Assembly (NCBI GenBank): GCA_045046875.1
Contig: JASFYY010000118.1
Location: 9,841-73,840, forward strand
Reading direction: 5' to 3'
Source of the DNA: Verrucomicrobiota bacterium
GTDB taxonomy: Bacteria; Verrucomicrobiota; Verrucomicrobiia; Verrucomicrobiales; DEV007
DNA: 64,000 nt
The number at the start of each line of letters is the position of its first letter. The first letter of the stretch is position 1. The notes under the pieces were generated by a model, which was given only the letters and a program-made list of their open reading frames with translations, was not told where the DNA came from and did no database searches. Below are positions 1 through 64,000 of the stretch, in pieces. The position numbers and the translations under genes are program-made.

Positions 1-444
1 GGCACTTGGGCTTTCCGTCTCGACGAACCCAAACATGTTCTTAACCAAGCCTTTGGCGGCAAAGGCTTCTGGCATCAGGACGAAATCTACCAGTACCAAC
101 CCACCACCTTTGCCGGACCGGAAAACCTGCGCATCATCGTCAGTCTCGACATGACAAAAAAAGACGTCTCCGACAAACTCAGTGATCCCAAGCTCGACAA
201 ACACAACAAGGCCTTCAAACCCGGCAAACGCGAAGTGCCTGTTACCTGGTTACGCGAATACGGCAAAGGCCGCCTCTTTTACACCAACCTGGGACACAAC
301 AAACAAACTTACTGGGCAGCTGATGTGATGCAACATTACCTGGACGGCCTGCAATACGCATTTGGAGATCTCGATGCCGATGCAACTCCGACCGCAAAGG
401 CGGAAAAAGTTGAGCCCGCTTTAGCTCCTGCTAAAGCACCTTGA
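1..444 (+). CDS. ThuA-like (trehalose utilisation/class I GATase-like) domain protein, 5'-truncated by window edge
   Basis: Frame is open from base 1 (GTWAFRLDEPKH...DEIYQY...). PVTWLREYGKGRLFYTNLGH is the typical ThuA C-terminal motif. Confidence 0.8.
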   Translation, partial: GTWAFRLDEPKHVLNQAFGGKGFWHQDEIYQYQPTTFAGPENLRIIVSLDMTKKDVSDKLSDPKLDKHNKAFKPGKREVPVTWLREYGKGRLFYTNLGHNKQTYWAADVMQHYLDGLQYAFGDLDADATPTAKAEKVEPALAPAKAP

Positions 445-547
445 TTTGGCCCTGCCAAATCTGTCGTATTGCTCGCTTGATCGGTCGGATCTGTCTGATA
501 GAACAAATCCGACTGGTTTCCATACCGTTCTCACGGCTGACCACGCA

Positions 548-1048
548 TCATTCAATTCCCTTCACGGTTTTATAAACCGTGAACCCCCGGCGCTTGTAAT
601 TGACCAACGCGCTCTGGTGATCCCGAGTGCAAGTGTGCAACCAAACCCGCCGCGTTCCACTGAGTGACCAGGCAGATTCAATCGCTGTCGTTACCAACGC
701 ACCGCCCAATCCACAAGCCACATATTCCGGCAGCAATCCGAGCTGAACAATTTCCACATCACCACCCTGCTGCGACTCGATCTCAAAATAACCAGCAGGC
801 TGACTATCCACAGCAATGACTCCCGTAGTCAAAGCTTTGCGATTGACATAGGCATGCCATTGCTCATCCGACCACTTCAAGCGTTCTGTCCATTGCCAGT
901 CCCCTCCGACTTTCTGGTAGAACTGCCGATTCACATCAGGCGCCGCCTCTTCCAGAATCGTAACAGCGAAATTCGATGGCCCCGCTTTCACGCACAAGAC
1001 TTCCCGATCCAACATTTCCAAATAAAAGGTCGTCAACTCACTCATCAC
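548..1048 (-). CDS. GNAT family N-acetyltransferase
   Basis: VEIVQLGLLPEYVACGLGGAL (motif A), RVWLHTC, ALVNYKRRGF (motif B). Confidence 0.85.
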   Translation of the reverse strand: MMSELTTFYLEMLDREVLCVKAGPSNFAVTILEEAAPDVNRQFYQKVGGDWQWTERLKWSDEQWHAYVNRKALTTGVIAVDSQPAGYFEIESQQGGDVEIVQLGLLPEYVACGLGGALVTTAIESAWSLSGTRRVWLHTCTRDHQSALVNYKRRGFTVYKTVKGIE

Positions 1049-1230
1049 AGCTCAAAGCTACATCGGTCAGTAAATTAAGGCAAATTCGGTATAAATGTCG
1101 CCCCAAATACCTAAACAAACCTTTTTTTGAGACAATAATCCTAAAATCTGAGCAGAACAGCCTAGAGTTCTCTGTCTAGATCGGCTTTTGTGAGCTATCT
1201 TTGAGAATCCCCCTCGTTTCCCCTGCTCCT

Positions 1231-4110
1231 ATGATATTCCGTTCTTCACTAGCTTCGTTTTTTGCCTCTGCTTTTTTCATCAGCACCTCACTGTCTAGTC
1301 TTGCTGCTGCCCCAAAAAGCGAATCCTTTTTTGAATCCAAAATTGCGCCCATTCTCGAAGCGAATTGCCTCGAGTGTCACAACAGCAATGTCAGCAAAGG
1401 AAATTTGTCACTGACATCCCTCAAGGAAACACTTGCTGGTGGCGAAGATGGCCCAGGGTTGATTCCATCCAATCCCGACAAAAGCCGCTTGGTCCAATAC
1501 ATCAGTGGACCGGATCCGGACATGCCTAAAAAGAAGGACGCCCTTTCTGCCGATCAAGTGAAACTGATTCGCCAGTGGATTGCCAAAGGAGCCGACTGGC
1601 CCATGCAAGTGGTGCTGCGCGAAAAATCCAAAGGCGATAAATCCTGGTGGGCCTACATTCCACTCTCGGACAAAAAACCGCCCTCCCCAGCTAAGCTCCC
1701 TCCCGAATGGAGCCTCAACCCGATTGACCGTTACATTTTTGCCGGACTGGCAGAAAAAAAGCTCCAACCCAACCCGCCGGCTGACCGCCACGCGCTCATC
1801 CGCAGAGTGACTTACGACCTCACCGGACTGCCTCCCACTGCAAAAGAAATCGATACTTTTGTCAACGACTCCGGCCCCACCGCCTACCGCCAACTCATCG
1901 AACGGTTGCTCGATTCACCTGCTTATGGTGAACGCTGGGGGCGTCACTGGTTGGATGTGATTCGTTTTGGTGAAAGCATCGGTTTTGAGCGTAACGGCAT
2001 CATCGACAATGCCTGGCCCTTCCGTGACTACGTGATCAAATCATTCAACGACGACAAACCCTTCGACCAATTCACCCTGGAGCATCTTGCTGGTGACGTC
2101 ATAGCTCCCAACAATCCTGCCATCGAAGTTGGCACGACTTTTCTAGTCTGTGGCCCTTTCGACAATGTCGGCAATCAGGACCTTGTTCAGAAAGCCCAGA
2201 TCCGCGCCAATACGATTGATGAAATTGTCCGCGCCACTGGCGAAGCTTTTCTCGCTACCACCATCGGATGCGCCCGCTGCCACGACCACAAATTTGATCC
2301 TGTGAGGCAGGAAGATTATTACGCTCTTTATGCCACCTTCGCCGGTGTCAAACACGGTGCCCGTGTCATCGCGCCCGCCAAAGACAAAAAAGCACGTGCT
2401 GACAAACTGAAATTACTCACCGATAACAAAAACAAGCTCAGCAAAGAAAAATCTTCCCTGGAAAATAGCGTCATGGCTCGGGCGGAAAAAAAGGCATCCA
2501 GCTATGACGCCGCTTATACCCGCCCCGCAACCGAGCGTTACGGAACCGAAGAAACCTTTGCTCCGGTCAAAGCAAAACACCTGCGATTCACTTCTGAAGG
2601 TTTAGACACCAATCCCAACGCAAGCTCGGGTTTTCGTCTCGACGAATTTGAAGTCTGGACCTCCGGCAAAAAAACACGCAATGTTGCCCTCGCTAGCAAT
2701 GGAGGAAGCGCCGAAGGGAAAAGCCGCATCGCCGGTGACTTTGCAGGAGCTTACGGAGCACAGCTCACTATCGACGGTAAATTTGGAGCTCGCTGGGTGG
2801 CATCTTCACCGCAACTGACCATCACCTTCGCAAAGCCTGAAACCATCCAACGGGTCTTCTTCTCCAGTGACCGGCTCAAACAGCTGGTCAAACACAGCAA
2901 AACCACCTTCGTCGGAGAATACCGCATTGAAATTTCAACCGACGGCAAAAACTGGACCGAAGTCGCCAACTCCCACGACCGCAAAGCGGCCACTGCCGCC
3001 CAACGAAAAAAACGTTTCCTCAAACTAGAAACCCAAGCCGATGAAGGCAAACGCCTTGCCGCCATTTCCGCCGAACTCAGAAAAACCGAAACCGCCATCA
3101 CTGCTCTTCCAACCCTTCCCTCTTGGTGGGTCGGACAGTTTGCCGAACCTCCTGAAAAGAGTTTCCACGTTTTTATCGGTGGCAGCCCCCAACGACCGGG
3201 CGCCAGCGTATTGCCCGCCAGCCTCTCAACCTTGAGCGAAGTCACGCCCTCATACCAATTAAAAAACGAAAGCCCGGAAAAAGAACGCCGCCTGGCACTG
3301 GCAAAATGGATCATCAACCAAGACAATCCGCTCACCCCACGGGTGCTCGCCAACCGCCTGTGGCATTACCACTTTGGCACTGGCTTGGTGGATACTCCCA
3401 GCGACTTTGGTTATATGGGATCCAAACCCACCCACCCCGAACTGCTCGACTGGCTCGCCCGTCGAATTCATCAAACCGGCTGGCGTCTGAAAGACGTGCA
3501 CCGTGACATCCTGCTCTCCCAAACCTACCAACAGTCCTCCGCCTACCGCAGCGACGCCGCCAAGGTCGACTCTGATTCCCGCCTCTTGTGGCGCTTCCCT
3601 CCCCGCCGCCTCTCCGCAGAAGAAATCCGCGATACGCTGCTGACCCTCTCTGGCAAGCTCAACAACAAAATGGGCGGCCCCGGCTTCCGTTTATACCAAT
3701 ACCTGGTGGACAACGTATCAACTTACGTCCCGCTCGACCACCACGGCCCGGAAACCTGGCGACGCTCGGTTTACCATCAAAACGCCCGCGCCGCTTTTGT
3801 CGATCTGCTCTCCGAATTCGACTGCCCCGACAATGCTTTTGCCACCCCGAGGCGTTCTTCCACCACCACACCCTTACAGGCGCTCACCCTGATGAATCAT
3901 AGCTTCACAGTTGAAATGGCTGGATTTTTCGCCCAGCGACTGAAACAAAAAAACGTCGCCGCGCAAGTGGATGAAGCTTTTTTGCTCGCCTACGGCAGAC
4001 CTCCCGCCACAAAGGAAAAACAAGCCGCCACCCAACTCATCCAACAACACGGGCTCACCGCATTCTGCCGTGCCTTGCTCAACTCCAACGAATTGATCTA
4101 TCTCAACTAA
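1231..4110 (+). CDS. Planctomycete cytochrome c / DUF1549 (PSCyt2) / DUF1553 (PSD1) protein with inserted discoidin-like (F5/8C-like) modules
   Basis: Signal peptide; CLECH and [11 protein letters not shown] heme motifs; YGERWGRHWLD, PTHPELLDWLA, TTTPLQALTLMN. ATG 1231 preferred over TTG 1201. Confidence 0.9.
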   Translation: MIFRSSLASFFASAFFISTSLSSLAAAPKSESFFESKIAPILEANCLECHNSNVSKGNLSLTSLKETLAGGEDGPGLIPSNPDKSRLVQYISGPDPDMPKKKDALSADQVKLIRQWIAKGADWPMQVVLREKSKGDKSWWAYIPLSDKKPPSPAKLPPEWSLNPIDRYIFAGLAEKKLQPNPPADRHALIRRVTYDLTGLPPTAKEIDTFVNDSGPTAYRQLIERLLDSPAYGERWGRHWLDVIRFGESIGFERNGIIDNAWPFRDYVIKSFNDDKPFDQFTLEHLAGDVIAPNNPAIEVGTTFLVCGPFDNVGNQDLVQKAQIRANTIDEIVRATGEAFLATTIGCARCHDHKFDPVRQEDYYALYATFAGVKHGARVIAPAKDKKARADKLKLLTDNKNKLSKEKSSLENSVMARAEKKASSYDAAYTRPATERYGTEETFAPVKAKHLRFTSEGLDTNPNASSGFRLDEFEVWTSGKKTRNVALASNGGSAEGKSRIAGDFAGAYGAQLTIDGKFGARWVASSPQLTITFAKPETIQRVFFSSDRLKQLVKHSKTTFVGEYRIEISTDGKNWTEVANSHDRKAATAAQRKKRFLKLETQADEGKRLAAISAELRKTETAITALPTLPSWWVGQFAEPPEKSFHVFIGGSPQRPGASVLPASLSTLSEVTPSYQLKNESPEKERRLALAKWIINQDNPLTPRVLANRLWHYHFGTGLVDTPSDFGYMGSKPTHPELLDWLARRIHQTGWRLKDVHRDILLSQTYQQSSAYRSDAAKVDSDSRLLWRFPPRRLSAEEIRDTLLTLSGKLNNKMGGPGFRLYQYLVDNVSTYVPLDHHGPETWRRSVYHQNARAAFVDLLSEFDCPDNAFATPRRSSTTTPLQALTLMNHSFTVEMAGFFAQRLKQKNVAAQVDEAFLLAYGRPPATKEKQAATQLIQQHGLTAFCRALLNSNELIYLN

Positions 4111-4150
4111 TTTCCTGTATTACCGACATCCTGCCGATAATTTCCCCGCC

Positions 4151-5623
4151 ATGACACCGGAAAAACCTCAGCTCATGAACATCCCTCCCCACCTCCAATC
4201 CCGCCGCGATTTTCTGGGAAATATCCAGACCGGTCTGATGGGCATCGCCCTGTCCGACCTGCTGCAAACCGATGCCAGCGCCACGACTTCATCAACGGTT
4301 GCCCAGTGGTTACCTGGACGCGGAAGCTGCCACCACCACCCCAAGGCCAAACGGGTTTTGCAAATTTTCTGCCCCGGAGCGGCCTCGCACATGGATCTGT
4401 GGGAGCACAAACCCGAGCTCGACAAATGGCACGGCAAACCCCTTCCCGGTGAAGAAAACCTGGTTTCTTTTCAGGGCAAAAATGGCAACTTGATGAAATC
4501 CCCCTGGCCTTTCATCAAACAAGGGCAATCCGGCAAAGCGATCAGCAGCCTACTTCCCCACCTTGGACAACACGTCGATGACATTGCCTTCATCCACTCG
4601 ATGCACTCCGACACCAATACCCACGGCCCCGGCTGTGTGTTCATGAATACTGGCCAACCCACCGAAGGCTTTCCCAGTGCCGGAGCCTGGCTCAGTTACG
4701 CTCTAGGCAGCGCCAATCAAAATTTACCTACTTACATCTGCATCCCCGACATCCGCGGCGAGCCGCCTAACGGCAAAGCCAACTGGAGCAACGGCTTTTT
4801 ACCCGCCCAGCATCAGGCCATCGTGATGAACGCCCAACAGCCCATCCGCAACCTGACCCTGCCCGCTGGTATCAACGCCAAACAAGAATCCGCCTCGCGT
4901 GATTTTCTTCGCCAACTCAATCAACAACACATCGAACGCAATCCCGGCAACTCCAATCTGCAAGCCCGCATGGCCTCCTACGAATTGGCTGCCCGCATGC
5001 AACTGTCCGCGCCCGAGGTCTCCGATCTCAAATCCGAGCCCAAATCCATCCACAAACTTTACGGCACCGAAGATCCCAACCGGCTCAAATCCGCTTACGC
5101 CAAAAACTGCCTGCTCGCCCGCCGCTTCCTCGAACGCGGCGTTCGTTACGTCAATCTCTATTGCTCGTCCCGCGCCTCTGGCGTTGATGGGCTGCTCAAC
5201 TGGGATGCCCACAAAACGCTCAAATCCGACTACGAACGCCACTGTCCGGTTCTCGACCAAGCCACCGCAGCTCTGCTCACTGACCTCAAACAGCGCGGCA
5301 TGCTCGAAGACACTCTCATCCTTTGGACCACCGAATTTGGACGCATGCCAACCCATCAGGCGGGCACCGCTGGACGCGACCACAACCCCGACGGTTTCAC
5401 CTGCTGGATGATGGGAGGCGGCATCAAAGGTGGCACCAGTTACGGATCCACCGACGAGTTCGGTCGCCGTGCACAGGACAAACCCACCACCGTCTGGGAT
5501 TTCTACGCCACAGCACTTCACCTGCTCGGTTTCGATCACGAAAAACTCAGTTACTACAACAACGGCCTCGATCGACGCCTAACCGGCGTAGAAGGAAATC
5601 TAATCCGTGGGATCATGGCCTGA
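4151..5623 (+). CDS. DUF1501 family protein (Tat-type N-terminus)
   Basis: SRRDFL twin-arginine motif; PKAKRVLQIF..GAASHMDLW; EFGRMP; GRDHNP. Paired with the upstream DUF1553 gene. Confidence 0.9.
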   Translation: MTPEKPQLMNIPPHLQSRRDFLGNIQTGLMGIALSDLLQTDASATTSSTVAQWLPGRGSCHHHPKAKRVLQIFCPGAASHMDLWEHKPELDKWHGKPLPGEENLVSFQGKNGNLMKSPWPFIKQGQSGKAISSLLPHLGQHVDDIAFIHSMHSDTNTHGPGCVFMNTGQPTEGFPSAGAWLSYALGSANQNLPTYICIPDIRGEPPNGKANWSNGFLPAQHQAIVMNAQQPIRNLTLPAGINAKQESASRDFLRQLNQQHIERNPGNSNLQARMASYELAARMQLSAPEVSDLKSEPKSIHKLYGTEDPNRLKSAYAKNCLLARRFLERGVRYVNLYCSSRASGVDGLLNWDAHKTLKSDYERHCPVLDQATAALLTDLKQRGMLEDTLILWTTEFGRMPTHQAGTAGRDHNPDGFTCWMMGGGIKGGTSYGSTDEFGRRAQDKPTTVWDFYATALHLLGFDHEKLSYYNNGLDRRLTGVEGNLIRGIMA

Positions 5624-5639
5624 CCTCGTCCCGATTTGT

Positions 5640-6044
5640 TCACAATTTTCCTGAGATTTTAAGAAGCTTGACCTTCTGACGGTTGTATTCTGACGCAAAA
5701 TAAAACGCGGCTAGATTGAAATTACGATGCGCATCACTGACAATCGCGTCAGAAGTTCCTTTGATATGTTTCACTCCATGCTTCTCCGCCACCAACTTCC
5801 CCACTTCAAAATCCAAACCAGGGTAATACAGACTATAACTGCTGGCTGAAAATATCCCGTAAGAAGCCCGCTCAAAGTCAGTTACTGCCTCTTTGACAGC
5901 TTTCTTAGCTTCAAACTCTCTGGTTCGACGGCGATAACTTGCATCGCTCGCGCCATCTGAACCTCCCTGCCCTTGATTCAAGTCCGCACAGCCTTGAAAA
6001 ACAAAAATCACCAGTAGCGAACAATAGACCCATGCAAATTTCAT
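5640..6044 (-). CDS. Hypothetical lipoprotein (~134 aa)
   Basis: MKFAWVYCSLLVIFVFQGC lipobox-like signal starts at ATG 6044. The longer ORF extension overlaps the next gene and a repeat. Confidence 0.6.
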   Translation of the reverse strand: MKFAWVYCSLLVIFVFQGCADLNQGQGGSDGASDASYRRRTREFEAKKAVKEAVTDFERASYGIFSASSYSLYYPGLDFEVGKLVAEKHGVKHIKGTSDAIVSDAHRNFNLAAFYFASEYNRQKVKLLKISGKL

Positions 6045-6082
6045 CACCGACTTCTCTGTCCCTTCATGATTAAAATCATCAT

Positions 6083-6108
6083 CTTTGCGCTCTTTGCGCC
6101 TTTGCGAG
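6083..6108. repeat. Short intergenic tandem repeat (CTTTGCG x3)
   Basis: CTTTGCG at 6083, 6092 and 6100. Confidence 0.6.
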
Positions 6109-6136
6109 AAACCCTCATCCCATTCCCAATCGGATC

Positions 6137-6976
6137 TCACTTCCCCTTCTTCCCATAACCCTTCGCCGGGGTTCCATCTTCCTGCAGCTTGCCGCAAGTC
6201 CACAGCAAACCACGCGTCAATAAATCCAGATAGACCGGATCCAACATCGTCTCATTGTGATGCCCAATCGTCGTTCCAAAGGTTTTACAGCCTTTGTATT
6301 CGTTCACCCAAATACAAGTCTGCGCCGCTTCTGTTGAAGGGATCTTCCCCTCCGCCAAAGCCGTCGCCGAGTCCCATACCTTGGCATCGGGATGAGCTTT
6401 CGAATTGGTATTATAAAGCTCCCCCTGCGGCGTCACCCAATCATCCGGCAAAGCCTTGATCACCGGATGCGTTTTATTTAATTTAGCCAGCTTGATCGGA
6501 CTCTTTTTGCCGTGATTAAAAGAACTCACTCCAATCAATTTACGGTATTCGTCCGTCTTCGCCGCACGATAGGAATGCATCGAACAATGCAATACCACCA
6601 CTCCCACTCCGTAATCCGTATGAGCCTTGACCATCGCGTTGACAAAATCGTCATCCGCCACTCCGCCATAACACTCATTATGAACAATCACATCATAATC
6701 CTTGGCCCAATCCTTTTTTTTGTAGATCCCAATCTGATGCTCCCGCCCCTCAAATTGCTCGTAAACCAAATCCCACACCACCTTGGCCCGCTCGCTCACC
6801 CCGTCCATGATGATGCGTTTCTGCATATCATAATCATGACAACAACCCCCGGTGATCAACAAAGCTCTAATCGCAGCTGGACCATCTGCTTTCTTTTTTT
6901 TCTGCGCCTGCAGATCCAGAGTCGTCAACAAAGTGAAAGAAAGAAACAATAAAATATATACAGGGAGTCTTTTCAT
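6137..6976 (-). CDS. Secreted ThuA domain-containing protein
   Basis: Signal peptide; ALLITGGCCHDY, YDVIVHNEC, LHCSMHSYR, GELY, FGTTIGHHNETM. Confidence 0.85.
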   Translation of the reverse strand: MKRLPVYILLFLSFTLLTTLDLQAQKKKKADGPAAIRALLITGGCCHDYDMQKRIIMDGVSERAKVVWDLVYEQFEGREHQIGIYKKKDWAKDYDVIVHNECYGGVADDDFVNAMVKAHTDYGVGVVVLHCSMHSYRAAKTDEYRKLIGVSSFNHGKKSPIKLAKLNKTHPVIKALPDDWVTPQGELYNTNSKAHPDAKVWDSATALAEGKIPSTEAAQTCIWVNEYKGCKTFGTTIGHHNETMLDPVYLDLLTRGLLWTCGKLQEDGTPAKGYGKKGK

Positions 6977-7019
6977 AAATCTTCTTTCCCACGAAATCGA
7001 TCTCTTTGCAAGTAACCTC

Positions 7020-7430
7020 TCACCGCGGTAAATAACAAAGTAAATACAGCCAGTTGAGCAGTAACAACACCGTGATCACAACTCCCCACCACTTGCCCGG
7101 CTTGCTTGCTGTCTGACTGACACCTCCGCCCGCCCCAACTTGATACCTCGCCAACTTGATCGTGCTCACGGTCCAGACAAACCACAGCACGATCACTGCC
7201 ACCGCCAACACCACCAACGGATTAAAGCCTGCAGCCTCGCCAAGCTCCCCTCTGGACAAAGCCTTCATCGCCCGTGTCCCTCCACAGCCTACACAAGGCA
7301 CCCCCGTCAACGTGCGCAGCGAACACTGTGGAGCCTTCACCGGCCAGGCATCATAAGTTCTTGCTGCGAGCAACAAAAACACTACCGCCAACAAACTCAC
7401 CGACGGAGCCACCAATCGATCATAACGCAT
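7020..7430 (-). CDS. DUF2752 domain membrane protein
   Basis: C..RTLTGVPCVGCGGTRA....G....A...NPL signature; ATG 7430 directly follows the upstream stop at 7432. Confidence 0.85.
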   Translation of the reverse strand: MRYDRLVAPSVSLLAVVFLLLAARTYDAWPVKAPQCSLRTLTGVPCVGCGGTRAMKALSRGELGEAAGFNPLVVLAVAVIVLWFVWTVSTIKLARYQVGAGGGVSQTASKPGKWWGVVITVLLLLNWLYLLCYLPR

Positions 7431-7431
7431 A

Positions 7432-8454
7432 TCACTGATCCCCTGATTCAAGCGCACGCAAGCGCTGTCGCCCGAATACACCTTCGTAAAAACACGCCAG
7501 AGCCAGCATGCTCCAAGGCAGGGTAAAAAACAGTCCCACACAAATCATTACAGTTCCCATCAGGCTCACCAATCCAAGCAACATCCCAAATAACATACAA
7601 GCAAACCAGTGTTTGTTTACCGCCTTCATGCTCAGTGACATTGACGACCAGAAATCTATTTTTTTATCGACACACAACAAACCCGCAAACATCCAAGCCA
7701 CATTAATATAGATTAAAGGTATAAGCAGAACAATCACTCCGAGAACCACGATTGAAACACCTGCCACCTCGGAGAACTTATCAATCGCGACCGTGCCACC
7801 CAATATCACTAAAATACCCGGAACCATAACTGCCAACATAAGTAATCCTGACACCAAAGCCATAAGAATCAGCTGCCAAAAATTACGACTGAACCCTGAA
7901 AAGCTGTCTTCCATTCGAGCACTCTTCCCGCGCACTTTAAGCAGCATATAATAGGAAAGCCCCGCAAACAGCGGAGTGGCCAGCAATCCACCAAAGGGGG
8001 CCTGGGAAGCCACCGAATAAATAATCAATATGACAGCAGTAACACCCACCATCGGCCAAAAGTCTGCAGTGTACAACTGCCAGGCCTGATTAAAATACCG
8101 ACTTGCGCTCGGATCATAATCACCCACATCCTCACTGCCTTCGACCTCGCTGCCCTCCATCAGATGTTGAACAAAATCCTCTCGATGATCAGGCAAAATC
8201 CAGCGTTCGCCATAAGGAACCATTTCACTCTTGGGTCTCACCTCTCCCGAATGAGCGCATACCGCCAGTTCCTCCCCTTGCTCGTTTTTTAAAATGTCCG
8301 CTTTTTCCAGCGGCATCCAATCAGCCAATCCTTCCCGCCACACCAAACTCGTCAAACTCAGATCCCCCGCCTCGAATAGGCGCACCAAATCAGCCGCATC
8401 TACCGGCCCGTTTTGTTTGCCTGCTTTTTCATAATACCATTCCATTGAATTCAA
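7432..8454 (-). CDS. GYF_2 (DUF4339) domain membrane protein
   Basis: N-terminal WYY....QNGPV....L...SLVWREGLADW; C-terminal multi-TM region. Confidence 0.85.
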   Translation of the reverse strand: MNSMEWYYEKAGKQNGPVDAADLVRLFEAGDLSLTSLVWREGLADWMPLEKADILKNEQGEELAVCAHSGEVRPKSEMVPYGERWILPDHREDFVQHLMEGSEVEGSEDVGDYDPSASRYFNQAWQLYTADFWPMVGVTAVILIIYSVASQAPFGGLLATPLFAGLSYYMLLKVRGKSARMEDSFSGFSRNFWQLILMALVSGLLMLAVMVPGILVILGGTVAIDKFSEVAGVSIVVLGVIVLLIPLIYINVAWMFAGLLCVDKKIDFWSSMSLSMKAVNKHWFACMLFGMLLGLVSLMGTVMICVGLFFTLPWSMLALACFYEGVFGRQRLRALESGDQ

Positions 8455-8504
8455 GATACGGAATCTAACGCAAAAGAAAACTTAAATCACCTAATACCCC
8501 TTCC

Positions 8505-9299
8505 TTACTTCACCACCTCTGCCAGAGGCTTGCGAAGTTGATTCATCAACACGTCATAACCCCGCATCGTTAGATGAGTTCCATCCACCGTCAGCCCCCG
8601 CTTCCACGTTCCTGCTGTGGTCAAAAAACTATCGTGCACATTCAAAAAATCAATTTTACCCATCACCTCCAATTCACTCAAAGCCTGATTGGTTAAACGC
8701 ACACTCCCTCTCAAAGCAGAACTCTGATCATAACCGTTTGGTAAGATCGACAACAACAAAACCCGACTCCGAGGCAACTTCAACTGAATCACTTTCAACA
8801 CCGCAGCCACTCCTCGCGCCACATCTTCAGGTTTGTCCGGTGGTGATTTGGATAAATTATTCGTGCCCAACATCAGCACCACCAGCCCGGGCTGAATTTT
8901 CTCAAGCCCGCCATTCTTTAATCGCCACAGAATATTCTCCACCCGATCCGCCGCCATCCCCAGATTGGCCACCTTTTTATCATGAAACTCCAAGAGCCAA
9001 ACCGGCGATCCTTCGTTGCTCCAAAATTCCGTCAAAGAATCTCCGACAAAACAAATCTCCGGTTTCACCGCATCCGCCTGACGGCTCAAGCGATTCGCCT
9101 TGCCCCCCCATCCCGAACTTTTCCCCGGCTCAGCTTTCCAAGGTTTTGATTCACTCTCGACAGCAAATCCACCATCGACAGCCAGCACCCCAACACACCA
9201 AACCAAAAAAAAGCGGACTAAAAAGTCCGCTCTCTTTGTAATTGTAAAATCAAGCTCAGTCACATCCACATCCTCCACCGCAACAACCGTCTTTGGCAT
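8505..9299 (-). CDS. SGNH/GDSL esterase (PAF-acetylhydrolase-like); true start uncertain, probably near 9200
   Basis: FVGDSLT (block I), LGTNN (block III), DGTHL (block V). Confidence 0.85.
   Translation of the reverse strand: MPKTVVAVEDVDVTELDFTITKRADFLVRFFLVWCVGVLAVDGGFAVESESKPWKAEPGKSSGWGGKANRLSRQADAVKPEICFVGDSLTEFWSNEGSPVWLLEFHDKKVANLGMAADRVENILWRLKNGGLEKIQPGLVVLMLGTNNLSKSPPDKPEDVARGVAAVLKVIQLKLPRSRVLLLSILPNGYDQSSALRGSVRLTNQALSELEVMGKIDFLNVHDSFLTTAGTWKRGLTVDGTHLTMRGYDVLMNQLRKPLAEVVK
9203..9231 (-). terminator. Intrinsic terminator-like hairpin after the YlbF-like gene
   Basis: AGCGGACT-N4-AGTCCGCT hairpin followed by T8 on the minus strand, ~25 nt after the stop at 9256. Confidence 0.65.
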
Positions 9300-9672
9300 T
9301 CATTTCTTTTTCCGTCGGAACCTTGCCGTTTTCGATCGTTTTAGAAACGTATTTTGACACCTTCTGGTGCAAGGAATTCAATTCACTCTGCGCACTCATG
9401 AAGCTTTTCACCTTCAAATTCTCATCCGCAGCTTTACGCAAGGTTTCGTATTCGTCCAAATCAGCATCCGTCACTTCCGCGCCGGAATGTTGTTTCTGAT
9501 GCATTTCCTCCCCCTTTTGGGCAAAGTTCACATAAACCTCTTTAGAGGCCGGATCATCAAGCAGAGATTCAATCGATGCCACCCGCCCACGGTATTCTTC
9601 GTCCGCGAGAATGGTTTCACACAAGTCCTGGATTTTTTCGTCAATAGTTGTTTCAGCAGTCAGCGTTTGCAT
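9256..9672 (-). CDS. YlbF/YmcA (Com_YlbF, Ric-like) family regulator with Cys-rich tail
   Basis: Acidic helical protein: LCETILADEEY...KQHSG...FMSAQSELNSL; ends GCCGGGCGCD. Confidence 0.75.
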   Translation of the reverse strand: MQTLTAETTIDEKIQDLCETILADEEYRGRVASIESLLDDPASKEVYVNFAQKGEEMHQKQHSGAEVTDADLDEYETLRKAADENLKVKSFMSAQSELNSLHQKVSKYVSKTIENGKVPTEKEMNAKDGCCGGGCGCD

Positions 9673-9791
9673 TACCCTACATAGCCCACTTTCACCGCTA
9701 CCGCAAATCAATCACTTTGATCAATTTCTCCCTTTGGTAAAAGCCCAGTTTCCTGTAGTTTCCCATTTACCAAAAGCCAAACCCTATACCC

Positions 9792-11042
9792 ATGAAACCT
9801 TCATCCTTTCGCGCCACCCTGCTCGCTGCATTCATCATGACAAGCCAATCGCTGCCCGCTATTCCCATTCATACCACCGCAAAAGAACTGCCGCACATTC
9901 CCCTGTGGCCCAAGGCCGCGCCCTACTCCCACGGTGACAGCGGCAGCGACCAACCCTTCTTCGACATCTATCTGCCCGAAGAAAAACTGCGCAACGGTGC
10001 GGCCGTCGTGGTCTGCCCCGGCGGAGGATACGGAGGGCTCGCCCTCGATCACGAAGGCAAACAGATCGCCGAGTTCTACAACGCCTTCGGCGTCACCGCC
10101 TTTGTTTTGCATTACCGCCTCGGCCCCCATAAATATCACTTCCCCACCCAACTTGCCGATGTGCAACGAGCTATGCGTTTTGCCCGCAGCCAGGCCCAGA
10201 AATACCACATCGACGCCAAACGCATCGGCGTGATGGGTTTTTCCGCCGGCGGCCACCTGGCTTCGATGGCAGCCACCAAGTTTGATGAAAAAGCTTACCC
10301 GGCCAGTGATGCCATCGACCAGGTATCCGCTCGACCGGATTTTGCCGTACTTTGTTACCCGGTCATCACCATGGATCCGGAATTCACCCACAAAGGCTCA
10401 CGCAAAAACCTGCTCGGCCCGGACAAAAACGACGACCCCGAAGCGGCCGACCACGTCTCCTCCGAACTCAACATCACCGCCCAAACTCCACCGACCTTTC
10501 TCTTCCACACCAATGAGGACACCGCCGTACCAGCGGAAAACTCAGTGCGTTTCTACCTCGGTCTGCGCCAGCACAAAGTCCCTGCTGAGCTTCACATTTA
10601 TCAAAAGGGACCTCATGGAGTCGGGCTGCAAAAAGGCGACCCCATTCTTGGCACTTGGGGCGGGCATCTCAAGGACTGGTTGCGCACTAATGATTTCCTC
10701 GCTCCGGCAGGGAGCCCCAAACGAGTCGCCGTCTCGGGTAAAGTCTCGCTCAACGGCACGCCGGTCAGCTGGGGCTCGATCACCTTCACTCCTGAAGATC
10801 CGAACCTGCCCTTCACCTCGACCGTGGTGCGTGGCGGAAAGTTTCGCACTACCGCTGACAACGGCCCCGCCGCGGCGCCCTCTCTCATTTCCTTCGAAGC
10901 CTCAATCTGGGATGCCACCCACCAAACAGAAGACCGTGTCATACAATGTGATCGTTTGTCACAAAACGACCCGCAACCGTTATCCCTCGATGTCGCCGCC
11001 CGAATGAAAGCGTTGCAATTCGAACTGACGCAAACAAACTGA
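9792..11042 (+). CDS. Secreted alpha/beta hydrolase (BD-FAE/acetyl-xylan-esterase-like) with extra C-terminal beta-sandwich domain
   Basis: VCPGGGY, GFSAGGHLA nucleophile elbow, D..V, GPHGVG; C-terminal RVAVSGKVSLNGTPVSWGSITFTP. Confidence 0.85.
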   Translation: MKPSSFRATLLAAFIMTSQSLPAIPIHTTAKELPHIPLWPKAAPYSHGDSGSDQPFFDIYLPEEKLRNGAAVVVCPGGGYGGLALDHEGKQIAEFYNAFGVTAFVLHYRLGPHKYHFPTQLADVQRAMRFARSQAQKYHIDAKRIGVMGFSAGGHLASMAATKFDEKAYPASDAIDQVSARPDFAVLCYPVITMDPEFTHKGSRKNLLGPDKNDDPEAADHVSSELNITAQTPPTFLFHTNEDTAVPAENSVRFYLGLRQHKVPAELHIYQKGPHGVGLQKGDPILGTWGGHLKDWLRTNDFLAPAGSPKRVAVSGKVSLNGTPVSWGSITFTPEDPNLPFTSTVVRGGKFRTTADNGPAAAPSLISFEASIWDATHQTEDRVIQCDRLSQNDPQPLSLDVAARMKALQFELTQTN

Positions 11043-11055
11043 CCCGAACTTCCTC

Positions 11056-13311
11056 ATGCAAAAAATCCTCATCACCTTGCTACTGGCCCTGAACCTCACC
11101 CCACTTCCAGCTCAGGAAGCTTCCCCCTCGGCCAAAGCCCGTGAGCTGATCAACGCTGGAGGGGGAGAAATCGCGCTTAACAAATCCGTTCCCGGAAAAA
11201 TCAAAATCACCGGTGATCAAGCTTTTGCCCTGCTCAACGATGCCAACGCCAACATCATCGCCGCCGCCGGAGCCTCCGGCAAAGGCCGGGTGATCGCCTT
11301 CAGTCATGGCAGCTTTTTAGTTGGCGACCTGCTTGATCAAAAACCCGTTACAGACTTCACATCAAACGCTTTCCGCTGGGCAGGTCATTCCTCGAAACCT
11401 AAGATCGGCCTGCAAACTTCGATGAAAAAACTAGGCGAATCTTTACAAGAACAAGGATTCAAAGTCACCTTCATCCAAGACCAGCAACTCTCCCGCGCTT
11501 TGAAAAAATTGGATGTTTACGCCACCATTGGGCACAGCTTGAAAGACGACAAAGCGATCAAGGCCATTCAAGAGTTCGTTGCCAAAGGCGGCGGCCTGAT
11601 CACCGCCACCACTCCTTGGGCATTTGGCAACAAATACCCGGACTATTCCACTTTCCCCGGCAATCAAATCATAGCCGCAAGCGGTCTGGTTTACCTGCCT
11701 AACGGCACGGCTGGCAAAGGCCCTATTATTATCAATCCCAGCACACCAGGAGGCAAAGCTATCGCCGCAGCGCACCAACTCACCAAAAATCACAAAAACC
11801 TAAACCCCTCCGAACGCAGAGAACTGACCGCTCAAGTCGGCGAAGGCAAACACCTCACTGGATCCAGTTTGACCGAATTCCTACAAGCGCTCGACCAACT
11901 CGAACGGGAAACAGGCTTAGTGGTCCCTAGCAAAGAAAACCCCATCCAACCAGCCAGCAGTGGCAGCTCCCCCAATCTCGCTGAAACCATCATCCGTGTG
12001 CGCGACCACATCAATCAAAATGCCCCCGCCCGTTTCATCACCAAAATACCCGCCGCCGATGACTACCCCGGGGCCATTGCCAAAAACACCAAACGCATCA
12101 GCCAAACCTTGACCATAGACGGAAAATACCGTGGCTGGCTTTCCGGTCGTGGTGCCGGCGCCTGGGCTGCCAAGGAAATGCGCGCCACCGGAATCTACGC
12201 GCCACCCGGCGAACTCATCAAAGTCACCTTCCCCGAACAACTGGTCAACAAAGGCTTCGAAGTGGTCATCGGCGCCTACGGCGGCAGCCTGCTCAACAAA
12301 GACAAATGGACCCGCTACCCACGTCTGCGCAATGAATTTGATATTGATAAAACCATCACCGCCGCCGCCAACGGACTCGGCGGACTGGTCACCATCCGCG
12401 TGCCGCGTGACGCGGACTACCCTGCATTCAAGATCACCATCGAAGGAGGTGTGCGTGCGCCCCTCTATGTGCACGGCAAAACCAAACTCAGTGACTGGAA
12501 ACAAAGCATCCGCAAATACCCCGCACCATGGGCCGAACTCGTCTCCGACCGCATGATCATCGCGCTGCCCTCCGAATACATCCGCAAACTCAACGACCCT
12601 GACAAGGTGATGGAAATCTGGAACGACATCATCAACACCGCTGCAGAACTGGTGGTCGTGGATCGCAAGGACTATCGCGCTGAACGCCTGGTATTCGAAC
12701 GCCAACTCTCTGCCGGTTACATGCATTCAAGTTACCCGGTCGCCGCCCACCTTGATAAAAATGCGGTGCAAGCCGTCGATGCCCGTGACCTGCGCAAAAA
12801 CGGCAACTGGGGATTTTTTCATGAATACGGCCACAACCATCAACACGATCTCTGGGCTCTACCCGGAACCGGGGAAACCACCTGCAACCTCTGGTCGGCT
12901 TACATTTACGAAAAGCTGATTGGCAAAAAAAACACCGACACCCATGGAGCCATAAAATCCGACAAGCGCAAAGAACGTCGTGAAGCTTATTTCAAGGGAG
13001 GTAGGAAATTTAATCCCGACTGGAGCATGTGGACCGCCCTGGACACTTACTTGATGATCCAGGAAGAATTCGGCTGGGAGCCCTTCAAAAAACTCTTCGA
13101 CGAATACAACCATCTGCCTAAATCAGAGTGGCCAAAAACCCAACAGGAAAAAAACGATCAGTTTGTCATCCGTCTCTCCAAAGCCTGCGACAAAAACCTC
13201 ACCCCCTTCTGGCAAGCCTGGAACCTACCACTCACAGATAAAGTCGCCGCAGCAACCGCCGACTTGCCAAAATGGGAAAACCATCCGGTGGAGAAATACG
13301 TCAAGCCTTAA
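11056..13311 (+). CDS. Secreted M60-family metallopeptidase (enhancin/TCAF-like)
   Basis: TGIYAPPGE, APWAEL, GYMHSSYPV, WGFFHEYGHN and GETTCN (HExxH-x8-E). Confidence 0.9.
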   Translation: MQKILITLLLALNLTPLPAQEASPSAKARELINAGGGEIALNKSVPGKIKITGDQAFALLNDANANIIAAAGASGKGRVIAFSHGSFLVGDLLDQKPVTDFTSNAFRWAGHSSKPKIGLQTSMKKLGESLQEQGFKVTFIQDQQLSRALKKLDVYATIGHSLKDDKAIKAIQEFVAKGGGLITATTPWAFGNKYPDYSTFPGNQIIAASGLVYLPNGTAGKGPIIINPSTPGGKAIAAAHQLTKNHKNLNPSERRELTAQVGEGKHLTGSSLTEFLQALDQLERETGLVVPSKENPIQPASSGSSPNLAETIIRVRDHINQNAPARFITKIPAADDYPGAIAKNTKRISQTLTIDGKYRGWLSGRGAGAWAAKEMRATGIYAPPGELIKVTFPEQLVNKGFEVVIGAYGGSLLNKDKWTRYPRLRNEFDIDKTITAAANGLGGLVTIRVPRDADYPAFKITIEGGVRAPLYVHGKTKLSDWKQSIRKYPAPWAELVSDRMIIALPSEYIRKLNDPDKVMEIWNDIINTAAELVVVDRKDYRAERLVFERQLSAGYMHSSYPVAAHLDKNAVQAVDARDLRKNGNWGFFHEYGHNHQHDLWALPGTGETTCNLWSAYIYEKLIGKKNTDTHGAIKSDKRKERREAYFKGGRKFNPDWSMWTALDTYLMIQEEFGWEPFKKLFDEYNHLPKSEWPKTQQEKNDQFVIRLSKACDKNLTPFWQAWNLPLTDKVAAATADLPKWENHPVEKYVKP

Positions 13312-13477
13312 CCAAGAGGCCGACATCATTTTAAACCACCCTTTTGGGCTCCATAAAGGACTACTAAAAAATCGAACACCTGCGCCCTTCGGCTTGTCTG
13401 ACACCTTAGTCATCCATTGTTGAACCCTTGTGCAAAATCGCCATGGAACACTGGACTCAATCCACTGCTCTGCCTGC

Positions 13478-14992
13478 ATGCCCTTACATCCTTTTATCAT
13501 CTCTGCGCAAAAAATCGCTGCATGGCTGTGCCTGCTCACGCTCTTGCTCGGGTCAGCCCCCTCTCTCTCTGCGATTGAAAAAAACACCCTCTCCGCAATG
13601 GAACTGATGCGTGACGAATGCCTGCGCTGTCACAAAAAAGAGAAAAAAAAGGGTGGCCTGCTGCTCACCTCCCGCCAAGCTCTACTCGATGGCGGAGATA
13701 CCGGCCCGGCCATCGTGCCTGGCAAAGCTGTCGACAGCTTCCTGCTCGAAGGCTTGGAGGCCGAGGCCGATCCCCACATGCCTCCCAAAAAACAACTCAG
13801 CAAAAAGGAGATCGAAATGCTCTCACTTTGGATCAACCAAGGCGCTGCCTGGGATGCCAAAACCCTCGCCAAAATAAAAGCCCCACCTGCACCCAATGCC
13901 AAGGACCTCGCCGCATTGCCCTCATCCTACCGTCCTGTGCTCACCATGGCCTTGTCACCAAATGCCAAAACCCTCGCCACCGGTCAGGGCGGAGATATTG
14001 TGTTGTTTGACTTCCTCCAGGCAGATGCCAAGCAAAAAACCAAAACACGGCTGCAAAAAAAGAGCACCCTGCCCGCCCACAAAGATGCCGTGCAATCGCT
14101 GATATGGTCGCCCGATGGCAAAAAACTCGCTTCGGGAGCTCATCGGGAGATTCGCATCTGGCAACCCGGTCAGGACAAAGCGCTGTTCACTCTCAATGAC
14201 AAACTGAACGGACGCATCACCGTTCTAACCATCACTCACGACAACAAAACCCTGCTGGCCGCCGATTCCATTCCATCGGTGAATGCTGACATCCACATCA
14301 TCGATCTGGCATCAGGCAAAATACTGCGCACCATCAACAAAGCACATGCCGACACCATTTTCAGCATCAGCCTCAGCCCCGACAAAAAACATTTTGCCAC
14401 CGTGTCCGCTGACAAGCTGATCAAAATCTGGGATCTCTCAACTTGGAAAACAGTTGCCACCCTTGAGGGCCACACCGGATTTGTACTGGCCGCCGCTTAC
14501 AGCCCCAAAGGGGATCGCCTCGCCACCAGTGGCGACGATGAAGTGATCAAAGTCTGGGACATCAAAAGCAAAAAACAGTTACAATCTTTCGGCTCCAAGC
14601 TCGCCGGCCCCATCACCGGTTTACGCTGGATTTCAGATCCTGAAAAAGTGAAAAAGAAAGCCGCGGAAAAAGACAAAAAGAAAGCGGCCAAGATCAATAC
14701 CGATAAAATTTTTGCCATCAGCGAAGATGGCCGTCCCCGAACCTACGGAGACCTCGTCCTGCACGACGGTGCCCAACGCTCCACCGGGGCCCGGGAAAAA
14801 GCCTATACGGCGCAAAAAGAATCGCTGGCCACCCTGGCCGTCGCCACATCAAAAGACAGGAAAGCCCCGTTCCCCTTCCTCTTCGCCGGCTCCGACAGTG
14901 GATCACTCTTCATCTGGGACGCCGCAGGCAAGCTGGTTTTCCAACAGCATCCCAATGATCAGGTTGCCGATTCCACCGCGGGGGAAAAATAA
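13478..14992 (+). CDS. Planctomycete cytochrome c + WD40 repeat protein
   Basis: CLRCH heme motif, PHMPP ligand region, multiple WD40 repeats (DKLIKIWD, EGHTG...KVWD). Confidence 0.85.
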   Translation: MPLHPFIISAQKIAAWLCLLTLLLGSAPSLSAIEKNTLSAMELMRDECLRCHKKEKKKGGLLLTSRQALLDGGDTGPAIVPGKAVDSFLLEGLEAEADPHMPPKKQLSKKEIEMLSLWINQGAAWDAKTLAKIKAPPAPNAKDLAALPSSYRPVLTMALSPNAKTLATGQGGDIVLFDFLQADAKQKTKTRLQKKSTLPAHKDAVQSLIWSPDGKKLASGAHREIRIWQPGQDKALFTLNDKLNGRITVLTITHDNKTLLAADSIPSVNADIHIIDLASGKILRTINKAHADTIFSISLSPDKKHFATVSADKLIKIWDLSTWKTVATLEGHTGFVLAAAYSPKGDRLATSGDDEVIKVWDIKSKKQLQSFGSKLAGPITGLRWISDPEKVKKKAAEKDKKKAAKINTDKIFAISEDGRPRTYGDLVLHDGAQRSTGAREKAYTAQKESLATLAVATSKDRKAPFPFLFAGSDSGSLFIWDAAGKLVFQQHPNDQVADSTAGEK

Positions 14993-15129
14993 AAGCTGCT
15001 GAGAAATAAGCTTTTTCCTCTTGTCGAATGAAAGCAGGTTGATCAAAAGCCGGAAAGTGCTACTCTTGCGTCTTCCCCGCCGAAAAAGCTCACAGATCAT
15101 CAATCCAAGAGCCTGAATGTCTGGCAAAA

Positions 15130-15204
15130 GCGCGATTAGCTCAGGGGTAGAGCACCTGCTTCACACGCAGGGGGTCGCAGGTTCAAATCCTGCATCGCGC
15201 ACCA
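15130..15204 (+). tRNA. tRNA-Val (anticodon CAC)
   Basis: GCGCGAT/ATCGCGC acceptor stem, TAGCTCAG D-arm, CCTGC-TTCACAC-GCAGG anticodon arm, GGTTCAAATCC T-arm, encoded CCA. Confidence 0.97.
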
Positions 15205-15313
15205 GCCTTCGCTTCGAATGACAAATTCGAAAGAAAGACTGCCGCGCCGTAGCCTACAAGGCGAAGGCGGGCGATTTTAGGGCCTACGTAAGTCTGAAGC
15301 TACGGCTCGGCAG
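15205..15313. repeat. Structured REP-like palindromic element directly 3' of tRNA-Val
   Basis: IR pairs 15205-15212/15261-15268, 15213-15219/15225-15231 and 15239-15253/15299-15313 (1 mismatch); contains GTAG. Confidence 0.6.
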
Positions 15314-15555
15314 GCAGGCTCTCCTCCAAAGATTGAGGACAAGAGTATTTTTTTAGTTTGTGTTGTGTTTAGGTTATCCTTTGCCACCCGAGTTTGTTGC
15401 GCAAATCGCCTATTTTTGTAACAAATATATACGAATGGGATATCTATTCGCAACACGCGTGAATGAGCGCAATTAAAAGGCTTCCATTTTCGCAACAATT
15501 CCGACACACTCATCCATGTGATAGCTCCGGTCACATCCCTCTAACGCCCTGCTAC

Positions 15556-16698
15556 ATGTTCCATAAACCCATCCAAGCCCTACCTTTCTTTTGCCTCCTT
15601 TGGCTACTACTGCCTTTGCTCACAGCCCCCGTCTCATCTTCTGCCCAGGGCAATAAAGACGCCTGGCTCAAAAAAATGGCTCCATTGATGAAGCCCACCC
15701 CCTTCACCAAAAGCTCCCTGGGCACGGTTCAGGGACAAATGATCAAAGTGATTTCTGTGATAGGGAAATCGGATCGCACCCAGGGCCCCAAACCTAATGA
15801 GCTCATCACCCGAGCCTGTGAAACCCACCAATCCCATGGCCCCATTCGTACGATGATCACCGCCAATATCGTTGAGCAAGCTTACGAAGAAGCTTTGTTC
15901 CTAGGCCTGTTTGACAAAAAAGGAAATTTTAAAAATGTCATCCAGAATGGCCCTTATACCGGTGAAAGAGTTAAATTTGAATACATCGTACCGGCTGAAA
16001 AAGCCCCTGAGTTTTCCCAGGACATTGCCAATCTACGCTTGGTAAGGATCGGGCAAAAACAGCAAGACAACAGCTTTGCCGATCGTGAAAAAATCCACCT
16101 GCTAAAACTACAAAAAATAAAACAAGAAACCCGCAGCCGCCAGGTTTTACACGAAAGCGAAAGCGGCCACCTACTCGACACCTCTATTTCCACTCCCGAC
16201 AAAGGCCCGCATTACGAAAAGTGGGAAGCTGCCATGGAAGTGGCCGAAGAAGTAAAAAATGAACCGCCCCGGATCAAATTAGTGGCTCGTAAACAATCCA
16301 GCGCTAGTCGCAACAACGGTGAAAAACTAGCCATTTGGGTTAAAGTCGAAAATCTCAGCAAAGCTCCAACCATGGTCACAGTGCATTGTTTCATGCTGGG
16401 CAGAACCGAACGCGAGCGTGTGCTGTTCAACATCGGCCACGGCAAAAAAGAAGTCGTTCTTCTAGCCGGCGACACCCAACAGATGCTGCTTTACTCCCGT
16501 TCCTTTCCCAGTATGAAAAACCACGTGGCTGATTTGGATAAATTGAAAAAAAAGGAACGCGGCAAAGCCAAATTTTTTGTCCGCGGATGGGTCGTCAGAG
16601 TCGAACACAATGGCAAGGTGGTGGCCACTGGCGCTTCCATGTCCTCCCTGCTCCCCTACGCTGACGAAAACTACCGAGGACTCAACGGCCTGCCTTGA
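15556..16698 (+). CDS. Secreted hypothetical protein, possibly a degenerate HNH-like domain
   Basis: Signal peptide; GPYTGERVKFEYIVP...PEFSQDIANLRLV resembles HNH 'VDHIIP...NL' spacing but lacks the His. Confidence 0.55.
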   Translation: MFHKPIQALPFFCLLWLLLPLLTAPVSSSAQGNKDAWLKKMAPLMKPTPFTKSSLGTVQGQMIKVISVIGKSDRTQGPKPNELITRACETHQSHGPIRTMITANIVEQAYEEALFLGLFDKKGNFKNVIQNGPYTGERVKFEYIVPAEKAPEFSQDIANLRLVRIGQKQQDNSFADREKIHLLKLQKIKQETRSRQVLHESESGHLLDTSISTPDKGPHYEKWEAAMEVAEEVKNEPPRIKLVARKQSSASRNNGEKLAIWVKVENLSKAPTMVTVHCFMLGRTERERVLFNIGHGKKEVVLLAGDTQQMLLYSRSFPSMKNHVADLDKLKKKERGKAKFFVRGWVVRVEHNGKVVATGASMSSLLPYADENYRGLNGLP

Positions 16699-16737
16699 CC
16701 TCCCTCACCTTCACCCCAAAAAAACGCTACAAAGGGG

Positions 16738-17892
16738 TCACCGTTTTTTGCGTCCCTTATCAGCTTTCTGAGGCACCGCTGCAGGGGTAAGCTTCATACT
16801 CAGCTTTTCTATCCCACGCAATACTTCCAAATTCAAACTCCTTCCCACACTGGCCACATAAAAAACATCCACCAAATCATTCAAATCGGCGACCCGCCTA
16901 TTCCCCACCCGCAAAATAACATCCCCCGAACGAAGCCCGCATTGCTCAGCAGGAGAATTTTCTCTCACAGTCATCACTTGCGGCGTGGTTGACTGCAAAT
17001 GAAACGAAGCCCCGATCCAGGCCCGTGAACTGCGACCGATTCGCCGTTGATCGCGCAGCAGTTTTTCCAAAACCGCTGACGGCAACGCATGATGCTCTGA
17101 AGCTTCTTTCAAAGCACGCCCGGTCAAAATCCCCAACACCCCTCCCGCTTCATCCAACAAAGGGCTACCCGCCGCACCACGCAACAGATGCATGTTCACT
17201 CGATAAAATGAAGTAGGCAGCTCCAAGCCTTGATAAATGCTATCGCGTCCTGCCAGGCGACCCGCCACACAAACATCAGCCTCGCCTGTGCCAGGCCGGT
17301 TAATACTGAAAACCAGACTCCCTGAATCCACTTGATCACCAGTGGGGCGCAGGGACAAGGCCGCCGGTGAAGACAAACTGCCCTCCGCAGTTTTCACCAA
17401 ACACAACCGCGTCCGCACATCTATCGCTAATACAGTTCCAGCCTGCTCCCGTCCATTGCCACGCAATAGCAATCCATCTTCCTTAGTGACCCCGTCGGGG
17501 ATCACAGTTGCATAAATACCTTCATTGGTTGCCTTGAACCCCATGGAATAAATTCTAGAGTTCGCCCCACCCCAGAACACCTCGACCAAAGCTGGCTCGA
17601 TACGCTCATACAAATCCCGCGCAGATACTCCGAATCGTATAGACTCATCTGCCTGACTGCCAAAAGCCCGGGCATTTTGGACCGGCGCAACAACCGTGTC
17701 CGGTGGCCCTGACTCCGTATCCTGGGCAAGCACTTGATTCTGCCAAAGACCGCAGATCGCACCGCTTAACAAGGTGGCAAAAACCAGCTGAGACCAATGA
17801 ACCCTCTGCCAGCATTCACGCTGAATCGAGCGAGCCGGAAACCATTTCCACCCACTACTTACTCGCTCAGAATGAGTTAACTCAGAATTCAC
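16738..17892 (-). CDS. HtrA/DegP-like (S1C) protease-fold + PDZ protein, catalytic residues apparently lost; start uncertain
   Basis: Trypsin-like segments (AIDVRTRLCLVK, RGAAGSPLLD..G.VLGI) and PDZ (RAWIG, NSPAEQCGLRSGDVI). Confidence 0.75.
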   Translation of the reverse strand: MNSELTHSERVSSGWKWFPARSIQRECWQRVHWSQLVFATLLSGAICGLWQNQVLAQDTESGPPDTVVAPVQNARAFGSQADESIRFGVSARDLYERIEPALVEVFWGGANSRIYSMGFKATNEGIYATVIPDGVTKEDGLLLRGNGREQAGTVLAIDVRTRLCLVKTAEGSLSSPAALSLRPTGDQVDSGSLVFSINRPGTGEADVCVAGRLAGRDSIYQGLELPTSFYRVNMHLLRGAAGSPLLDEAGGVLGILTGRALKEASEHHALPSAVLEKLLRDQRRIGRSSRAWIGASFHLQSTTPQVMTVRENSPAEQCGLRSGDVILRVGNRRVADLNDLVDVFYVASVGRSLNLEVLRGIEKLSMKLTPAAVPQKADKGRKKR

Positions 17893-18325
17893 GCAAAAAA
17901 GATTTAATCCCAGCCGGGACGATACTTTCATTCGCGGGCTTTTGATCACCCAATACCGGCACAGTCGACTGATTGGCGGAGTCACCAATTTCATATAGAA
18001 CGGTAGAAGATTGATCCAAGCCCGATCCGTTTTTTGCCTGTAAATCATCATCACCCGCACGAAAAAAGAGGCCGATCATCACTGCGGCATAAGCCGCTCC
18101 CGCCAAATAAACCCGCTTGCGGCTGCCCACTCCCCAGAACCAGGTCTCCACGCGGTCCCAAAATAAACTCCATGCCGAACGCTGCATGATCTCAACCCGC
18201 TGGCGATCGTGCAAATCATCCAGAAAGCGCTCATAAAACCCTTCAGGCGGGTGTTCATAACGCTTCAAATGGAGCAATTTCTCCAAATCTTCGTATTGTT
18301 TGTCTTGTTCCTCGTCTGACTTCAT
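17882..18325 (-). CDS. Putative anti-sigma factor (single TM)
   Basis: LLHLKRYEHPPEGFYERFL...TM helix; immediately downstream of the ECF sigma gene. Confidence 0.6.
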   Translation of the reverse strand: MKSDEEQDKQYEDLEKLLHLKRYEHPPEGFYERFLDDLHDRQRVEIMQRSAWSLFWDRVETWFWGVGSRKRVYLAGAAYAAVMIGLFFRAGDDDLQAKNGSGLDQSSTVLYEIGDSANQSTVPVLGDQKPANESIVPAGIKSFLREF

Positions 18326-18420
18326 AACCGGGATAAGTAGTCGTTGTTGTTCTCATGCGAGCCTGCCAGCCCACCTCAAATGAAATTTTCCATATAAAAA
18401 TAAACAGAATAAATCGATCT

Positions 18421-19026
18421 CTATTTTCTAAATTCTTCTAAATAATTTTGCAATTGACGGTGGGCATAAAACAACCGGGATCTCACAGTGCCCTCTGATA
18501 CTCCCAGAATTTTACTTATTTCCGCATGCGGCATCCCCTGTATATCAAACATGGTCACCACTGCTCTATGGTCATTCGACAGCTCTTGCAAGGCTACGTT
18601 CAATCTTTGCTGCAGTTCAGAAATGTTCACCTCCCTCACCGGATCGCTTTTTGAAGTCGCCTCAATGAAATCAGGATCACGCTCGATCGCCATATCGACG
18701 TCATCAAGACTCATCGCCCGCCTTCTCCCCCGTTTTTTCAAAAAATTCAAGGTCATGTTCACCGAGATCGAGTAGATCCAGGTGTAAAAGGTGGATTTCT
18801 CCTGAAAACGCTTCAACGACCGGTAAGCCTTGGCAAACACATCCTGCAACACATCATTGGTATCCTCGTGGTTGGAGGTCATGTGATACACCAAACCATA
18901 CAAACGCGGGGTGTACTTCACCACCAATTCATCGAAGGCATGAGTATCCCCATCGCGCGCGCGCGCCACCAAACCCTTGTCCTCGTCCGGCTTGCGTTTT
19001 TTCTGGGGGATTTTTTTCGATTTCAT
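18421..19026 (-). CDS. ECF RNA polymerase sigma factor (RpoE-like)
   Basis: DVLQDVFAKAY, STFYTWIYSI, EISKILGVSEGTVRSRLFYAHRQL. Confidence 0.92.
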   Translation of the reverse strand: MKSKKIPQKKRKPDEDKGLVARARDGDTHAFDELVVKYTPRLYGLVYHMTSNHEDTNDVLQDVFAKAYRSLKRFQEKSTFYTWIYSISVNMTLNFLKKRGRRRAMSLDDVDMAIERDPDFIEATSKSDPVREVNISELQQRLNVALQELSNDHRAVVTMFDIQGMPHAEISKILGVSEGTVRSRLFYAHRQLQNYLEEFRK

Positions 19027-19100
19027 TCAGACAGTCACCCTCGTATCACCAAAGTGAACAGGCATCGCAAACAACACTCAAGTCAGCAAAAACTCAATAC

Positions 19101-19466
19101 TTAATAATCTCCCACGCAAATCTTCACCGAAACATAATCCGTATCGGTCAAAATAAATTTTTTCACCTCCACTTCAACCCTGGCCACCCGCTCAAATTTT
19201 AAAGCCGCCTGAGCGATTTCCTCGGCCAAAGTCTCGATCAAACGACGACTGCCCGTCTGTGCTACCTGATGAATCCGCTGACTGACTTGATAATAATCAA
19301 TCGTAGCGTCTATATCATCCGCCAGAGCCTGCAGCGATTCTTGCGGATGGATAACCAGATCCACCTGCAAGTCCTGGGCATTCTCCCGCTCTTCATCGGG
19401 CACCCCTACCCGCGACTGAATCCGCAGCCCTTTAATTTCAATCTGATCCCGGTGTTTCATATTCAA
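19101..19466 (-). CDS. folB: Dihydroneopterin aldolase
   Basis: DQIEIKGL...GVPDEER...Q.L.VD, TIDY, LIETLAEEIA, VEVKK. Confidence 0.9.
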   Translation of the reverse strand: MNMKHRDQIEIKGLRIQSRVGVPDEERENAQDLQVDLVIHPQESLQALADDIDATIDYYQVSQRIHQVAQTGSRRLIETLAEEIAQAALKFERVARVEVEVKKFILTDTDYVSVKICVGDY

Positions 19467-19487
19467 GCGTTCATCCCCAGCGCAGCC

Positions 19488-19859
19488 CTAACCTATACGG
19501 AAATCAATATCCTTGATCTGATCACGCCCGAAGCGCTCCTGCATCTTAGCCAAAATCGCACCTTTCATCTGCTGAGCCAGCACATAGTGAATGGAGGGCT
19601 GCAAAACCTGCACAATCAAAACCTTGCGTCGCACCTCAAGCGGTTGGGCATTATTAGCAATGTTACTGCCGACCACTTCCGCCCAGGCGTTGAGCATTTC
19701 TTCCTGGTCACAACGCTTATCCAAGCCCAAGCCCTGCAAAGCCGACTCCATCACATCGCCCACCGGACGACTGAATTTCGATAGATCCTCCGGCTCCCAC
19801 ACGCCTCGCCACGCCGCCAGCAAGTGATCCTTCTTTGAACGTATCCGTCGTCTGCTCAT
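19488..19859 (-). CDS. DUF721/DciA family protein
   Basis: W.EVVG..IANNAQPL.V....LIVQV....IKDIDFRIG. Confidence 0.8.
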   Translation of the reverse strand: MSRRRIRSKKDHLLAAWRGVWEPEDLSKFSRPVGDVMESALQGLGLDKRCDQEEMLNAWAEVVGSNIANNAQPLEVRRKVLIVQVLQPSIHYVLAQQMKGAILAKMQERFGRDQIKDIDFRIG

Positions 19860-19916
19860 ATCTGCCGCTGCGAGCCGGTCTCACAGACCTCCCTATTAAT
19901 ACCCGAAATTAGACAT

Positions 19917-19951
19917 AAAAAAACCGCACCAGTCAAACTCGTGCGGTTTTT
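19917..19951 (-). terminator. Bidirectional intrinsic terminator after ferredoxin
   Basis: A7-CCGCAC-N11-GTGCGG-T5. Confidence 0.7.
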
Positions 19952-19979
19952 AAAATTGTTGTTAAATCCGTTTTTAGAA

Positions 19980-20216
19980 TCAATCAGCACCATTCTCGCC
20001 AATCGCTTCAACCGGACAGCCTTCCATGGCTTCTTCACACAAGGCTCGCTCCTCGTCATTCTCAGGTTGTTTATAAACGTATGAATACCCTCCGTCTTCA
20101 TTACGTGTAAAGTTATCAGACGCAGTCTCACGACACAAGTCACAATCGATGCATTGGTCGTCTACATAAAACGCCCCGTCTACGTTATCAGAATATTTGT
20201 CTTCTACTTCAGCCAT
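19980..20216 (-). CDS. Ferredoxin (single cluster)
   Basis: YVDDQCIDCDLCRE...CPVEAIG. Confidence 0.92.
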   Translation of the reverse strand: MAEVEDKYSDNVDGAFYVDDQCIDCDLCRETASDNFTRNEDGGYSYVYKQPENDEERALCEEAMEGCPVEAIGENGAD

Positions 20217-20403
20217 GTCAGGTCAGTTTAAATTTCGTTGGATAATAGCGGCATTCCAAACGCTTGCAACGCCTTTTTATCCATAATGTTTTTTTCCTCG
20301 TATATTTTAATGGCAAGAAGCCCCTGAACGGTTCACTTTACAGCAATGGGGTTTACAGAAACCCCGCCATTTTTATTTTTGACCCTGCTGCCAAATACAA
20401 CCT

Positions 20404-21195
20404 ATGTCATCACCACTCCAGATCGCCGACCGTAGCTTTCAATCCCGCCTATTGTTAGGAACCGGTAAATTTTCCTCCAATGAAGCCATGCGCGACAGCC
20501 TCGCCGCCTCCGGAACGGAAATCGTGACCGTCGCTCTGCGCCGTGCCGACCTTTCCGAAAAAGGCGATGACCCCTTCGCCAACATCCTCGACTTCGTTGA
20601 CTCTGAAAAGTACCTCCTGCTGCCCAATACCTCTGGAGCCGCCACCGCCGATGAAGCCGTGCGCCTCGCCCGCCTCGCTGTCGCCGCCGGCCTGCCCAAA
20701 TGGATCAAACTCGAAATCCACCCCGACCCCACCTACCTGCTGCCCGACCCCATCGAAACCCTCGCCGCCGCAGAGATCCTGGTGAAAGAAGGTTTCACGG
20801 TGCTGCCCTACATCAATGCCGACCCTGTGCTGGCCAAACGCCTACAGGACGTCGGCACCGCAACCGTCATGCCCCTGGGCTCCCCAATCGGCTCCAACCA
20901 AGGACTCGAAACCCGCCGCCAACTGGAAATCATCATCGAACAAGCCACCGTGCCCGTCGTGATTGACGCCGGCCTGGGCGCCCCCTCGCACGCCGCCGCC
21001 GCAATGGAATTAGGCGCCGACGCCGTGCTCGTCAATACCGCCATCGCCATCTCACCCCAACCCTGCGAAACCGCCCGCGCCTTCAAACTCGCCACCGAAG
21101 CCGGTCGCATCGCCTGGGAAACCGGCCTACCCGAAAGCCAACACACCGCCACCCCCACCAGCCCCCTCACCTCATTCCTCTACAAAAAATCATAA
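20404..21195 (+). CDS. thiG: Thiazole synthase
   Basis: [50 protein letters not shown]. Confidence 0.96.
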
Positions 21196-21233
21196 CCCTT
21201 CCCGCTTCTAACTTCACACTTCAAACGCCCTCC

Positions 21234-22019
21234 GTGCCTCTGCTCAGCGTTCAGAACCTAAACATCTGCCAAACCCGGCCCGATCGCTGGCTGCGCTATC
21301 AAGCCGCCCCGGAAAAACTGCTCGACCAAGTCAGCTTCGAACTCGAAGAAAAACAATGCCTGGCTCTCGTCGGTGAACAACGCAGCGGCAAAATGCCGCT
21401 CACTCTAGCCCTGTTGCGCCAGCACCCGGTTTCTTCAGGCCGGATCGAATACCGCGGACAGGATATCCTGGCAATGAGCAAAAAGCGCTTCCAAAGCAGC
21501 TGCCGCGAAATCCAAGTAGTCTTTGCTGACAACTTCTCAGCCCTGAACCCCCATCACAGCGTCAAAAAAATACTCAACGAACCCTTGGCGGTTCATTTCC
21601 CCAGCCTCAGCGAATCAGAAAAAAAACACCACATGGAATACGCCATGCAGCTCAGCGACCTCGACCCGGAACTGTTGCCGCGTTGGCCCGATGAACTCAA
21701 GCCCGGTCAACGCATCCGCCTCGCCCTCGCCCGTGCCCTGATCGTCGAACCCCGACTGCTCATTTGTCACGACATCGTCAACGCACTCGACAGCCCGGTG
21801 CAAGCGCAGATTCTCAATCTGCTGCTCGATCTACGCGACACCTTGAATTTGACCCTGTTATTTGTCACACATGACCTTGCGATTGCCGACCACATGAGTG
21901 ACCATATGCTCATCCTGCACCGGGGCAGCATCGTCGAAAGCGGCAGCCCGGAAGAAATCATCCACCATCCCAAACACAGCTACACCCAAAAGCTCGTCTC
22001 CTCGACCACCACCATTTAA
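21234..22019 (+). CDS. OppF/DppF-like ABC ATP-binding-fold protein with degenerate motifs, no partner genes nearby
   Basis: ALVGEQRSGKM, ELKPGQRIRLALARAL, LLICHD...ALD, FVTHDL, HPKHSYTQKL. Confidence 0.8.
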   Translation: MPLLSVQNLNICQTRPDRWLRYQAAPEKLLDQVSFELEEKQCLALVGEQRSGKMPLTLALLRQHPVSSGRIEYRGQDILAMSKKRFQSSCREIQVVFADNFSALNPHHSVKKILNEPLAVHFPSLSESEKKHHMEYAMQLSDLDPELLPRWPDELKPGQRIRLALARALIVEPRLLICHDIVNALDSPVQAQILNLLLDLRDTLNLTLLFVTHDLAIADHMSDHMLILHRGSIVESGSPEEIIHHPKHSYTQKLVSSTTTI

Positions 22020-22067
22020 AATCTACCCCATTCAACCTCCTGAATTCTCTCTACTACCTTCTTTCAA

Positions 22068-23255
22068 GTGACTCCTCTTCTGCGAAAATTTCTAGGTTTG
22101 AACTGGGTATTGGTCTTCACCATGCTCGGCTTGATCATTTTTGGAATTTTTTCCATCTACGGAGCCAGCTGGATGCGCAGCGACCCTGATCTGGCCAATA
22201 AATGGCGGGACCAACTCAACTGGGTATTGATCGGCTTCGGGGTATTTTTTGTTGTCTCCCTGATCGACTACCACTGGATCAAATGGGCTTCCATACCTTT
22301 TTATTTGGGATCCCTGGTTCTGCTCATTATCGCTGAGTTCAAGGGTATTGAAGTGCATGGCACCCAAGGTTGGCTGCGCCTGCCCGGTGGCATTTCCTTT
22401 CAGCCTTCACAGGTTGCCATTGCTGCCGGCATCATTATGCTGGCGATGGTTCTGAGCCACCTGCACAAACTGCACTCCATTTTTCGCAACCACTTCCTGC
22501 GGGTTTTTGTCGCCGGAGTAGTCGGCGGCCTGCCCTTCCTGATGGTGCTGAAATCCGGCGACCTGGGATCCGCGCTGGTCTGGGCTCCGGTGATCGGAGC
22601 CATGCTGTTAATCGGAGCCATTCCCTTCCGCTACTTGATCGTCATCGTGCTGACCGGCACCCTGATCCTGCCCTTCGCCTATTTTTTCGGGCTCAAGGAT
22701 TACCAGAAAAAACGCATCACGGTGCAGATCGACATGCTGATGGGTCGCGAAGTTGATATCCGCAATGAAGCCTACTCCGCCCACAACAACCTGATGGCCA
22801 TTGGCAGTGGCGGCTGGGCTGGCAAAGGTTTTAAAAATCCCGACACCCTCAACTACAAAGGTTTCATTTCCAAGGACACCGCCATCACCGACTTCATTTT
22901 TCCCGTGCTCGCAGAAGAACACGGCTTCCGCGGAGCCTTCTTGATGCTGTCAACTTTCTTACTCCTTCTGCTTCAAAGCCTTTTTGTAGCTTTTTACGCA
23001 AAAGATATGGTAGGCAGACTGCTGGTTGTTGGTGTGGTTGCGCTCTTTTTTGCCCATATTTTCCAAAACGTGGGCATGAATGTACTGCTGATGCCCATCA
23101 CCGGGATCCCCTTGCCGCTGATTAGCTACGGTGGCACGTTCATGGTCATGGTTCTTTTTTTACAGGGACTGGTGCAAAGTGTCTGGGTCCATCGCCATGA
23201 CCTGCAAGCTGAAGCCAAAGCTGCCAGCGGCATGCAGATCGACCATTTGAACTGA
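22068..23255 (+). CDS. rodA: SEDS family peptidoglycan glycosyltransferase (RodA)
   Basis: FQPSQ, DLGSALV, YQKKRI, AIGSGGWAGKG, TDFIF..LAEEHGF, PITGIPLPLISYGG. Confidence 0.85.
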   Translation: MTPLLRKFLGLNWVLVFTMLGLIIFGIFSIYGASWMRSDPDLANKWRDQLNWVLIGFGVFFVVSLIDYHWIKWASIPFYLGSLVLLIIAEFKGIEVHGTQGWLRLPGGISFQPSQVAIAAGIIMLAMVLSHLHKLHSIFRNHFLRVFVAGVVGGLPFLMVLKSGDLGSALVWAPVIGAMLLIGAIPFRYLIVIVLTGTLILPFAYFFGLKDYQKKRITVQIDMLMGREVDIRNEAYSAHNNLMAIGSGGWAGKGFKNPDTLNYKGFISKDTAITDFIFPVLAEEHGFRGAFLMLSTFLLLLLQSLFVAFYAKDMVGRLLVVGVVALFFAHIFQNVGMNVLLMPITGIPLPLISYGGTFMVMVLFLQGLVQSVWVHRHDLQAEAKAASGMQIDHLN

Positions 23256-23405
23256 GCTTCACCAGATTAACTGCGCAGATCAAACTTTGAGTTGAGCACA
23301 CGCCATTTTTCCGTAACGGTAGACCTCCGTTCATCAATCCCGATCAAGCTTGGATAAAAGGGCTCTTCCCTATCCAATCATTCATCCATTTCAATACACA
23401 TCAGC

Positions 23406-24596
23406 ATGAAAATCGCATTCCTTACCGCCGGCGGCCTCGCCCCCTGTCTTTCTTCTTCGATCGGTGCTCTCATCCAACACTACCAGACCCTGGCTCCCGA
23501 TGCTGAATTTGTCGGTTACCTCAACGGCTACCAAGGGCTGCTGCTCGGCAAATCGATCACTTTCCCCGAATCGGCCAAAAAAAATTACGAGGTTTTTTAT
23601 AAATTCGGTGGCAGCCCCATCGGCAACAGCCGGGTGAAACTCACCAACGTCGAAGACTGTGTCAAACGCGGCTTGGTTCAAAAAGGTGAAACTCCGCTCA
23701 ACGTCGCCGCCGAGCAATTGCGCAAAGACAAAATCGACATCCTTCACACCATCGGCGGAGATGACACCAATACCACCGCCGCCGACCTCGCCGCCTACCT
23801 GCACCAACACGATTACGAATTCACCGTCGTCGGCATGCCCAAAACGGTCGATAACGACGTTTACCCCATCTCCCAATCCCTCGGAGCTTGGACCGCCGCC
23901 GAACAAGGCTCGCTATTTTTCCAAAACATCGCCAACGAAAATACCACCAGCGCGCGCCAGCTGATCATCCATGAAGTGATGGGACGCAACTGCGGTTGGC
24001 TGACCGCCGCCACCGCCGCCGCCTACCGCAAAAATCTATCCACTTGGGATTTCTTTCCCGAAGTTCTGCTCACCCAGGAACGCTGGGACATCGATGCCGT
24101 GTGGATTCCCGAGATGCCTTTGGATTTAGAAAAAGAATCCACTCGCCTCCGTCAACGCATGGATGAAAAAGATTGCGTCAACGTCTTCATCAGCGAAGGC
24201 GCTGGCGTCGATGCCATCGTCAAACAAATGGAAGCCGAAGGCACCGAAGTGCGTCGTGACGCCTTTGGACACGTGCGGCTCGACGAAGTGAACGTCGGCC
24301 AATGGTTCGGCAAAGAACTGAAAAAAAGCCTCGGTGCCGAAAAAGTACTGGTACAGAAAAGCGGCTACTTCGCCCGCTCCGCCGCGCCCAACGACGCTGA
24401 TCTCGAGCTCATCAAGCAGAGCGCTGGAATCGCCGCCCAAGGAGCCCTCGCGGGAACCAGTGGCGTTGCCGGACTCGACGAAGACCAAGGCAATGAAATG
24501 CGTGTGATCGAGTTCCCGCGGATCAAAGGTGGCAAGCCTTTTAATACCGAAGAACCCTGGTTCATCGATATGCTGAAAGAAATCGGCCAGGCTTAA
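23406..24596 (+). CDS. pfp: Pyrophosphate-dependent phosphofructokinase
   Basis: LTAGGLAPCLSS; GGDDT and PKTVDND (Asp/Lys PPi determinants); EVMGRNCG; KSGYFARS. Confidence 0.92.
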   Translation: MKIAFLTAGGLAPCLSSSIGALIQHYQTLAPDAEFVGYLNGYQGLLLGKSITFPESAKKNYEVFYKFGGSPIGNSRVKLTNVEDCVKRGLVQKGETPLNVAAEQLRKDKIDILHTIGGDDTNTTAADLAAYLHQHDYEFTVVGMPKTVDNDVYPISQSLGAWTAAEQGSLFFQNIANENTTSARQLIIHEVMGRNCGWLTAATAAAYRKNLSTWDFFPEVLLTQERWDIDAVWIPEMPLDLEKESTRLRQRMDEKDCVNVFISEGAGVDAIVKQMEAEGTEVRRDAFGHVRLDEVNVGQWFGKELKKSLGAEKVLVQKSGYFARSAAPNDADLELIKQSAGIAAQGALAGTSGVAGLDEDQGNEMRVIEFPRIKGGKPFNTEEPWFIDMLKEIGQA

Positions 24597-24607
24597 GCGG
24601 CGGAACC

Positions 24608-25927
24608 TTAGATCAAATCAAAGCGCCCGCTGCTATCCCCCAAGCGATCTTGCTTCACCCCCACTCGATCCAGCATCGACAGATACATGTTGCTCATCGG
24701 CACCGCTTGGACGGTTTTCAAATGACGCCCAGCCCGTAGCCCGCCACCTTTACCTGCCAGGATCACTGGCAAGTCATCGTGGTTGTGGCGGTTGCCATCA
24801 GAGATCGCACCCCCATAAACGATCATGCTGTTATCCAGCAAAGAGCTGCCGTCCGGCTCCTTGACCGCCTTGAGGCTTTCAAGAAAATAAGCAAACTGAT
24901 CCAGATAAAAACGATCGACTTTTGCAATCTTGGCAATTTTTCCCGCATCATTGCGGTGATGAGACAACTGGTGATGCCCCTCGCCTACTCCCAGACTTTT
25001 AAAATTACGATTGCTGCCATCATGCGCCACCAAAAAAGTAGCGATACGGGTGGTATCACTCTGAAAAGCCAATACCATCAAATCATACATCACCCGGATA
25101 TGATCCTTGTACATCGCAGGAATGCCGGTAGGTTTGTCAATATCAGGCAAAGACGCCGCAAATTTTTCCGCATTGACGATCTTACGCTCCAGATCACGCA
25201 CCCCGGTCAAATATTCGTCCAACTTTTGCCGATCCGAGTATCCCAGCTGACTTTGTAATTTTTTGGCATCTTGCAAAACAAAATCCAGGATACTTTGATC
25301 ATACAAAGTCCGCCGCGCCCGACTTTCTGCATCCTGTTTGCGATCGCCGCTGCCAAACATCTGCTCAAACACCAAACGCGGATCAATCTCTGGAGGCAAA
25401 GGCAAGGATTCGGTTTTCCAGGAAAAATTAAACTGATAAGCGCAGCTGTAACCCGAATCACACCGCCCCGCCTGACGTGCCGGATCGCAGCCCAGTTGCA
25501 GCGATGGCAAGCGAGTCAAATGCCCGACCTTAGCCGCCGCATACTGATCCACCGAAATCCCATTTCGAATATCCGCCCCAGCCGTCTTGCGTGCTTGGAT
25601 CCCGGTAAGAAAAGTTGCGTTCGCCCGTGCGTGATCCCCTGCCCCGTCACCATTGGCTTTAGCTTTGTCATGAGCCAAACCGGTGATCACCTGGATTTCA
25701 TTCCTCAGCTTCTTCAAACCCGCCATCGATTCTCCCAACTGCCACTTCGCCCCCACCCCCTTCGGTCGCCAACGATCCATGATCGCGCCATTGGGAGCAT
25801 AAACAAAAGCCATTCGCTGGGGGCGCTTGCCGCCCCTCTGCTCCGCCATCAACTGCAAACCAGGCAACGCCACCACACTGCCCAATCCTCTCAAAAAAGC
25901 CCGCCGATGTATCCTGCCTTTCATCAT
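24608..25927 (-). CDS. DUF1552 family protein (Tat)
   Basis: RRAFLRG, CDSGYSCAY, DPRLVFEQMFG, HHQLSHH, DGNRHNHDDLP. Confidence 0.92.
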   Translation of the reverse strand: MMKGRIHRRAFLRGLGSVVALPGLQLMAEQRGGKRPQRMAFVYAPNGAIMDRWRPKGVGAKWQLGESMAGLKKLRNEIQVITGLAHDKAKANGDGAGDHARANATFLTGIQARKTAGADIRNGISVDQYAAAKVGHLTRLPSLQLGCDPARQAGRCDSGYSCAYQFNFSWKTESLPLPPEIDPRLVFEQMFGSGDRKQDAESRARRTLYDQSILDFVLQDAKKLQSQLGYSDRQKLDEYLTGVRDLERKIVNAEKFAASLPDIDKPTGIPAMYKDHIRVMYDLMVLAFQSDTTRIATFLVAHDGSNRNFKSLGVGEGHHQLSHHRNDAGKIAKIAKVDRFYLDQFAYFLESLKAVKEPDGSSLLDNSMIVYGGAISDGNRHNHDDLPVILAGKGGGLRAGRHLKTVQAVPMSNMYLSMLDRVGVKQDRLGDSSGRFDLI

Positions 25928-26021
25928 AAAATCTCCCTTGTCTATATACTTTCCTTCACCATAAATGGCTCCTAATCAAAATATCCCACAAACATCAAAG
26001 AAATCCACCTTCACTCCAAAC

Positions 26022-28340
26022 TCAACCATCCCCTCGCCGCTGTTGGAAAGGCGTCGATCTCACTACAGCCTTGATCAATTCATGCATCCGGTATTCCCCT
26101 TGCTCCACCTTGGAAGTAATCTCGCGTAAAGCGGGTTTGTCATAATATTCCATCCCCCTGCCCAAGGCATAGATCAACATCATCTCACTCAGACAACGAA
26201 CAAAAGCATCTTTTTTTCCATTGGCCAACAACCGGCGCATCTGCGCCGGACCATCAAACGACTCTCCGGTGTACAACACCCCCGATGCATCGATGGCTTT
26301 TCCACCTTCTTCATCTTGCCAGGCCCCGATGGCATTATAACTTTCCAAGCCAAATCCAATCGGATCCATCCGGTTATGGCAGGATGCACACATCGTGTCC
26401 TCACGATGAATTTCCAACTGCTGTCTGAGCGATTTGTTTTTATTATCACCCTTGGCAGATTCCTCCAAGCTGGGCAAATCCGGAGGCGGGGGCGGCGGCG
26501 GCGAACCTAGGATATTCTCCAACACCCAATTGCCTCGTTTCACTAACGAAGTTCGTGTGGGGTTCGAAGTGATCGTCAGAATACTCGCCTGAGTCAACAA
26601 CCCTCCACGCTGTCGCTGCAAACCCTCGCTCAATTTCACCCTGCGAAAGGCCTCGCCTTTCACACCCGGAATCCGGTAGTGCCGTGCCAATCTTTCATTC
26701 ACAAAAGTATAATCCGTGTCCAACATTTCAAGAATATTTCGATTTTCATCGACGATCGAAGCAAAAAAATGCTCAGTCTCTCCTAACATCGCAGCTCGCA
26801 AAGCTTCATCCCATTGCTTGAACTTTTTCTGATCAGGACTGACTATTTTTAAATTGCGTAATTGAAGCCACTGTCCGGCAAAATTTCTACTTAATGCCGA
26901 GATCTTGTCATCAGCCAACATCCGGTCAAGCTGGGCATCCAAATTCTTCCTGAGCGCCCCTCTTTCCGCCATATTCAAAAGTTCATCATCGGGCATCGTG
27001 CTCCATAAAAAATAAGAAAGCCTACTAGCCAAAGCATATTCATCGACCTCGTGAATCGATTTTTCATTATCCGGATCCGGCTGAATTTCACCACGAAAGA
27101 GAAAATGTGGCGACATCAAAACCGCCTGCATCACTAATCTCACCCCGGCTTCAAAACCCTCTCCCTGTTGCCTGGCCATTTCATAAAACCCCATCAGCCC
27201 CTTTAAATCCTGTTCCGAAACCGGCCGACGAAAAGCACGCCGGGCAAAAGCCCTCACGACCTCACGAGCCCGCTCCGGCTCGGACCCTTTACCTTCTCCT
27301 GCTGCGAACAGCTTCCGTTGAACCTCACTTGGTGCAGGAACAGGTCGATTCAGAGGCCCGGTAAGCTTCACTCTCAACACTGACAAATTGCGATCTCGCT
27401 GACGGGGATCTTTTGCTTTGGGGTCATAATAATCATTCGAAAAAGTCATCTCCACCCAATGCTCACCTGACTTCATTTCTGCTTCGATCACAAAAGCCTG
27501 CGGATTGTTGCGATTCGTCGTCACACGAAAATCTTTAGCCGGACCATTCTGCAGCTTCACCTTCATCAACGGCCACTGCTTTTTTGCCGGGCTCCCTCCC
27601 GCCAAAATAGCGATCTGATATTTACCTGAATCAGCAACCTTCAAGCTCACCGCCACCGTGCCATTACTGCTCAAATCACCCGACTTGTTCGGCTTCCCTT
27701 TCCTGCCCTTGAATTCATTCTCATTATACAGCAACACTTCGGGAGCAGCTGCCTCGGTGACAATGGCTTGGTTTAAAATATCTCCGCTCGCCTTCAGATA
27801 ACGCTCCATCAAGACTGGCGGCAGCGACAAAACATCCCCGATGTTATCAAACCCGTAACCGGTGTCATCTTCCGGGAATGAATCAGCTGGCCGCAAATCC
27901 AGACCAATCAAATCGCGCATAGTATTATTATACTCCTCGCGATTCAGTCTGCGTATCGTCACTTTTCCCGGATCCGGATGTTTGGCATCCAACTGAAAAA
28001 CCTCACTTTCGATCCAAGCGATGACAAGTTCCCGCTCATCACTCCCAGGCTGCGACTTATCCGGCGGCGGCATCAGATGTTTTTCCAAATTGTCATAAAC
28101 CGCTGCCCACATCTTTTTATCACTCACCAACTCAAGTTCGTCAGCATACTCATCCAGAGCAATGCCCCCCTTATCCATGCCATCCCCATGGCAGTCGTAA
28201 CATCGCTCGATCAACACAGGCTCCACATCAAGACCATAACTCAAGCGCTCCCCCTCCATCGAGCGCCATAAGGCCAGGCCGATAGCAATGATCAACGCGC
28301 TCACCAAAACGAGTTGGATTCCTAAAGAGTTAATCTTCAT
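26022..28340 (-). CDS. DUF1587/DUF1595/DUF1592/DUF1588/DUF1585 cytochrome c protein with inserted carbohydrate-binding-like module
   Basis: CYDCH, RRLNREEYNNT, LASRLSYFLWSTMPD, RTSLVKRG, CASCHNRMDPIGF. Confidence 0.92.
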   Translation of the reverse strand: MKINSLGIQLVLVSALIIAIGLALWRSMEGERLSYGLDVEPVLIERCYDCHGDGMDKGGIALDEYADELELVSDKKMWAAVYDNLEKHLMPPPDKSQPGSDERELVIAWIESEVFQLDAKHPDPGKVTIRRLNREEYNNTMRDLIGLDLRPADSFPEDDTGYGFDNIGDVLSLPPVLMERYLKASGDILNQAIVTEAAAPEVLLYNENEFKGRKGKPNKSGDLSSNGTVAVSLKVADSGKYQIAILAGGSPAKKQWPLMKVKLQNGPAKDFRVTTNRNNPQAFVIEAEMKSGEHWVEMTFSNDYYDPKAKDPRQRDRNLSVLRVKLTGPLNRPVPAPSEVQRKLFAAGEGKGSEPERAREVVRAFARRAFRRPVSEQDLKGLMGFYEMARQQGEGFEAGVRLVMQAVLMSPHFLFRGEIQPDPDNEKSIHEVDEYALASRLSYFLWSTMPDDELLNMAERGALRKNLDAQLDRMLADDKISALSRNFAGQWLQLRNLKIVSPDQKKFKQWDEALRAAMLGETEHFFASIVDENRNILEMLDTDYTFVNERLARHYRIPGVKGEAFRRVKLSEGLQRQRGGLLTQASILTITSNPTRTSLVKRGNWVLENILGSPPPPPPPDLPSLEESAKGDNKNKSLRQQLEIHREDTMCASCHNRMDPIGFGLESYNAIGAWQDEEGGKAIDASGVLYTGESFDGPAQMRRLLANGKKDAFVRCLSEMMLIYALGRGMEYYDKPALREITSKVEQGEYRMHELIKAVVRSTPFQQRRGDG

Positions 28341-28634
28341 AGATAAAAAATAACCATCGTAGATTTTTAAAAATCAAACTCTCTTCGAGTTTTCCGCGTG
28401 CAGCTACCTGCCTCCTTTTACTGACTACTCAATCCGGAATTTGTTCATTCCGCCAGACTCCCCGCAGGTGAAATGCCCGCCTTTCAGAAGCACCCGGCAA
28501 CACTCCCTACTCGCCAGCATCCAGCTAAGCACCCAGGCAAACACCCTCTCATATCTTTTATTTATTTTTTCCTAAAAAAAGCTTGTAATTAGTTAAGTTT
28601 TCTATAATTTCAATAAAACTTAACTATTTCAAAT

Positions 28635-29351
28635 ATGAAAAAGCTGATTGTTGTCGCTAACGACCTGGAGGATTCTGGCAAGTCCACCTTCTCTCTCTCC
28701 TTCCAACACCTTTTGAATAACCAGGGAGTTAAACACCTATTCATCACTACCGATGAAGGTGACGTAGATGATAACTTTTCCGGTGATTACTGGGACTTTG
28801 ACGAACAGCTTGAGATCTCCCAACTCATCCGGGCGATTGATCGCAACGATGTAGTTATTCTGGATCTCAACAGTGGTGACGCCCGCATTTGGGCCGAGTT
28901 TTTTGAAGAAAACGAGATCGACACGGTATTAGCGGAAATTGATGCTTCCATGACCTTGGTTGTTCCCTGCCACGACAGCGAGCGCTGCCACAACGAACTC
29001 ATCGAACTCGCCGAGATATTTTCCGACAGCGCCGACTATGTCATCCCCCATTTCTCGTCCATCACCGCACAAACTAAAAAACTACCGTGGAAAGGTAGTT
29101 ACGCAGCCAAAGTCACTGACTACTTGGGTGCCCTGCACTTTGAAATACCGGAACTCAGTCAAGAGCTGGAAACGGCGCTGGAATCCCATGATCTTACTTT
29201 GTCTCAAGCCTTGACCCAACTCGATCAACTGCCACGTTTTGTGGAAGTTGCCGCCATGCAATGGCTCGAACAGGTAGGCAAAGCCATCAACGGCACTGGA
29301 GAATACGTGTTGCCAAAAAATACGACTATGCGCAAAACAATGGCAGTTTGA
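28635..29351 (+). CDS. Hypothetical acidic protein with deviant P-loop (ParA/MinD/CobQ-like fold suspected)
   Basis: N-terminal IVVANDLEDSGKSTF; FITTD; VVILDL. Confidence 0.55.
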   Translation: MKKLIVVANDLEDSGKSTFSLSFQHLLNNQGVKHLFITTDEGDVDDNFSGDYWDFDEQLEISQLIRAIDRNDVVILDLNSGDARIWAEFFEENEIDTVLAEIDASMTLVVPCHDSERCHNELIELAEIFSDSADYVIPHFSSITAQTKKLPWKGSYAAKVTDYLGALHFEIPELSQELETALESHDLTLSQALTQLDQLPRFVEVAAMQWLEQVGKAINGTGEYVLPKNTTMRKTMAV

Positions 29352-29368
29352 GCCAGCGCTTCCCTCTC

Positions 29369-30958
29369 TCAAGGCAACGGCAATTCATCCAATTCTTTAA
29401 GCAAAGGCCGGTAAGCGTATTTATTAAGGATGGCAATCACACCACGGTCGCTGTTGTCACGCGCAACATCAGCATAAATACCCAGTGCGTTGTGCATCTG
29501 CTCGACAGCAGTTTCCAGATTTTCAACCTGGGCATCCGTGTCCTTGGCTGCGCGCGCGATTCCGGCTTTGCGCGCCGCATCAACCGCCATCATATAATGC
29601 AACGCGAAGGTGAAATGTTTTGCCTGGTACAAAATAAAAGGACGAGCCCCATCGCGGGCACGGGTATTACCACGATACATTTCATTGACGGCTGTGCCGT
29701 AAAGTTCCGTCGCTTTTGCCCACCATTCAGGAGCGGGTTCGGATGAGGTGTAGTTCTTCATGAACATTTTTGGATCAGGCACCGCAAAATCATAGTCATT
29801 TTTTTCGATCAAAGCCGACACCTCTTCGATAGCGGCAAACCCGTTGGAGAGACGTTCGACAACCCCCTCTCCGCAGATGGGTTTTACCAGATCCACCAGA
29901 GATTCTGCCGGGGTGATTTTAGAATCAAAAGAAGCGCGCGAAAGGTAATAGATATCCATATTTAAATCGCCGGGGATTGAGCATGTCACTGCAAATCCAT
30001 CCTTTTTACCGCTTCGAATCTCCGCCAATTTAGCCGGAAGTTTGCTGGTGGAAAATTGCGGCAGCAAACCGCCTCCTCCTTGCCCCAATGGCAATAATAC
30101 AATTTTTGAATCAACTTGTTTTTTTGCTATAGCTGAAGGTCTGATCCCGAGCTTACGAGCCAAGTTTGAAACCTCTGCCAGCATTTTTATTCGAGCATCA
30201 ATCCGCTCTTGCACTGTATTCTTCCCTGCTAAGTCGGGATTTTCGAAAATCTTGGCTCCAGCAAAAACGGATCGCCCGGCAGTATCACCGGAAACAGAAA
30301 ACTCCTTTCCATTTGCATTTTCTTGCTGACTTGCTTTTTGCGCTAAAGACACCCTGTTGAATTTTAACTTAGCCAACTGCTTTAAAAGTATTTTCTGTTC
30401 GGCCAGCCCCCATGATTCCTGACTAGCCGGCCCCGCAAATGCCACTTGCCACGCTCTAATGCGTAGATTGGGCTCAAGAACAGTATCAAAACCGGCAAGC
30501 GTGAATTCAGGTGTATCCACGGGAAGAAAATCGTCGTGCAACATGTAGCGAATCCCGAAGGAATGCCCAAGTTCATATACCGCCCATAGTGTTGCCACTG
30601 GGCTGCCCCCACCAACAATCAGCACCGTCTTGCCATCTATCTCGATGCTTTTCAAAAGGTGTCCTTGTTCTGAGAGCTTCTTCGGCCACTTGTCGCCAAC
30701 TAATTTTGCAATCGCAGGGTTGGTCGCAGGGCTACCGACGAGAACCAGATGTTCCGTGTTCGGCGGAGCGAATTTAGCCACCTCAACACTAGCTTGAAAC
30801 AATTCCTTAAATTGGCGTGCCATTTCCAATGCGGCATAAGCTTCCAGAGCTGGGGCATCCTCGCCGATAGCTACCGTGACGGTAGGCGCGGCAGCGTTCG
30901 ATTTAAACGCAATACCGACGAACAATAAAAGCGAAATAAAGAATGTGAATTTTTTCAT
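29369..30958 (-). CDS. Secreted protein with GH20/GH67-like zincin N-terminal domain
   Basis: EAYAALEM..QF, LVLVGSP..NP, EQGHLLK, IVGGGSPVATLWAVYEL...GIRY, LAKLKFNRV. Confidence 0.65.
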   Translation of the reverse strand: MKKFTFFISLLLFVGIAFKSNAAAPTVTVAIGEDAPALEAYAALEMARQFKELFQASVEVAKFAPPNTEHLVLVGSPATNPAIAKLVGDKWPKKLSEQGHLLKSIEIDGKTVLIVGGGSPVATLWAVYELGHSFGIRYMLHDDFLPVDTPEFTLAGFDTVLEPNLRIRAWQVAFAGPASQESWGLAEQKILLKQLAKLKFNRVSLAQKASQQENANGKEFSVSGDTAGRSVFAGAKIFENPDLAGKNTVQERIDARIKMLAEVSNLARKLGIRPSAIAKKQVDSKIVLLPLGQGGGGLLPQFSTSKLPAKLAEIRSGKKDGFAVTCSIPGDLNMDIYYLSRASFDSKITPAESLVDLVKPICGEGVVERLSNGFAAIEEVSALIEKNDYDFAVPDPKMFMKNYTSSEPAPEWWAKATELYGTAVNEMYRGNTRARDGARPFILYQAKHFTFALHYMMAVDAARKAGIARAAKDTDAQVENLETAVEQMHNALGIYADVARDNSDRGVIAILNKYAYRPLLKELDELPLP

Positions 30959-30973
30959 AAATTTATCTCCCGC

Positions 30974-32413
30974 TTACTTCGCTTCATTAGAAAAACAAAA
31001 CACACTCTCCCGTGTGCGAATGTATATCCGCCCATCCGCAATCGAGGGTGATGCAAAAATCTCTTCGCCCACATCATTCTTGGCTAGAACTTTCAACTTG
31101 GAACCATCGTCAATCACCACCACAAAACCATTGCGTCCGGCGATGTAAATTTTTCCATCGGCAGCAATCGGCGAGGCGTAATAATCACCAAAATTGCGCA
31201 AACGGGTTCGCCCCCAGACTTCGTCACCCGTCTTCGCATCAAAACATGATGAGATCCCACCTGACTTCACCACGTAAACGCGTTCTTTAAATACCAGAGG
31301 AGATGCTAGGTTCGACGGCGATTTGTTATCAATGTTCCAGACCAGGTGAGTCTTCGTCACATCCCCATTCCCCCCTCCCCGAACCGCCTGAATGGTATTG
31401 CCGCCACCAACCATATTATCAGGGTGCTGAAAGGCGGTTTCGATTTCTACCTTATCAATCTGCCCATCCTTGTTTTTGTCCGAAGCATCGAAGCGCCCGA
31501 AAAACTCTTTCGGCATTTCATCACGAGCCAGCATGCCGTCCTGGTTGGTATCGAGCCACTGCAGCAGGGCAAACTTCAAGGTGCGCTTGGAATCACCGTA
31601 ACTCTGCACCGCGATGTAAATGTGATCGTCTTTCACTACCGGAGATGTCATCACCGTGCGCAACAGCGTATTGCAAGTCCAGCGCTCCTTACCGGTGTCG
31701 GGATCATAACCTTTCAGCTTTCCCGAACCTGCCACCACCAGATCCGTCCGACCGTTGACGGTGCAAAACACTGGCAATGCATAACCCGCCAGCATATCGG
31801 GCCGCGCTGTCTTCCAGACTTGTTTACCCGTTTTTGCATCCAAAGCCAGAACATAGGATGCAAGGTCGTCATCCTGAGAAAAATAAATTTTATCTTCGTG
31901 AAGAACGGGCGAAGCCCCTGCCCCCCAATCCATCAGATAAATGGGTCGCGGTAATTCATGCCGCCAGATTTCATCACCACTCTTTGCATCAAATGCGAGA
32001 ATTCCCAGCGTACTGAAATAGACATATACCCGTTCACTGTCCGCCGTGACCGTCGACGAAGCCTGGCTGTTGGGCGGTGTGATCCTGAGTAGATCCCCGG
32101 TAGGCAGATCCTTTTGCCACAACGCTTTACCCGTCTTACTGTCATGGCAGAACACGGTGAAAGCTTTATCCCCGGTCATCGCCGTATTAAAAACACGTCC
32201 GGCAACAATCACAGCCGAACCAATCCCATCCCCGAGTTTCGCTTTCCACAGCAACTTGTTTTCAAAGGAAAACTCCGTCGGCAAAGGCCCTGAATCAACG
32301 GCCACTCCCGAACCATTCGGACCTCGGAATTGTGACCAGTCGTTTGCCTTGACGAGCGGTGATGCAAGGAAAATAAAGGCGGGTAAAATAATTAAAGGGC
32401 TAAAAAATCTCAT
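30974..32413 (-). CDS. PQQ-like beta-propeller protein with inserted EF-hand pair
   Basis: DWSQFRGPNGSG, WGAGASPV, YYASPIAADGKIY; DTNQDGMLARDE and DKNKDGQIDKVE. Confidence 0.88.
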   Translation of the reverse strand: MRFFSPLIILPAFIFLASPLVKANDWSQFRGPNGSGVAVDSGPLPTEFSFENKLLWKAKLGDGIGSAVIVAGRVFNTAMTGDKAFTVFCHDSKTGKALWQKDLPTGDLLRITPPNSQASSTVTADSERVYVYFSTLGILAFDAKSGDEIWRHELPRPIYLMDWGAGASPVLHEDKIYFSQDDDLASYVLALDAKTGKQVWKTARPDMLAGYALPVFCTVNGRTDLVVAGSGKLKGYDPDTGKERWTCNTLLRTVMTSPVVKDDHIYIAVQSYGDSKRTLKFALLQWLDTNQDGMLARDEMPKEFFGRFDASDKNKDGQIDKVEIETAFQHPDNMVGGGNTIQAVRGGGNGDVTKTHLVWNIDNKSPSNLASPLVFKERVYVVKSGGISSCFDAKTGDEVWGRTRLRNFGDYYASPIAADGKIYIAGRNGFVVVIDDGSKLKVLAKNDVGEEIFASPSIADGRIYIRTRESVFCFSNEAK

Positions 32414-32639
32414 GGGGGTCTAATTCTATATCAGCCCTTCGAATATGAATCAATCCCCAATATAAAACAGCTTCAAAATTGATGCTTTAACCACTTATCC
32501 TTACCTGCTTCAGATTAGCGCTCGTTATCAGCAATACTTGTGAGAAAAATTCAGCGCCGCTGAAAAACAACTGACAAAATCGCCTGTCATATAATATCAC
32601 AAAGGGTTTTGTTAAATATTTTGACCAATTTTCCCAAGC

Positions 32640-33626
32640 TCAATGAGGCACCACCAACTGCTCTCCCTCTTTTGGAGCCAATACCTGATGATGAACATTC
32701 TGTGCTATCGCGGCCAAATTCAACCGCCGCATCGGCTCGCACATGCTCTCATTGCCCAACGGAAAAGTAGCGTGATGCATCGGGATCATGCGATTGGCCT
32801 TCAAATCGACAAACGCCTGCAAAGCTTCTTCCGGGTTCATATGCACATCACGTCCACTCGGTGCTTCATAGGCACCGATGGGCAAAAGTGCCGTCCCTAT
32901 GTCATAGCGCTCCCCGATATCCCCAAAGCCCTCGAAATAAGCACTGTCTCCACTGTGGTATAAACTCGCGTGCGGGGTATTGATCAAAAATCCTCCGAAC
33001 CCCCGGTGGGTATCATGAATCATGCGTGCCCCCCAATGATAAGCTGGAGTAAAAACGATCTCCGTATCCCCCACCCTGAAGGTGTCCCAATTATTCATTT
33101 CCCGCACCACCGAGAAGTTCATCCGCTTCATCAACCGGCCGACCCCGGTCGGCACCAGAATCGGTTGACCTTTGGCTATTTTTTTCAAAGACGGCCGGTG
33201 CAAATGATCAAAATGCGCATGTGTCACCAAAACCAGATCAATCGTCGGCAGATCCATCAGCGCCATACCGGGATGGCGCGCACGTTTGACCGGCCCGTGC
33301 CACATCGCCCAGTTGGGATCAATCATGATATTCAGTTCCGGGGTGCGAATCAAAAACGATGCGTGGCCTATCCAGGTCACTTCGATTTCGTGATGTTCCA
33401 AATCAGCATACACCGGACGTCCGATAAATGAACGCTCCCGCTGTTTTAATATCGTCGGCACCAAACGGCTACCAATAAATTGACAATTTCTTTTTGCCCA
33501 ACCCTTCTGCGGTTTCAGTCCCACCCGCTGATCCTCCGTTACCGCCCCGGCATCGAGTCCACTTCCCAACTCACGATTCCTTCGGGATAAATTGCGCAAA
33601 TTAAAATCCGGAAATTTTCGATTCAT
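32640..33626 (-). CDS. MBL-fold metallo-hydrolase (NAPE-PLD/RomA-like)
   Basis: VTWIGHASFLI, THAHFDHL, YHSGDSAY, LPIGAY, HMNPEEA, IPMHHATF. Confidence 0.9.
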   Translation of the reverse strand: MNRKFPDFNLRNLSRRNRELGSGLDAGAVTEDQRVGLKPQKGWAKRNCQFIGSRLVPTILKQRERSFIGRPVYADLEHHEIEVTWIGHASFLIRTPELNIMIDPNWAMWHGPVKRARHPGMALMDLPTIDLVLVTHAHFDHLHRPSLKKIAKGQPILVPTGVGRLMKRMNFSVVREMNNWDTFRVGDTEIVFTPAYHWGARMIHDTHRGFGGFLINTPHASLYHSGDSAYFEGFGDIGERYDIGTALLPIGAYEAPSGRDVHMNPEEALQAFVDLKANRMIPMHHATFPLGNESMCEPMRRLNLAAIAQNVHHQVLAPKEGEQLVVPH

Positions 33627-33793
33627 TGAAGGGGGATAAGGGGTAAAAAGCTCGCAATTTATTTATATGAAATTTTTCAGCAAACTGAAACAAAAAAAAC
33701 TCCGTTTATTAAAAATATCTGCAAGCGAAAATGTTCAATCTATGATTCGATCATAATCAAGACGCCGGCATCAAACTTTCCCTACAGACTTGC

Positions 33794-35170
33794 TTAATTT
33801 TTCTGCAACAGTTCCTTGACCGCCTGCATCAACACCCCCTCAACCTCGGGCTGCGTTCGTGACACCCGGCCCACCTCGTAACCTCCCTGCCCATAAGCAA
33901 TCTGAGTCCCAATATAACCCGGGCCGCCATCCCCGTAAGCGGCCACCGCCACCATCTGCTCCGGTTTCATCTTTTTGGCCTGCAATTGATACTCCACAAA
34001 CAACTCACCAGGAAAAAACAATGCCTGCGCCGGCCCCACCGCCAGCCGCCCGATATCGATTTTGTGACCTTCCTTCCAACGCCGGAAATAAACCAAATCA
34101 CGCGCCGCACGAATACGAGTGCCCAACGGGGTCTTCTCATCCAGCAGTTCTTCATTCAGCTCATCCTCTGTTTTGCCCTTCCACGGCAAACTCACCGGAA
34201 CCGTGTTCCACTTCACTCCGGCCAAGTCCAGCTTCACCTTCTGCTGGGATTCCCAGGCCCGTTTCATACCCGCTTCCATACGTGCAGTGAGCACTGCTCG
34301 ATTGCCCACCGAACCATCATTATATTTCCCCGCCGCCACATTGCCACCGGCTCCATTAAAATGAATATGCGTCACCCCGGTTTCCTGCTGCCGCAGCCGC
34401 CGTGCCAGACCAGACGTATCCGGTGTCACCCCGCCCTTGCCGTAATAACTCATGGGATGCGAAGCGTAAAAAGTCAATGCCGCCACCGCCTGTTCCCCAT
34501 TCCAAAAGCTCAACAAACTCAACTCCGGATCTATCGTGCCTTCCGCAGCCGCAGCGACCTCCGGTTTTTTACAGGAGCTGCCACGCCACCATTTGATTTT
34601 TCCGTCCTCACCCAGAATCCGCCGATTGGAAGCGAACTTTTCCACCATGCCCTTACCACTACCCACATGCGTGATGCGCTGCTTCTTGGCCAAAGCATCC
34701 TTCAGTGCTACCACCGTTTTAGCAATCGCCAGATCATGAGAGCTCTGATCAAAAATCACATTTTTTAATCCCTGCCCATCCAATAGTTTTGCCGCCGATG
34801 CATCACAACCCGGCGAGTCATGGTTGTGAATCGTATGCACCGCCACCCGGTCGCGAGTGGTGCCCGCCGCCTTGGCAATCGCCTCACGCCATTGATCACT
34901 GCTGCCATTGGCAATACCGACGAAGTCCACCACGCACAGCACCACCGGCTCCCCCGCTCCCAGCAATACCACCCCCCGTGCCGTCAAAGGATCAACCACT
35001 TCCGTCATCGGCTTGACCAATCCGTAACAAAGCGCATCCCCTACCTCCGGAGTCACGTCGACTTCGAATACAGCCAATTCCAGTTCCGTTTCCGCCGCAC
35101 TCAAGCCGACTCCCATCCCACACAGAACCCCCGCCAAAACCCATGCCCACATCCGTCTTTTTATTTTCAT
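33794..35170 (-). CDS. Secreted neutral-ceramidase-like hypothetical hydrolase
   Basis: DVTP, DPLTARGVVL, HTIHNHDSP, YASHPMSYY, GAGGNV, PGELFVEYQL, AYGDGGPGYI. Confidence 0.7.
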   Translation of the reverse strand: MKIKRRMWAWVLAGVLCGMGVGLSAAETELELAVFEVDVTPEVGDALCYGLVKPMTEVVDPLTARGVVLLGAGEPVVLCVVDFVGIANGSSDQWREAIAKAAGTTRDRVAVHTIHNHDSPGCDASAAKLLDGQGLKNVIFDQSSHDLAIAKTVVALKDALAKKQRITHVGSGKGMVEKFASNRRILGEDGKIKWWRGSSCKKPEVAAAAEGTIDPELSLLSFWNGEQAVAALTFYASHPMSYYGKGGVTPDTSGLARRLRQQETGVTHIHFNGAGGNVAAGKYNDGSVGNRAVLTARMEAGMKRAWESQQKVKLDLAGVKWNTVPVSLPWKGKTEDELNEELLDEKTPLGTRIRAARDLVYFRRWKEGHKIDIGRLAVGPAQALFFPGELFVEYQLQAKKMKPEQMVAVAAYGDGGPGYIGTQIAYGQGGYEVGRVSRTQPEVEGVLMQAVKELLQKN

Positions 35171-35291
35171 CCTGATAAACTTATGAATTTTCACCTCCCC
35201 GTCCACCCAAACTTCATCTTCCCTTCCAGTCCCAATCCTCTCCTTGCATCCCGTTCCGACCTGTTGCACCGTTCAAAGCACCCATACGACT

Positions 35292-36347
35292 ATGTTCAAA
35301 CCCTCCACACTCTTGTTATCCTTCGCTATCTGGACCAGCCTCGTGATTTCCCCGAAATTCATTCAAGCTGCCGGTCAGGTCGACGATTCAAAGTTCTCCC
35401 CCCTGGTCCGCAGTTTTGAAGCAAGGGAAAAACCCAAACCTGTTTTCGAAAGTCAAAAATTCAGCCCCTACCCCGGTGAAACTGTTTCTTTTATTGGTGG
35501 CACCAATACCTTCGATTTACAAAACTCGGCCTACCTGGAGGCTCTCCTGCAAATAGCCTACCCCCAGCTCAAACTCAAAGTGCGCAACCTTGCTTGGCAG
35601 GGCGACACCGTCTTCGAACAGACCCGTCCACGTTTCTTTTTCACCAGGACCGGTGACAAACAACCCGGCAGCACCCCCGACCAACGCAAGCGCATCAAAC
35701 CCGGAATCGTATTTGTCAATTTTGGCAAAATGGAATCGCTCGAGGTCGGCGATAGCCTGACGGCTTTCCAGCAAGCCTACCAAACCTTCCTCGATCAATT
35801 ACAAACCCGCAGTCGTCGCATCGTTCTCGTATCGCCTACGCCGTTTTTTCCCCTCGGCCCGGCAAAAGCTCTCACGGATGAACGCAATAAAAAACTCATC
35901 CCGTTTGAAAAAGCGATCCGCAGCCTAGCCAAAAAACGCAATTTGCTCTATCTCGACTTGCTCACCCCTTTACTCAAAAAACTCGACCCATCCCTCTCCA
36001 CGGACGGCATCCATCTCAGCAATAGCGGCCAACGCCAAGTCGCCCTACTCACTGCCCGATCACTCGAATTCCCCATCGACCCCACTGCTGTCTTGAATTC
36101 TCCAAAACTGCAAGCCCTCGAACAAGCGTTGCACCGCAAAGACTTTTTATGGCAACAATACTACCACCCCACCAACTTCCCCTTCCTCTACGGTGATCGC
36201 CAAAGCCAGCCCGCCAGCCGTAGTCACATCGACAAGGACAAACGTTGGTTCAAAGAAGAAATTGGCCAAATACCTAACTTAATCAGCGAAACAGAAAACG
36301 ACATCCACCGTTATGCCGCTGAAGCCGCGTCTTCGATTTCAAAATAA
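35292..36347 (+). CDS. Secreted SGNH/GDSL-fold protein (block I Ser not evident)
   Basis: VSFIGGTN, RNLAWQGDTV, FGKMES, TDGIHLSNSG; precedes the PVC heme protein. Confidence 0.7.
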   Translation: MFKPSTLLLSFAIWTSLVISPKFIQAAGQVDDSKFSPLVRSFEAREKPKPVFESQKFSPYPGETVSFIGGTNTFDLQNSAYLEALLQIAYPQLKLKVRNLAWQGDTVFEQTRPRFFFTRTGDKQPGSTPDQRKRIKPGIVFVNFGKMESLEVGDSLTAFQQAYQTFLDQLQTRSRRIVLVSPTPFFPLGPAKALTDERNKKLIPFEKAIRSLAKKRNLLYLDLLTPLLKKLDPSLSTDGIHLSNSGQRQVALLTARSLEFPIDPTAVLNSPKLQALEQALHRKDFLWQQYYHPTNFPFLYGDRQSQPASRSHIDKDKRWFKEEIGQIPNLISETENDIHRYAAEAASSISK

Positions 36348-36382
36348 ACCTTCCCTCCCACTTCCCTCTTTTTTTCACCGCA

Positions 36383-39379
36383 ATGAAACCCAACACCCCA
36401 GCTTCCTCACCCCGCCGCCCCGCGATCTTGGCTCTAAGCTTATTATTAGCATTTTCCAGCTTCGCCTCCGCTTCCGGACCGGACAGCAGCAAAGCCAAGG
36501 ACAATACCGTCACCGCTGAAAAAGCCTCACTAAGAATCCACCCGGATTTTGAGATCAGTCTGTTTGCCGATGAAAAACTCGGCATCTCCAATCCCATTGC
36601 CTTACAATGGGACCATCGCGGACGCGCTTGGGTACTCTGCACCCTCGCTTACGCCCAACTCAAACCAGGGGAAATCCCCAACGACAAGATTTTCATCCTC
36701 GAAGATACCGACGGTGACCATGTCGCGGACAAGAGCACTATCTTCGCCGACAATCTCAACATGCCCACCGGTTTTGCCCTCGGTCACGGCGGTGTGTATC
36801 TCTCCGAAGGTGCCGACCTGATTCATCTCGCCGATACCAATCAGGATGACAAAGCTGACCAGAAAAAAATCATCCTCAGTGGTTTTGGCACCGGCGACAC
36901 CCACCAGAACATCAGCAACTTCGTCTGGGACAACGGTGGCTTTCTCTACTTCAGTCAAGGACTGCACACCGACTCGCAAGTCGAAACCCCATGGGGAACC
37001 GTGCGTGGGGTGCAAGCCGGTTTCTGGCGCTTTGATCCACGTGCCACCCGCCTCGCCCCCTTCTGTTTTCCGGTGCTGATGAGCGCTAACCCCTGCGGCA
37101 TTGCCCTCGACAAATGGGGAGCTTTGTTTGTCAAAAGCAATGGACCCGATACCGTCTTTTCCACCCCCGGCCTCATTCCCACCACCCATCCCCTGCGACT
37201 CAACACGGTCGCCAGTATCGGCAATACACCGGGCAAAAGCATGGGCGGCGAAATCATCGAAAATGCCCATCTGCCTGAGTGGTTACAAAACAACATCGTC
37301 ATCGCCGGATACTTCTCACGCCGGGTCACCGCGCTTCCGCTCACTCCAGAGAATTCCGGATTTGCCAAAGTCAAATCCACCGAACTGGTTTACGGTGAGC
37401 ACGTCAGCTTCCGCCCCGTGGATGTGCAGGCGGGTCCCGACGGAGCTCTCTACATCGTCGATTGGTTCAACCCCATCATCAATCATTACCAGGTCTCCCT
37501 GCGCCATCCTGATCGTGATTACGAACACGGACGCATCTGGCGACTCACTGCCAAAGATAAAAAACTCACTCAGGCTCCCAAACTCGACGGACTCTCTGCG
37601 CAAAAACTTTTCCCCTACCTCAAATCCTCCGACCGCTGGACCCGTGACCAGACCGAACGCCTGCTGATGGACATGCCAGCGAAGCAAGTCACCTCGGCTC
37701 TGAGCCAATGGAGCCAAGCTCTCGACGCTAAAAAAGACGCTCACGCCCTGCTCGAAGCCGCTGGAGTTATCGAAGCTCACAACGCGATCACCCCCGCTCT
37801 TCTCGAGCAACTGGTCGCCTCACCCGAGCCGCTCACCCGGGCCGTAGCTGCCCGCATCATCAGCCGCAGTCATCCACTACCCGACAACGCCATGAGTCTG
37901 CTGACAAAACTGGCCCGTGATCCCCATCCGCGTCCACGTTTGGAGAGCGTCATCGCCTGCTCCAGCATCGCCACCGCTGAATCATTCAAAACTGCCCTCA
38001 CCGTGCTCGACTCCAAAATGGATCGTTTCATCGACTACTCCCTCACCCAAACCGTGCACGCGCTCAAAGAACAGTGGTTGCCTGCTTTGGAATCCGGCAA
38101 ACTCAGCTTCGCCAATCCCCAACACCTCGCTTACACCCTCGAGTCCTACGGCGGAGCTGCCGCTGCCACTCTGGCCCGCAAGTCACTCGAATCAGGATCC
38201 GATCCAGCCACCCAAACCCGCCTACACGCCGTGCTTGCTAAAGTGGGCAACGCCAAGGACGTGCAAAACATCCTCAATCTAAAACCCGCCCAGGCCGATC
38301 TGCTCAATGCGCTGATCACCAACTGGTCCACCCGTCATATCAAACCCCAGGCGCCCTTTGCTCCCCGACTTACCGAATTGCTTTCATCTAGCTCAGTCGG
38401 CGTGCAAATCGCCGCCATCCGTCTAGCCGGATTATGGAAGGTTTCGGAAAACACCGACAGCATTGAAAAACTTGCCCTCGACAGTCAAGGCCAAGACATC
38501 GTGCGCTTTCCGGCTCTGATCAGTCTCGGCCAACTCAAAGGCAAAGCCGCCACCGCTTCGTTGCAAAAAATTGCCACTGATAAAAACAGCGCACTGAGTA
38601 TCCAACAAGCTGCGATCACCGCCCTGGTCAGCCTTGACTTCAATCTTGCCGCCAAAACCGCAGCCGGCATCCTCGCTAAAACAACTGACAGCAAAAACGC
38701 CTCCAGCATCCTGACTCCCTTCCTCGGCAAAAGCTCCGGCACCGAGGTGCTTGCCACCGCTCTAGAAAAAGTCAGCCTGCAAAAAGAACCCGCGCAGAAA
38801 ATCGCCAGCGCACTCTCTAGTATCGGACGAGTGGATCTCAAGCTCTCCAGTGTTCTCAATCAGGCCCAGGGATTACAAAACGCCAGCCCCGAATACGATG
38901 CTGAGTTTGTCCAACGACTGGCCGCCGAAGTGCGTGCCTCCGGCGACGCGGAAAAAGGCAAAGCAGTGTTCAACCTGCCGCAAACCACCTGCGTCGCTTG
39001 CCACAAAATCGGCGAAGTCGGCGGCATCCTCGGCCCCGATCTCACCACCGTCGGCGCTGGACTGCCCACCGACATCATCATCGACTCCGTCATCTGGCCC
39101 AAACGCCAGATCAAAGAAGGTTACGTCTCGGTCTCCGTCACCACCAAGGATCAAAAAATATATGCCGGTTACCAGGACCGCGTCGAAAACGGCATCCTCT
39201 ACCTGCGCGATACCGCCACCCAAAAAACCATCCCGATCAAGCTCTCTGACATCGCCAAAAAAGACGAGATCGGCACCATCATGCCAGCCGGCTTGACCAA
39301 CTCCCTGACCCGCGAACAAATCCGCAACTTGATTGCTTATCTCACTCATCTTAAAGGTGACGCACCGCAGTTGAAGTGA
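36383..39379 (+). CDS. PVC-type heme-binding CxxCH protein (GSDH-like propeller + HEAT repeats + cytochrome c)
   Basis: FEISLFA, LEDTDGD..ADK, GFGTGDTHQ, FRPVD...GPDGALYIVDWFN, CVACH, GPDLT, TIMPAGL. Confidence 0.92.
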   Translation: MKPNTPASSPRRPAILALSLLLAFSSFASASGPDSSKAKDNTVTAEKASLRIHPDFEISLFADEKLGISNPIALQWDHRGRAWVLCTLAYAQLKPGEIPNDKIFILEDTDGDHVADKSTIFADNLNMPTGFALGHGGVYLSEGADLIHLADTNQDDKADQKKIILSGFGTGDTHQNISNFVWDNGGFLYFSQGLHTDSQVETPWGTVRGVQAGFWRFDPRATRLAPFCFPVLMSANPCGIALDKWGALFVKSNGPDTVFSTPGLIPTTHPLRLNTVASIGNTPGKSMGGEIIENAHLPEWLQNNIVIAGYFSRRVTALPLTPENSGFAKVKSTELVYGEHVSFRPVDVQAGPDGALYIVDWFNPIINHYQVSLRHPDRDYEHGRIWRLTAKDKKLTQAPKLDGLSAQKLFPYLKSSDRWTRDQTERLLMDMPAKQVTSALSQWSQALDAKKDAHALLEAAGVIEAHNAITPALLEQLVASPEPLTRAVAARIISRSHPLPDNAMSLLTKLARDPHPRPRLESVIACSSIATAESFKTALTVLDSKMDRFIDYSLTQTVHALKEQWLPALESGKLSFANPQHLAYTLESYGGAAAATLARKSLESGSDPATQTRLHAVLAKVGNAKDVQNILNLKPAQADLLNALITNWSTRHIKPQAPFAPRLTELLSSSSVGVQIAAIRLAGLWKVSENTDSIEKLALDSQGQDIVRFPALISLGQLKGKAATASLQKIATDKNSALSIQQAAITALVSLDFNLAAKTAAGILAKTTDSKNASSILTPFLGKSSGTEVLATALEKVSLQKEPAQKIASALSSIGRVDLKLSSVLNQAQGLQNASPEYDAEFVQRLAAEVRASGDAEKGKAVFNLPQTTCVACHKIGEVGGILGPDLTTVGAGLPTDIIIDSVIWPKRQIKEGYVSVSVTTKDQKIYAGYQDRVENGILYLRDTATQKTIPIKLSDIAKKDEIGTIMPAGLTNSLTREQIRNLIAYLTHLKGDAPQLK

Positions 39380-39628
39380 GGGATTGGGAGGAAGGAGGGA
39401 AAAGAAGTTCAGAATACCAGACATGGGACAACCTTATTCTGATACCACTTTGAGCCGCCGTTCACAGCACATTAAGGCTTTGCTCCTTAACCTCAGCATG
39501 TGGCATGGATTGGCAATCCGTGTTTCTCGTTTCGGTATCGCTTTTAATTTTACCCTCAAATTTAACGCACCCCACTCCAACAACATTTTCCTAGAACGTG
39601 TCCGGTGTTCTGAAGTTGTGTAACTAAA

Positions 39629-40684
39629 TTATTCGGCCAACGTTGTCCAGTAATAGTAAGCTTCTGGACTGATACCTTTCAAGCGTTGCAGGATCGTAAA
39701 ATTTTCCGGTAGCTGGTGGTCTTTGATTTGATCAATGTGTGAAACATCGAAAACAGGGAGATTTTCGGAAATTGAATCACGTCCGATAATCGAAACGAGG
39801 GCTGCGGTTTTTGCAGCAGCGATTTTGGCCTGCGGCAGTCGGAAGCGGCAATCAATCAAGTGATTGGGCAGCTGCTTGATGCCGCGACGAAGGAGGCGGG
39901 TATGTTCCGTTTCAGTGAACCCTTTCAAATCCAGGGAGCAAAGTTGAAAGCAAGTTTCGATGGTGTCGGCAAGGTAATCCGCGTAGCTGGGGGCGGAATC
40001 GCGGTAGGAGCATTCGGCTGAGTGTGCCGTTCGGTTGGCAGCTGCAACAGATTCTAGATCAGTTACTACATCGTAGAGTTGTGCAATGTCGAAGAGTTGC
40101 TTGATCACTTGTTGACTGAAGCGCTCGGTCAAAGGCACGCCGATGGTGTTGGGAGCAAAGGCGGTGAGTTTGTCGCCGAGTAGAGCATTCACCGTGGGCG
40201 TAGTCACAAATACGGGTTTCGATGTTTCAATGAAGGGAGTCGTTATAGATTTCTCGACAAGATCGCTGAGGGTGTTTTTCTCGGTGACGATATCGAGCAG
40301 GATGGGAGTTTCACGCCCAGGACGGAGGGGCGAATCGTAGTAGAATTTGTAATGAAGCCGTTTGGGCAGTCGATGCTCTCCGCGCAACTGTTCTTCCCAA
40401 CGGGAAAAGGGTGTATCCGTTAATAGTGAATCGAGAATGGGAGCCAACAAGCCTGCATCGGTATCACAGACGATGTCGATATCGATGGACAGACGTTGCG
40501 GCTTGGGCAAATGCAGCAACAGCGAGGTGCCGCCTTTGAAAACAAAACCCAGACTGCTATGGGATAGCGCGCAGAGCAAGGTAAGGGCAAAAATAGCCCG
40601 TTCGAGGATCTCAGGATCGACCGCGTTCAAGCCTTCCCGTTGGGATTCGATCCATTCACGGCTATGACAATGCGGCTCGATCAT
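39629..40684 (-). CDS. AbiEii/AbiGii-family nucleotidyltransferase toxin (type IV TA)
   Basis: FVFKGGTSL...RLSIDIDI Pol-beta-like motif; LLDI; LLGDKLTAF; IKQLFDI. Confidence 0.9.
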   Translation of the reverse strand: MIEPHCHSREWIESQREGLNAVDPEILERAIFALTLLCALSHSSLGFVFKGGTSLLLHLPKPQRLSIDIDIVCDTDAGLLAPILDSLLTDTPFSRWEEQLRGEHRLPKRLHYKFYYDSPLRPGRETPILLDIVTEKNTLSDLVEKSITTPFIETSKPVFVTTPTVNALLGDKLTAFAPNTIGVPLTERFSQQVIKQLFDIAQLYDVVTDLESVAAANRTAHSAECSYRDSAPSYADYLADTIETCFQLCSLDLKGFTETEHTRLLRRGIKQLPNHLIDCRFRLPQAKIAAAKTAALVSIIGRDSISENLPVFDVSHIDQIKDHQLPENFTILQRLKGISPEAYYYWTTLAE

Positions 40685-40687
40685 GGA

Positions 40688-42781
40688 TCAGATGATGGAA
40701 GGGAGCAATTCTTTCACATCGATTTTGCGCCGCTCGGCGTAGCGTTTGAAAGCGGTGAGGTTGATTCGTTTAGCTGAAGTCAGGTTGTGCAACAAGCGGC
40801 GGTATTCTTCCAGCTCGTAAAGTCCGAGCTTTTGGATTTCGTAATAAAGATCGATCAGGGTGTGCTCTATAGGCGAGCGTTTTTCGACGTGATCGGAGGA
40901 CAGACGCGGGCGCAGGATGATCGTATCTTCTGTTTCCAAGGAAAAGGACTTTGCTGCTTCTCCGAGGGGATGAATGACGACCCTGTGTCCGGCATCGCGC
41001 AGGGAATCGGCGACCGGCTCGAAGGCGTCGCGATCCACCATCAGGAAGGTGGCGTGACGGGTTGGCAGATGATGGAAATAGGCAGCAAGTTCGCGGGTGC
41101 TCCAGAGGGTGTGGTCGAGCAGAGGGAAGTCTTGCTTGAGGCTTTTCTGCAGCGATTGCATCACAGCAATGTTCTGATCGGGAAGAAAAGCTTCGGGCAG
41201 ATCGGAATACCAGCCGCGACCAGCGTCATGAATCAGGCCCTCGCGCATCCAGTCCTGCAGGTAACGTTTGATGGTAGCGGATTCGTAATGCAGAGCCTCG
41301 GCTTCGATGGTCTTCTGAATGGTGGCTAGGTCGATGTAGTGACGGGAGAGGCCGAAGAGTTTGGGTAGCAGTTCCCCGGCGACGTAGTGCTTGCCGTCGA
41401 GGTAGGCGAGCGCGGTTTTTTCGTCCTGTTCGATGGCGATCTCGACAGCACGTTTGGCGCGGGCTAGGAGGGATTTGGAGTGGTGTGATTTGTTTCGGGA
41501 TTCAAAAACTAAGTCGCGAATTTTATTTTGAATATGTTCAGGAGCCAACCAAATCTTAAAATCAGCAATATCACTGGGATAGAGTTCAATTTGACCAGAA
41601 GAACCACTGTATCTTTGTTCCACTTGAAGCTGACCTGCAGGACTGTTCAGAAAAGTTGCCAAATAAGTAGGGTCGATGGAGTGCTCCTTAATTTTGATAA
41701 TAGTAACATGGTTGTCAGGCAAAGCTGGGTAAGGTTCTAAATAGGCAGCAGAGCGTCCTATGGTGCCTACACCAGTTCCATTAATAAGAACATTGCCTTT
41801 CTCAATAAGTAGAGAGTTGTCCCGAGGCTGAGCAAATCGATTTCCATCATCGATACGAACTGTCCCTTTGGCCACATGTTTCGAGTTCACTACAGGTAAA
41901 CCTTTCTCAGTGTAGTCGGGTTGTCTGCCCCTACTGATTTGAGACGATAAATTTCCAAGGATTTCTAACTCACCAGCTTGAGCAATTTTATTTTCAAGAG
42001 CTTCAAATTTTGGGTGGAAAAAATTAGCATCATACCGTTTCGCAGCGAATACATCACTGGCTGGTTTTTCATAACTCAATGGATTGGGCGGCTCCCAGTT
42101 ATCGAGCTTGAGCGCGGAGAGGAGGGTTTGTTCGGCTTTGTCGCGGGCTTGTTCAGAACACTCCAGCGCGATGCGTGCCGCTTGGACTTTTCCAACAATT
42201 TCCCGTTTTAGTTCAGTAGATAGTTGAGGGATCAATACTTGGTCAACGTCTTCCAATAAAAAGCCTGTTTGAACTGTTCCCCTACGAAATCTTTGTATTT
42301 GGGAAGCACCTAATTTAGACTCTAGGTAAATTGCCAAAAATTCAGCTTCTATAGAATGGGGTCGAAAAATGGCTAACTTACATGAACAAGTTGCTTTCCG
42401 GTCAGATCCTACCAAAGACAGAGCACCAACGGTTCCAACTATAGACAGCAAGACGTCCCCTTTTTCCAAGTGGGAGCGTTTCATGTGATTATCAGCAAAT
42501 GCTTCGGATGTTATTTCGATTGGATTAGATTGCTCGATAAAAAATGGTCCTGTTACATCCTGTCCGCGATAATAGGGAATCCCGCTCTCAATGAATGAAT
42601 CTGAAATTGAGAAATGGTTGCCGTCAGAAACAGCTACTAAATCAGCAATTGAGAAAGTTTTTCTAGAAGCTAGATTTTTTTCTATTAAAACATGGGATTT
42701 CTTGAAAAATTCTGCGTCGATGCGTTTCGTGCGTTCGAGATCGTAAAGTCGAATCTCGGTTGCTTCCAGCCCCTCCAACAA
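40688..42781 (-). CDS. HsdS-like specificity subunit (two TRDs) fused to C-terminal AbiEi/DUF6577-like antitoxin domain
   Basis: TRD1 (IDAEFF...GDVLLSIVGTVG...FLAIYLES) and TRD2 (RYDANFFHPK...GNVLINGTGVGTIGR...YLATFLNS), each followed by a helical spacer; then wHTH-like TIKRYLQDWMREGLIHDAGRGWYS and ...IEHTLIDLY...RYAERR. Confidence 0.82.
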   Translation of the reverse strand: MLEGLEATEIRLYDLERTKRIDAEFFKKSHVLIEKNLASRKTFSIADLVAVSDGNHFSISDSFIESGIPYYRGQDVTGPFFIEQSNPIEITSEAFADNHMKRSHLEKGDVLLSIVGTVGALSLVGSDRKATCSCKLAIFRPHSIEAEFLAIYLESKLGASQIQRFRRGTVQTGFLLEDVDQVLIPQLSTELKREIVGKVQAARIALECSEQARDKAEQTLLSALKLDNWEPPNPLSYEKPASDVFAAKRYDANFFHPKFEALENKIAQAGELEILGNLSSQISRGRQPDYTEKGLPVVNSKHVAKGTVRIDDGNRFAQPRDNSLLIEKGNVLINGTGVGTIGRSAAYLEPYPALPDNHVTIIKIKEHSIDPTYLATFLNSPAGQLQVEQRYSGSSGQIELYPSDIADFKIWLAPEHIQNKIRDLVFESRNKSHHSKSLLARAKRAVEIAIEQDEKTALAYLDGKHYVAGELLPKLFGLSRHYIDLATIQKTIEAEALHYESATIKRYLQDWMREGLIHDAGRGWYSDLPEAFLPDQNIAVMQSLQKSLKQDFPLLDHTLWSTRELAAYFHHLPTRHATFLMVDRDAFEPVADSLRDAGHRVVIHPLGEAAKSFSLETEDTIILRPRLSSDHVEKRSPIEHTLIDLYYEIQKLGLYELEEYRRLLHNLTSAKRINLTAFKRYAERRKIDVKELLPSII

Positions 42782-42810
42782 GTCCTCGTAACGAGCTTTG
42801 TCGAAGGGGC

Positions 42811-44916
42811 TTACCCTTTTCCCGGCGCGAACGACAGGCCCTCTCGTTTAGCGAACTCCCCAAAGGCCTCCGCAATTCCATCCTGCGTCTTGCCGTCGTG
42901 ATTGAACAAGTCGTGTTTCACGATCAGATGCCCATGCCCATCGAGCACAAACTCATCGAGACTGCTTGCGGTCGCTTCGTAGCGATTAGGCACCTCATCC
43001 CATTTGTCCGCCACCTGCTTGCGGTCACTTCCATTTCCTTCCTTGATCTCCAACAAATCCTTGCGTTTCAAATAAATCTTCTCCCCCGAGTTGTCTTTAC
43101 TCGACTCCTGCATCGTCGCAAAAAAGATCGGGTAATCGTCTTTTTTCGGACAGAGTTTCTCGTCCCACTTCTGCACCAACAGCACCGAAGTCTTAGTTCC
43201 CGTGTGAGGCTTGAACACATTGCCATGCAGTCCCACCACCGCCAGAATGCGACAGTGCTCCATGATGTATTCGCGCAGGTGTTTGTCAGAGGAATTATTA
43301 AACCGCCCCTGTGGCAGCACTACCGCCATGCGTCCACCGGGTTTCAAAAAATCCAGATTGCGTTCGATGAACAACAAGTCTCTACCGACTTTCGTCTGGT
43401 ATTTGCCATTGGGCTTTTTGCCCAGGTCATACTTGGCGAGAATACGTGACTCTTTTATGTCCCCGGCAAAAGGCGGGTTTGCCAGCAGCACATCAAAGTT
43501 GAAATGATGATCACTGTTTTTCTTCGCCCGCAGTTTTTTCAGCTTCTTCCAGCCTTGATTATAAGTATCGATCCACTCTTCATCCTTGGTTTTTTCATCC
43601 CAGCGCTCCCAATCCAGTGTATTGAGATGCAACACATTGGTCTGTCCATCCCCAGCGATCAAGTTAAGCGTGCGCGCCACCCGCACCGAACGTTCGTCAA
43701 AATCTATCGCGAAGACCTTGTCGTTCACGTAGTCGGTGCAACGCTGCGATTTTTCCTCAGCGGTGAACAAATGACTCTTCGGCAGTCCCTCGTCGGCGAG
43801 GATTTTCTCCCACACATGAAAGATCGAGTGAACCGGAAAACCACAACTGCCTGCCGCAGTATCGATCAGCGTCTCATCCTCCTTGGGATCCAGCATCTTT
43901 ACGCACATGTCGATGACATAACGCGGAGTGAAGTATTGCCCCTTTTCGCCCTTGCTCGATTTGTTGATCAGGTATTCGAAAGCCTCGTCCACTACATCGA
44001 GGTTGGAGTTGAAAAGCTTCACATCCTGCAGGGACGAAACACAAACTGAAAGATGGGAAGCGGTCAGGTCGATCTTGGAATCCGGACTGAAAACGCCTTC
44101 CCATTTTTTCTTAGCTAGATTAAAAAGTTCGCCGATCTTCTCCTTCAGCTCGGTTTCGGTATCACCGTAGTTGCGAAACTCCAGATGGCGCTTTTTGTTC
44201 CGCCCCGATGACATTTCATCAAAGAGCTTGGTGAAAATCAGTTTGAACAATTCCTCGAAAACATCCACCCCGGCATTGGCCAGCACCTCGTCCTCCATTT
44301 CGAGAATCAAATCCTTGAGCGATTTGCGCTCGTTGATGAGCTTGTCCTTTTTGACTAAGTCATCAATCGTCCAGCGCTCGGTGAGGATGTCCGAAAGTTT
44401 TTCCGTCGCTTTGGGGATACCAGGAATGTCCTCGAAAAAATTCGGATCCTTGCGGTGGTAATACGAGATCGACTCCCCATTAGTCCACACTCCGATTGGA
44501 GCACCCGTAGCATTGCAATAGGATTTGAGCTGCTCCTTGCCGTCTTTGAGTTTGGGTTTTTTGAGCTCGACGATCAGATAAACCGAACGCGTATCCTGTT
44601 TATCAAAAATGACAATGTCCGCACGCTTTTTCTCCCGCCCGAAGCTGACCGAATACTCCAGCTCCATACGGTCGAGCGGATAGTTGAGATCTTCATGCAA
44701 TACGCGCAGATAGAGCTGACGAACAGCTTCTTCAGGCGTGAGTTTAATGTCCTTTTCCCGCACCAAGCAATGGATATAAGGGGCATCCTTGCCGCGAACC
44801 GTTTTTTCAAACACCAATTTCTCGAAAGCCTCAATCTGTTCCTTAGTAAATTGGCTGAGACTATAGTTCGAGTCCTTAAGAATGGATGAGAGTTGGAAAG
44901 TGCTTATTTCAGTCAT
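42811..44916 (-). CDS. Fused endonuclease (HsdR_N-like PD-(D/E)xK) + gamma-class N6-adenine methyltransferase (Type IIB/IIG-like RM subunit)
   Basis: TPEEAVRQ, RADIVIF..IVELKKP, GQYFTPR, DTAAGSCGF (motif I), ANPPFAG (motif IV), LFIERNLDFLKPGGRMAVVLP, VFKPHTGTKT. ATG 44916 preferred over GTG 44958. Confidence 0.92.
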   Translation of the reverse strand: MTEISTFQLSSILKDSNYSLSQFTKEQIEAFEKLVFEKTVRGKDAPYIHCLVREKDIKLTPEEAVRQLYLRVLHEDLNYPLDRMELEYSVSFGREKKRADIVIFDKQDTRSVYLIVELKKPKLKDGKEQLKSYCNATGAPIGVWTNGESISYYHRKDPNFFEDIPGIPKATEKLSDILTERWTIDDLVKKDKLINERKSLKDLILEMEDEVLANAGVDVFEELFKLIFTKLFDEMSSGRNKKRHLEFRNYGDTETELKEKIGELFNLAKKKWEGVFSPDSKIDLTASHLSVCVSSLQDVKLFNSNLDVVDEAFEYLINKSSKGEKGQYFTPRYVIDMCVKMLDPKEDETLIDTAAGSCGFPVHSIFHVWEKILADEGLPKSHLFTAEEKSQRCTDYVNDKVFAIDFDERSVRVARTLNLIAGDGQTNVLHLNTLDWERWDEKTKDEEWIDTYNQGWKKLKKLRAKKNSDHHFNFDVLLANPPFAGDIKESRILAKYDLGKKPNGKYQTKVGRDLLFIERNLDFLKPGGRMAVVLPQGRFNNSSDKHLREYIMEHCRILAVVGLHGNVFKPHTGTKTSVLLVQKWDEKLCPKKDDYPIFFATMQESSKDNSGEKIYLKRKDLLEIKEGNGSDRKQVADKWDEVPNRYEATASSLDEFVLDGHGHLIVKHDLFNHDGKTQDGIAEAFGEFAKREGLSFAPGKG
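42817..42823 (-). promoter_or_regulatory. Candidate -1 programmed ribosomal frameshift site G_GGA_AAA
   Basis: X_XXY_YYZ heptamer correctly phased, one codon before the RM stop; the -1 frame is the S-gene frame. Confidence 0.6.
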
Positions 44917-44974
44917 CGTGATGCGAGTTAAAACCCTATTGAATAATAGGAACCTCACTAAAAATCAATACAAC

Positions 44975-45019
44975 AATCCCTCTTTGTCACTTTTTTAAAA
45001 AATGTGACAAAGAGGGATT
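44975..45019. promoter_or_regulatory. Perfect 16-bp inverted repeat (candidate operator) upstream of the defence operon
   Basis: AATCCCTCTTTGTCAC-(13 nt A/T)-GTGACAAAGAGGGATT, in a divergent intergenic region. Confidence 0.7.
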
Positions 45020-45140
45020 ACCCTCACTTCCCCCGCCTCTTTTTTTCCTCGCTCATTTGCCTTCGGGCTGTTGCCTTACAGTCGGCTGAGTCAAAAAATT
45101 CTCTGGAAGATTTCTTGCGAGTCTTTACATTGATAGCTCG

Positions 45141-48100
45141 ATGCCCCCCATCCCTCAACCCAGCTCTTGTTTGCGCGTTTATTTGTCACTACTGACCTGG
45201 CTGTGTGCTTTCTCTGTGACGCAGCCTGGCTCGGCAGCTGAAAAGGCGGTCGATTTCAATCGTGACATCCGCCCCATCTTGTCGGACAAATGTTATTACT
45301 GTCACGGGCCTGACGCCAATAAACGCAAAGCCGATCTGCGCCTGGATGACCGGGCGGCGGCTATCAAAGCAGGCGCTTTTGTTCCAGGTGACGTCCAGGC
45401 CAGCGAGCTACACAAACGCATACACCACCGCGATCCGGACGAAGTGATGCCTTTGCCCAAATCCAAGCTGAAGCTGAGTGCAGCGGATAAAAAATTGCTC
45501 GACCAGTGGATCGCCGAAGGAGCGCCTTACGCCCAGCACTGGTCTTTTGTCACCCCCGGAAAACAGCCTGCCCCCAAATTGCCGCAATCACTAAAAGATT
45601 GGGCAAACAATGGCATCGACTATTTTGTGGCGAAAAAATTGCATCACGCAAATTTAAAACCTTCCCCCCAGGCAAAAAAAGAAACCCTGATACGTCGCGT
45701 AACACTCGACCTCACCGGTCTTCCTCCGACCCCAAAAGAGGTTGATGATTTTCTCGCCGATGCATCGGATCAAGCTTACCAAAAGCTGGTCGACCGCCTG
45801 TTGAAAAGCCAACATTACGGCGAGCGCATGGCTTTGCCCTGGCTCGACGCGGCGCGCTTTGCTGACACCGGGGGTTATCAGGGAGACCTGGTCAAAACCC
45901 AATGGCCCTGGCGTGACTGGGTGATCCGGGCTTACAATGCAAACCTTCCCTTTGATCAATTCACCATCGAGCAGTTGGCAGGAGATCTGTTGCCGAACCC
46001 AAGTGAAGATCAACTGCTAGCGACCGCATTCAATCGCAATCACCGCATCAATGACGAAGGCGGTATCATTCCCGAAGAGTTTCTGGTGGAGTATGTAGCC
46101 GATCGGGTGGAGACCACCACCACGGTGTGGATGGGGCTCACGGTAGGTTGTGCCCGTTGCCATGACCATAAATATGACCCCATCACCCAGCGTGACTTTT
46201 ACCAACTGTTCGCCTTTTTTAACAATGTCCCGGAAAAAGGCAAAGACGGGGATATCGCCCCAAAACCCAACATGGCCATCTATACCGGAGGAACAAAAGC
46301 TGAGCACGAAAAAATAAAAATCTCAGCTGCCGGTCTGCGTAAAAAGCAAAACACTTACACCAAGGCCAATGACAAAAAAATCACTCAATGGTTGGCTCAA
46401 AAATCAACGAGCACTCGTAAGTTACCTGCTTACACCGACCTACCCGATCCGCTGATCCACCTTCCCCTCGATGCCGCGATCAAAAACCGTTTTCAGAACC
46501 TTGGCAGCTCTGCGGGAAAAATCCCAATCAAAGGCAAAGCCAAAGCTGTGCAGCTTGATCAAAAAGCGCGGCACAACAAGGGCGTGCTCATCCGTCTGGG
46601 CGGCTATTTGAATCTGGGCAAACTGAATACTAACAAAGGTTTTGATTCGAAACATGCCATGACTTGGAGCACATGGGTCAATCCCCCCAGCACCACCTTT
46701 GGCATCGAAGGGCCGGTTTTCAGTTGTCTCAGCCCCGATGATAAAGCGCAGGGTTATCAAATCAACTTGGTGGAAAACAGTGACTCCGAATTTTCAATCA
46801 CCTTTCGCTTACACAGCAATCGAGCAGCTGGAAAAAGTATCGAGGTGTCCACCAAACAAGTGATATCCAGAAAGAAATTCGCCCACCTCGTGGTGAGCTA
46901 TGACGGGTCGATGAAAGCGTCTGGTGTCAGGATTTTCCTCAATGGCAAAGCAGTAGAACTGGAGATAAAGAAGGATCTAATTGGCGCAGCTTTCACCACC
47001 CGGGAGGATCTTCTGGTGGGAGTTGAAACAGAAACTTCGGGACCAAAAGGCATCCGCGATGAACTGCTGCACAACGCCATTCTCGATGACATCCAGATAT
47101 ACAACCATGTGCTCAGCGCTTCTCAAATCCATACACTTTATCAACTAGACCCAGTTCAATTACTCGCGGCGAGGCAGGAGCAGAGCCCTGTTGTCAGAGC
47201 CTTTCTCTCCACGGTTTATTTCCGTGATGAAGATCCTGTCTATCAAAAATTGATAAGTCAGTTGAAAAAAATTGAAGCTTCTCTCAAAAGCTTTGAAAGC
47301 AGCAAAATCACCAAAGTTTCGATCATGGAGGAAATGGAAAAACCTCGCGACACTTATCTGCTCACACGCGGCGCTTATGACAACCCGAACAAATCAGCAA
47401 GACTCTCGCCTGCCACTTTCGCTTCCTTATTGCCCATGGCTGAAAACCTGCCAAAAAACCGTCTCGGCCTCGCCCGTTGGTTGTTCGATCCGGAGCATCC
47501 CCTGACCTCCCGGGTAGCAGTGAACCGTTACTGGCAGATGTATTTTGGTCGAGGTCTGGTGAAAACTTCAGAAGACTTCGGATCACAGGGCAGCCCCCCG
47601 ACCCATCCTGGCTTACTGGACTGGCTAGCCGTGGAGTTCCGCGAAAGTGGCTGGGACGTGAAAGTGATGCAGAAGCTGATCGTGATGTCTGCAACTTATC
47701 GTCAGAGTTCAGTCATCAGTTCCGAGCTGTTGCGCTTGGATCCGGAGAACCAGCTGTTGGGCCGTGGCCCGCGTTTTCGTCTCTATGCCCATGCTTTACG
47801 CGACCAGGCTCTTGCCATCAGTGGCAAGCTGGATTCCCGTATCGGAGGTCCACCGGTGATGCCCTACCAGCCAGCGGGACTGTGGGAAGAAGTGAGCGCC
47901 AAAGGAAAAAAATACATCGTTGCTGAAGGCAAGGACCTCTATCGGCGTAGCCTTTACACCTTCTGGCGCCGCACCGTGCCGCCTCCTTCGATGATGAATT
48001 TTGACAATGCCAGTCGCGAAATTTGTTCTATCAGCTCCAACCGCACCAATACCCCGCTGCAGGCGATGAATCTGATGAACGACCCTCAATATGTCGAAGC

Positions 48101-48398
48101 TGCCCGGCTCATGGCTGAACGCATGATCAGCGAAGGCGGAGACTCTGCCACTGATAGAATTATTTTTGGCCACAAGCTCGCCCTCGCCCGGAAGCCGGAT
48201 GCCAGGGTTTTAAAAATTCTGACTCAAGGTTATAACGATTACCTTAAGCAGTTCAAATCAAAGCCAGCAGACGCCAAAGCCTTGATCACCATCGGAAAAT
48301 CAGTTGTCGGAAAAAATATCGATCCCGCTCAACTAGCCGCCACCACAGCCGTAGCCAGTGTTATTTTGAATCTTGACGAAACCGTAACCAAGGAATGA
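45141..48398 (+). CDS. DUF1549/DUF1553 planctomycete cytochrome c protein with LamG-like insert
   Basis: [39 protein letters not shown]...[34 protein letters not shown]. Confidence 0.92.
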
Positions 48399-49843
48399 AC
48401 CCGCTCAATGAATCCCGTCTCCATTTGAATCGACGTCATTTTTTCGGACGCTCGGCCACTGGCATTGGCACTGCCGCCCTCGCTAGTCTGCTGGGAAAAG
48501 ATTTGCTCCAAGGAGCAAATTCTTTGCCATCCACCACCTTTCCCAATTTTGCCCCCAAAGCCAAACGGGTGATCTACCTATTCCAATCGGGCGCGCCCTC
48601 ACAGCTCGACCTTTTTGATCACAAACCCGAGCTGACAAAACGCTTCGACGAAGACCTGCCGGACTCGATCCGCCAAGGCCAGCGTTTGACCGGCATGACC
48701 GTCGGGCAAAAGCGTTTCCCCGTGGCTCCGAGTAAATTTACTTTCCAGCAACATGGTCAGTCCGGCGCCTGGATCAGTGAGCTGATGCCGCACATTTCAT
48801 CTATTTCCGATGAACTCTGCATCATCAAATCAATGCACACCGAGGCCATCAATCACGACCCTGCGATCACTTTTTTCCAGACAGGCTCCCAGATTGCCGG
48901 CAGGCCGAGCATTGGCAGTTGGTTGAGTTATGGGCTGGGCAGTGAAAACAGTGACCTTCCCGCTTTTGTCTCGATGGTGTCCACCGGCACAGGCCGCCCC
49001 GGTGGTCAGCCTCTCTATGACCGCTTGTGGGGCAGTGGTTTTTTACCGACCACTCATCAGGGAGTGAAATTTCGTGGCCTCGGTGATCCGGTTCTCTACC
49101 TCAATGATCCGGCGGGCATCAATCGTAAAATGAGACGCCGCATGCTCGATGACATCGCCGCTATCAATCAGCACAAGCTGGAAGAGTTTGGCGATCCGGA
49201 AATCGCCACCCGCATTGCCCAATACGAACTCGCTTACCGGATGCAAGCTTCGGTTCCAGAGCTGACGGATCTTTCGAACGAACCGCAGTCTGTTTTTGAT
49301 GCTTACGGCCCGGAATCAAAAAAACGCGGCAGCTACGCCAGCAACTGTATTCTCGCCCGGCGTCTATGTGAACGAGGAGTGAGGTTTGTTCAACTTTTTC
49401 ACATGGGATGGGACCAACACAGCACCTTGCCCAAACAAATTGCCGGACAGTGTTACGATACAGACCAGGCAACGGCGGCATTGATCCGCGACTTGAAAAA
49501 CCGCGGTTTGCTCGACGACACCCTGATTATCTGGGGAGGCGAATTTGGTCGAACAGTGTATTCACAAGGCACCCTGTCCAAGGAAAACTACGGACGCGAT
49601 CATCATCCCCGCTGTTTCACCATGTTCATGGCTGGCGCAGGAATTAAGCCAGGCATGACCTATGGTGAGACCGATGACTTCAGTTACAACATCACCCAAA
49701 ACCCCGTGCATGTACATGATCTGCACGCCACCATTTTCCACCTGCTCGGAATCGATCACGAACGCCTGACCTACAAATACCAGGGACGCCGCTTCCGCCT
49801 CACCGATGTTCACGGAAAAATCGTCAATGACATTCTAGCGTAG
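48395..49843 (+). CDS. DUF1501 family protein
   Basis: [44 protein letters not shown] overlap with the upstream gene. Confidence 0.93.
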
Positions 49844-49873
49844 ACTTATGCCTCCATGCAGTAGTCCATTCCC

Positions 49874-50743
49874 TCAATCCGAAGGAATGCCGGGAATTAT
49901 GTTATGCCCTTTTTCGATAAATCCTTTTAGCAACTCAATATAATCTTCGGCATTTTCTCCATGATACCCCTTCTTCCCCCCCAACAACTTGCCGTCATTA
50001 TGTAAAATGAAAAAAGTAGGCACAGATTTTATTCCAAATTCTTTCACCACCCCTGAGCGGGTATCGATATTTCCCCGGTATTCTATTTTTACAGAAATCA
50101 AACTCTCGTCTGCAAATTCTTTAAAAGCATCCGATGACAACACCTTATCTTCAAGACTCTTGCAATCAGGATTAAATGAATCTGCGGTAAATAAAAGATA
50201 TATTGGTAGGTTTTTCTCACGAGCCAGTTCTTTAGCTTTATCAAAATTGTCCAGCCACGCCCCCCTCTTTGAATGGCTCGCTCTTCCAGCTGTTACCGTA
50301 TGGAGTTCTGGTTCAGCCACATATTTCCCCTCGGGCACGCTCTCAAAAAAAGCCTGATCCTCATCACTCAATTTGTCCAAAGGCAGGACAAACCTTTTTT
50401 TGCCGGGCAAACGCCACAGAGCAATCTTTCCATCCATTTTGCCCAGAACCTCGGCATCGATTTCCCGCCCCTTGGTATCCTTGATCTTTCGCTTAAAAGG
50501 GAACTCAGGAATGGGCGCAGCTTTAGGGCTTGGATCCATACCCTCGCTTCCATCGCCATCTTCCATCGCTATCTTGTCCGCAGGCACAGGATCTTTTTTG
50601 CTGAAGACATCCTCACCTTCTGCAAAAGAGGCCTTCACCTCTGGCTCTTCAGGCCGCTTACACGAACTGATCTGTAACAACAAAACCCCTGCCAAGCCTA
50701 GCCCTAGATAAAACTTCATTCTCCTACCCACCTTATTTTTCAT
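49874..50743 (-). CDS. Lipoprotein with SHD1-like domain and thioredoxin-like domain (CxxC degenerate)
   Basis: ISSC lipobox; DTKGREIDAEV...LPLDKLSDEDQ; WLDNFDKAKELA....PIYLLFTADSFNPDC. Confidence 0.7.
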   Translation of the reverse strand: MKNKVGRRMKFYLGLGLAGVLLLQISSCKRPEEPEVKASFAEGEDVFSKKDPVPADKIAMEDGDGSEGMDPSPKAAPIPEFPFKRKIKDTKGREIDAEVLGKMDGKIALWRLPGKKRFVLPLDKLSDEDQAFFESVPEGKYVAEPELHTVTAGRASHSKRGAWLDNFDKAKELAREKNLPIYLLFTADSFNPDCKSLEDKVLSSDAFKEFADESLISVKIEYRGNIDTRSGVVKEFGIKSVPTFFILHNDGKLLGGKKGYHGENAEDYIELLKGFIEKGHNIIPGIPSD

Positions 50744-50877
50744 TTCTTCGCATCCTCCTTTTTCTTCCTCTTCAAGATCACCCAGATGGATGCCCCAATG
50801 ATGATAGCAGGCAACAAAACTAGTATCCCAAAAACCATCGCAATCAACACCATTTCCTGTATACCTATCGGCCCCAT
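50740..50877 (-). CDS. Small (45 aa) single-pass membrane protein, below the ORF-track cutoff
   Basis: AGGAG 6 nt before ATG; MGPIGIQEMVLIAMVFGILVLLPAIIIGASIWVILKRKKKEDAKK; stop overlaps the next start (ATGA). Confidence 0.7.
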   Translation of the reverse strand: MGPIGIQEMVLIAMVFGILVLLPAIIIGASIWVILKRKKKEDAKK

Positions 50878-50890
50878 AAACATCTCCTAT

Positions 50891-53800
50891 TCATTCCCAA
50901 AGCACTTCCACCGCAGCTAGAGCCGTTTCCCCTTTCACGCTCGACAGCTTGATTTTTAGTTTGCCATCACTTTTGATAACGACGTCGAACTCCTCCATCA
51001 CCACACCTTGGGGCCCCACCTCTTTAGCTATATCAAATGCCGACAAAACCTTTTCACCTTGCAGAGAAACATCAAAAACCCGCTTACCTTTTTTGATCTT
51101 CTCATCAAGCTCGGAAAAGTACAAACGCACTTTGGCCGCGCCATCCTTGTGATCCGTCACAATCTCCAGCCGCTCCGCGCCCTCAAGCACCGAAGCCCCC
51201 AACCAATCAGGTGCCGCAAGTGAGCCCTTCATCAATGAGGCATGTTTCCTAACATAAACCACCTTCTTCCCTTTAACTTCGATATCCAGCTTCGGCGAGA
51301 CCCCGCCCACCACCGGGTAATCCAGGAACAAAGTTCCCGATGCAGAACGTCGATCCCCCGGCGCTCCAAAGTTAATTCCCAAACGACCGCTATCACGGCT
51401 TGCTCCATTGGTCCAAACTTCCGCTTCAGGCATGTGAATCAGCGCCAGTGACGTCTGGTTTTGATAGGAACACACACAGGTCCGGGTATAATCCGGAGCG
51501 TTAAGAATACCATCGGCGACGATCAGATTGGCCGTGCAACTGGATTTAAAGCCGCCAAAATTCCCTGTCCCCGAATCACCGGCCATGTCAAAAAATCCCG
51601 CAGCTCCCGAACGGAAAGTCAGCAAGTTTTCACTGCCGATCGCTGTATTGCACCCGTAAGTCCGCGCGTATTGCCAACCGGTTTTGCGGCCACTGAAAAG
51701 CTCAACCGCAAAACCTCCGGTCCCGTTAGTGAGAATTTTATCCCGCCACAACAAACAAGGCCCATTGTATTCAATGTCAGCATCAAACCACAATACTTTG
51801 CCATCTTTCCCGCGCAGCACCATCATACCCTTGCCACTCTCATCAACTGCCCGATCGCGGAAAGCACTACCGGCTTGCAATAACAGCCCGTGCTGGGTGG
51901 AGTAGTTGAGAAAAGTTCCAAACACATCCTTCTCCCGCTCCCAAATCACTTCACCATTTTCCAAGTCCAATGCGTAAAGCATCGGTTTGCCAGTGAACTT
52001 CATCCCCCTGCGGGCCAGACTCGTTTCCTTCTGCTCGGTCAGACGATCAATGCAAAACACCCGGTCTCCCGCCACTGCAATATTATTGTGACGAAAATTA
52101 AACTGCGCCTGCCTTTTCCACAACATCCGCCCGCTATGCCGGTCATACACCACCAGCAGGCGACTGCCCGAACCCTGGCCTGTCTTCAAAGTGCCTGTCC
52201 TATTTTTATCAGCCCCCTCCAAAGCCAGCGGCATGGCGGTAGCGATCAAATAATCCCCCGATACCCGGATAGAGCCCCAGTCAGGCGATTTTGCCACTGG
52301 GTTTTTTTCTTTATCATTCGCCGCCAGTTGAAAATTTTTGACAACTTCTCCATCCACCGCGTTCAGCTCAAGAATCACATTGCCATTCATCGCATAAATT
52401 CGATCCGGCATGGAAACATAATTACTTCCCGTCTCACCAGCACCGGCGAAGTGATCGGTACGATCAAAATATTCGCCAAAACCAGGGATCTTGCGTTCCC
52501 ACATCACTCTTCCGCTATAAACATCCGTGGCGCGTAATAAATCCGGCCCTTCTATGATCAAACGCCCTCCAGCCACCTGCGGCGAGGGGCCATGCCCATG
52601 CCTTGGCAAAATCCCCGCATGCGATGCTCCGCCAAACCACAATACTCCGAAAGGAGCTTTCACTCTTTTGTCACGCGATACCAGAGTCTGTTCCACATTG
52701 CCATACTGGTGGGTCCAATTATCGCTATCAGGCAAAGCTCCCGCACGCACCAGAAAAGACAACTCCCCCGAGCGCTTGACCTCCGCATTGGCAAACTTGT
52801 CACCACTGCTCACCATGCGACTCAAGGTTTTATGCCCGTCCTCCGAAGCTGGCAAGCAAAACAGCCCTCCATAAGGGCGCAAAGCTTGGAACACTTGTGC
52901 AAGTCTCGTTCTCTTTTTCGCCAACAAGTTCACCAGTTTGTTATTTTCAGAGACAATCAAATTACACAAATAAGTGGGCAAGCCTCCTTGAAAGATATCC
53001 CCTTCGATCACCGAGGCCCGCGAACCATACCAGCCCGCCGCTTGCATTTTTCTCCGGAAGGCTAACACCTTGCCCGCATCCGGCTCCAAGACCATCACGC
53101 GCAACTGCGACCGGTTTAACAATGCATCAATCATCTGACCCGAACCAATCCCCAAGACCAGGGCGTATCCCTCTCCAGCCCCTTGATGTTTGAGAATTTC
53201 CGTTACCTTGCCCGACCACTCTCCCTGCGTTTCCTTTGTGATATTTTTCTTTAGCAAAGGAATACGCTTCGCCGCACCACCTGCCGGATCGCCTTCACCA
53301 AAACAATACAATTTCCCCTCGTCGGTTACCACAAACAGACGCCCGTCTGCAGCCAACAAACTTTGCGCCTCACCTTCTATTTTGCCACTCCAAACGGGTT
53401 TATTCTCCCCTGATTCATAAGCCGAAACCACTTTTGCTCCGCCAGTATAAAATCGGTCGCCCGCTCCCATCATCCAACGACCGGTGATCGCCTTGGCCAA
53501 TTTATTCTGTTCTACTTTTTTATATTTAGGAGTCATTACCATCACTTCATTGCCACGGAAATCTGTCTTTTTCTCTGCCACAATCTCTACCGCGGCAGAA
53601 CGCGTCAGCATGCTATTGGGATCCGTCGCTAACATGCGCTTGTCATTAAAAACGGCTGGAGCTCCCCCACCAATTGCCAATCCATTTTTCATCGTAAAAG
53701 CCCGCGCCTCGGTGAACAACAATTCGCCCACGGCTCCCACCTGCGAGCCCCCCTCTTTTTTCCCTTCGGCAAAAGCAAAATTCAACTGCTTACCACCGCC

Positions 53801-54577
53801 CGCATCGTAAACTCCGGGAATCGAACGCCCGCCTGGAACGACTAACTTGCCTCCCGATGCCGCCAGATGCCCCTGAGGCACCAAGCCGGAAAATGCCACC
53901 GCCCCACCATGCGGTTGATTGATGTAGTTGCTGCCATCTCCGCTATTGGTCCAGATCACCTTGCCATCCTCCGGATCCACCGCGCGAATAAAAATGCCCA
54001 TGAAAGGCCAGATGCTCGCCCCAAAATAAAGTTTACCCTGATGCAACACCACTCCGCCACGCGCCGGCCAGGACGAGATCAAACGATGATTACCCAAAAT
54101 CAACCGTCGCTGATCCGGTCCCCCTTTCACTTTCCATAACTGCTTTCCATTGTCCGCATTCAGCGCATACAAAAAACCATCATCGCTCACAAAAAACACC
54201 TTCCCCTTATAGGCCACCGGAGCAAAACGCACCGGCCCATTGCTATAAAAACGCCACAACTCCTTGCCATCACGAGTGCTGTAAGCCGTCACCGAATCAT
54301 TCCGGCTCGAAGGCACAAAAATCCGTTGCCCCATGACCACCGGCTGAGCCACCGCATCAAACTGCAATTTGGGCTGGGTCTCCGGCCAGGCAGGCATGGC
54401 CTGGGGCAAGTCCCTCACCCACTGCAGCTTCATCTTCTCCGGCAAGGCATCCGGCGACCAGGATCCCCGCCCCGCATCATACCGCCACATTGGCCAGTCA
54501 CCCGCCCGGGATTGAGAACTCCCGCCAATTAACAAAACTACCAGCCACACAGCCATCCATCGATTCAAAAAACACAT
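50891..54577 (-). CDS. Large secreted PQQ-propeller / methyltransferase-like / PQQ-propeller / malectin protein
   Basis: DWPMWRYDAGR, ALVLGIGSG (Rossmann-like), WTHQYG, RTYGCN, APDYTRTCVCSYQ, VRLYFSE...RVFDVSLQG (malectin). Confidence 0.82.
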   Translation of the reverse strand: MCFLNRWMAVWLVVLLIGGSSQSRAGDWPMWRYDAGRGSWSPDALPEKMKLQWVRDLPQAMPAWPETQPKLQFDAVAQPVVMGQRIFVPSSRNDSVTAYSTRDGKELWRFYSNGPVRFAPVAYKGKVFFVSDDGFLYALNADNGKQLWKVKGGPDQRRLILGNHRLISSWPARGGVVLHQGKLYFGASIWPFMGIFIRAVDPEDGKVIWTNSGDGSNYINQPHGGAVAFSGLVPQGHLAASGGKLVVPGGRSIPGVYDAGGGKQLNFAFAEGKKEGGSQVGAVGELLFTEARAFTMKNGLAIGGGAPAVFNDKRMLATDPNSMLTRSAAVEIVAEKKTDFRGNEVMVMTPKYKKVEQNKLAKAITGRWMMGAGDRFYTGGAKVVSAYESGENKPVWSGKIEGEAQSLLAADGRLFVVTDEGKLYCFGEGDPAGGAAKRIPLLKKNITKETQGEWSGKVTEILKHQGAGEGYALVLGIGSGQMIDALLNRSQLRVMVLEPDAGKVLAFRRKMQAAGWYGSRASVIEGDIFQGGLPTYLCNLIVSENNKLVNLLAKKRTRLAQVFQALRPYGGLFCLPASEDGHKTLSRMVSSGDKFANAEVKRSGELSFLVRAGALPDSDNWTHQYGNVEQTLVSRDKRVKAPFGVLWFGGASHAGILPRHGHGPSPQVAGGRLIIEGPDLLRATDVYSGRVMWERKIPGFGEYFDRTDHFAGAGETGSNYVSMPDRIYAMNGNVILELNAVDGEVVKNFQLAANDKEKNPVAKSPDWGSIRVSGDYLIATAMPLALEGADKNRTGTLKTGQGSGSRLLVVYDRHSGRMLWKRQAQFNFRHNNIAVAGDRVFCIDRLTEQKETSLARRGMKFTGKPMLYALDLENGEVIWEREKDVFGTFLNYSTQHGLLLQAGSAFRDRAVDESGKGMMVLRGKDGKVLWFDADIEYNGPCLLWRDKILTNGTGGFAVELFSGRKTGWQYARTYGCNTAIGSENLLTFRSGAAGFFDMAGDSGTGNFGGFKSSCTANLIVADGILNAPDYTRTCVCSYQNQTSLALIHMPEAEVWTNGASRDSGRLGINFGAPGDRRSASGTLFLDYPVVGGVSPKLDIEVKGKKVVYVRKHASLMKGSLAAPDWLGASVLEGAERLEIVTDHKDGAAKVRLYFSELDEKIKKGKRVFDVSLQGEKVLSAFDIAKEVGPQGVVMEEFDVVIKSDGKLKIKLSSVKGETALAAVEVLWE

Positions 54578-54729
54578 AGACCCCAAGTCTCGAATCAAAT
54601 CCCCCTTCCATCAACCCCTTTCAGTCATTCTTCATTATCCATTCTTTATTTCCCATCCTACATTCGTGTTCATTCGTGCTTCCCCGCATTCGCATTTGGC
54701 ATATACAAACAGTCTGCTAAAGTGCCAGC

Positions 54730-55692
54730 GTGAAACAAGCATTTGTCCTAGGCGCCGGGAAAGGCACACGTTTAAAAGCGTTGACCGCCACCCTTCCGAA
54801 GCCGCTCATTCCTCTGCACCAGAAGCCGCTCATCACCTACGCCTTCGATCACCTGATCAATGCCGGTTTTGATCGTTTCATGGTCAACACCCACCACCTG
54901 CCTGATACTTTTGCTCCGGCCTTTCCCGAGCAAAGCTACCGCAACTGCCCGCTCGACTTCCGCTTCGAAGAGCAGCTGCTGGAAACCGGCGGCGGCATCG
55001 CCAACATCGCCGACTGGTTGCCTCAGGATGAATCCTTCATCATTTACAACGGCGATATTTTATCCGACATGGATCTCGCTCCTGCCATCGAAGCCCATCA
55101 AAGCTCCTCCAACCTTGTCACCCTCGTATTACGCAGCAAAGGAGAAGCCCTGCAAATTGCCCTCGATACCAAGTCCGGACAATCAAAGCAATCAGGACAA
55201 ATCAGCGACATCCGCAACAGTCGGCAAACAGCAGCAGCCACCCTCTATCAATTCACCGGTGTGTATCTAGTGCGTCCCGATTTTCTCGCTTTTCTCACCC
55301 CCGGCAAAAAAGAATCCGTCATCCCTGCATTTCTAGAGCTCATCGAGCAAAACCAACTCGGCGGCGTGATCCTCGACGACGGCACCTGGTCGGATCTCGG
55401 CACCCGGGGGACTTACCTGCGCGCCAGCGCAGCCCTTTCCACCAACGGTTTCCCCCAATATGGCAAACAGGCCGAACAACAACGCATCCACCCGACAGCC
55501 CAGATTCATCCCGACGCCCACATCTGCCCCCTGTCATCGATCGGCCAGGATTGCGTGATCGCCGCCGGCGCCCGCATCGACAACTCCATCCTCTGGCCCG
55601 GTTCCCAAGTCGAAAAACAAGCCTCCTTACGCAATACCATCCTCTGCAGCGGTCAAAGTGCCGCAGGCGTCCTGCTCGACACAGACCTTTGA
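54730..55692 (+). CDS. Sugar-phosphate nucleotidyltransferase, MurU-like
   Basis: AFVLGAGKGTRL..LT..LPKPL, VNTHHL, LETGGG, YNGDI, WSDLGT; adjacent to the AmgK-like kinase. Confidence 0.85.
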   Translation: MKQAFVLGAGKGTRLKALTATLPKPLIPLHQKPLITYAFDHLINAGFDRFMVNTHHLPDTFAPAFPEQSYRNCPLDFRFEEQLLETGGGIANIADWLPQDESFIIYNGDILSDMDLAPAIEAHQSSSNLVTLVLRSKGEALQIALDTKSGQSKQSGQISDIRNSRQTAAATLYQFTGVYLVRPDFLAFLTPGKKESVIPAFLELIEQNQLGGVILDDGTWSDLGTRGTYLRASAALSTNGFPQYGKQAEQQRIHPTAQIHPDAHICPLSSIGQDCVIAAGARIDNSILWPGSQVEKQASLRNTILCSGQSAAGVLLDTDL

Positions 55693-55705
55693 TCTCCACA
55701 AAATC

Positions 55706-56707
55706 ATGACCCCTGACCTCGCCAACTTAGAAAAACTCACCCGCGAGGCTTTTGCCCTGCCTACCGATCAAGCTCTGCTTATCGAAGAAATCATCAAAGG
55801 CGGTTCCGGGCGGCGTTTTTTCCGCATCGCAAAAAAAGATCACACATGGAGCGTGGTTGCCATGCACTTCACCCTCGAACGCCCTGAAAACGCACGCTTC
55901 GAAAACGCCAGCCAATTCCTCGCCTCCCATTCCATCCAAGTGCCGGCCATCCTCGCCCGCAATCCCAAATCCCACCTGCTCTGGTTGACCGATCTGGGCA
56001 CTCAGGATTTATGGGAAACACGAAACTCAGATTGGGATAAAATCCAAGCCCCCCTTTATCGCTCAGCCTTGCAGCAGGTTTTCAAAATCCACAGCCTCGA
56101 CGTCTGCCCCGACTCCCCCTCCCCAGATTTGGAGCCTCCTTTTGATGCCGCATTGTACCAATGGGAGCAAGATTATTTTTTCAACGAATTCGCCAGTCGT
56201 TTCAGTGATTGCAACGCAGCGGAAATCGAAACCCTGCGGAAATCCAAACAGGCCGGTTCTTTAGTGGACGAACTCTCCAGCCTGCCCCGCAGGCTAATCC
56301 ACCGTGATTTTCAATCACAGAACATCATGATCCAGCAGGACCAAGCTTGGCTGATCGACTATCAAGGCATGCGCCTTGGCCGCCCGGAATACGACCTCGC
56401 TTCCCTGCTGTTCGACCCCTACGTCTCCATCTCGGAAACCCAACGTGACCACTTGATCGAATTTTATTTTTCATTAAAACAACAAGCCGGCCACGAGGAC
56501 AGTCTCGAAGTCTTCCGCCAACGCCTCTACCTCTGCGCCTGCCAACGCCTGATGCAAGCCCTCGGTGCTTATGGGTTCCTCGGGATCGGCAAAGAAAAAA
56601 CCGCATTCCTACAACACATCCCCCCCGCGATCAAAAGCCTGCATGAAGTCGCTATCAAACACGACACCTTCCCAGAACTGGCTCCACTATTGCGGTTGAA
56701 GAAATAG
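55706..56707 (+). CDS. APH-fold anomeric sugar kinase, AmgK-like
   Basis: GGSGRRFFR, LTDLG, IHRDFQSQNIM, IDYQG.RLG..EYDLASLL, QRLMQALGAYGFL. Confidence 0.85.
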   Translation: MTPDLANLEKLTREAFALPTDQALLIEEIIKGGSGRRFFRIAKKDHTWSVVAMHFTLERPENARFENASQFLASHSIQVPAILARNPKSHLLWLTDLGTQDLWETRNSDWDKIQAPLYRSALQQVFKIHSLDVCPDSPSPDLEPPFDAALYQWEQDYFFNEFASRFSDCNAAEIETLRKSKQAGSLVDELSSLPRRLIHRDFQSQNIMIQQDQAWLIDYQGMRLGRPEYDLASLLFDPYVSISETQRDHLIEFYFSLKQQAGHEDSLEVFRQRLYLCACQRLMQALGAYGFLGIGKEKTAFLQHIPPAIKSLHEVAIKHDTFPELAPLLRLKK

Positions 56708-56883
56708 GAGGCATAACAGTTCCAGTAGAATTTCGAACCAAGGTGATAAATCCTGACTGAAGGGGCATCTTCGAGCAACTTGAATTCTCCCAAAAAAGGG
56801 TGTATTCACCCCATCTTCAACAAACTTTTCTTCATCGCCCCGCGAACACGGGATCCGCACTTGAAACCTTTTTGCCACATAAC

Positions 56884-58866
<1,983 letters not shown>

Positions 58867-58876
58867 AGCTGCCGTT

Positions 58877-60235
58877 GTGAAATACCGGATCGTCACATTT
58901 TTAATTTTGGGTATCGCCTTGATTTTTCTGGCGCAAAGCAAACCCGAACAATCGCATTGGGCGTTCACAGAAACGATCAATCAACACTGGCTGAATTTCT
59001 GCATCGCCAACTCCCCCGGTCGGATCACCGATACCGAGGTCACTTTAGTCAAAATCGATGACAACTACGAATCGGCTCTGCCTTCGGATCATCTCACCCG
59101 CCTCGACTACGCCGTCATTCTGGCTAACATCGAGAAGTTCAAACCCCGTTCCGTAGCTATCCTGCCTCCACTGAAGTGGAAAGAAGGCAATGCCATCAAC
59201 GAAAAAATTCTCCAAAGCCAATGTTCAAAAATACCAGCGCTCACCTTGACGGCCGAGGTGGAAAACAGCCCCGTTGCCGGCAAACAGAACGCTGATGAAA
59301 AATACCAGGCTCTCACTCACATCGAAGGCGACCTTTCCAAAATCACCCCATTCACCCGCACCCTTGCCTATCCTGAAAAAAGCACACTCAAACAAGCCAA
59401 GGTCACTTTTGCCCAGATCGGTCTCAGCGACTCAGTAAACCAACAAGGCATCCACACCCTACCGCTGGTTGCGCGTCACGGAGACGACATCGTGCCTTCT
59501 TTCATCCTCATGGCGATCATCCAGCATGAAAAATTAAAGCTCTCGGAGGTCACTCTGCAATTACCGCCTGCCGTATCAAAAGCACAAATTTTAATCGCTG
59601 ATAAATATACTATTCCCATCGATGTCCAAGGGCGTTTCAAAGTCTATCAAGACGCGATGACCTCCCGGGAAGACCTCTATAAAACTATCGCCGCCACAGA
59701 CTTAACTCTGGCTCACACTGAATCCAACGAAGTCAAAGAACTCCAGCAGTATCTTGAAGAGGATTTCAATTCTCTGACTAACAACTTGATTATCATTGGT
59801 CTCGACAAAGCTCAGGACCAGCATATCACACTCAATAATGAAGAGAAAATATCACTCGCCGAACTCGTCACCCGAACCATCGCCACCATCCAAAGCGGCC
59901 GATTCATCGAGCAATGGCCCCCGCTCTGGCGACCACTCAGTTTTGCCCTGATCCTTTTATTCGCTATCAAACTCTACCAACTCAAGCGTCGTCAGGTTTT
60001 GATCTGGGGCAGCCTGATAGCCTTCTTTTATTTCATTGCCTGCGCCATGTTATTCAGCAGCACCCTGTTATGGACTCCACCTTTCATCTCAATGACGCTG
60101 TTTGTCATTTTGATTTCCGTCGGCACCATCCTTCCCTACCACCCGCATGATGCCGCCAATACTTCCCCAACAGCCCCCCAGCCCCCAAGCTCCGATCTTA
60201 AAAACAACGAGTCCAGCAGCAACGGCCCTTCTTGA
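58877..60235 (+). CDS. CHASE2-like sensor domain membrane protein lacking an output domain
   Basis: VTLVKIDD, LPLVAR....IVPSF.L, IPIDVQG, NNLIIIG; three C-terminal TMs then a short tail. Confidence 0.65.
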   Translation: MKYRIVTFLILGIALIFLAQSKPEQSHWAFTETINQHWLNFCIANSPGRITDTEVTLVKIDDNYESALPSDHLTRLDYAVILANIEKFKPRSVAILPPLKWKEGNAINEKILQSQCSKIPALTLTAEVENSPVAGKQNADEKYQALTHIEGDLSKITPFTRTLAYPEKSTLKQAKVTFAQIGLSDSVNQQGIHTLPLVARHGDDIVPSFILMAIIQHEKLKLSEVTLQLPPAVSKAQILIADKYTIPIDVQGRFKVYQDAMTSREDLYKTIAATDLTLAHTESNEVKELQQYLEEDFNSLTNNLIIIGLDKAQDQHITLNNEEKISLAELVTRTIATIQSGRFIEQWPPLWRPLSFALILLFAIKLYQLKRRQVLIWGSLIAFFYFIACAMLFSSTLLWTPPFISMTLFVILISVGTILPYHPHDAANTSPTAPQPPSSDLKNNESSSNGPS

Positions 60236-61794
60236 TGCACACGCAGCTTCCAGACGAATTGCCAGCTCCCAAGCGTTCCCTGCTCTGCTTGCTCGCAGGC
60301 GTCTTCATCATTCGTTTGTTGTATGTCTTTTTCTTTCGTCCCCCACTGCTCGGTGACGAATCTTATTACTGGGACTGGGGACGCCGACTGGACTGGGGCT
60401 ACTTCAGCAAACCTCCACTCATTGCCTGGTTGATGGCTCTAGTCAGTTGGCTGGGAGGATCAACCGAACTAAGCCTGCGCATTGCCCCGCTGATCATCGG
60501 CACCGCATCGCTGGCGATGATCTGCTCCTTGGCAAAACAACTCTACGGTCAACAAACCGCCTACCTGACTGCGCTCATCGCTCTCGCCACCCCGGCCAAT
60601 GCCGGACTGAACCTCTTCCTCACCATCGACGCGCCACTGGTATTTTTCTGGACTGCGGCACTCGGGCTTTTCTGGAGCTGGACGGAAAAACAAGGCCCAC
60701 TGCGCCTCATGTTACCTCTAACGATCACCTTAGGACTGGGCATCCTCAGCAAACAAATGATGATGCTCTTCCCGCTGTTTGCGATACTTTTTTTAGCGCT
60801 CAACGCGGACAAACGGTTTTTGTTGCGCAAAACCTCCTTGTGGGTTTGTTTTTTGACAAGCTACCTTTTTCTCACTCCCGTGCTGTTATGGAACCAGTCA
60901 CACGGATGGATCACCCTGAAACACACCCAACACCATTTTGGCGGTAGCGAAGGCTCTCTGTTGCAGAGAATGCCAATGAATGTCCTTGACTTCATCGGCA
61001 AACAAGCTGGCATCCTGTCACCGCTGATCTGGTTCCTACTCGTTCTGGTGATCTTCTTTGCTTTATTTAATTTTAAACATTTTGGCAAACGAGAGCGCTA
61101 CCTGATCATCTTCAGCGGCATGCCAATCGCTTTCATGCACCTGATGTCACTGCGCCAGATCATGCAAGCCAACTGGCCCGCTGTTTACTTCATCGGCGCC
61201 TTCATCCTGCTCGCCGGTTGGCTCAACCGCTCTTTCGAAATCCCCGGCCTGCCGCTGCACTTCCGCCAATGGAAAAAACCCGCCTTGATCACCGGTTACC
61301 TCTGCGTGATCATCGTTTATTCACTGTCACCGGCACTCGAAGCCCTGGGCTACGCCGGACACCGCAAATTGGACCCCTATCGTCGCATGCTCGGTTGGAA
61401 AGAAACCGCCACAGAGCTTCAACAATATCTGGACCAAGTGCCGCACCCGGAAAAAACCTTCGTCATCGCTCTCGGACACCGCTATCACGCCAGCGAGATG
61501 GCTTTTTACCTCCCCAGCCAACCCCGCACTTATCGCTGGGAACCACTCGACCAGATTGCCTCCCAATATGAACTTTGGCCCAACCCCATCGAAGACGGCA
61601 AGGCCACTTGGGACGCCCTCATCCTGCGCCCCGAAGACCACTCCTTGAGGAATAAATTTCGCAAATCCTTTGAATCCGTGGAAAGTGTGGGAAAAGTGGT
61701 GATCAAAGTAAGTCCACTTTATGAAAGGCGCTTTGAAGTATTACTGGGGAAATCCATCAAACATTGGCCCAAAGGCAAAGCCCTGAATCCGTGA
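60235..61794 (+). CDS. GT-C (ArnT/GT83-like) polyprenyl-phosphate-sugar transferase
   Basis: [41 protein letters not shown]; multi-TM. Confidence 0.88.
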
Positions 61795-61831
61795 GTATTT
61801 CAAATCTCAAATTTCAAATTCTTCATCTCAA

Positions 61832-62662
61832 GTGAGCGCTGCCAATTTCCAATCACCCTTTCCCAAGTCCAGCGGCCTGCGACCCCGCAGTGGCTCAGAC
61901 AATGATTCTCCGGATACCGTCACCCCCCGGGTTTCGGTCATTGTTCCTTTTTACAACGAAGAAGAGTGTGTCGAAAGCGTATTGGCTGAGATCATCGAAT
62001 GCCAACCTCATGCTGAAATCATCGCCATCGATGACGGTAGTTCGGATTCTACCTGGGACAAAATCCTCTCCTTCAAAAAAAGCGCCAATCATTTCTCCCC
62101 CATTCGACTCACCCAAAACCGCGGACAAAGCGCTGCCGTGTATGCGGGTCTACGAGCCGCGGTCGGTGACATCACCGTATTGATGGACGGAGACGGGCAA
62201 AACGACCCCGCTGATATTGATCAACTGGTCGCCGAACTGTCATCCAGTGATGCCGATGTGGTCTGCGGACGCCGAGCCAAACGACAGGACACCTGGAGCC
62301 GCCGCACCGCTTCCAAAATCGCCAACAGCATTCGCCGCATGGTCGTCCACGACGGCATCAGTGATACCGGATGTTCGCTCAAAGCATTTCCCAAAGATTG
62401 TGTCGAGCTGTTGGTGCCCTTCAACGGCATGCATCGTTTTCTGCCCGCCGTCTTCACCCATGCCGGACTCAAGCTGATCGAAGTCGATGTCAATCACCGT
62501 GCGCGCACCGCCGGTGACTCCAAATACACCAACTGGGATCGTGCCCTGCGGGGAATTTATGACTTGTTCGGCATCCGTTGGCTGCTGAACCGAAAAATTA
62601 TTTTTCCTGAGCTGACTCAGAATTCGGATCAGAGCCCGTCTCGGATCGGCGACCATAAATAA
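61832..62662 (+). CDS. GT2 polyprenyl-phosphate sugar synthase (DPM1/RgtE-like)
   Basis: [57 protein letters not shown]. Confidence 0.9.
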
Positions 62663-63224
62663 ACCACAGGTTACGCACATAGATCAGCCAACCGGTAGCC
62701 TGCCCCAGCAAGCCCACGATCTCCACCCGCCAGATGAAGTAGATCATCAACATCGATGATCCGAGCAAACTCATCCACCAAAAGGCCGGTGGCACCACCG
62801 ACGTTTTGACCCGTTCGCTTGCCAGCCATTGAACGATCATTCGCCCCATAAACACCGTCTGCCCCAAGAGGCCAAACAACACCCATAACAAACCCGTCCA
62901 GGCCGTGATATCAAACAGCCGGAACAGTAAAGGCTGCCCCGAATCGCTGCGCTGACGTTTATTAAGCTCCTTCAGAAACTCATCACCACTCAATGACAAG
63001 GCTTCCTTCCCGCCTCCAGCTCCAAACACCACCGACAACTCCCCTTCATCACCCGTCTCAACGATTTCCAAAGAAGCCAAACGGTCCGACAAGTTAAAAG
63101 GAGGCAGCAAAGGCTGCCCCGGCTTAGGCACCATACCGGCGAAATACAATCCCGCCCATAACAGCGCCGGCAGCGCCAAGCAGGCCACAATGGCCAAAAT
63201 TAAAGATTTTCTATTAACACGCAT
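62598..63224 (-). CDS. Lipid A biosynthesis N-terminal domain (LAB_N, RgtF-like) protein
   Basis: [40 protein letters not shown]...GQ..G..IYVRNL. Confidence 0.88.
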
Positions 63225-63390
63225 AAATAATAAAGCTGCTAATCAAGCAGCAACAAACAACCGACTGGCTGGAATCAATACCATAATCGCCCAAGCCAAA
63301 AAACAAGGGGACTATCCGGCAAAGCCCGGCCTATCGCAACTCAATCACAAAACAATCCTGCCACCCGTCCAAACTCATCACTTTCAATCC

Positions 63391-64000
63391 CTACGCCTTT
63401 TTACTTCGTGCCACCACATTCGCTCCCAAATCCCGCAATACCCGCAATTCCCCCCACTGCGCCCCACGCATCTTCCTCCCCCCGTCCTTGCGGCGCTCTC
63501 CAAAACACTGCCGCCGCCCCGCAAAAAACTCGTCCACAAATCCCTGACTCCCCAACACCGCCCCATCCGTGAAATACCGCACCCGACAGCGCAAAGCCGC
63601 CGCCAATGGCAATTTCCCACCCGCCTGCAGCACCGTCTCAATCTCCTCTGGCGTAAACCCAGCCTTGCGCCGATCCACTCCATCCACAGTAACTCCGCCC
63701 AAGCGCTCCTCCCCCGTCCCATACAACAAACACCGATATTCCGCCTCCACCGTCCGCCACGCCACCCGCTGCCTCCCCATCACCGCAAAAGTCAACGCCT
63801 GACGCGCCCCCTTCACCCCAGCCACCGCCGCCGCATACGAACACCAACGATAGTCCTCCGGCGCCTTCACAATACCCGCCCGAACCGGATTCAAATCAAT
63901 GTACGCCGCCACCGTCCTCACCGCGTCCCCGCTCTCCAGCAGCACGCTCCTAAAACGCCCATTCCACAAGGCCCCTTCCCGATCATTCATCTTGTTATAA
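63391..64000 (-). mobile_element. REP-associated tyrosine (Y1/RAYT-type) transposase, 5'-truncated by window edge
   Basis: REGALWNGRFRSVLLE...AYIDLNPVRAGIVKAPEDYRWCSY; C-terminal LRCRVRYFTDGAVLGS. Confidence 0.85.

Follow-up and report, generated by a model that had tools for sequence, protein, structure and literature searches.

The window analysed here is a stretch of 64,000 nucleotides from a Verrucomicrobiota bacterium. On its minus strand lies a trio of genes: a nuclease-methyltransferase gene (RM), a two-TRD specificity (S) frame that runs on into a DUF6577/AbiEi domain, and an intact AbiEii toxin gene. The operon coordinates of a preliminary description (RM 44916-42811, S frame 42781-40688, AbiEii 40684-39629) hold, and the toxin gene is found, as claimed there, 3 nt past the S-frame stop. 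The features are:

39410..45093, no strand: present/absent cassette of 5.7 kb between two chromosomal genes, with an empty site in the congener G502
39410..39612, no strand: MITE-like element of 203 bp with imperfect terminal inverted repeats and AAGTT on either side
42811..44916, minus strand: RM gene, ATG at 44916, 701 aa, PD-(D/E)xK nuclease (HSDR_N_2) and N6-adenine methyltransferase
40688..42781, minus strand: S frame, 697 aa as called, two Methylase_S stretches and DUF6577 at residues 503-688
41390..42781, minus strand: specificity part with two TRDs and a pair of conserved helices (called-ORF residues 1-464)
41192..41389, minus strand: AbiEi N-terminal wHTH part (model pLDDT 95; wHTH matches with Z 7-9 over domain residues 1-66)
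40688..41173, minus strand: AbiEi C-terminal antitoxin domain (DUF6577), top fold matches AbiEi 6Y8Q (E 9e-5) and Rv2827c 1ZEL
39629..40684, minus strand: AbiEii/DUF1814 nucleotidyltransferase toxin, 351 aa (PF08843 E 3e-19; PDLC02299 E 1e-97)

The empty site in G502, whose flanks are 93-96% identical, defines the cassette ends, and the joint 39409->45094, present in two public runs (X1 and X3), fixes the same ends. Neither an integrase nor a transposase was found in the cassette. The MITE-like element has many copies in genome G452 and is probably a separate insertion. In RM the nuclease motif ADIV..ELK and NPPF are both intact, the best PDB sequence match is RM.BsaXI (E 3.4e-20), and dN/dS is 0.05-0.13 over three close pairs. 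The specificity part matches the folds of PacII S and BsaXI S; TRD1 and TRD2 are shuffled among relatives, TRD2 being swapped in a ~95% identical strain. Among the three ORFs of the cassette there is no HsdR ATP-dependent translocase and no separate antitoxin gene, in agreement with the first reading of the locus. Membership of type I was rejected on the first of these grounds, and the enzyme is type IIB/IIG-like.

A frameshift signal between RM and S

The S gene had been described as starting at 42781. This TTG is probably not the true start, although some initiation there is possible: the S frame is open from 42847, and the following elements suggest that it is reached by -1 frameshifting.

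42817..42823, minus strand: slippery heptamer (G GGA AAA) located 9 nt upstream of the RM stop codon, with S in the -1 frame
42768..42811, minus strand: putative stimulatory RNA hairpin (MFE -28.2, z -4.3), which buries the annotated TTG and its GAGG

Programmed -1 frameshifting in bacteria is characterized by an X XXY YYZ heptamer in frame, an open -1 frame and a conserved structure downstream, and all three are present at this junction. The slippery site recurs in 20 of 22 RM/S junctions, and heptamer and hairpin occur together at only one of the 2440 gene ends of the genome. The hairpin covaries over its 18 pairs, with 89.8% of cells paired and 15 two-sided changes (0/500 shuffles). In one relative (L042) S is devoid of any start codon, and another (L113) displays a natural in-frame RM-S fusion at the predicted junction. 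Altogether, the sequences point to S being produced by frameshifting, as RM plus RM-S, rather than as a separate subunit of an (RM)2S enzyme. Since the signal joins RM to S, the antitoxin would probably form the end of a ~1409-aa RM-S-AbiEi chain, and not be made on a free S subunit.

Occurrence of the fused antitoxin

That the S frame continues into an AbiEi/DUF6577 domain, as first proposed, is borne out by profile matches (DUF6577 at residues 503-688, PADLOC PDLC02235 at residues 482-688). Structure models point the same way, with a predicted AbiEi fold for which 6Y8Q is the top match in both structure comparisons (VIA Z 8.8, a modest value; rmsd 3.3; 123 aligned); a search of PDB sequences with a DUF6577 profile returned no AbiEi, so the likeness to solved AbiEi proteins is one of fold alone. 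Within the antitoxin, constraint is strongest on the wHTH, with a dN/dS of 0.03-0.08 against 0.12-0.19 for the C-terminal domain, and no start codon lies near the antitoxin domain in the source locus.

An assembly artefact was ruled out, because contigs of three other runs (three of four, from two studies) span the S-antitoxin junction with no gap and because the fusion recurs in other proteins. It is thus not confined to the source assembly: there are 32 further S fusions with shuffled TRDs, and the junction is free of indels in 31 of these 32 proteins despite the shuffling. In the S fusions the junction is linker-free, and its pattern YL(D/E)G(K/R)x(F/Y) is kept down to ~30% antitoxin identity; the IIG fusions carry a variable Pro/Ala-rich linker. 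Indeed, DUF6577 also stands at the C-terminus of single-chain Eco57I-type IIG enzymes (24 loci) and of MmeI chains, so that in every RM fusion the antitoxin would end a chain with nuclease, methylase and TRD.

The antitoxin is fused in 33 of 85 loci and free-standing in 45 of the 85; the count for sampled genomes with the domain is 12 of 22. RM fusions account for 33 of the 37 long-frame loci, which include kin that are not independent. A Fisher test on fusion partners was not relied on, both for this reason and because it counted RM neighbours at 6 of 36 unfused loci, where the fuller count is 8. Fusions to non-RM proteins are rare singletons (P0068, P0042 and others). No fusion to HsdR or to classical HsdS was found, although both adjoin antitoxins as neighbours (L034, L055). 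Of the 36 unfused loci examined, 8 have an RM gene as the closest ORF upstream (the scan took in 36 of the 38 upstream ORFs extracted, without L036 and L066). A length-extended search, limited to 8000 candidates, gave at least four further long proteins among the matches listed, all S or IIG, an Atlas search gave S-subunit clusters only (scores 0.81), and a plasmid collection gave one free-standing DUF6577. From these sequences, the arrangement is recurrent in many environmental bacteria.

Fused and free forms are interleaved within a clade of 143 rows, with 37 changes. In a first AU test a single clade of S fusions was rejected (p 0.0007). Once P0035, judged by inspection to be a recombinant, and the fragment P0141 were removed, it was no longer rejected (p 0.076; wHTH 0.34; C-terminal domain 0.40); these IQ-TREE runs used thinned sets of 44 and 41 of 196 rows, near-duplicates having been dropped by hand. 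We therefore withdrew the idea of many independent S fusions. As the retest is not significant, independent fusion origins may number as few as about three, and the S fusion itself may, on these trees, have arisen once. Among short relatives, 4 of 11 begin with the N-terminus of the RM gene itself (p<=0.004), with three breakpoints; P0070, P0181, P0184 and P0186 are read as RM-less deletion derivatives from their protein N-termini. Because they came from an antitoxin search, they do not demonstrate that out-of-frame loss is lethal.

Toxin partner and candidate operator

The fused antitoxin had been credited with a toxin partner, and this view is sustained by the intact catalytic motifs of the toxin and by the correlated identities of the two proteins. 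Residues G51, G52, R64, S66, D68, D70, K172, K195 and D199 are invariant in all 36 aligned toxins, and S66, a candidate phosphoacceptor, is the motif counterpart of MenT3 S78 and AbiEii T65. The dN/dS of the toxin is 0.12, and the identities of the antitoxins rise with those of their toxins (Spearman 0.56, 44 loci). The toxin gene follows in all 27 fused loci with room for it and is intact in 25, the broken copies being those of L054 and L134. Its retention in 25/27 fused loci, against 16/29, gives a Fisher value of 0.002, but the significance is lost when tree-aware pairs are used (3.1 vs 0.5, p 0.375), and the comparison is biased by the definition of fused loci by their open frame. A predicted antitoxin-toxin complex scored 0.60, against 0.01 for the best control, with 96% of contacts agreeing between runs and a partner pLDDT of at least 85. 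In calibration, 116 of 157 solved pairs reached the mark, as did 2 of 215 mismatched ones; scores up to 0.60 are wrong in most cases if the pair is not already likely, and this one may echo solved AbiE complexes. The model thus lends weak support to the pairing.

Upstream of RM lies one further element:

44975..45019, minus strand: 22-bp inverted repeat (1-nt spacer, core GTCAC-N13-GTGAC), a candidate operator for the wHTH of the fused AbiEi

The repeat precedes RM in all six fused close relatives (five with the exact core, one with a single mismatch) and in none of 13 RM relatives without antitoxin, including the closest RM relative, in whose genome (G859) no antitoxin match was found. The core is missing from both of two more distant S fusions, and no common operator was found before IIG or distant S fusions. 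A motif common to the family was rejected: the core lies upstream of just 1 of 40 free antitoxins, without any enriched dyad. Genome-wide the core is at chance level; its match in L036 may be due to chance, and its presence in the close fused relatives may reflect shared descent. At the repeat, a sigma-70 scan found no promoter and Rfam gave only a sub-threshold miRNA hairpin. The distribution of the repeat suggests that the DNA-binding domain of the antitoxin probably also represses the RM promoter.

Proposed mechanism, alternatives and known systems

The anatomy of the cassette, its conservation, the purifying selection and the co-occurrence of its parts are established; every biochemical step proposed here is inferred. 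We propose, at about even chances, that the cassette encodes a toxin-locked and self-regulating restriction enzyme, the toxin monitoring the supply of full-length enzyme. One promoter would serve RM, S-AbiEi and AbiEii. Most ribosomes would terminate after RM and some would slip to yield the long chain, which together with plain RM could form the equivalent of an (RM)2S type IIB enzyme; an M-S fusion with free M is known to give an active enzyme (PMC3510504). By homology with AbiE from S. agalactiae, for which this mechanism has been demonstrated, the AbiEi C-terminal domain would bind AbiEii and induce its auto-phosphorylation, here at S66. The wHTH, sitting on the inverted repeat, would repress the operon. 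As antitoxin would be made nowhere but at the end of the full-length chain, loss of chain supply would free the tRNA-modifying toxin and arrest growth. Supply could be ended by nonsense or frameshift mutations of either RM or S, a TRD swap that breaks the frame, loss of the cassette, proteolysis of the enzyme or shut-off of host translation. The outcome would be addiction for RM types that combine cutting and methylation in one complex, as well as a second, abortive layer once the enzyme vanishes. Of the original idea that the fusion ties neutralisation to the RM complex, the tether stands, and the free S subunit gives way to the whole RM-S chain, likelier in view of the frameshift signal. The claim that the RM locus is addictive would hold if AbiE behaves here as published. 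AbiE stabilises plasmids and autoregulates via 23-bp inverted repeats (PMC3985639, PMC7319586), and post-segregational killing is absent from type I RM (PMC3874152). The published mechanism is a stable phosphorylation of the toxin, whose release needs new toxin or a phosphatase, and S. agalactiae AbiE gave E. coli no protection against 32 phages (bioRxiv 2026.01.19.700257).

A broader and more doubtful hypothesis is that of a guarded family, in which the antitoxin is the terminal domain of a restriction chain (type IIB-like via frameshift, IIG or MmeI) and anti-restriction proteins, proteolysis or a change in frameshifting would derepress the operon and release the tRNA-modifying toxin. If true, AbiE would gain a defined trigger, with frameshifting setting the antitoxin dose. 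We consider it plausible but unlikely that inhibition of the enzyme by itself fires the toxin, an anti-restriction protein (Ocr/ArdA-like mimic or Stp-like peptide) blocking, sequestering or destabilising the tethered antitoxin and pulling it off the operator, so that fresh unphosphorylated toxin aborts the infection. This would add one step to the supply-monitoring model, with which it is compatible. A physical tether is the sole gain of fusion over adjacency, and the conserved linker-free S junction, the retention of the toxin in fused loci and the precedents of PrrC, Ronin and EcoR22I all speak for it. However, the variable IIG linker disfavours a precise allosteric path, and stable phosphorylation makes instant release upon inhibitor binding less direct than in PrrC or Ronin.

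On the other hand, the fusion could be functionless: AbiE cassettes would often land behind RM genes, and a lost stop codon could have produced a tolerated fusion that was spread by the mobile RM cassette, its partner being merely the last gene of the RM operon. RM genes upstream of unfused antitoxins, frequent fission, singleton fusions to unrelated proteins and possibly few origins would all fit. We nevertheless hold this to be improbable, as RM fusions dominate the long-frame loci while free antitoxins mostly have non-RM neighbours (kin again not independent), fusions outlasted the shuffling of TRDs and a drop to ~30% identity, the candidate operator precedes RM only where the antitoxin occurs, and neither neighbouring HsdR nor classical HsdS was seen fused. 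More improbable still is that the RM operon captured AbiEi as a built-in controller, analogous to a C protein and tying expression to the amount of free enzyme, with the toxin as a passenger. The strong constraint on the wHTH, the candidate operator and the two broken toxins could be explained in this way, but the toxin follows wherever there is room, is mostly intact and is itself under selection (dN/dS 0.12), no common operator was found before IIG and distant S fusions, and a free repressor would do without fusion.

If the toxin does monitor enzyme supply, the fused arrangement would give DUF6577 a function, tie toxin control to frameshifting within an RM gene, and offer a route by which non-addictive RM types turn addictive and stay in frame while their TRDs recombine. 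How infection triggers AbiE toxins has been posed as a question (bioRxiv 2026.01.19.700257), which a restriction enzyme bearing the antitoxin opens to direct test. Literature searches found no restriction enzyme with a fused antitoxin, and a toxin antidote fused to the tail of such an enzyme seems undescribed; gene-based defence finders will presumably tend to miss the system, the antitoxin being hidden inside an RM protein.

Compared with AbiE/MenAT (AbiEi-AbiEii with a DUF1814 toxin; type IV, reclassified as type VII), the locus likewise has a nucleotidyltransferase toxin with all motifs and a candidate Ser/Thr phosphoacceptor, an upstream antitoxin with wHTH and AbiEi-fold C-terminal domain, and a ~22-bp inverted repeat before the operon. 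In contrast, its antitoxin forms the C-terminus of a restriction chain, without a free-standing version, and the candidate operator precedes RM. With type IIB enzymes (BcgI, BsaXI) and the single-chain RM-TRD-TRD enzymes AloI and CjeI it shares a nuclease joined to a gamma-type adenine methyltransferase, a two-TRD S and the lack of a translocase. Its RM is shorter than BsaXI (701 against 916 aa), S is apparently joined to RM by -1 frameshifting, and the enzyme carries an antitoxin. RM and S are also homologous to MAD2 and MAD5 of MADS; membership was rejected, as the scores (318/720 and 115/400) are far below curated cut-offs and the other mad genes are absent from the cassette. Finally, in the RM guardians PrrC-EcoprrI, Ronin, EcoR22I and PARIS, too, an effector that arrests growth is linked genetically to an RM complex. 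Their effectors are restrained by the complex, or respond directly to it or to the inhibitor, whereas here a separate, enzyme-like antitoxin is covalently part of the RM chain.

The cassette and the recurrence of its fusion

The three minus-strand open reading frames lie where the preliminary description had placed them, and Pfam, PADLOC and NCBIfam assign their domains as follows.

44916-42811, minus strand: RM gene (nuclease and N6-adenine methyltransferase; HSDR_N_2 + N6_Mtase)
42781-40688, minus strand: S frame (specificity part), two Methylase_S stretches continuing in the same frame into the DUF6577/AbiEi antitoxin domain
40684-39629, minus strand: AbiEii toxin

The cassette is present once in the genome. 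In the congener G502, its two flanks are only 50 bases apart, which sets its extent at 39410-45093; the same empty site is found in contigs of the public sequencing runs X1 and X3. The S-antitoxin fusion is no assembly artefact, as contigs of X1, X3 and X4 span the junction without gaps, nor is it unique to this assembly. Indeed, when the antitoxin region was searched against proteins 383-1220 aa long, 33 matches including the query came back, all of them S fusions (52-70% identity) and, wherever the source is named, from Verrucomicrobiota. Among them TRD1 and TRD2 are mosaic (about 12 to 74%) and the junction is constant. An operon of the same make-up occurs in Pelagicoccus sp. SDUM812002. 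The antitoxin domain was absent from the 118 genomes of the same family searched, 4 of them congeners, and the distribution of the cassette is therefore patchy. In three close pairs, dN/dS was 0.05-0.13 for RM, 0.03-0.08 for the antitoxin winged helix (wHTH) and 0.12-0.19 for its C-terminal domain (CTD); the single pair with both toxins intact gave 0.12 for the toxin.

Membership of MADS was rejected, model scores being far under the cut-off. A MITE-like element at 39410-39612, with terminal inverted repeats and an AAGTT duplication, has one other full copy in the genome and many in genome G452, and includes a short palindrome that is tandemly repeated at other genomic sites. The genome also has a distant second MTase + S pair, outside the window, on contig C144.

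The antitoxin domain, its toxin and their relatives

As the preliminary description had supposed, the C-terminal domain is AbiEi-like in its predicted fold. The model, built from a 127-row alignment (pLDDT 95), has S. agalactiae AbiEi (6Y8Q, E 9e-5) and Rv2827c as top Foldseek matches. [quoted passage not shown] The toxin retains every residue invariant across 36/36 aligned relatives, including S66 of R-x-S-x-D-x-D, whose equivalents are reported to be phosphorylated in MenT3 (S78) and AbiEii (T65; bioRxiv 2026.01.19.700257). The predicted antitoxin-toxin complex lends weak support to the pairing: it scored 0.60 against 0.01 for the best control (contact agreement 96%, partner pLDDT at least 85), a level at which passes are mostly wrong rather than right unless the pairing is likely beforehand, and resemblance to solved AbiE complexes may be the source of the score. 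The recombinant antitoxin P0035, with a wHTH resembling L025/L027 and a CTD resembling L023, suggests that the CTD, together with the toxin, can be swapped at the conserved GxGWYS motif.

We used the antitoxin alone to query 400 phylum-level and 400 order-level genomes; the domain turned up in 22 other distinct genomes, 12 of which carry it on an RM chain. A larger set of 85 DNA loci combined these samples, a metagenome scan seeded by the aligned S fusions and a family search using RM as query, and is enriched for fusions because of these seeds; it holds 33 RM fusions (9 S and 24 to single-chain type IIG enzymes), 45 free-standing antitoxins, 4 other long N-terminal frames and 3 cut loci. Several type IIG fusions stand behind a PLD-SNF2 helicase, in what is the commonest fused form among the samples:

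L024, L028, L029, L059, L085, L099, L105, L141-L143: operons of PLD-SNF2 helicase, IIG-AbiEi and AbiEii

Among 150 cluster representatives we found one fusion to the single-chain enzyme MmeI and a few non-RM fusions. In P0068 (1313 aa) DUF6577 follows a P-loop-like/TPR protein, and in P0042 it is C-terminal to an unassigned 370-aa helical domain; both are possible sensor-antitoxin fusions outside RM. In the antitoxin tree, one clade of 53 rows is free-standing throughout, and in another of 143 rows fused and free forms occur together. A single S-fusion clade was rejected by the first tree test and no longer rejected after removal of a recombinant. The number of origins is thus uncertain, and the S, IIG and MmeI junctions would require about three events. 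Locus L066 carries tandem DUF6577-AbiEii pairs, one IIG-fused with a full toxin and the other free-standing with a truncated toxin. Broken frames, from decay or assembly error, are seen in L134 (toxin), L054 (IIG and toxin) and L040, L046, L102 and L110 (S).

A candidate frameshift at the RM/S junction

Relative to RM, S occupies the -1 frame, which stays open across a slippery heptamer; 3' of this is a 14-18-bp hairpin in which the annotated TTG and its GAGG are buried.

9 nt upstream of the RM stop, minus strand: slippery heptamer G GGA AAA
42768-42823, minus strand: heptamer + hairpin signal, also at 19 related loci

This signal was found at 20/22 junctions of the RM family, antitoxin-fused or not, the other two being distant relatives; its heptamer reads G GGA AAA, T TTT TTT or C CCT TTT. 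The -1 frameshift signal thus characterises the entire HSDR_N_2-N6 MTase + S family. Genome-wide, heptamer and hairpin coincide at 1/2440 long-ORF ends, namely the RM/S junction of the cassette. The helix covaries, with 15 two-sided changes (0/500 shuffles), although the structure was derived from one sequence of the set and the stretch is also protein-coding; pairing is 90%, against 35-61% in slid controls. In L042, S has no start codon at all, and in L113 RM and S are continuous in a single frame, whose junction peptide is the predicted one.

Frameshifting of this kind would account for the second RM in one-chain RM-TRD-TRD enzymes. An engineered M-S fusion is reported to be active once free M is added (PMC3510504), and BsaXI is described as (RM)2S. 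Given the signal, the L113 fusion and these two precedents, the antitoxin most likely forms the end of a chain of 700 + 12 + 697 = 1409 aa. The preliminary description had placed it on S; the in-frame fusion stands, and the carrier would most likely be the whole RM-S chain. Consistent with this, 4/11 short close relatives begin with the RM N-terminus in frame with the antitoxin, so that RM and S were lost and the RM start was retained.

Possible regulation and role of the fusion

Between 59 and 103 nt upstream of the RM start lies an inverted repeat of 22 bp, its arms 1 nt apart, a candidate operator whose layout is close to that of the published AbiEi operator (23-bp, 3-bp spacing; PMC3985639, PMC7319586). 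The core of the repeat is found in 6/6 close fused loci having upstream DNA, exactly in five, whereas L133 differs by one mismatch and by symmetric changes in the flanks (L132, identical upstream to L038, was left out). It occurs in 0/13 RM relatives lacking the antitoxin, 0/2 distant S fusions and 1/40 free antitoxins. L125 (RM identity 77%) is the only close negative control, and common descent may therefore also be the source of the shared repeat.

We propose, at roughly even chances, that the toxin would sense the supply of full-length enzyme and that the enzyme would repress its own operon. AbiE is reported to stabilise plasmids (PMC3985639, PMC7319586) although plasmid loss stops both its genes, and an RM or S gene interrupted by a stop or frameshift should therefore mimic such a loss. 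Post-segregational killing is described as absent in type I RM (PMC3874152), which by analogy might extend to IIB/IIG enzymes. A strict guard, in which anti-restriction proteins trigger toxin release, has PrrC and Ronin as precedents and seems to us rather doubtful here.

Caution is nevertheless needed with the supply-sensing proposal, because the fusion is reversible, the toxin is retained in 25/27 fused and 16/29 other loci with a significance that is lost in tree-aware pairs, and S. agalactiae AbiE is reported not to protect against 32 coliphages (bioRxiv 2026.01.19.700257). That the fusion is a by-product without a function of its own we consider unlikely, and regulator capture still less probable.

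In openly licensed PMC and bioRxiv papers we found no mention of DUF6577, no description of AbiEi or another antitoxin as a fusion partner of RM, HsdS or type IIG enzymes, and nothing on frameshifting in RM matching the cassette; supplements, REBASE or DefenseFinder could contain an annotation. The covalent, frameshift-dependent union thus appears to be undescribed, its individual parts being already known, and the predicted 1409-aa chain is similar in length to the IIG fusions of 1300-1550 aa.

What the first reader, a model, noticed from the sequence alone, without database searches (positions are those of the whole stretch)
42781..42850. Probable -1 programmed frameshift joining RM to S-antitoxin, giving RM and RM-S-AbiEi from one mRNA
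Seen: the RM ends ...GCG CCG GGA AAA GGG TAA, containing a correctly phased X_XXY_YYZ heptamer G_GGA_AAA (42823-42817). The -1 frame is the S frame. It is open only from a TAA at 42850-42848, so the two frames overlap in a ~35-nt window that contains the heptamer. After slippage it reads GKRVSPFDKARYEDLLEGLEATEI, which looks protein-like upstream of the only available starts (TTG TTG). Small 3' hairpins are present (AGGG-TAAGC-CCCT and CTCG-TTA-CGAG), and GAGAGGG lies 15 nt 5' of the heptamer. Established: bipartite-site enzymes need two MTase units per S (type I M2S1; BcgI A2B). Inference: partial frameshifting would yield ~701-aa RM plus ~1409-aa RM-S-antitoxin, which could assemble as (RM)2S, and would make antitoxin dose depend on frameshift efficiency.
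Basis: partly seen in the sequence, partly recalled or inferred. Interest (0 to 1): 0.85.

Follow-up and report, generated by a model that had tools for sequence, protein, structure and literature searches.

The report
Frameshift builds two restriction-enzyme chains
A DNA-cutting defence gene ends in a slippery sequence and an RNA hairpin that are kept across many bacterial phyla, and these likely make some ribosomes slip back one base, so that one message would give both the free enzyme chain and a chain fused to its DNA-recognition part, which in this genome also carries an antitoxin-like domain.

Summary
The RM gene (701 aa) ends in a phased G_GGA_AAA.

Of 145 scorable junctions (61-83% identity, 7 named phyla), 133 have S in the -1 frame behind G_GGA_AAR or T_TTT_TTY. 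Nine are in-frame RM-S fusions that keep T_TTT_TTT with a -1 stop 0-2 codons later. This inverted, dnaX-like wiring would give the same two products; Picosynechococcus PCC 7002 pAQ6 has it too. Three junctions are +1. The hairpin covaries, and more distant homologs whose S has its own ATG lack the signal.

Likely purpose: RM plus RM-S for a BsaXI-like (RM)2S enzyme. The S-AbiEi fusion with AbiEii behind it occurs in 4 related loci, but frameshift-set antitoxin dose is untested, and two of the four have a possible internal start.

Ten literature searches found no description. This scan noted the basic -1 signal before in at least 6 other genomes; my look-ups found no note of the inverted wiring or the antitoxin fusion.

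The parts
42811..44916 (-). RM gene, 701 aa from ATG 44916 (a GTG at 44958 would add 14 aa): N-terminal HSDR_N_2 nuclease-type domain plus N6-adenine methyltransferase with NPPF
   Evidence: best solved relative RM.BsaXI, E 3.7e-20
42839..42845 (-). SD-like GAGAGGG 15 nt before the heptamer; possible minor stimulator, not family-wide
   Evidence: anti-SD pairing -6.1 kcal/mol here, at or below -4 in 68 of 133 loci
42817..42823 (-). Slippery heptamer G_GGA_AAA (Gly-Lys), predicted -1 shift site
42811..42813 (-). RM stop TAA, one codon after the heptamer
   Evidence: stop 0-1 codons after the heptamer in 115 of 134 non-fused loci with a heptamer
42768..42811 (-). Long stem-loop, predicted 3' stimulator; its sequence also codes the conserved linker SPFDxxxYxxLLEGL in the -1 frame
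42776..42781 (-). TTG TTG (Leu-Leu), the only nearby possible starts of S; paired in the 3' arm of the stem
41393..42817 (-). Specificity (S) region in the -1 frame: two target-recognition domains, each followed by a long helix
   Evidence: pLDDT 83; PacII S E 1e-19; S.BsaXI E 5e-19
40688..41392 (-). AbiEi-like antitoxin domain (DUF6577) fused in frame to the end of S
   Evidence: same fusion in L001, L003, L049
39629..40684 (-). AbiEii-family nucleotidyltransferase toxin gene, 3 nt after the S-AbiEi stop

Best explanation
The end of the RM gene carries a slippery heptamer and a long hairpin that are conserved across the family and likely act as a programmed -1 ribosomal frameshift signal, so that one mRNA would yield free RM (701 aa) and an RM-S fusion (here RM-S-AbiEi, 1409 aa), predicted to pair up as a Type IIB-like (RM)2S restriction-modification enzyme. 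Shown: anatomy, fixed phase, synonymous choice of slippery codons, covarying hairpin 3-7 nt downstream, two-TRD S, no motor subunit nearby, and the inverted wiring in in-frame fusions. Inferred: that ribosomes pause at the hairpin and the two tRNAs re-pair one base back; that the rest terminate at the stop just behind; that RM and RM-S assemble; and that the shift rate sets their ratio. In the fused loci the logic would be reversed: no shift gives RM-S, and a shift meets a stop and gives RM.
For: (1) Phase: 133 of 145 junctions are -1, all with a phased heptamer: 68 T_TTT_TTT, 33 G_GGA_AAG, 28 T_TTT_TTC, 4 G_GGA_AAA (16 of 161 loci not scorable). (2) Codon choice: 101 of 101 Phe-Phe and 36 of 36 Gly-Lys junctions use the slippery codons, against 25% and 6% expected from each gene's own usage and 14 of 173 and 12 of 520 inside the same genes. 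(3) The heptamer type changes 8 times on the RM tree, at least 5 forced by well-supported branches; L196 uses a third type, C_CCT_TTT, 17 codons further on with its own hairpin. All five heptamers fit the classes ranked most efficient in E. coli, V_VVA_AAR and H_HHU_UUY (PMC4066793, passages). (4) Hairpin: z below -2 in 140 of 145 against 19 of 145 for an upstream control; it starts 3-7 nt after the heptamer in 143 of 143; 90.5% of cells are paired, and one pair occurs as UA 50, CG 18, GC 3, AU 2, UG 1 and is never broken. (5) Translation upstream of the TTG: the loop Tyr is kept in 73 of 74 (TAT 50, TAC 23), and that frame has no stop in 74 of 74 against stops in 73 and 69 of 74 in the other frames. 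(6) Inverted wiring: 9 of 9 in-frame fusions keep T_TTT_TTT with a -1 stop at 0 (8 loci) or 2 (1 locus) codons, as does PCC 7002 SYNPCC7002_RS15140; 3 changes on the tree. (7) Independent samples: 9 of 12 new loci from evenly drawn genomes and 9 of 9 viral-contig loci have the signal; 8 homologs whose S has its own ATG show none (L163, L164, L165, L167, L171, L172, L184, L187). (8) Need: BsaXI is (RM)2S (PMC11997821, passages); an engineered EcoKI M-S fusion cut DNA in vitro only after free M was added (PMC3510504, passages).
Against: No protein, ribosome or reporter data. Three of 145 junctions are +1 (L010; L013 and L019, a clade with five T's) and fit no -1 model. A TTG-initiated S would be about as long as the ATG-initiated S of distant homologs. 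The window's second TTG has an SD-like GAGGA (-5.9 kcal/mol); 22 of 133 loci have a start with an SD-like site within 21 codons, and a few have a start overlapping the RM stop (L003, L182, L183, L194). One fused locus has a weak hairpin score (z -0.65). G_GGA_AAA was called inefficient in early E. coli work and is weaker than G_GGA_AAG. Loci are related, so counts overstate independence. TstI, a single-chain Type IIB enzyme, works as a homotetramer (PMC4027205), so free RM is not a universal need.
Confidence: 0.88

Rival explanations
1. Transcriptional slippage: RNA polymerase adds a base in the T run (or the G/A run), so mixed mRNAs give the same two proteins.
For: 108 of 145 junctions have runs of 5-8 T; U7 is noted as possibly slippage-prone (PMC4066793); the +1 loci could use a different slip.
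Against: 37 loci, the window included, have no T run above 4 and use G_GGA_AAR instead. Runs of 6, 7 and 8 T all keep the codon-phased heptamer. A hairpin at a fixed 3-7 nt downstream is the geometry of ribosomal stimulators (general knowledge).
Confidence: 0.05
2. Two separate genes with hairpin-gated translational coupling: ribosomes ending RM melt the stem and S starts at the TTG; no fusion is made.
For: The TTG lies in the stem (fully paired in 106 of 119); a TTG-started S is of full length; the window has GAGGA 4 nt before the second TTG; annotation starts S there (PADLOC model begins at residue 26).
Against: Explains neither the 137 of 137 slippery codon choices, nor the fixed phase, nor the coding-type conservation upstream of the TTG, nor the in-frame fusions. 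Only 4 of 133 have an SD before the first start codon and 9 of 133 have no start within 21 codons. It may be a minor extra route in some loci.
Confidence: 0.05
3. Phase-variable DNA repeat or recurrent sequencing error that switches an RM-S fusion on and off.
For: T runs of 6-8; three +1 loci may be slips; RM genes are known phase-variation targets.
Against: Phase stays -1 over T6 (28), T7 (28) and T8 (40). The same family has a real variable tract at the end of S (poly-G or AGAC, joining a third TRD) whose phase is scattered, 5 in frame, 5 at +1 and 9 at -1 of 19 loci, while their RM/S junction stays fixed. The window has no run longer than 4 at the site, and related contigs show no indel.
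Confidence: 0.02

Closest known systems
E. coli dnaX and IS3-family -1 frameshift cassettes
   Same: Phased X_XXY_YYZ heptamer of the classes used by IS elements, with a 3' structure (PMC4066793; PMC5009743). The fused loci have the dnaX logic of a shift into a stop giving the short subunit of the same complex (tau/gamma details recalled).
   Different: Host gene is a restriction-modification enzyme; both wirings occur in one family; the stimulator also codes a conserved linker; a 5' SD is not conserved.
Type IIB RM+S enzymes (BsaXI, BcgI)
   Same: Nuclease-methyltransferase chain plus two-TRD S, no motor; RM.BsaXI and S.BsaXI are matched by sequence profile and S.BsaXI by fold.
   Different: S has no conserved start of its own and would be made fused to one RM; cleavage pattern unknown; RM is about 200 aa shorter than RM.BsaXI.
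Single-chain Type IIB enzymes (AloI, PpiI, TstI, CjeI)
   Same: RM-S in one reading frame, like the 10 fused loci; the 2014 review calls their catalytic/specificity imbalance not entirely understood (PMC4081073).
   Different: TstI is a homotetramer of one chain. I did not examine these genes for slippery sites, so the result cannot be carried over to them.
Engineered EcoKI M-S fusion ('Type IMS')
   Same: M-S fusion plus free M gives an active enzyme (PMC3510504).
   Different: Artificial; natural hsdM/hsdS overlap is translational coupling, not recoding; needs HsdR.
AbiE type IV toxin-antitoxin system
   Same: AbiEi-like domain followed by an AbiEii nucleotidyltransferase gene.
   Different: The antitoxin is the C-terminal part of S, without an evident start of its own in this genome.

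Membership tests
Bacterial -1 programmed frameshift cassette (dnaX/IS3 type) | Phased X_XXY_YYZ heptamer where both frames are open | tested here: met
Bacterial -1 programmed frameshift cassette (dnaX/IS3 type) | Heptamer kept beyond protein-coding need | tested here: met
   137 of 137 against 25% and 6% expected
Bacterial -1 programmed frameshift cassette (dnaX/IS3 type) | Stable 3' structure a few bases downstream | tested here: met
Bacterial -1 programmed frameshift cassette (dnaX/IS3 type) | Upstream internal Shine-Dalgarno stimulator (optional) | tested here: inconclusive
   68 of 133 loci; partly explained by Lys-Glu codons
Bacterial -1 programmed frameshift cassette (dnaX/IS3 type) | Measured shift and two protein products | not testable with these tools
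   needs reporter, immunoblot or mass spectrometry
Type IIB restriction-modification enzymes | N-terminal nuclease domain fused to a gamma-class N6-adenine methyltransferase | tested here: met
   HSDR_N_2 75-182, N6_Mtase 321-641, NPPF
Type IIB restriction-modification enzymes | Two-TRD specificity module | tested here: met
Type IIB restriction-modification enzymes | No ATP-dependent translocase | tested here: met
   1 helicase-like ORF, on the other strand, in the flanks of 145 loci, of which 66 had 2 kb or more on both sides; no ResIII match on the window's contig
Type IIB restriction-modification enzymes | Cuts on both sides of a bipartite site; two RM per S | not testable with these tools
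   no activity data; no complex prediction was run
Type I RM (label given by PADLOC and JGI) | HsdR motor subunit encoded with M and S | tested here: not met
MADS (MAD2/MAD5) | Score above NCBIfam cut-offs | tested here: not met
   318 of 720 bits and 115 of 400 bits
AbiE type IV toxin-antitoxin | AbiEi-like antitoxin upstream of an AbiEii nucleotidyltransferase | tested here: met
AbiE type IV toxin-antitoxin | Stand-alone antitoxin gene | tested here: not met
   fused to S in the window, L001, L003, L049
AbiE type IV toxin-antitoxin | Toxicity and neutralisation | not testable with these tools
   bench test needed
Phase-variable repeat locus | Repeat length and reading phase vary among close relatives | tested here: not met

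The most novel reading that the evidence does not exclude
A widespread restriction-modification family sets its subunit ratio by ribosomal recoding and has flipped the wiring more than once (stop by default and shift to fuse, or fuse by default and shift to stop), so some annotated single-chain RM-S genes are really two-product genes. In this clade the abortive-infection antitoxin is made only through that frameshift, tying AbiEii toxin release to the state of the restriction enzyme.
Probability: 0.4. Interest if true: 0.92.

Novelty: new variant of a known kind. Interest (0 to 1): 0.8.

Why it matters
Conserved programmed frameshifts in non-mobile bacterial genes are few, and I found none described for restriction-modification enzymes (ten searches). 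If true, it offers a natural answer, for this family, to how an enzyme with a two-domain specificity module fused to one catalytic chain gets its second chain, a point the 2014 Type II review leaves open. It predicts that cloning S separately, or recoding the fused gene, changes the enzyme. It supplies a covarying natural stimulator with three heptamer types. It is directly testable in a model cyanobacterium.

Tried and rejected
A GTG or ATG start overlapping the RM stop (my first idea): rejected, since only 6 of 133 loci have a start within one codon of the heptamer. Sequencing runs: no RNA holder listed and no run of the same strain (best share 0.20); this says nothing on expression. Rfam: no relevant family, only 2 weak miRNA matches far below cut-off. 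Promoter and terminator scan: no excess over shuffles (7 vs 5.8; 6 vs 6.6). E. coli genomes: no full-length homolog in 5426. Protein search: the 120 listed hits were all RM-length, so it showed no fusions. Gly-Gly-Lys at the end of S as a second frameshift site: rejected, it is a variable poly-G tract. Structure of the L030 fusion: low confidence (pLDDT 50, 9 rows), used only for the S layout. No complex prediction was run, because a pass by likeness to BsaXI would not have changed my odds. Downstream neighbours: 20 of 50 scanned had a Pfam match, with no common family. The PCC 7002 motif GG(6mA)N5CTTC (337 of 340 sites methylated, no enzyme assigned; PMC12362590) is only a lead for the pAQ6 gene. 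Not seen: Sharma 2011 (not held), supplements of PMC4066793 (closed), file 1 of PMC3711429, and the last third of PMC5009743; lists of candidate frameshift families there could hold this family.
Full report
Observation. On the minus strand the RM gene runs from ATG 44916 to TAA 42811 (701 aa) and ends in G_GGA_AAA at 42823-42817, one codon before the stop. The S frame is the -1 frame, open from 42847; a shift would give 1409 aa. RM has an HSDR_N_2 domain and an N6 methyltransferase. The -1 ORF has a specificity region followed by DUF6577/AbiEi, and an AbiEii gene starts 3 nt after it. The bases after the heptamer fold into one long stem beginning 5 nt downstream (-27 kcal/mol, z -3.5, 0 of 200 shuffles as stable) that buries both TTG codons. 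A phased heptamer alone proves little: 18 of 268 comparable gene ends in this genome have one, though none has so stable a fold. Contigs from two other runs, of related strains, cross the junction without a gap.

Homologs. I fetched the best 80 of 570 genome matches and the best 80 of 579 metagenome matches (the query was the fused L030 protein, which favours fusions). With the window, 145 of 161 junctions could be scored; 13 lacked the RM end and 3 were cut just after it. RM identity to the window is 61-83% and the named loci span 7 phyla. In 133, S is in the -1 frame and every one has a phased heptamer at the RM end: T_TTT_TTT 68, G_GGA_AAG 33, T_TTT_TTC 28, G_GGA_AAA 4. The RM stop follows within 0-1 codons in 115 of 134 non-fused loci with a heptamer. 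Three loci are +1 (L010, L013, L019).

Selection on the signal. After removing duplicates (139 loci), 101 of 101 Phe-Phe and 36 of 36 Gly-Lys junctions use the slippery codons; each gene's own usage predicts 25% and 6%, and the same dipeptides inside the genes do so in 14 of 173 and 12 of 520. Kinship inflates such counts, but a FastTree tree of 147 RM proteins needs 8 changes between the G and T types, at least 5 forced by well-supported branches. L196 uses C_CCT_TTT at a site 17 codons further on, with a different hairpin. All five heptamers belong to the classes that a full E. coli survey ranks most efficient; the same paper notes that G_GGA_AAA looked inefficient in earlier work (PMC4066793, passages). 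The 65 nt after the heptamer fold with z below -2 in 140 of 145 loci, against 19 of 145 for an upstream control (30 shuffles each), and the longest helix starts 3-7 nt downstream in 143 of 143. On an ungapped alignment of 74 distinct sequences, chosen for equal hairpin length, 90.5% of cells pair and 8 of 18 pairs show changes on both sides; slid controls reach at most 62%. The structure was derived from these sequences, which favours it.

Is the stretch before the TTG translated? In the unpaired loop Tyr is kept in 73 of 74 sequences as TAT or TAC, and this frame has no stop in 74 of 74, against 73 and 69 of 74 in the other two frames. An SD-like site precedes the first possible start in 4 of 133 loci and any start within 21 codons in 22 of 133; 9 have no start there. 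The window is among the 22 (second TTG, -5.9 kcal/mol), so a minor independent start cannot be excluded. Eight more distant homologs (27-56% identity) have an S with its own ATG at the RM stop and show neither heptamer nor linker (those judged by eye). Of 12 new loci from evenly drawn genomes of the order and phylum, 9 have the signal (one, L178, is broken further on), 2 have an ATG-started S and 1 has no S visible. All 9 viral-contig loci have it.

Inverted wiring. Nine loci are in-frame RM-S fusions. All nine keep T_TTT_TTT at the same place, with a stop in the -1 frame at once (8) or after 2 codons (1) and a hairpin (median z -4.2, weakest -0.65). Picosynechococcus PCC 7002 pAQ6 SYNPCC7002_RS15140, annotated as one 1179-aa protein, is a tenth. 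Close relatives with the same hairpin type occur in both wirings (L084 and L155 fused; L085 and L090 at -1), and the tree needs 3 changes. Both wirings would give RM and RM-S, which argues that the pair of products is what selection keeps. This is the strongest single argument, and no rival predicts it.

Phase variation. T runs of 6, 7 and 8 all keep the -1 phase (28, 28 and 40 loci). In 19 loci a poly-G or AGAC tract at the end of S joins a third recognition domain, and there the phase is scattered (5 in frame, 5 at +1, 9 at -1), even among near-identical loci whose RM/S junction is unchanged. This internal control shows what a DNA slippage site looks like in the same family.

The enzyme. The closest solved RM is RM.BsaXI (E 3.7e-20), and a profile of the fused proteins matches both RM.BsaXI and S.BsaXI. 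The model of the window's -1 ORF (pLDDT 83) has two recognition domains, each followed by a long helix, then the antitoxin region, and matches PacII S and S.BsaXI. No motor subunit lies nearby, so the Type I labels do not hold. It looks like a Type IIB enzyme, but two-sided cleavage is untested. BsaXI is (RM)2S (PMC11997821, passages), and an engineered EcoKI M-S fusion needed free M in vitro (PMC3510504, passages). That RM and RM-S assemble here is inference.

The antitoxin. S-AbiEi followed by AbiEii occurs in the window, L001, L003 and L049, one well-supported clade that uses G_GGA_AAA, so the fusion is not a lost stop peculiar to this assembly. L003 has ATG and L001 TTG with SD-like sites at the S/antitoxin boundary; the window and L049 have CTC there. 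The antitoxin may therefore depend on the shift in this genome, but this is the weakest part of the finding.

Literature. Ten full-text searches found no programmed frameshift in a restriction-modification gene. Term searches gave no 'frameshift' in the BsaXI paper, the Type II review, the TstI paper and the 2025 RM review (passages only). The GeneTack survey lists DNA methylases only under phase variation (passages and supplement file 2), and the held part of the 2016 recoding review has no RM case. Passages of three more papers were unrelated. The library lacks most subscription papers, and some supplements were not seen. dnaX tau/gamma details are recalled. This scan's notes hold 8 findings of the same basic -1 signal in at least 6 other genomes, looked up after my reading was formed; searches for the inverted wiring, for the antitoxin fusion and by this protein's sequence returned nothing.

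Verdict. The feature is real. Programmed -1 ribosomal frameshifting that yields RM and RM-S: 0.88. New variant of known kinds; interest 0.8.

Noticed in passing
L139, L140, L143-L145, L147-L150, L153, L156-L159, L009, L106, L111, L025, L088 (end of S): A variable poly-G or AGAC tract joins S to a third recognition domain; phase differs among near-identical loci, so it is likely a phase-variable specificity switch stacked on the frameshift system.
   Followed up: partly
L013:7068-7080 and L019:7065-7077: Two related loci with five T's, an immediate RM stop, an intact hairpin and S in the +1 frame; shared inactivation, assembly error or a +1/-2 variant. Unexplained.
   Followed up: partly
L161:4001-7540 (PCC 7002 pAQ6): In-frame fusion with the inverted signal; the strain has an unassigned bipartite motif GG(6mA)N5CTTC that could be its target.
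   Followed up: partly
L196:3197-3203: Third heptamer type C_CCT_TTT at a displaced site with a different hairpin.
   Followed up: yes
L030:7040-7062: A second GGGAAAG-containing stretch lies just after the hairpin of this fused locus; out of phase for a -1 heptamer, role unknown.
   Followed up: no
L165:379-1101 and L032:3275-4963: DUF6577 genes stand as separate genes upstream of RM homologs (in L032 with an AbiEii gene), so the RM-AbiE association is wider than the fusion.
   Followed up: no
window 44976-45018: Near-perfect inverted repeat just upstream of the RM start; possible operator, for instance for the AbiEi-like domain.
   Followed up: no
window 41500-42500: GC falls to 41-45% in the recognition domains and rises to 58% in the antitoxin part, suggesting domain exchange.
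   Followed up: no
L058, L070: S regions of 586 aa, about 100 aa longer than usual.
   Followed up: no
L016, L050, L061, L107, L178: Intact frameshift signal but S broken further downstream.
   Followed up: no
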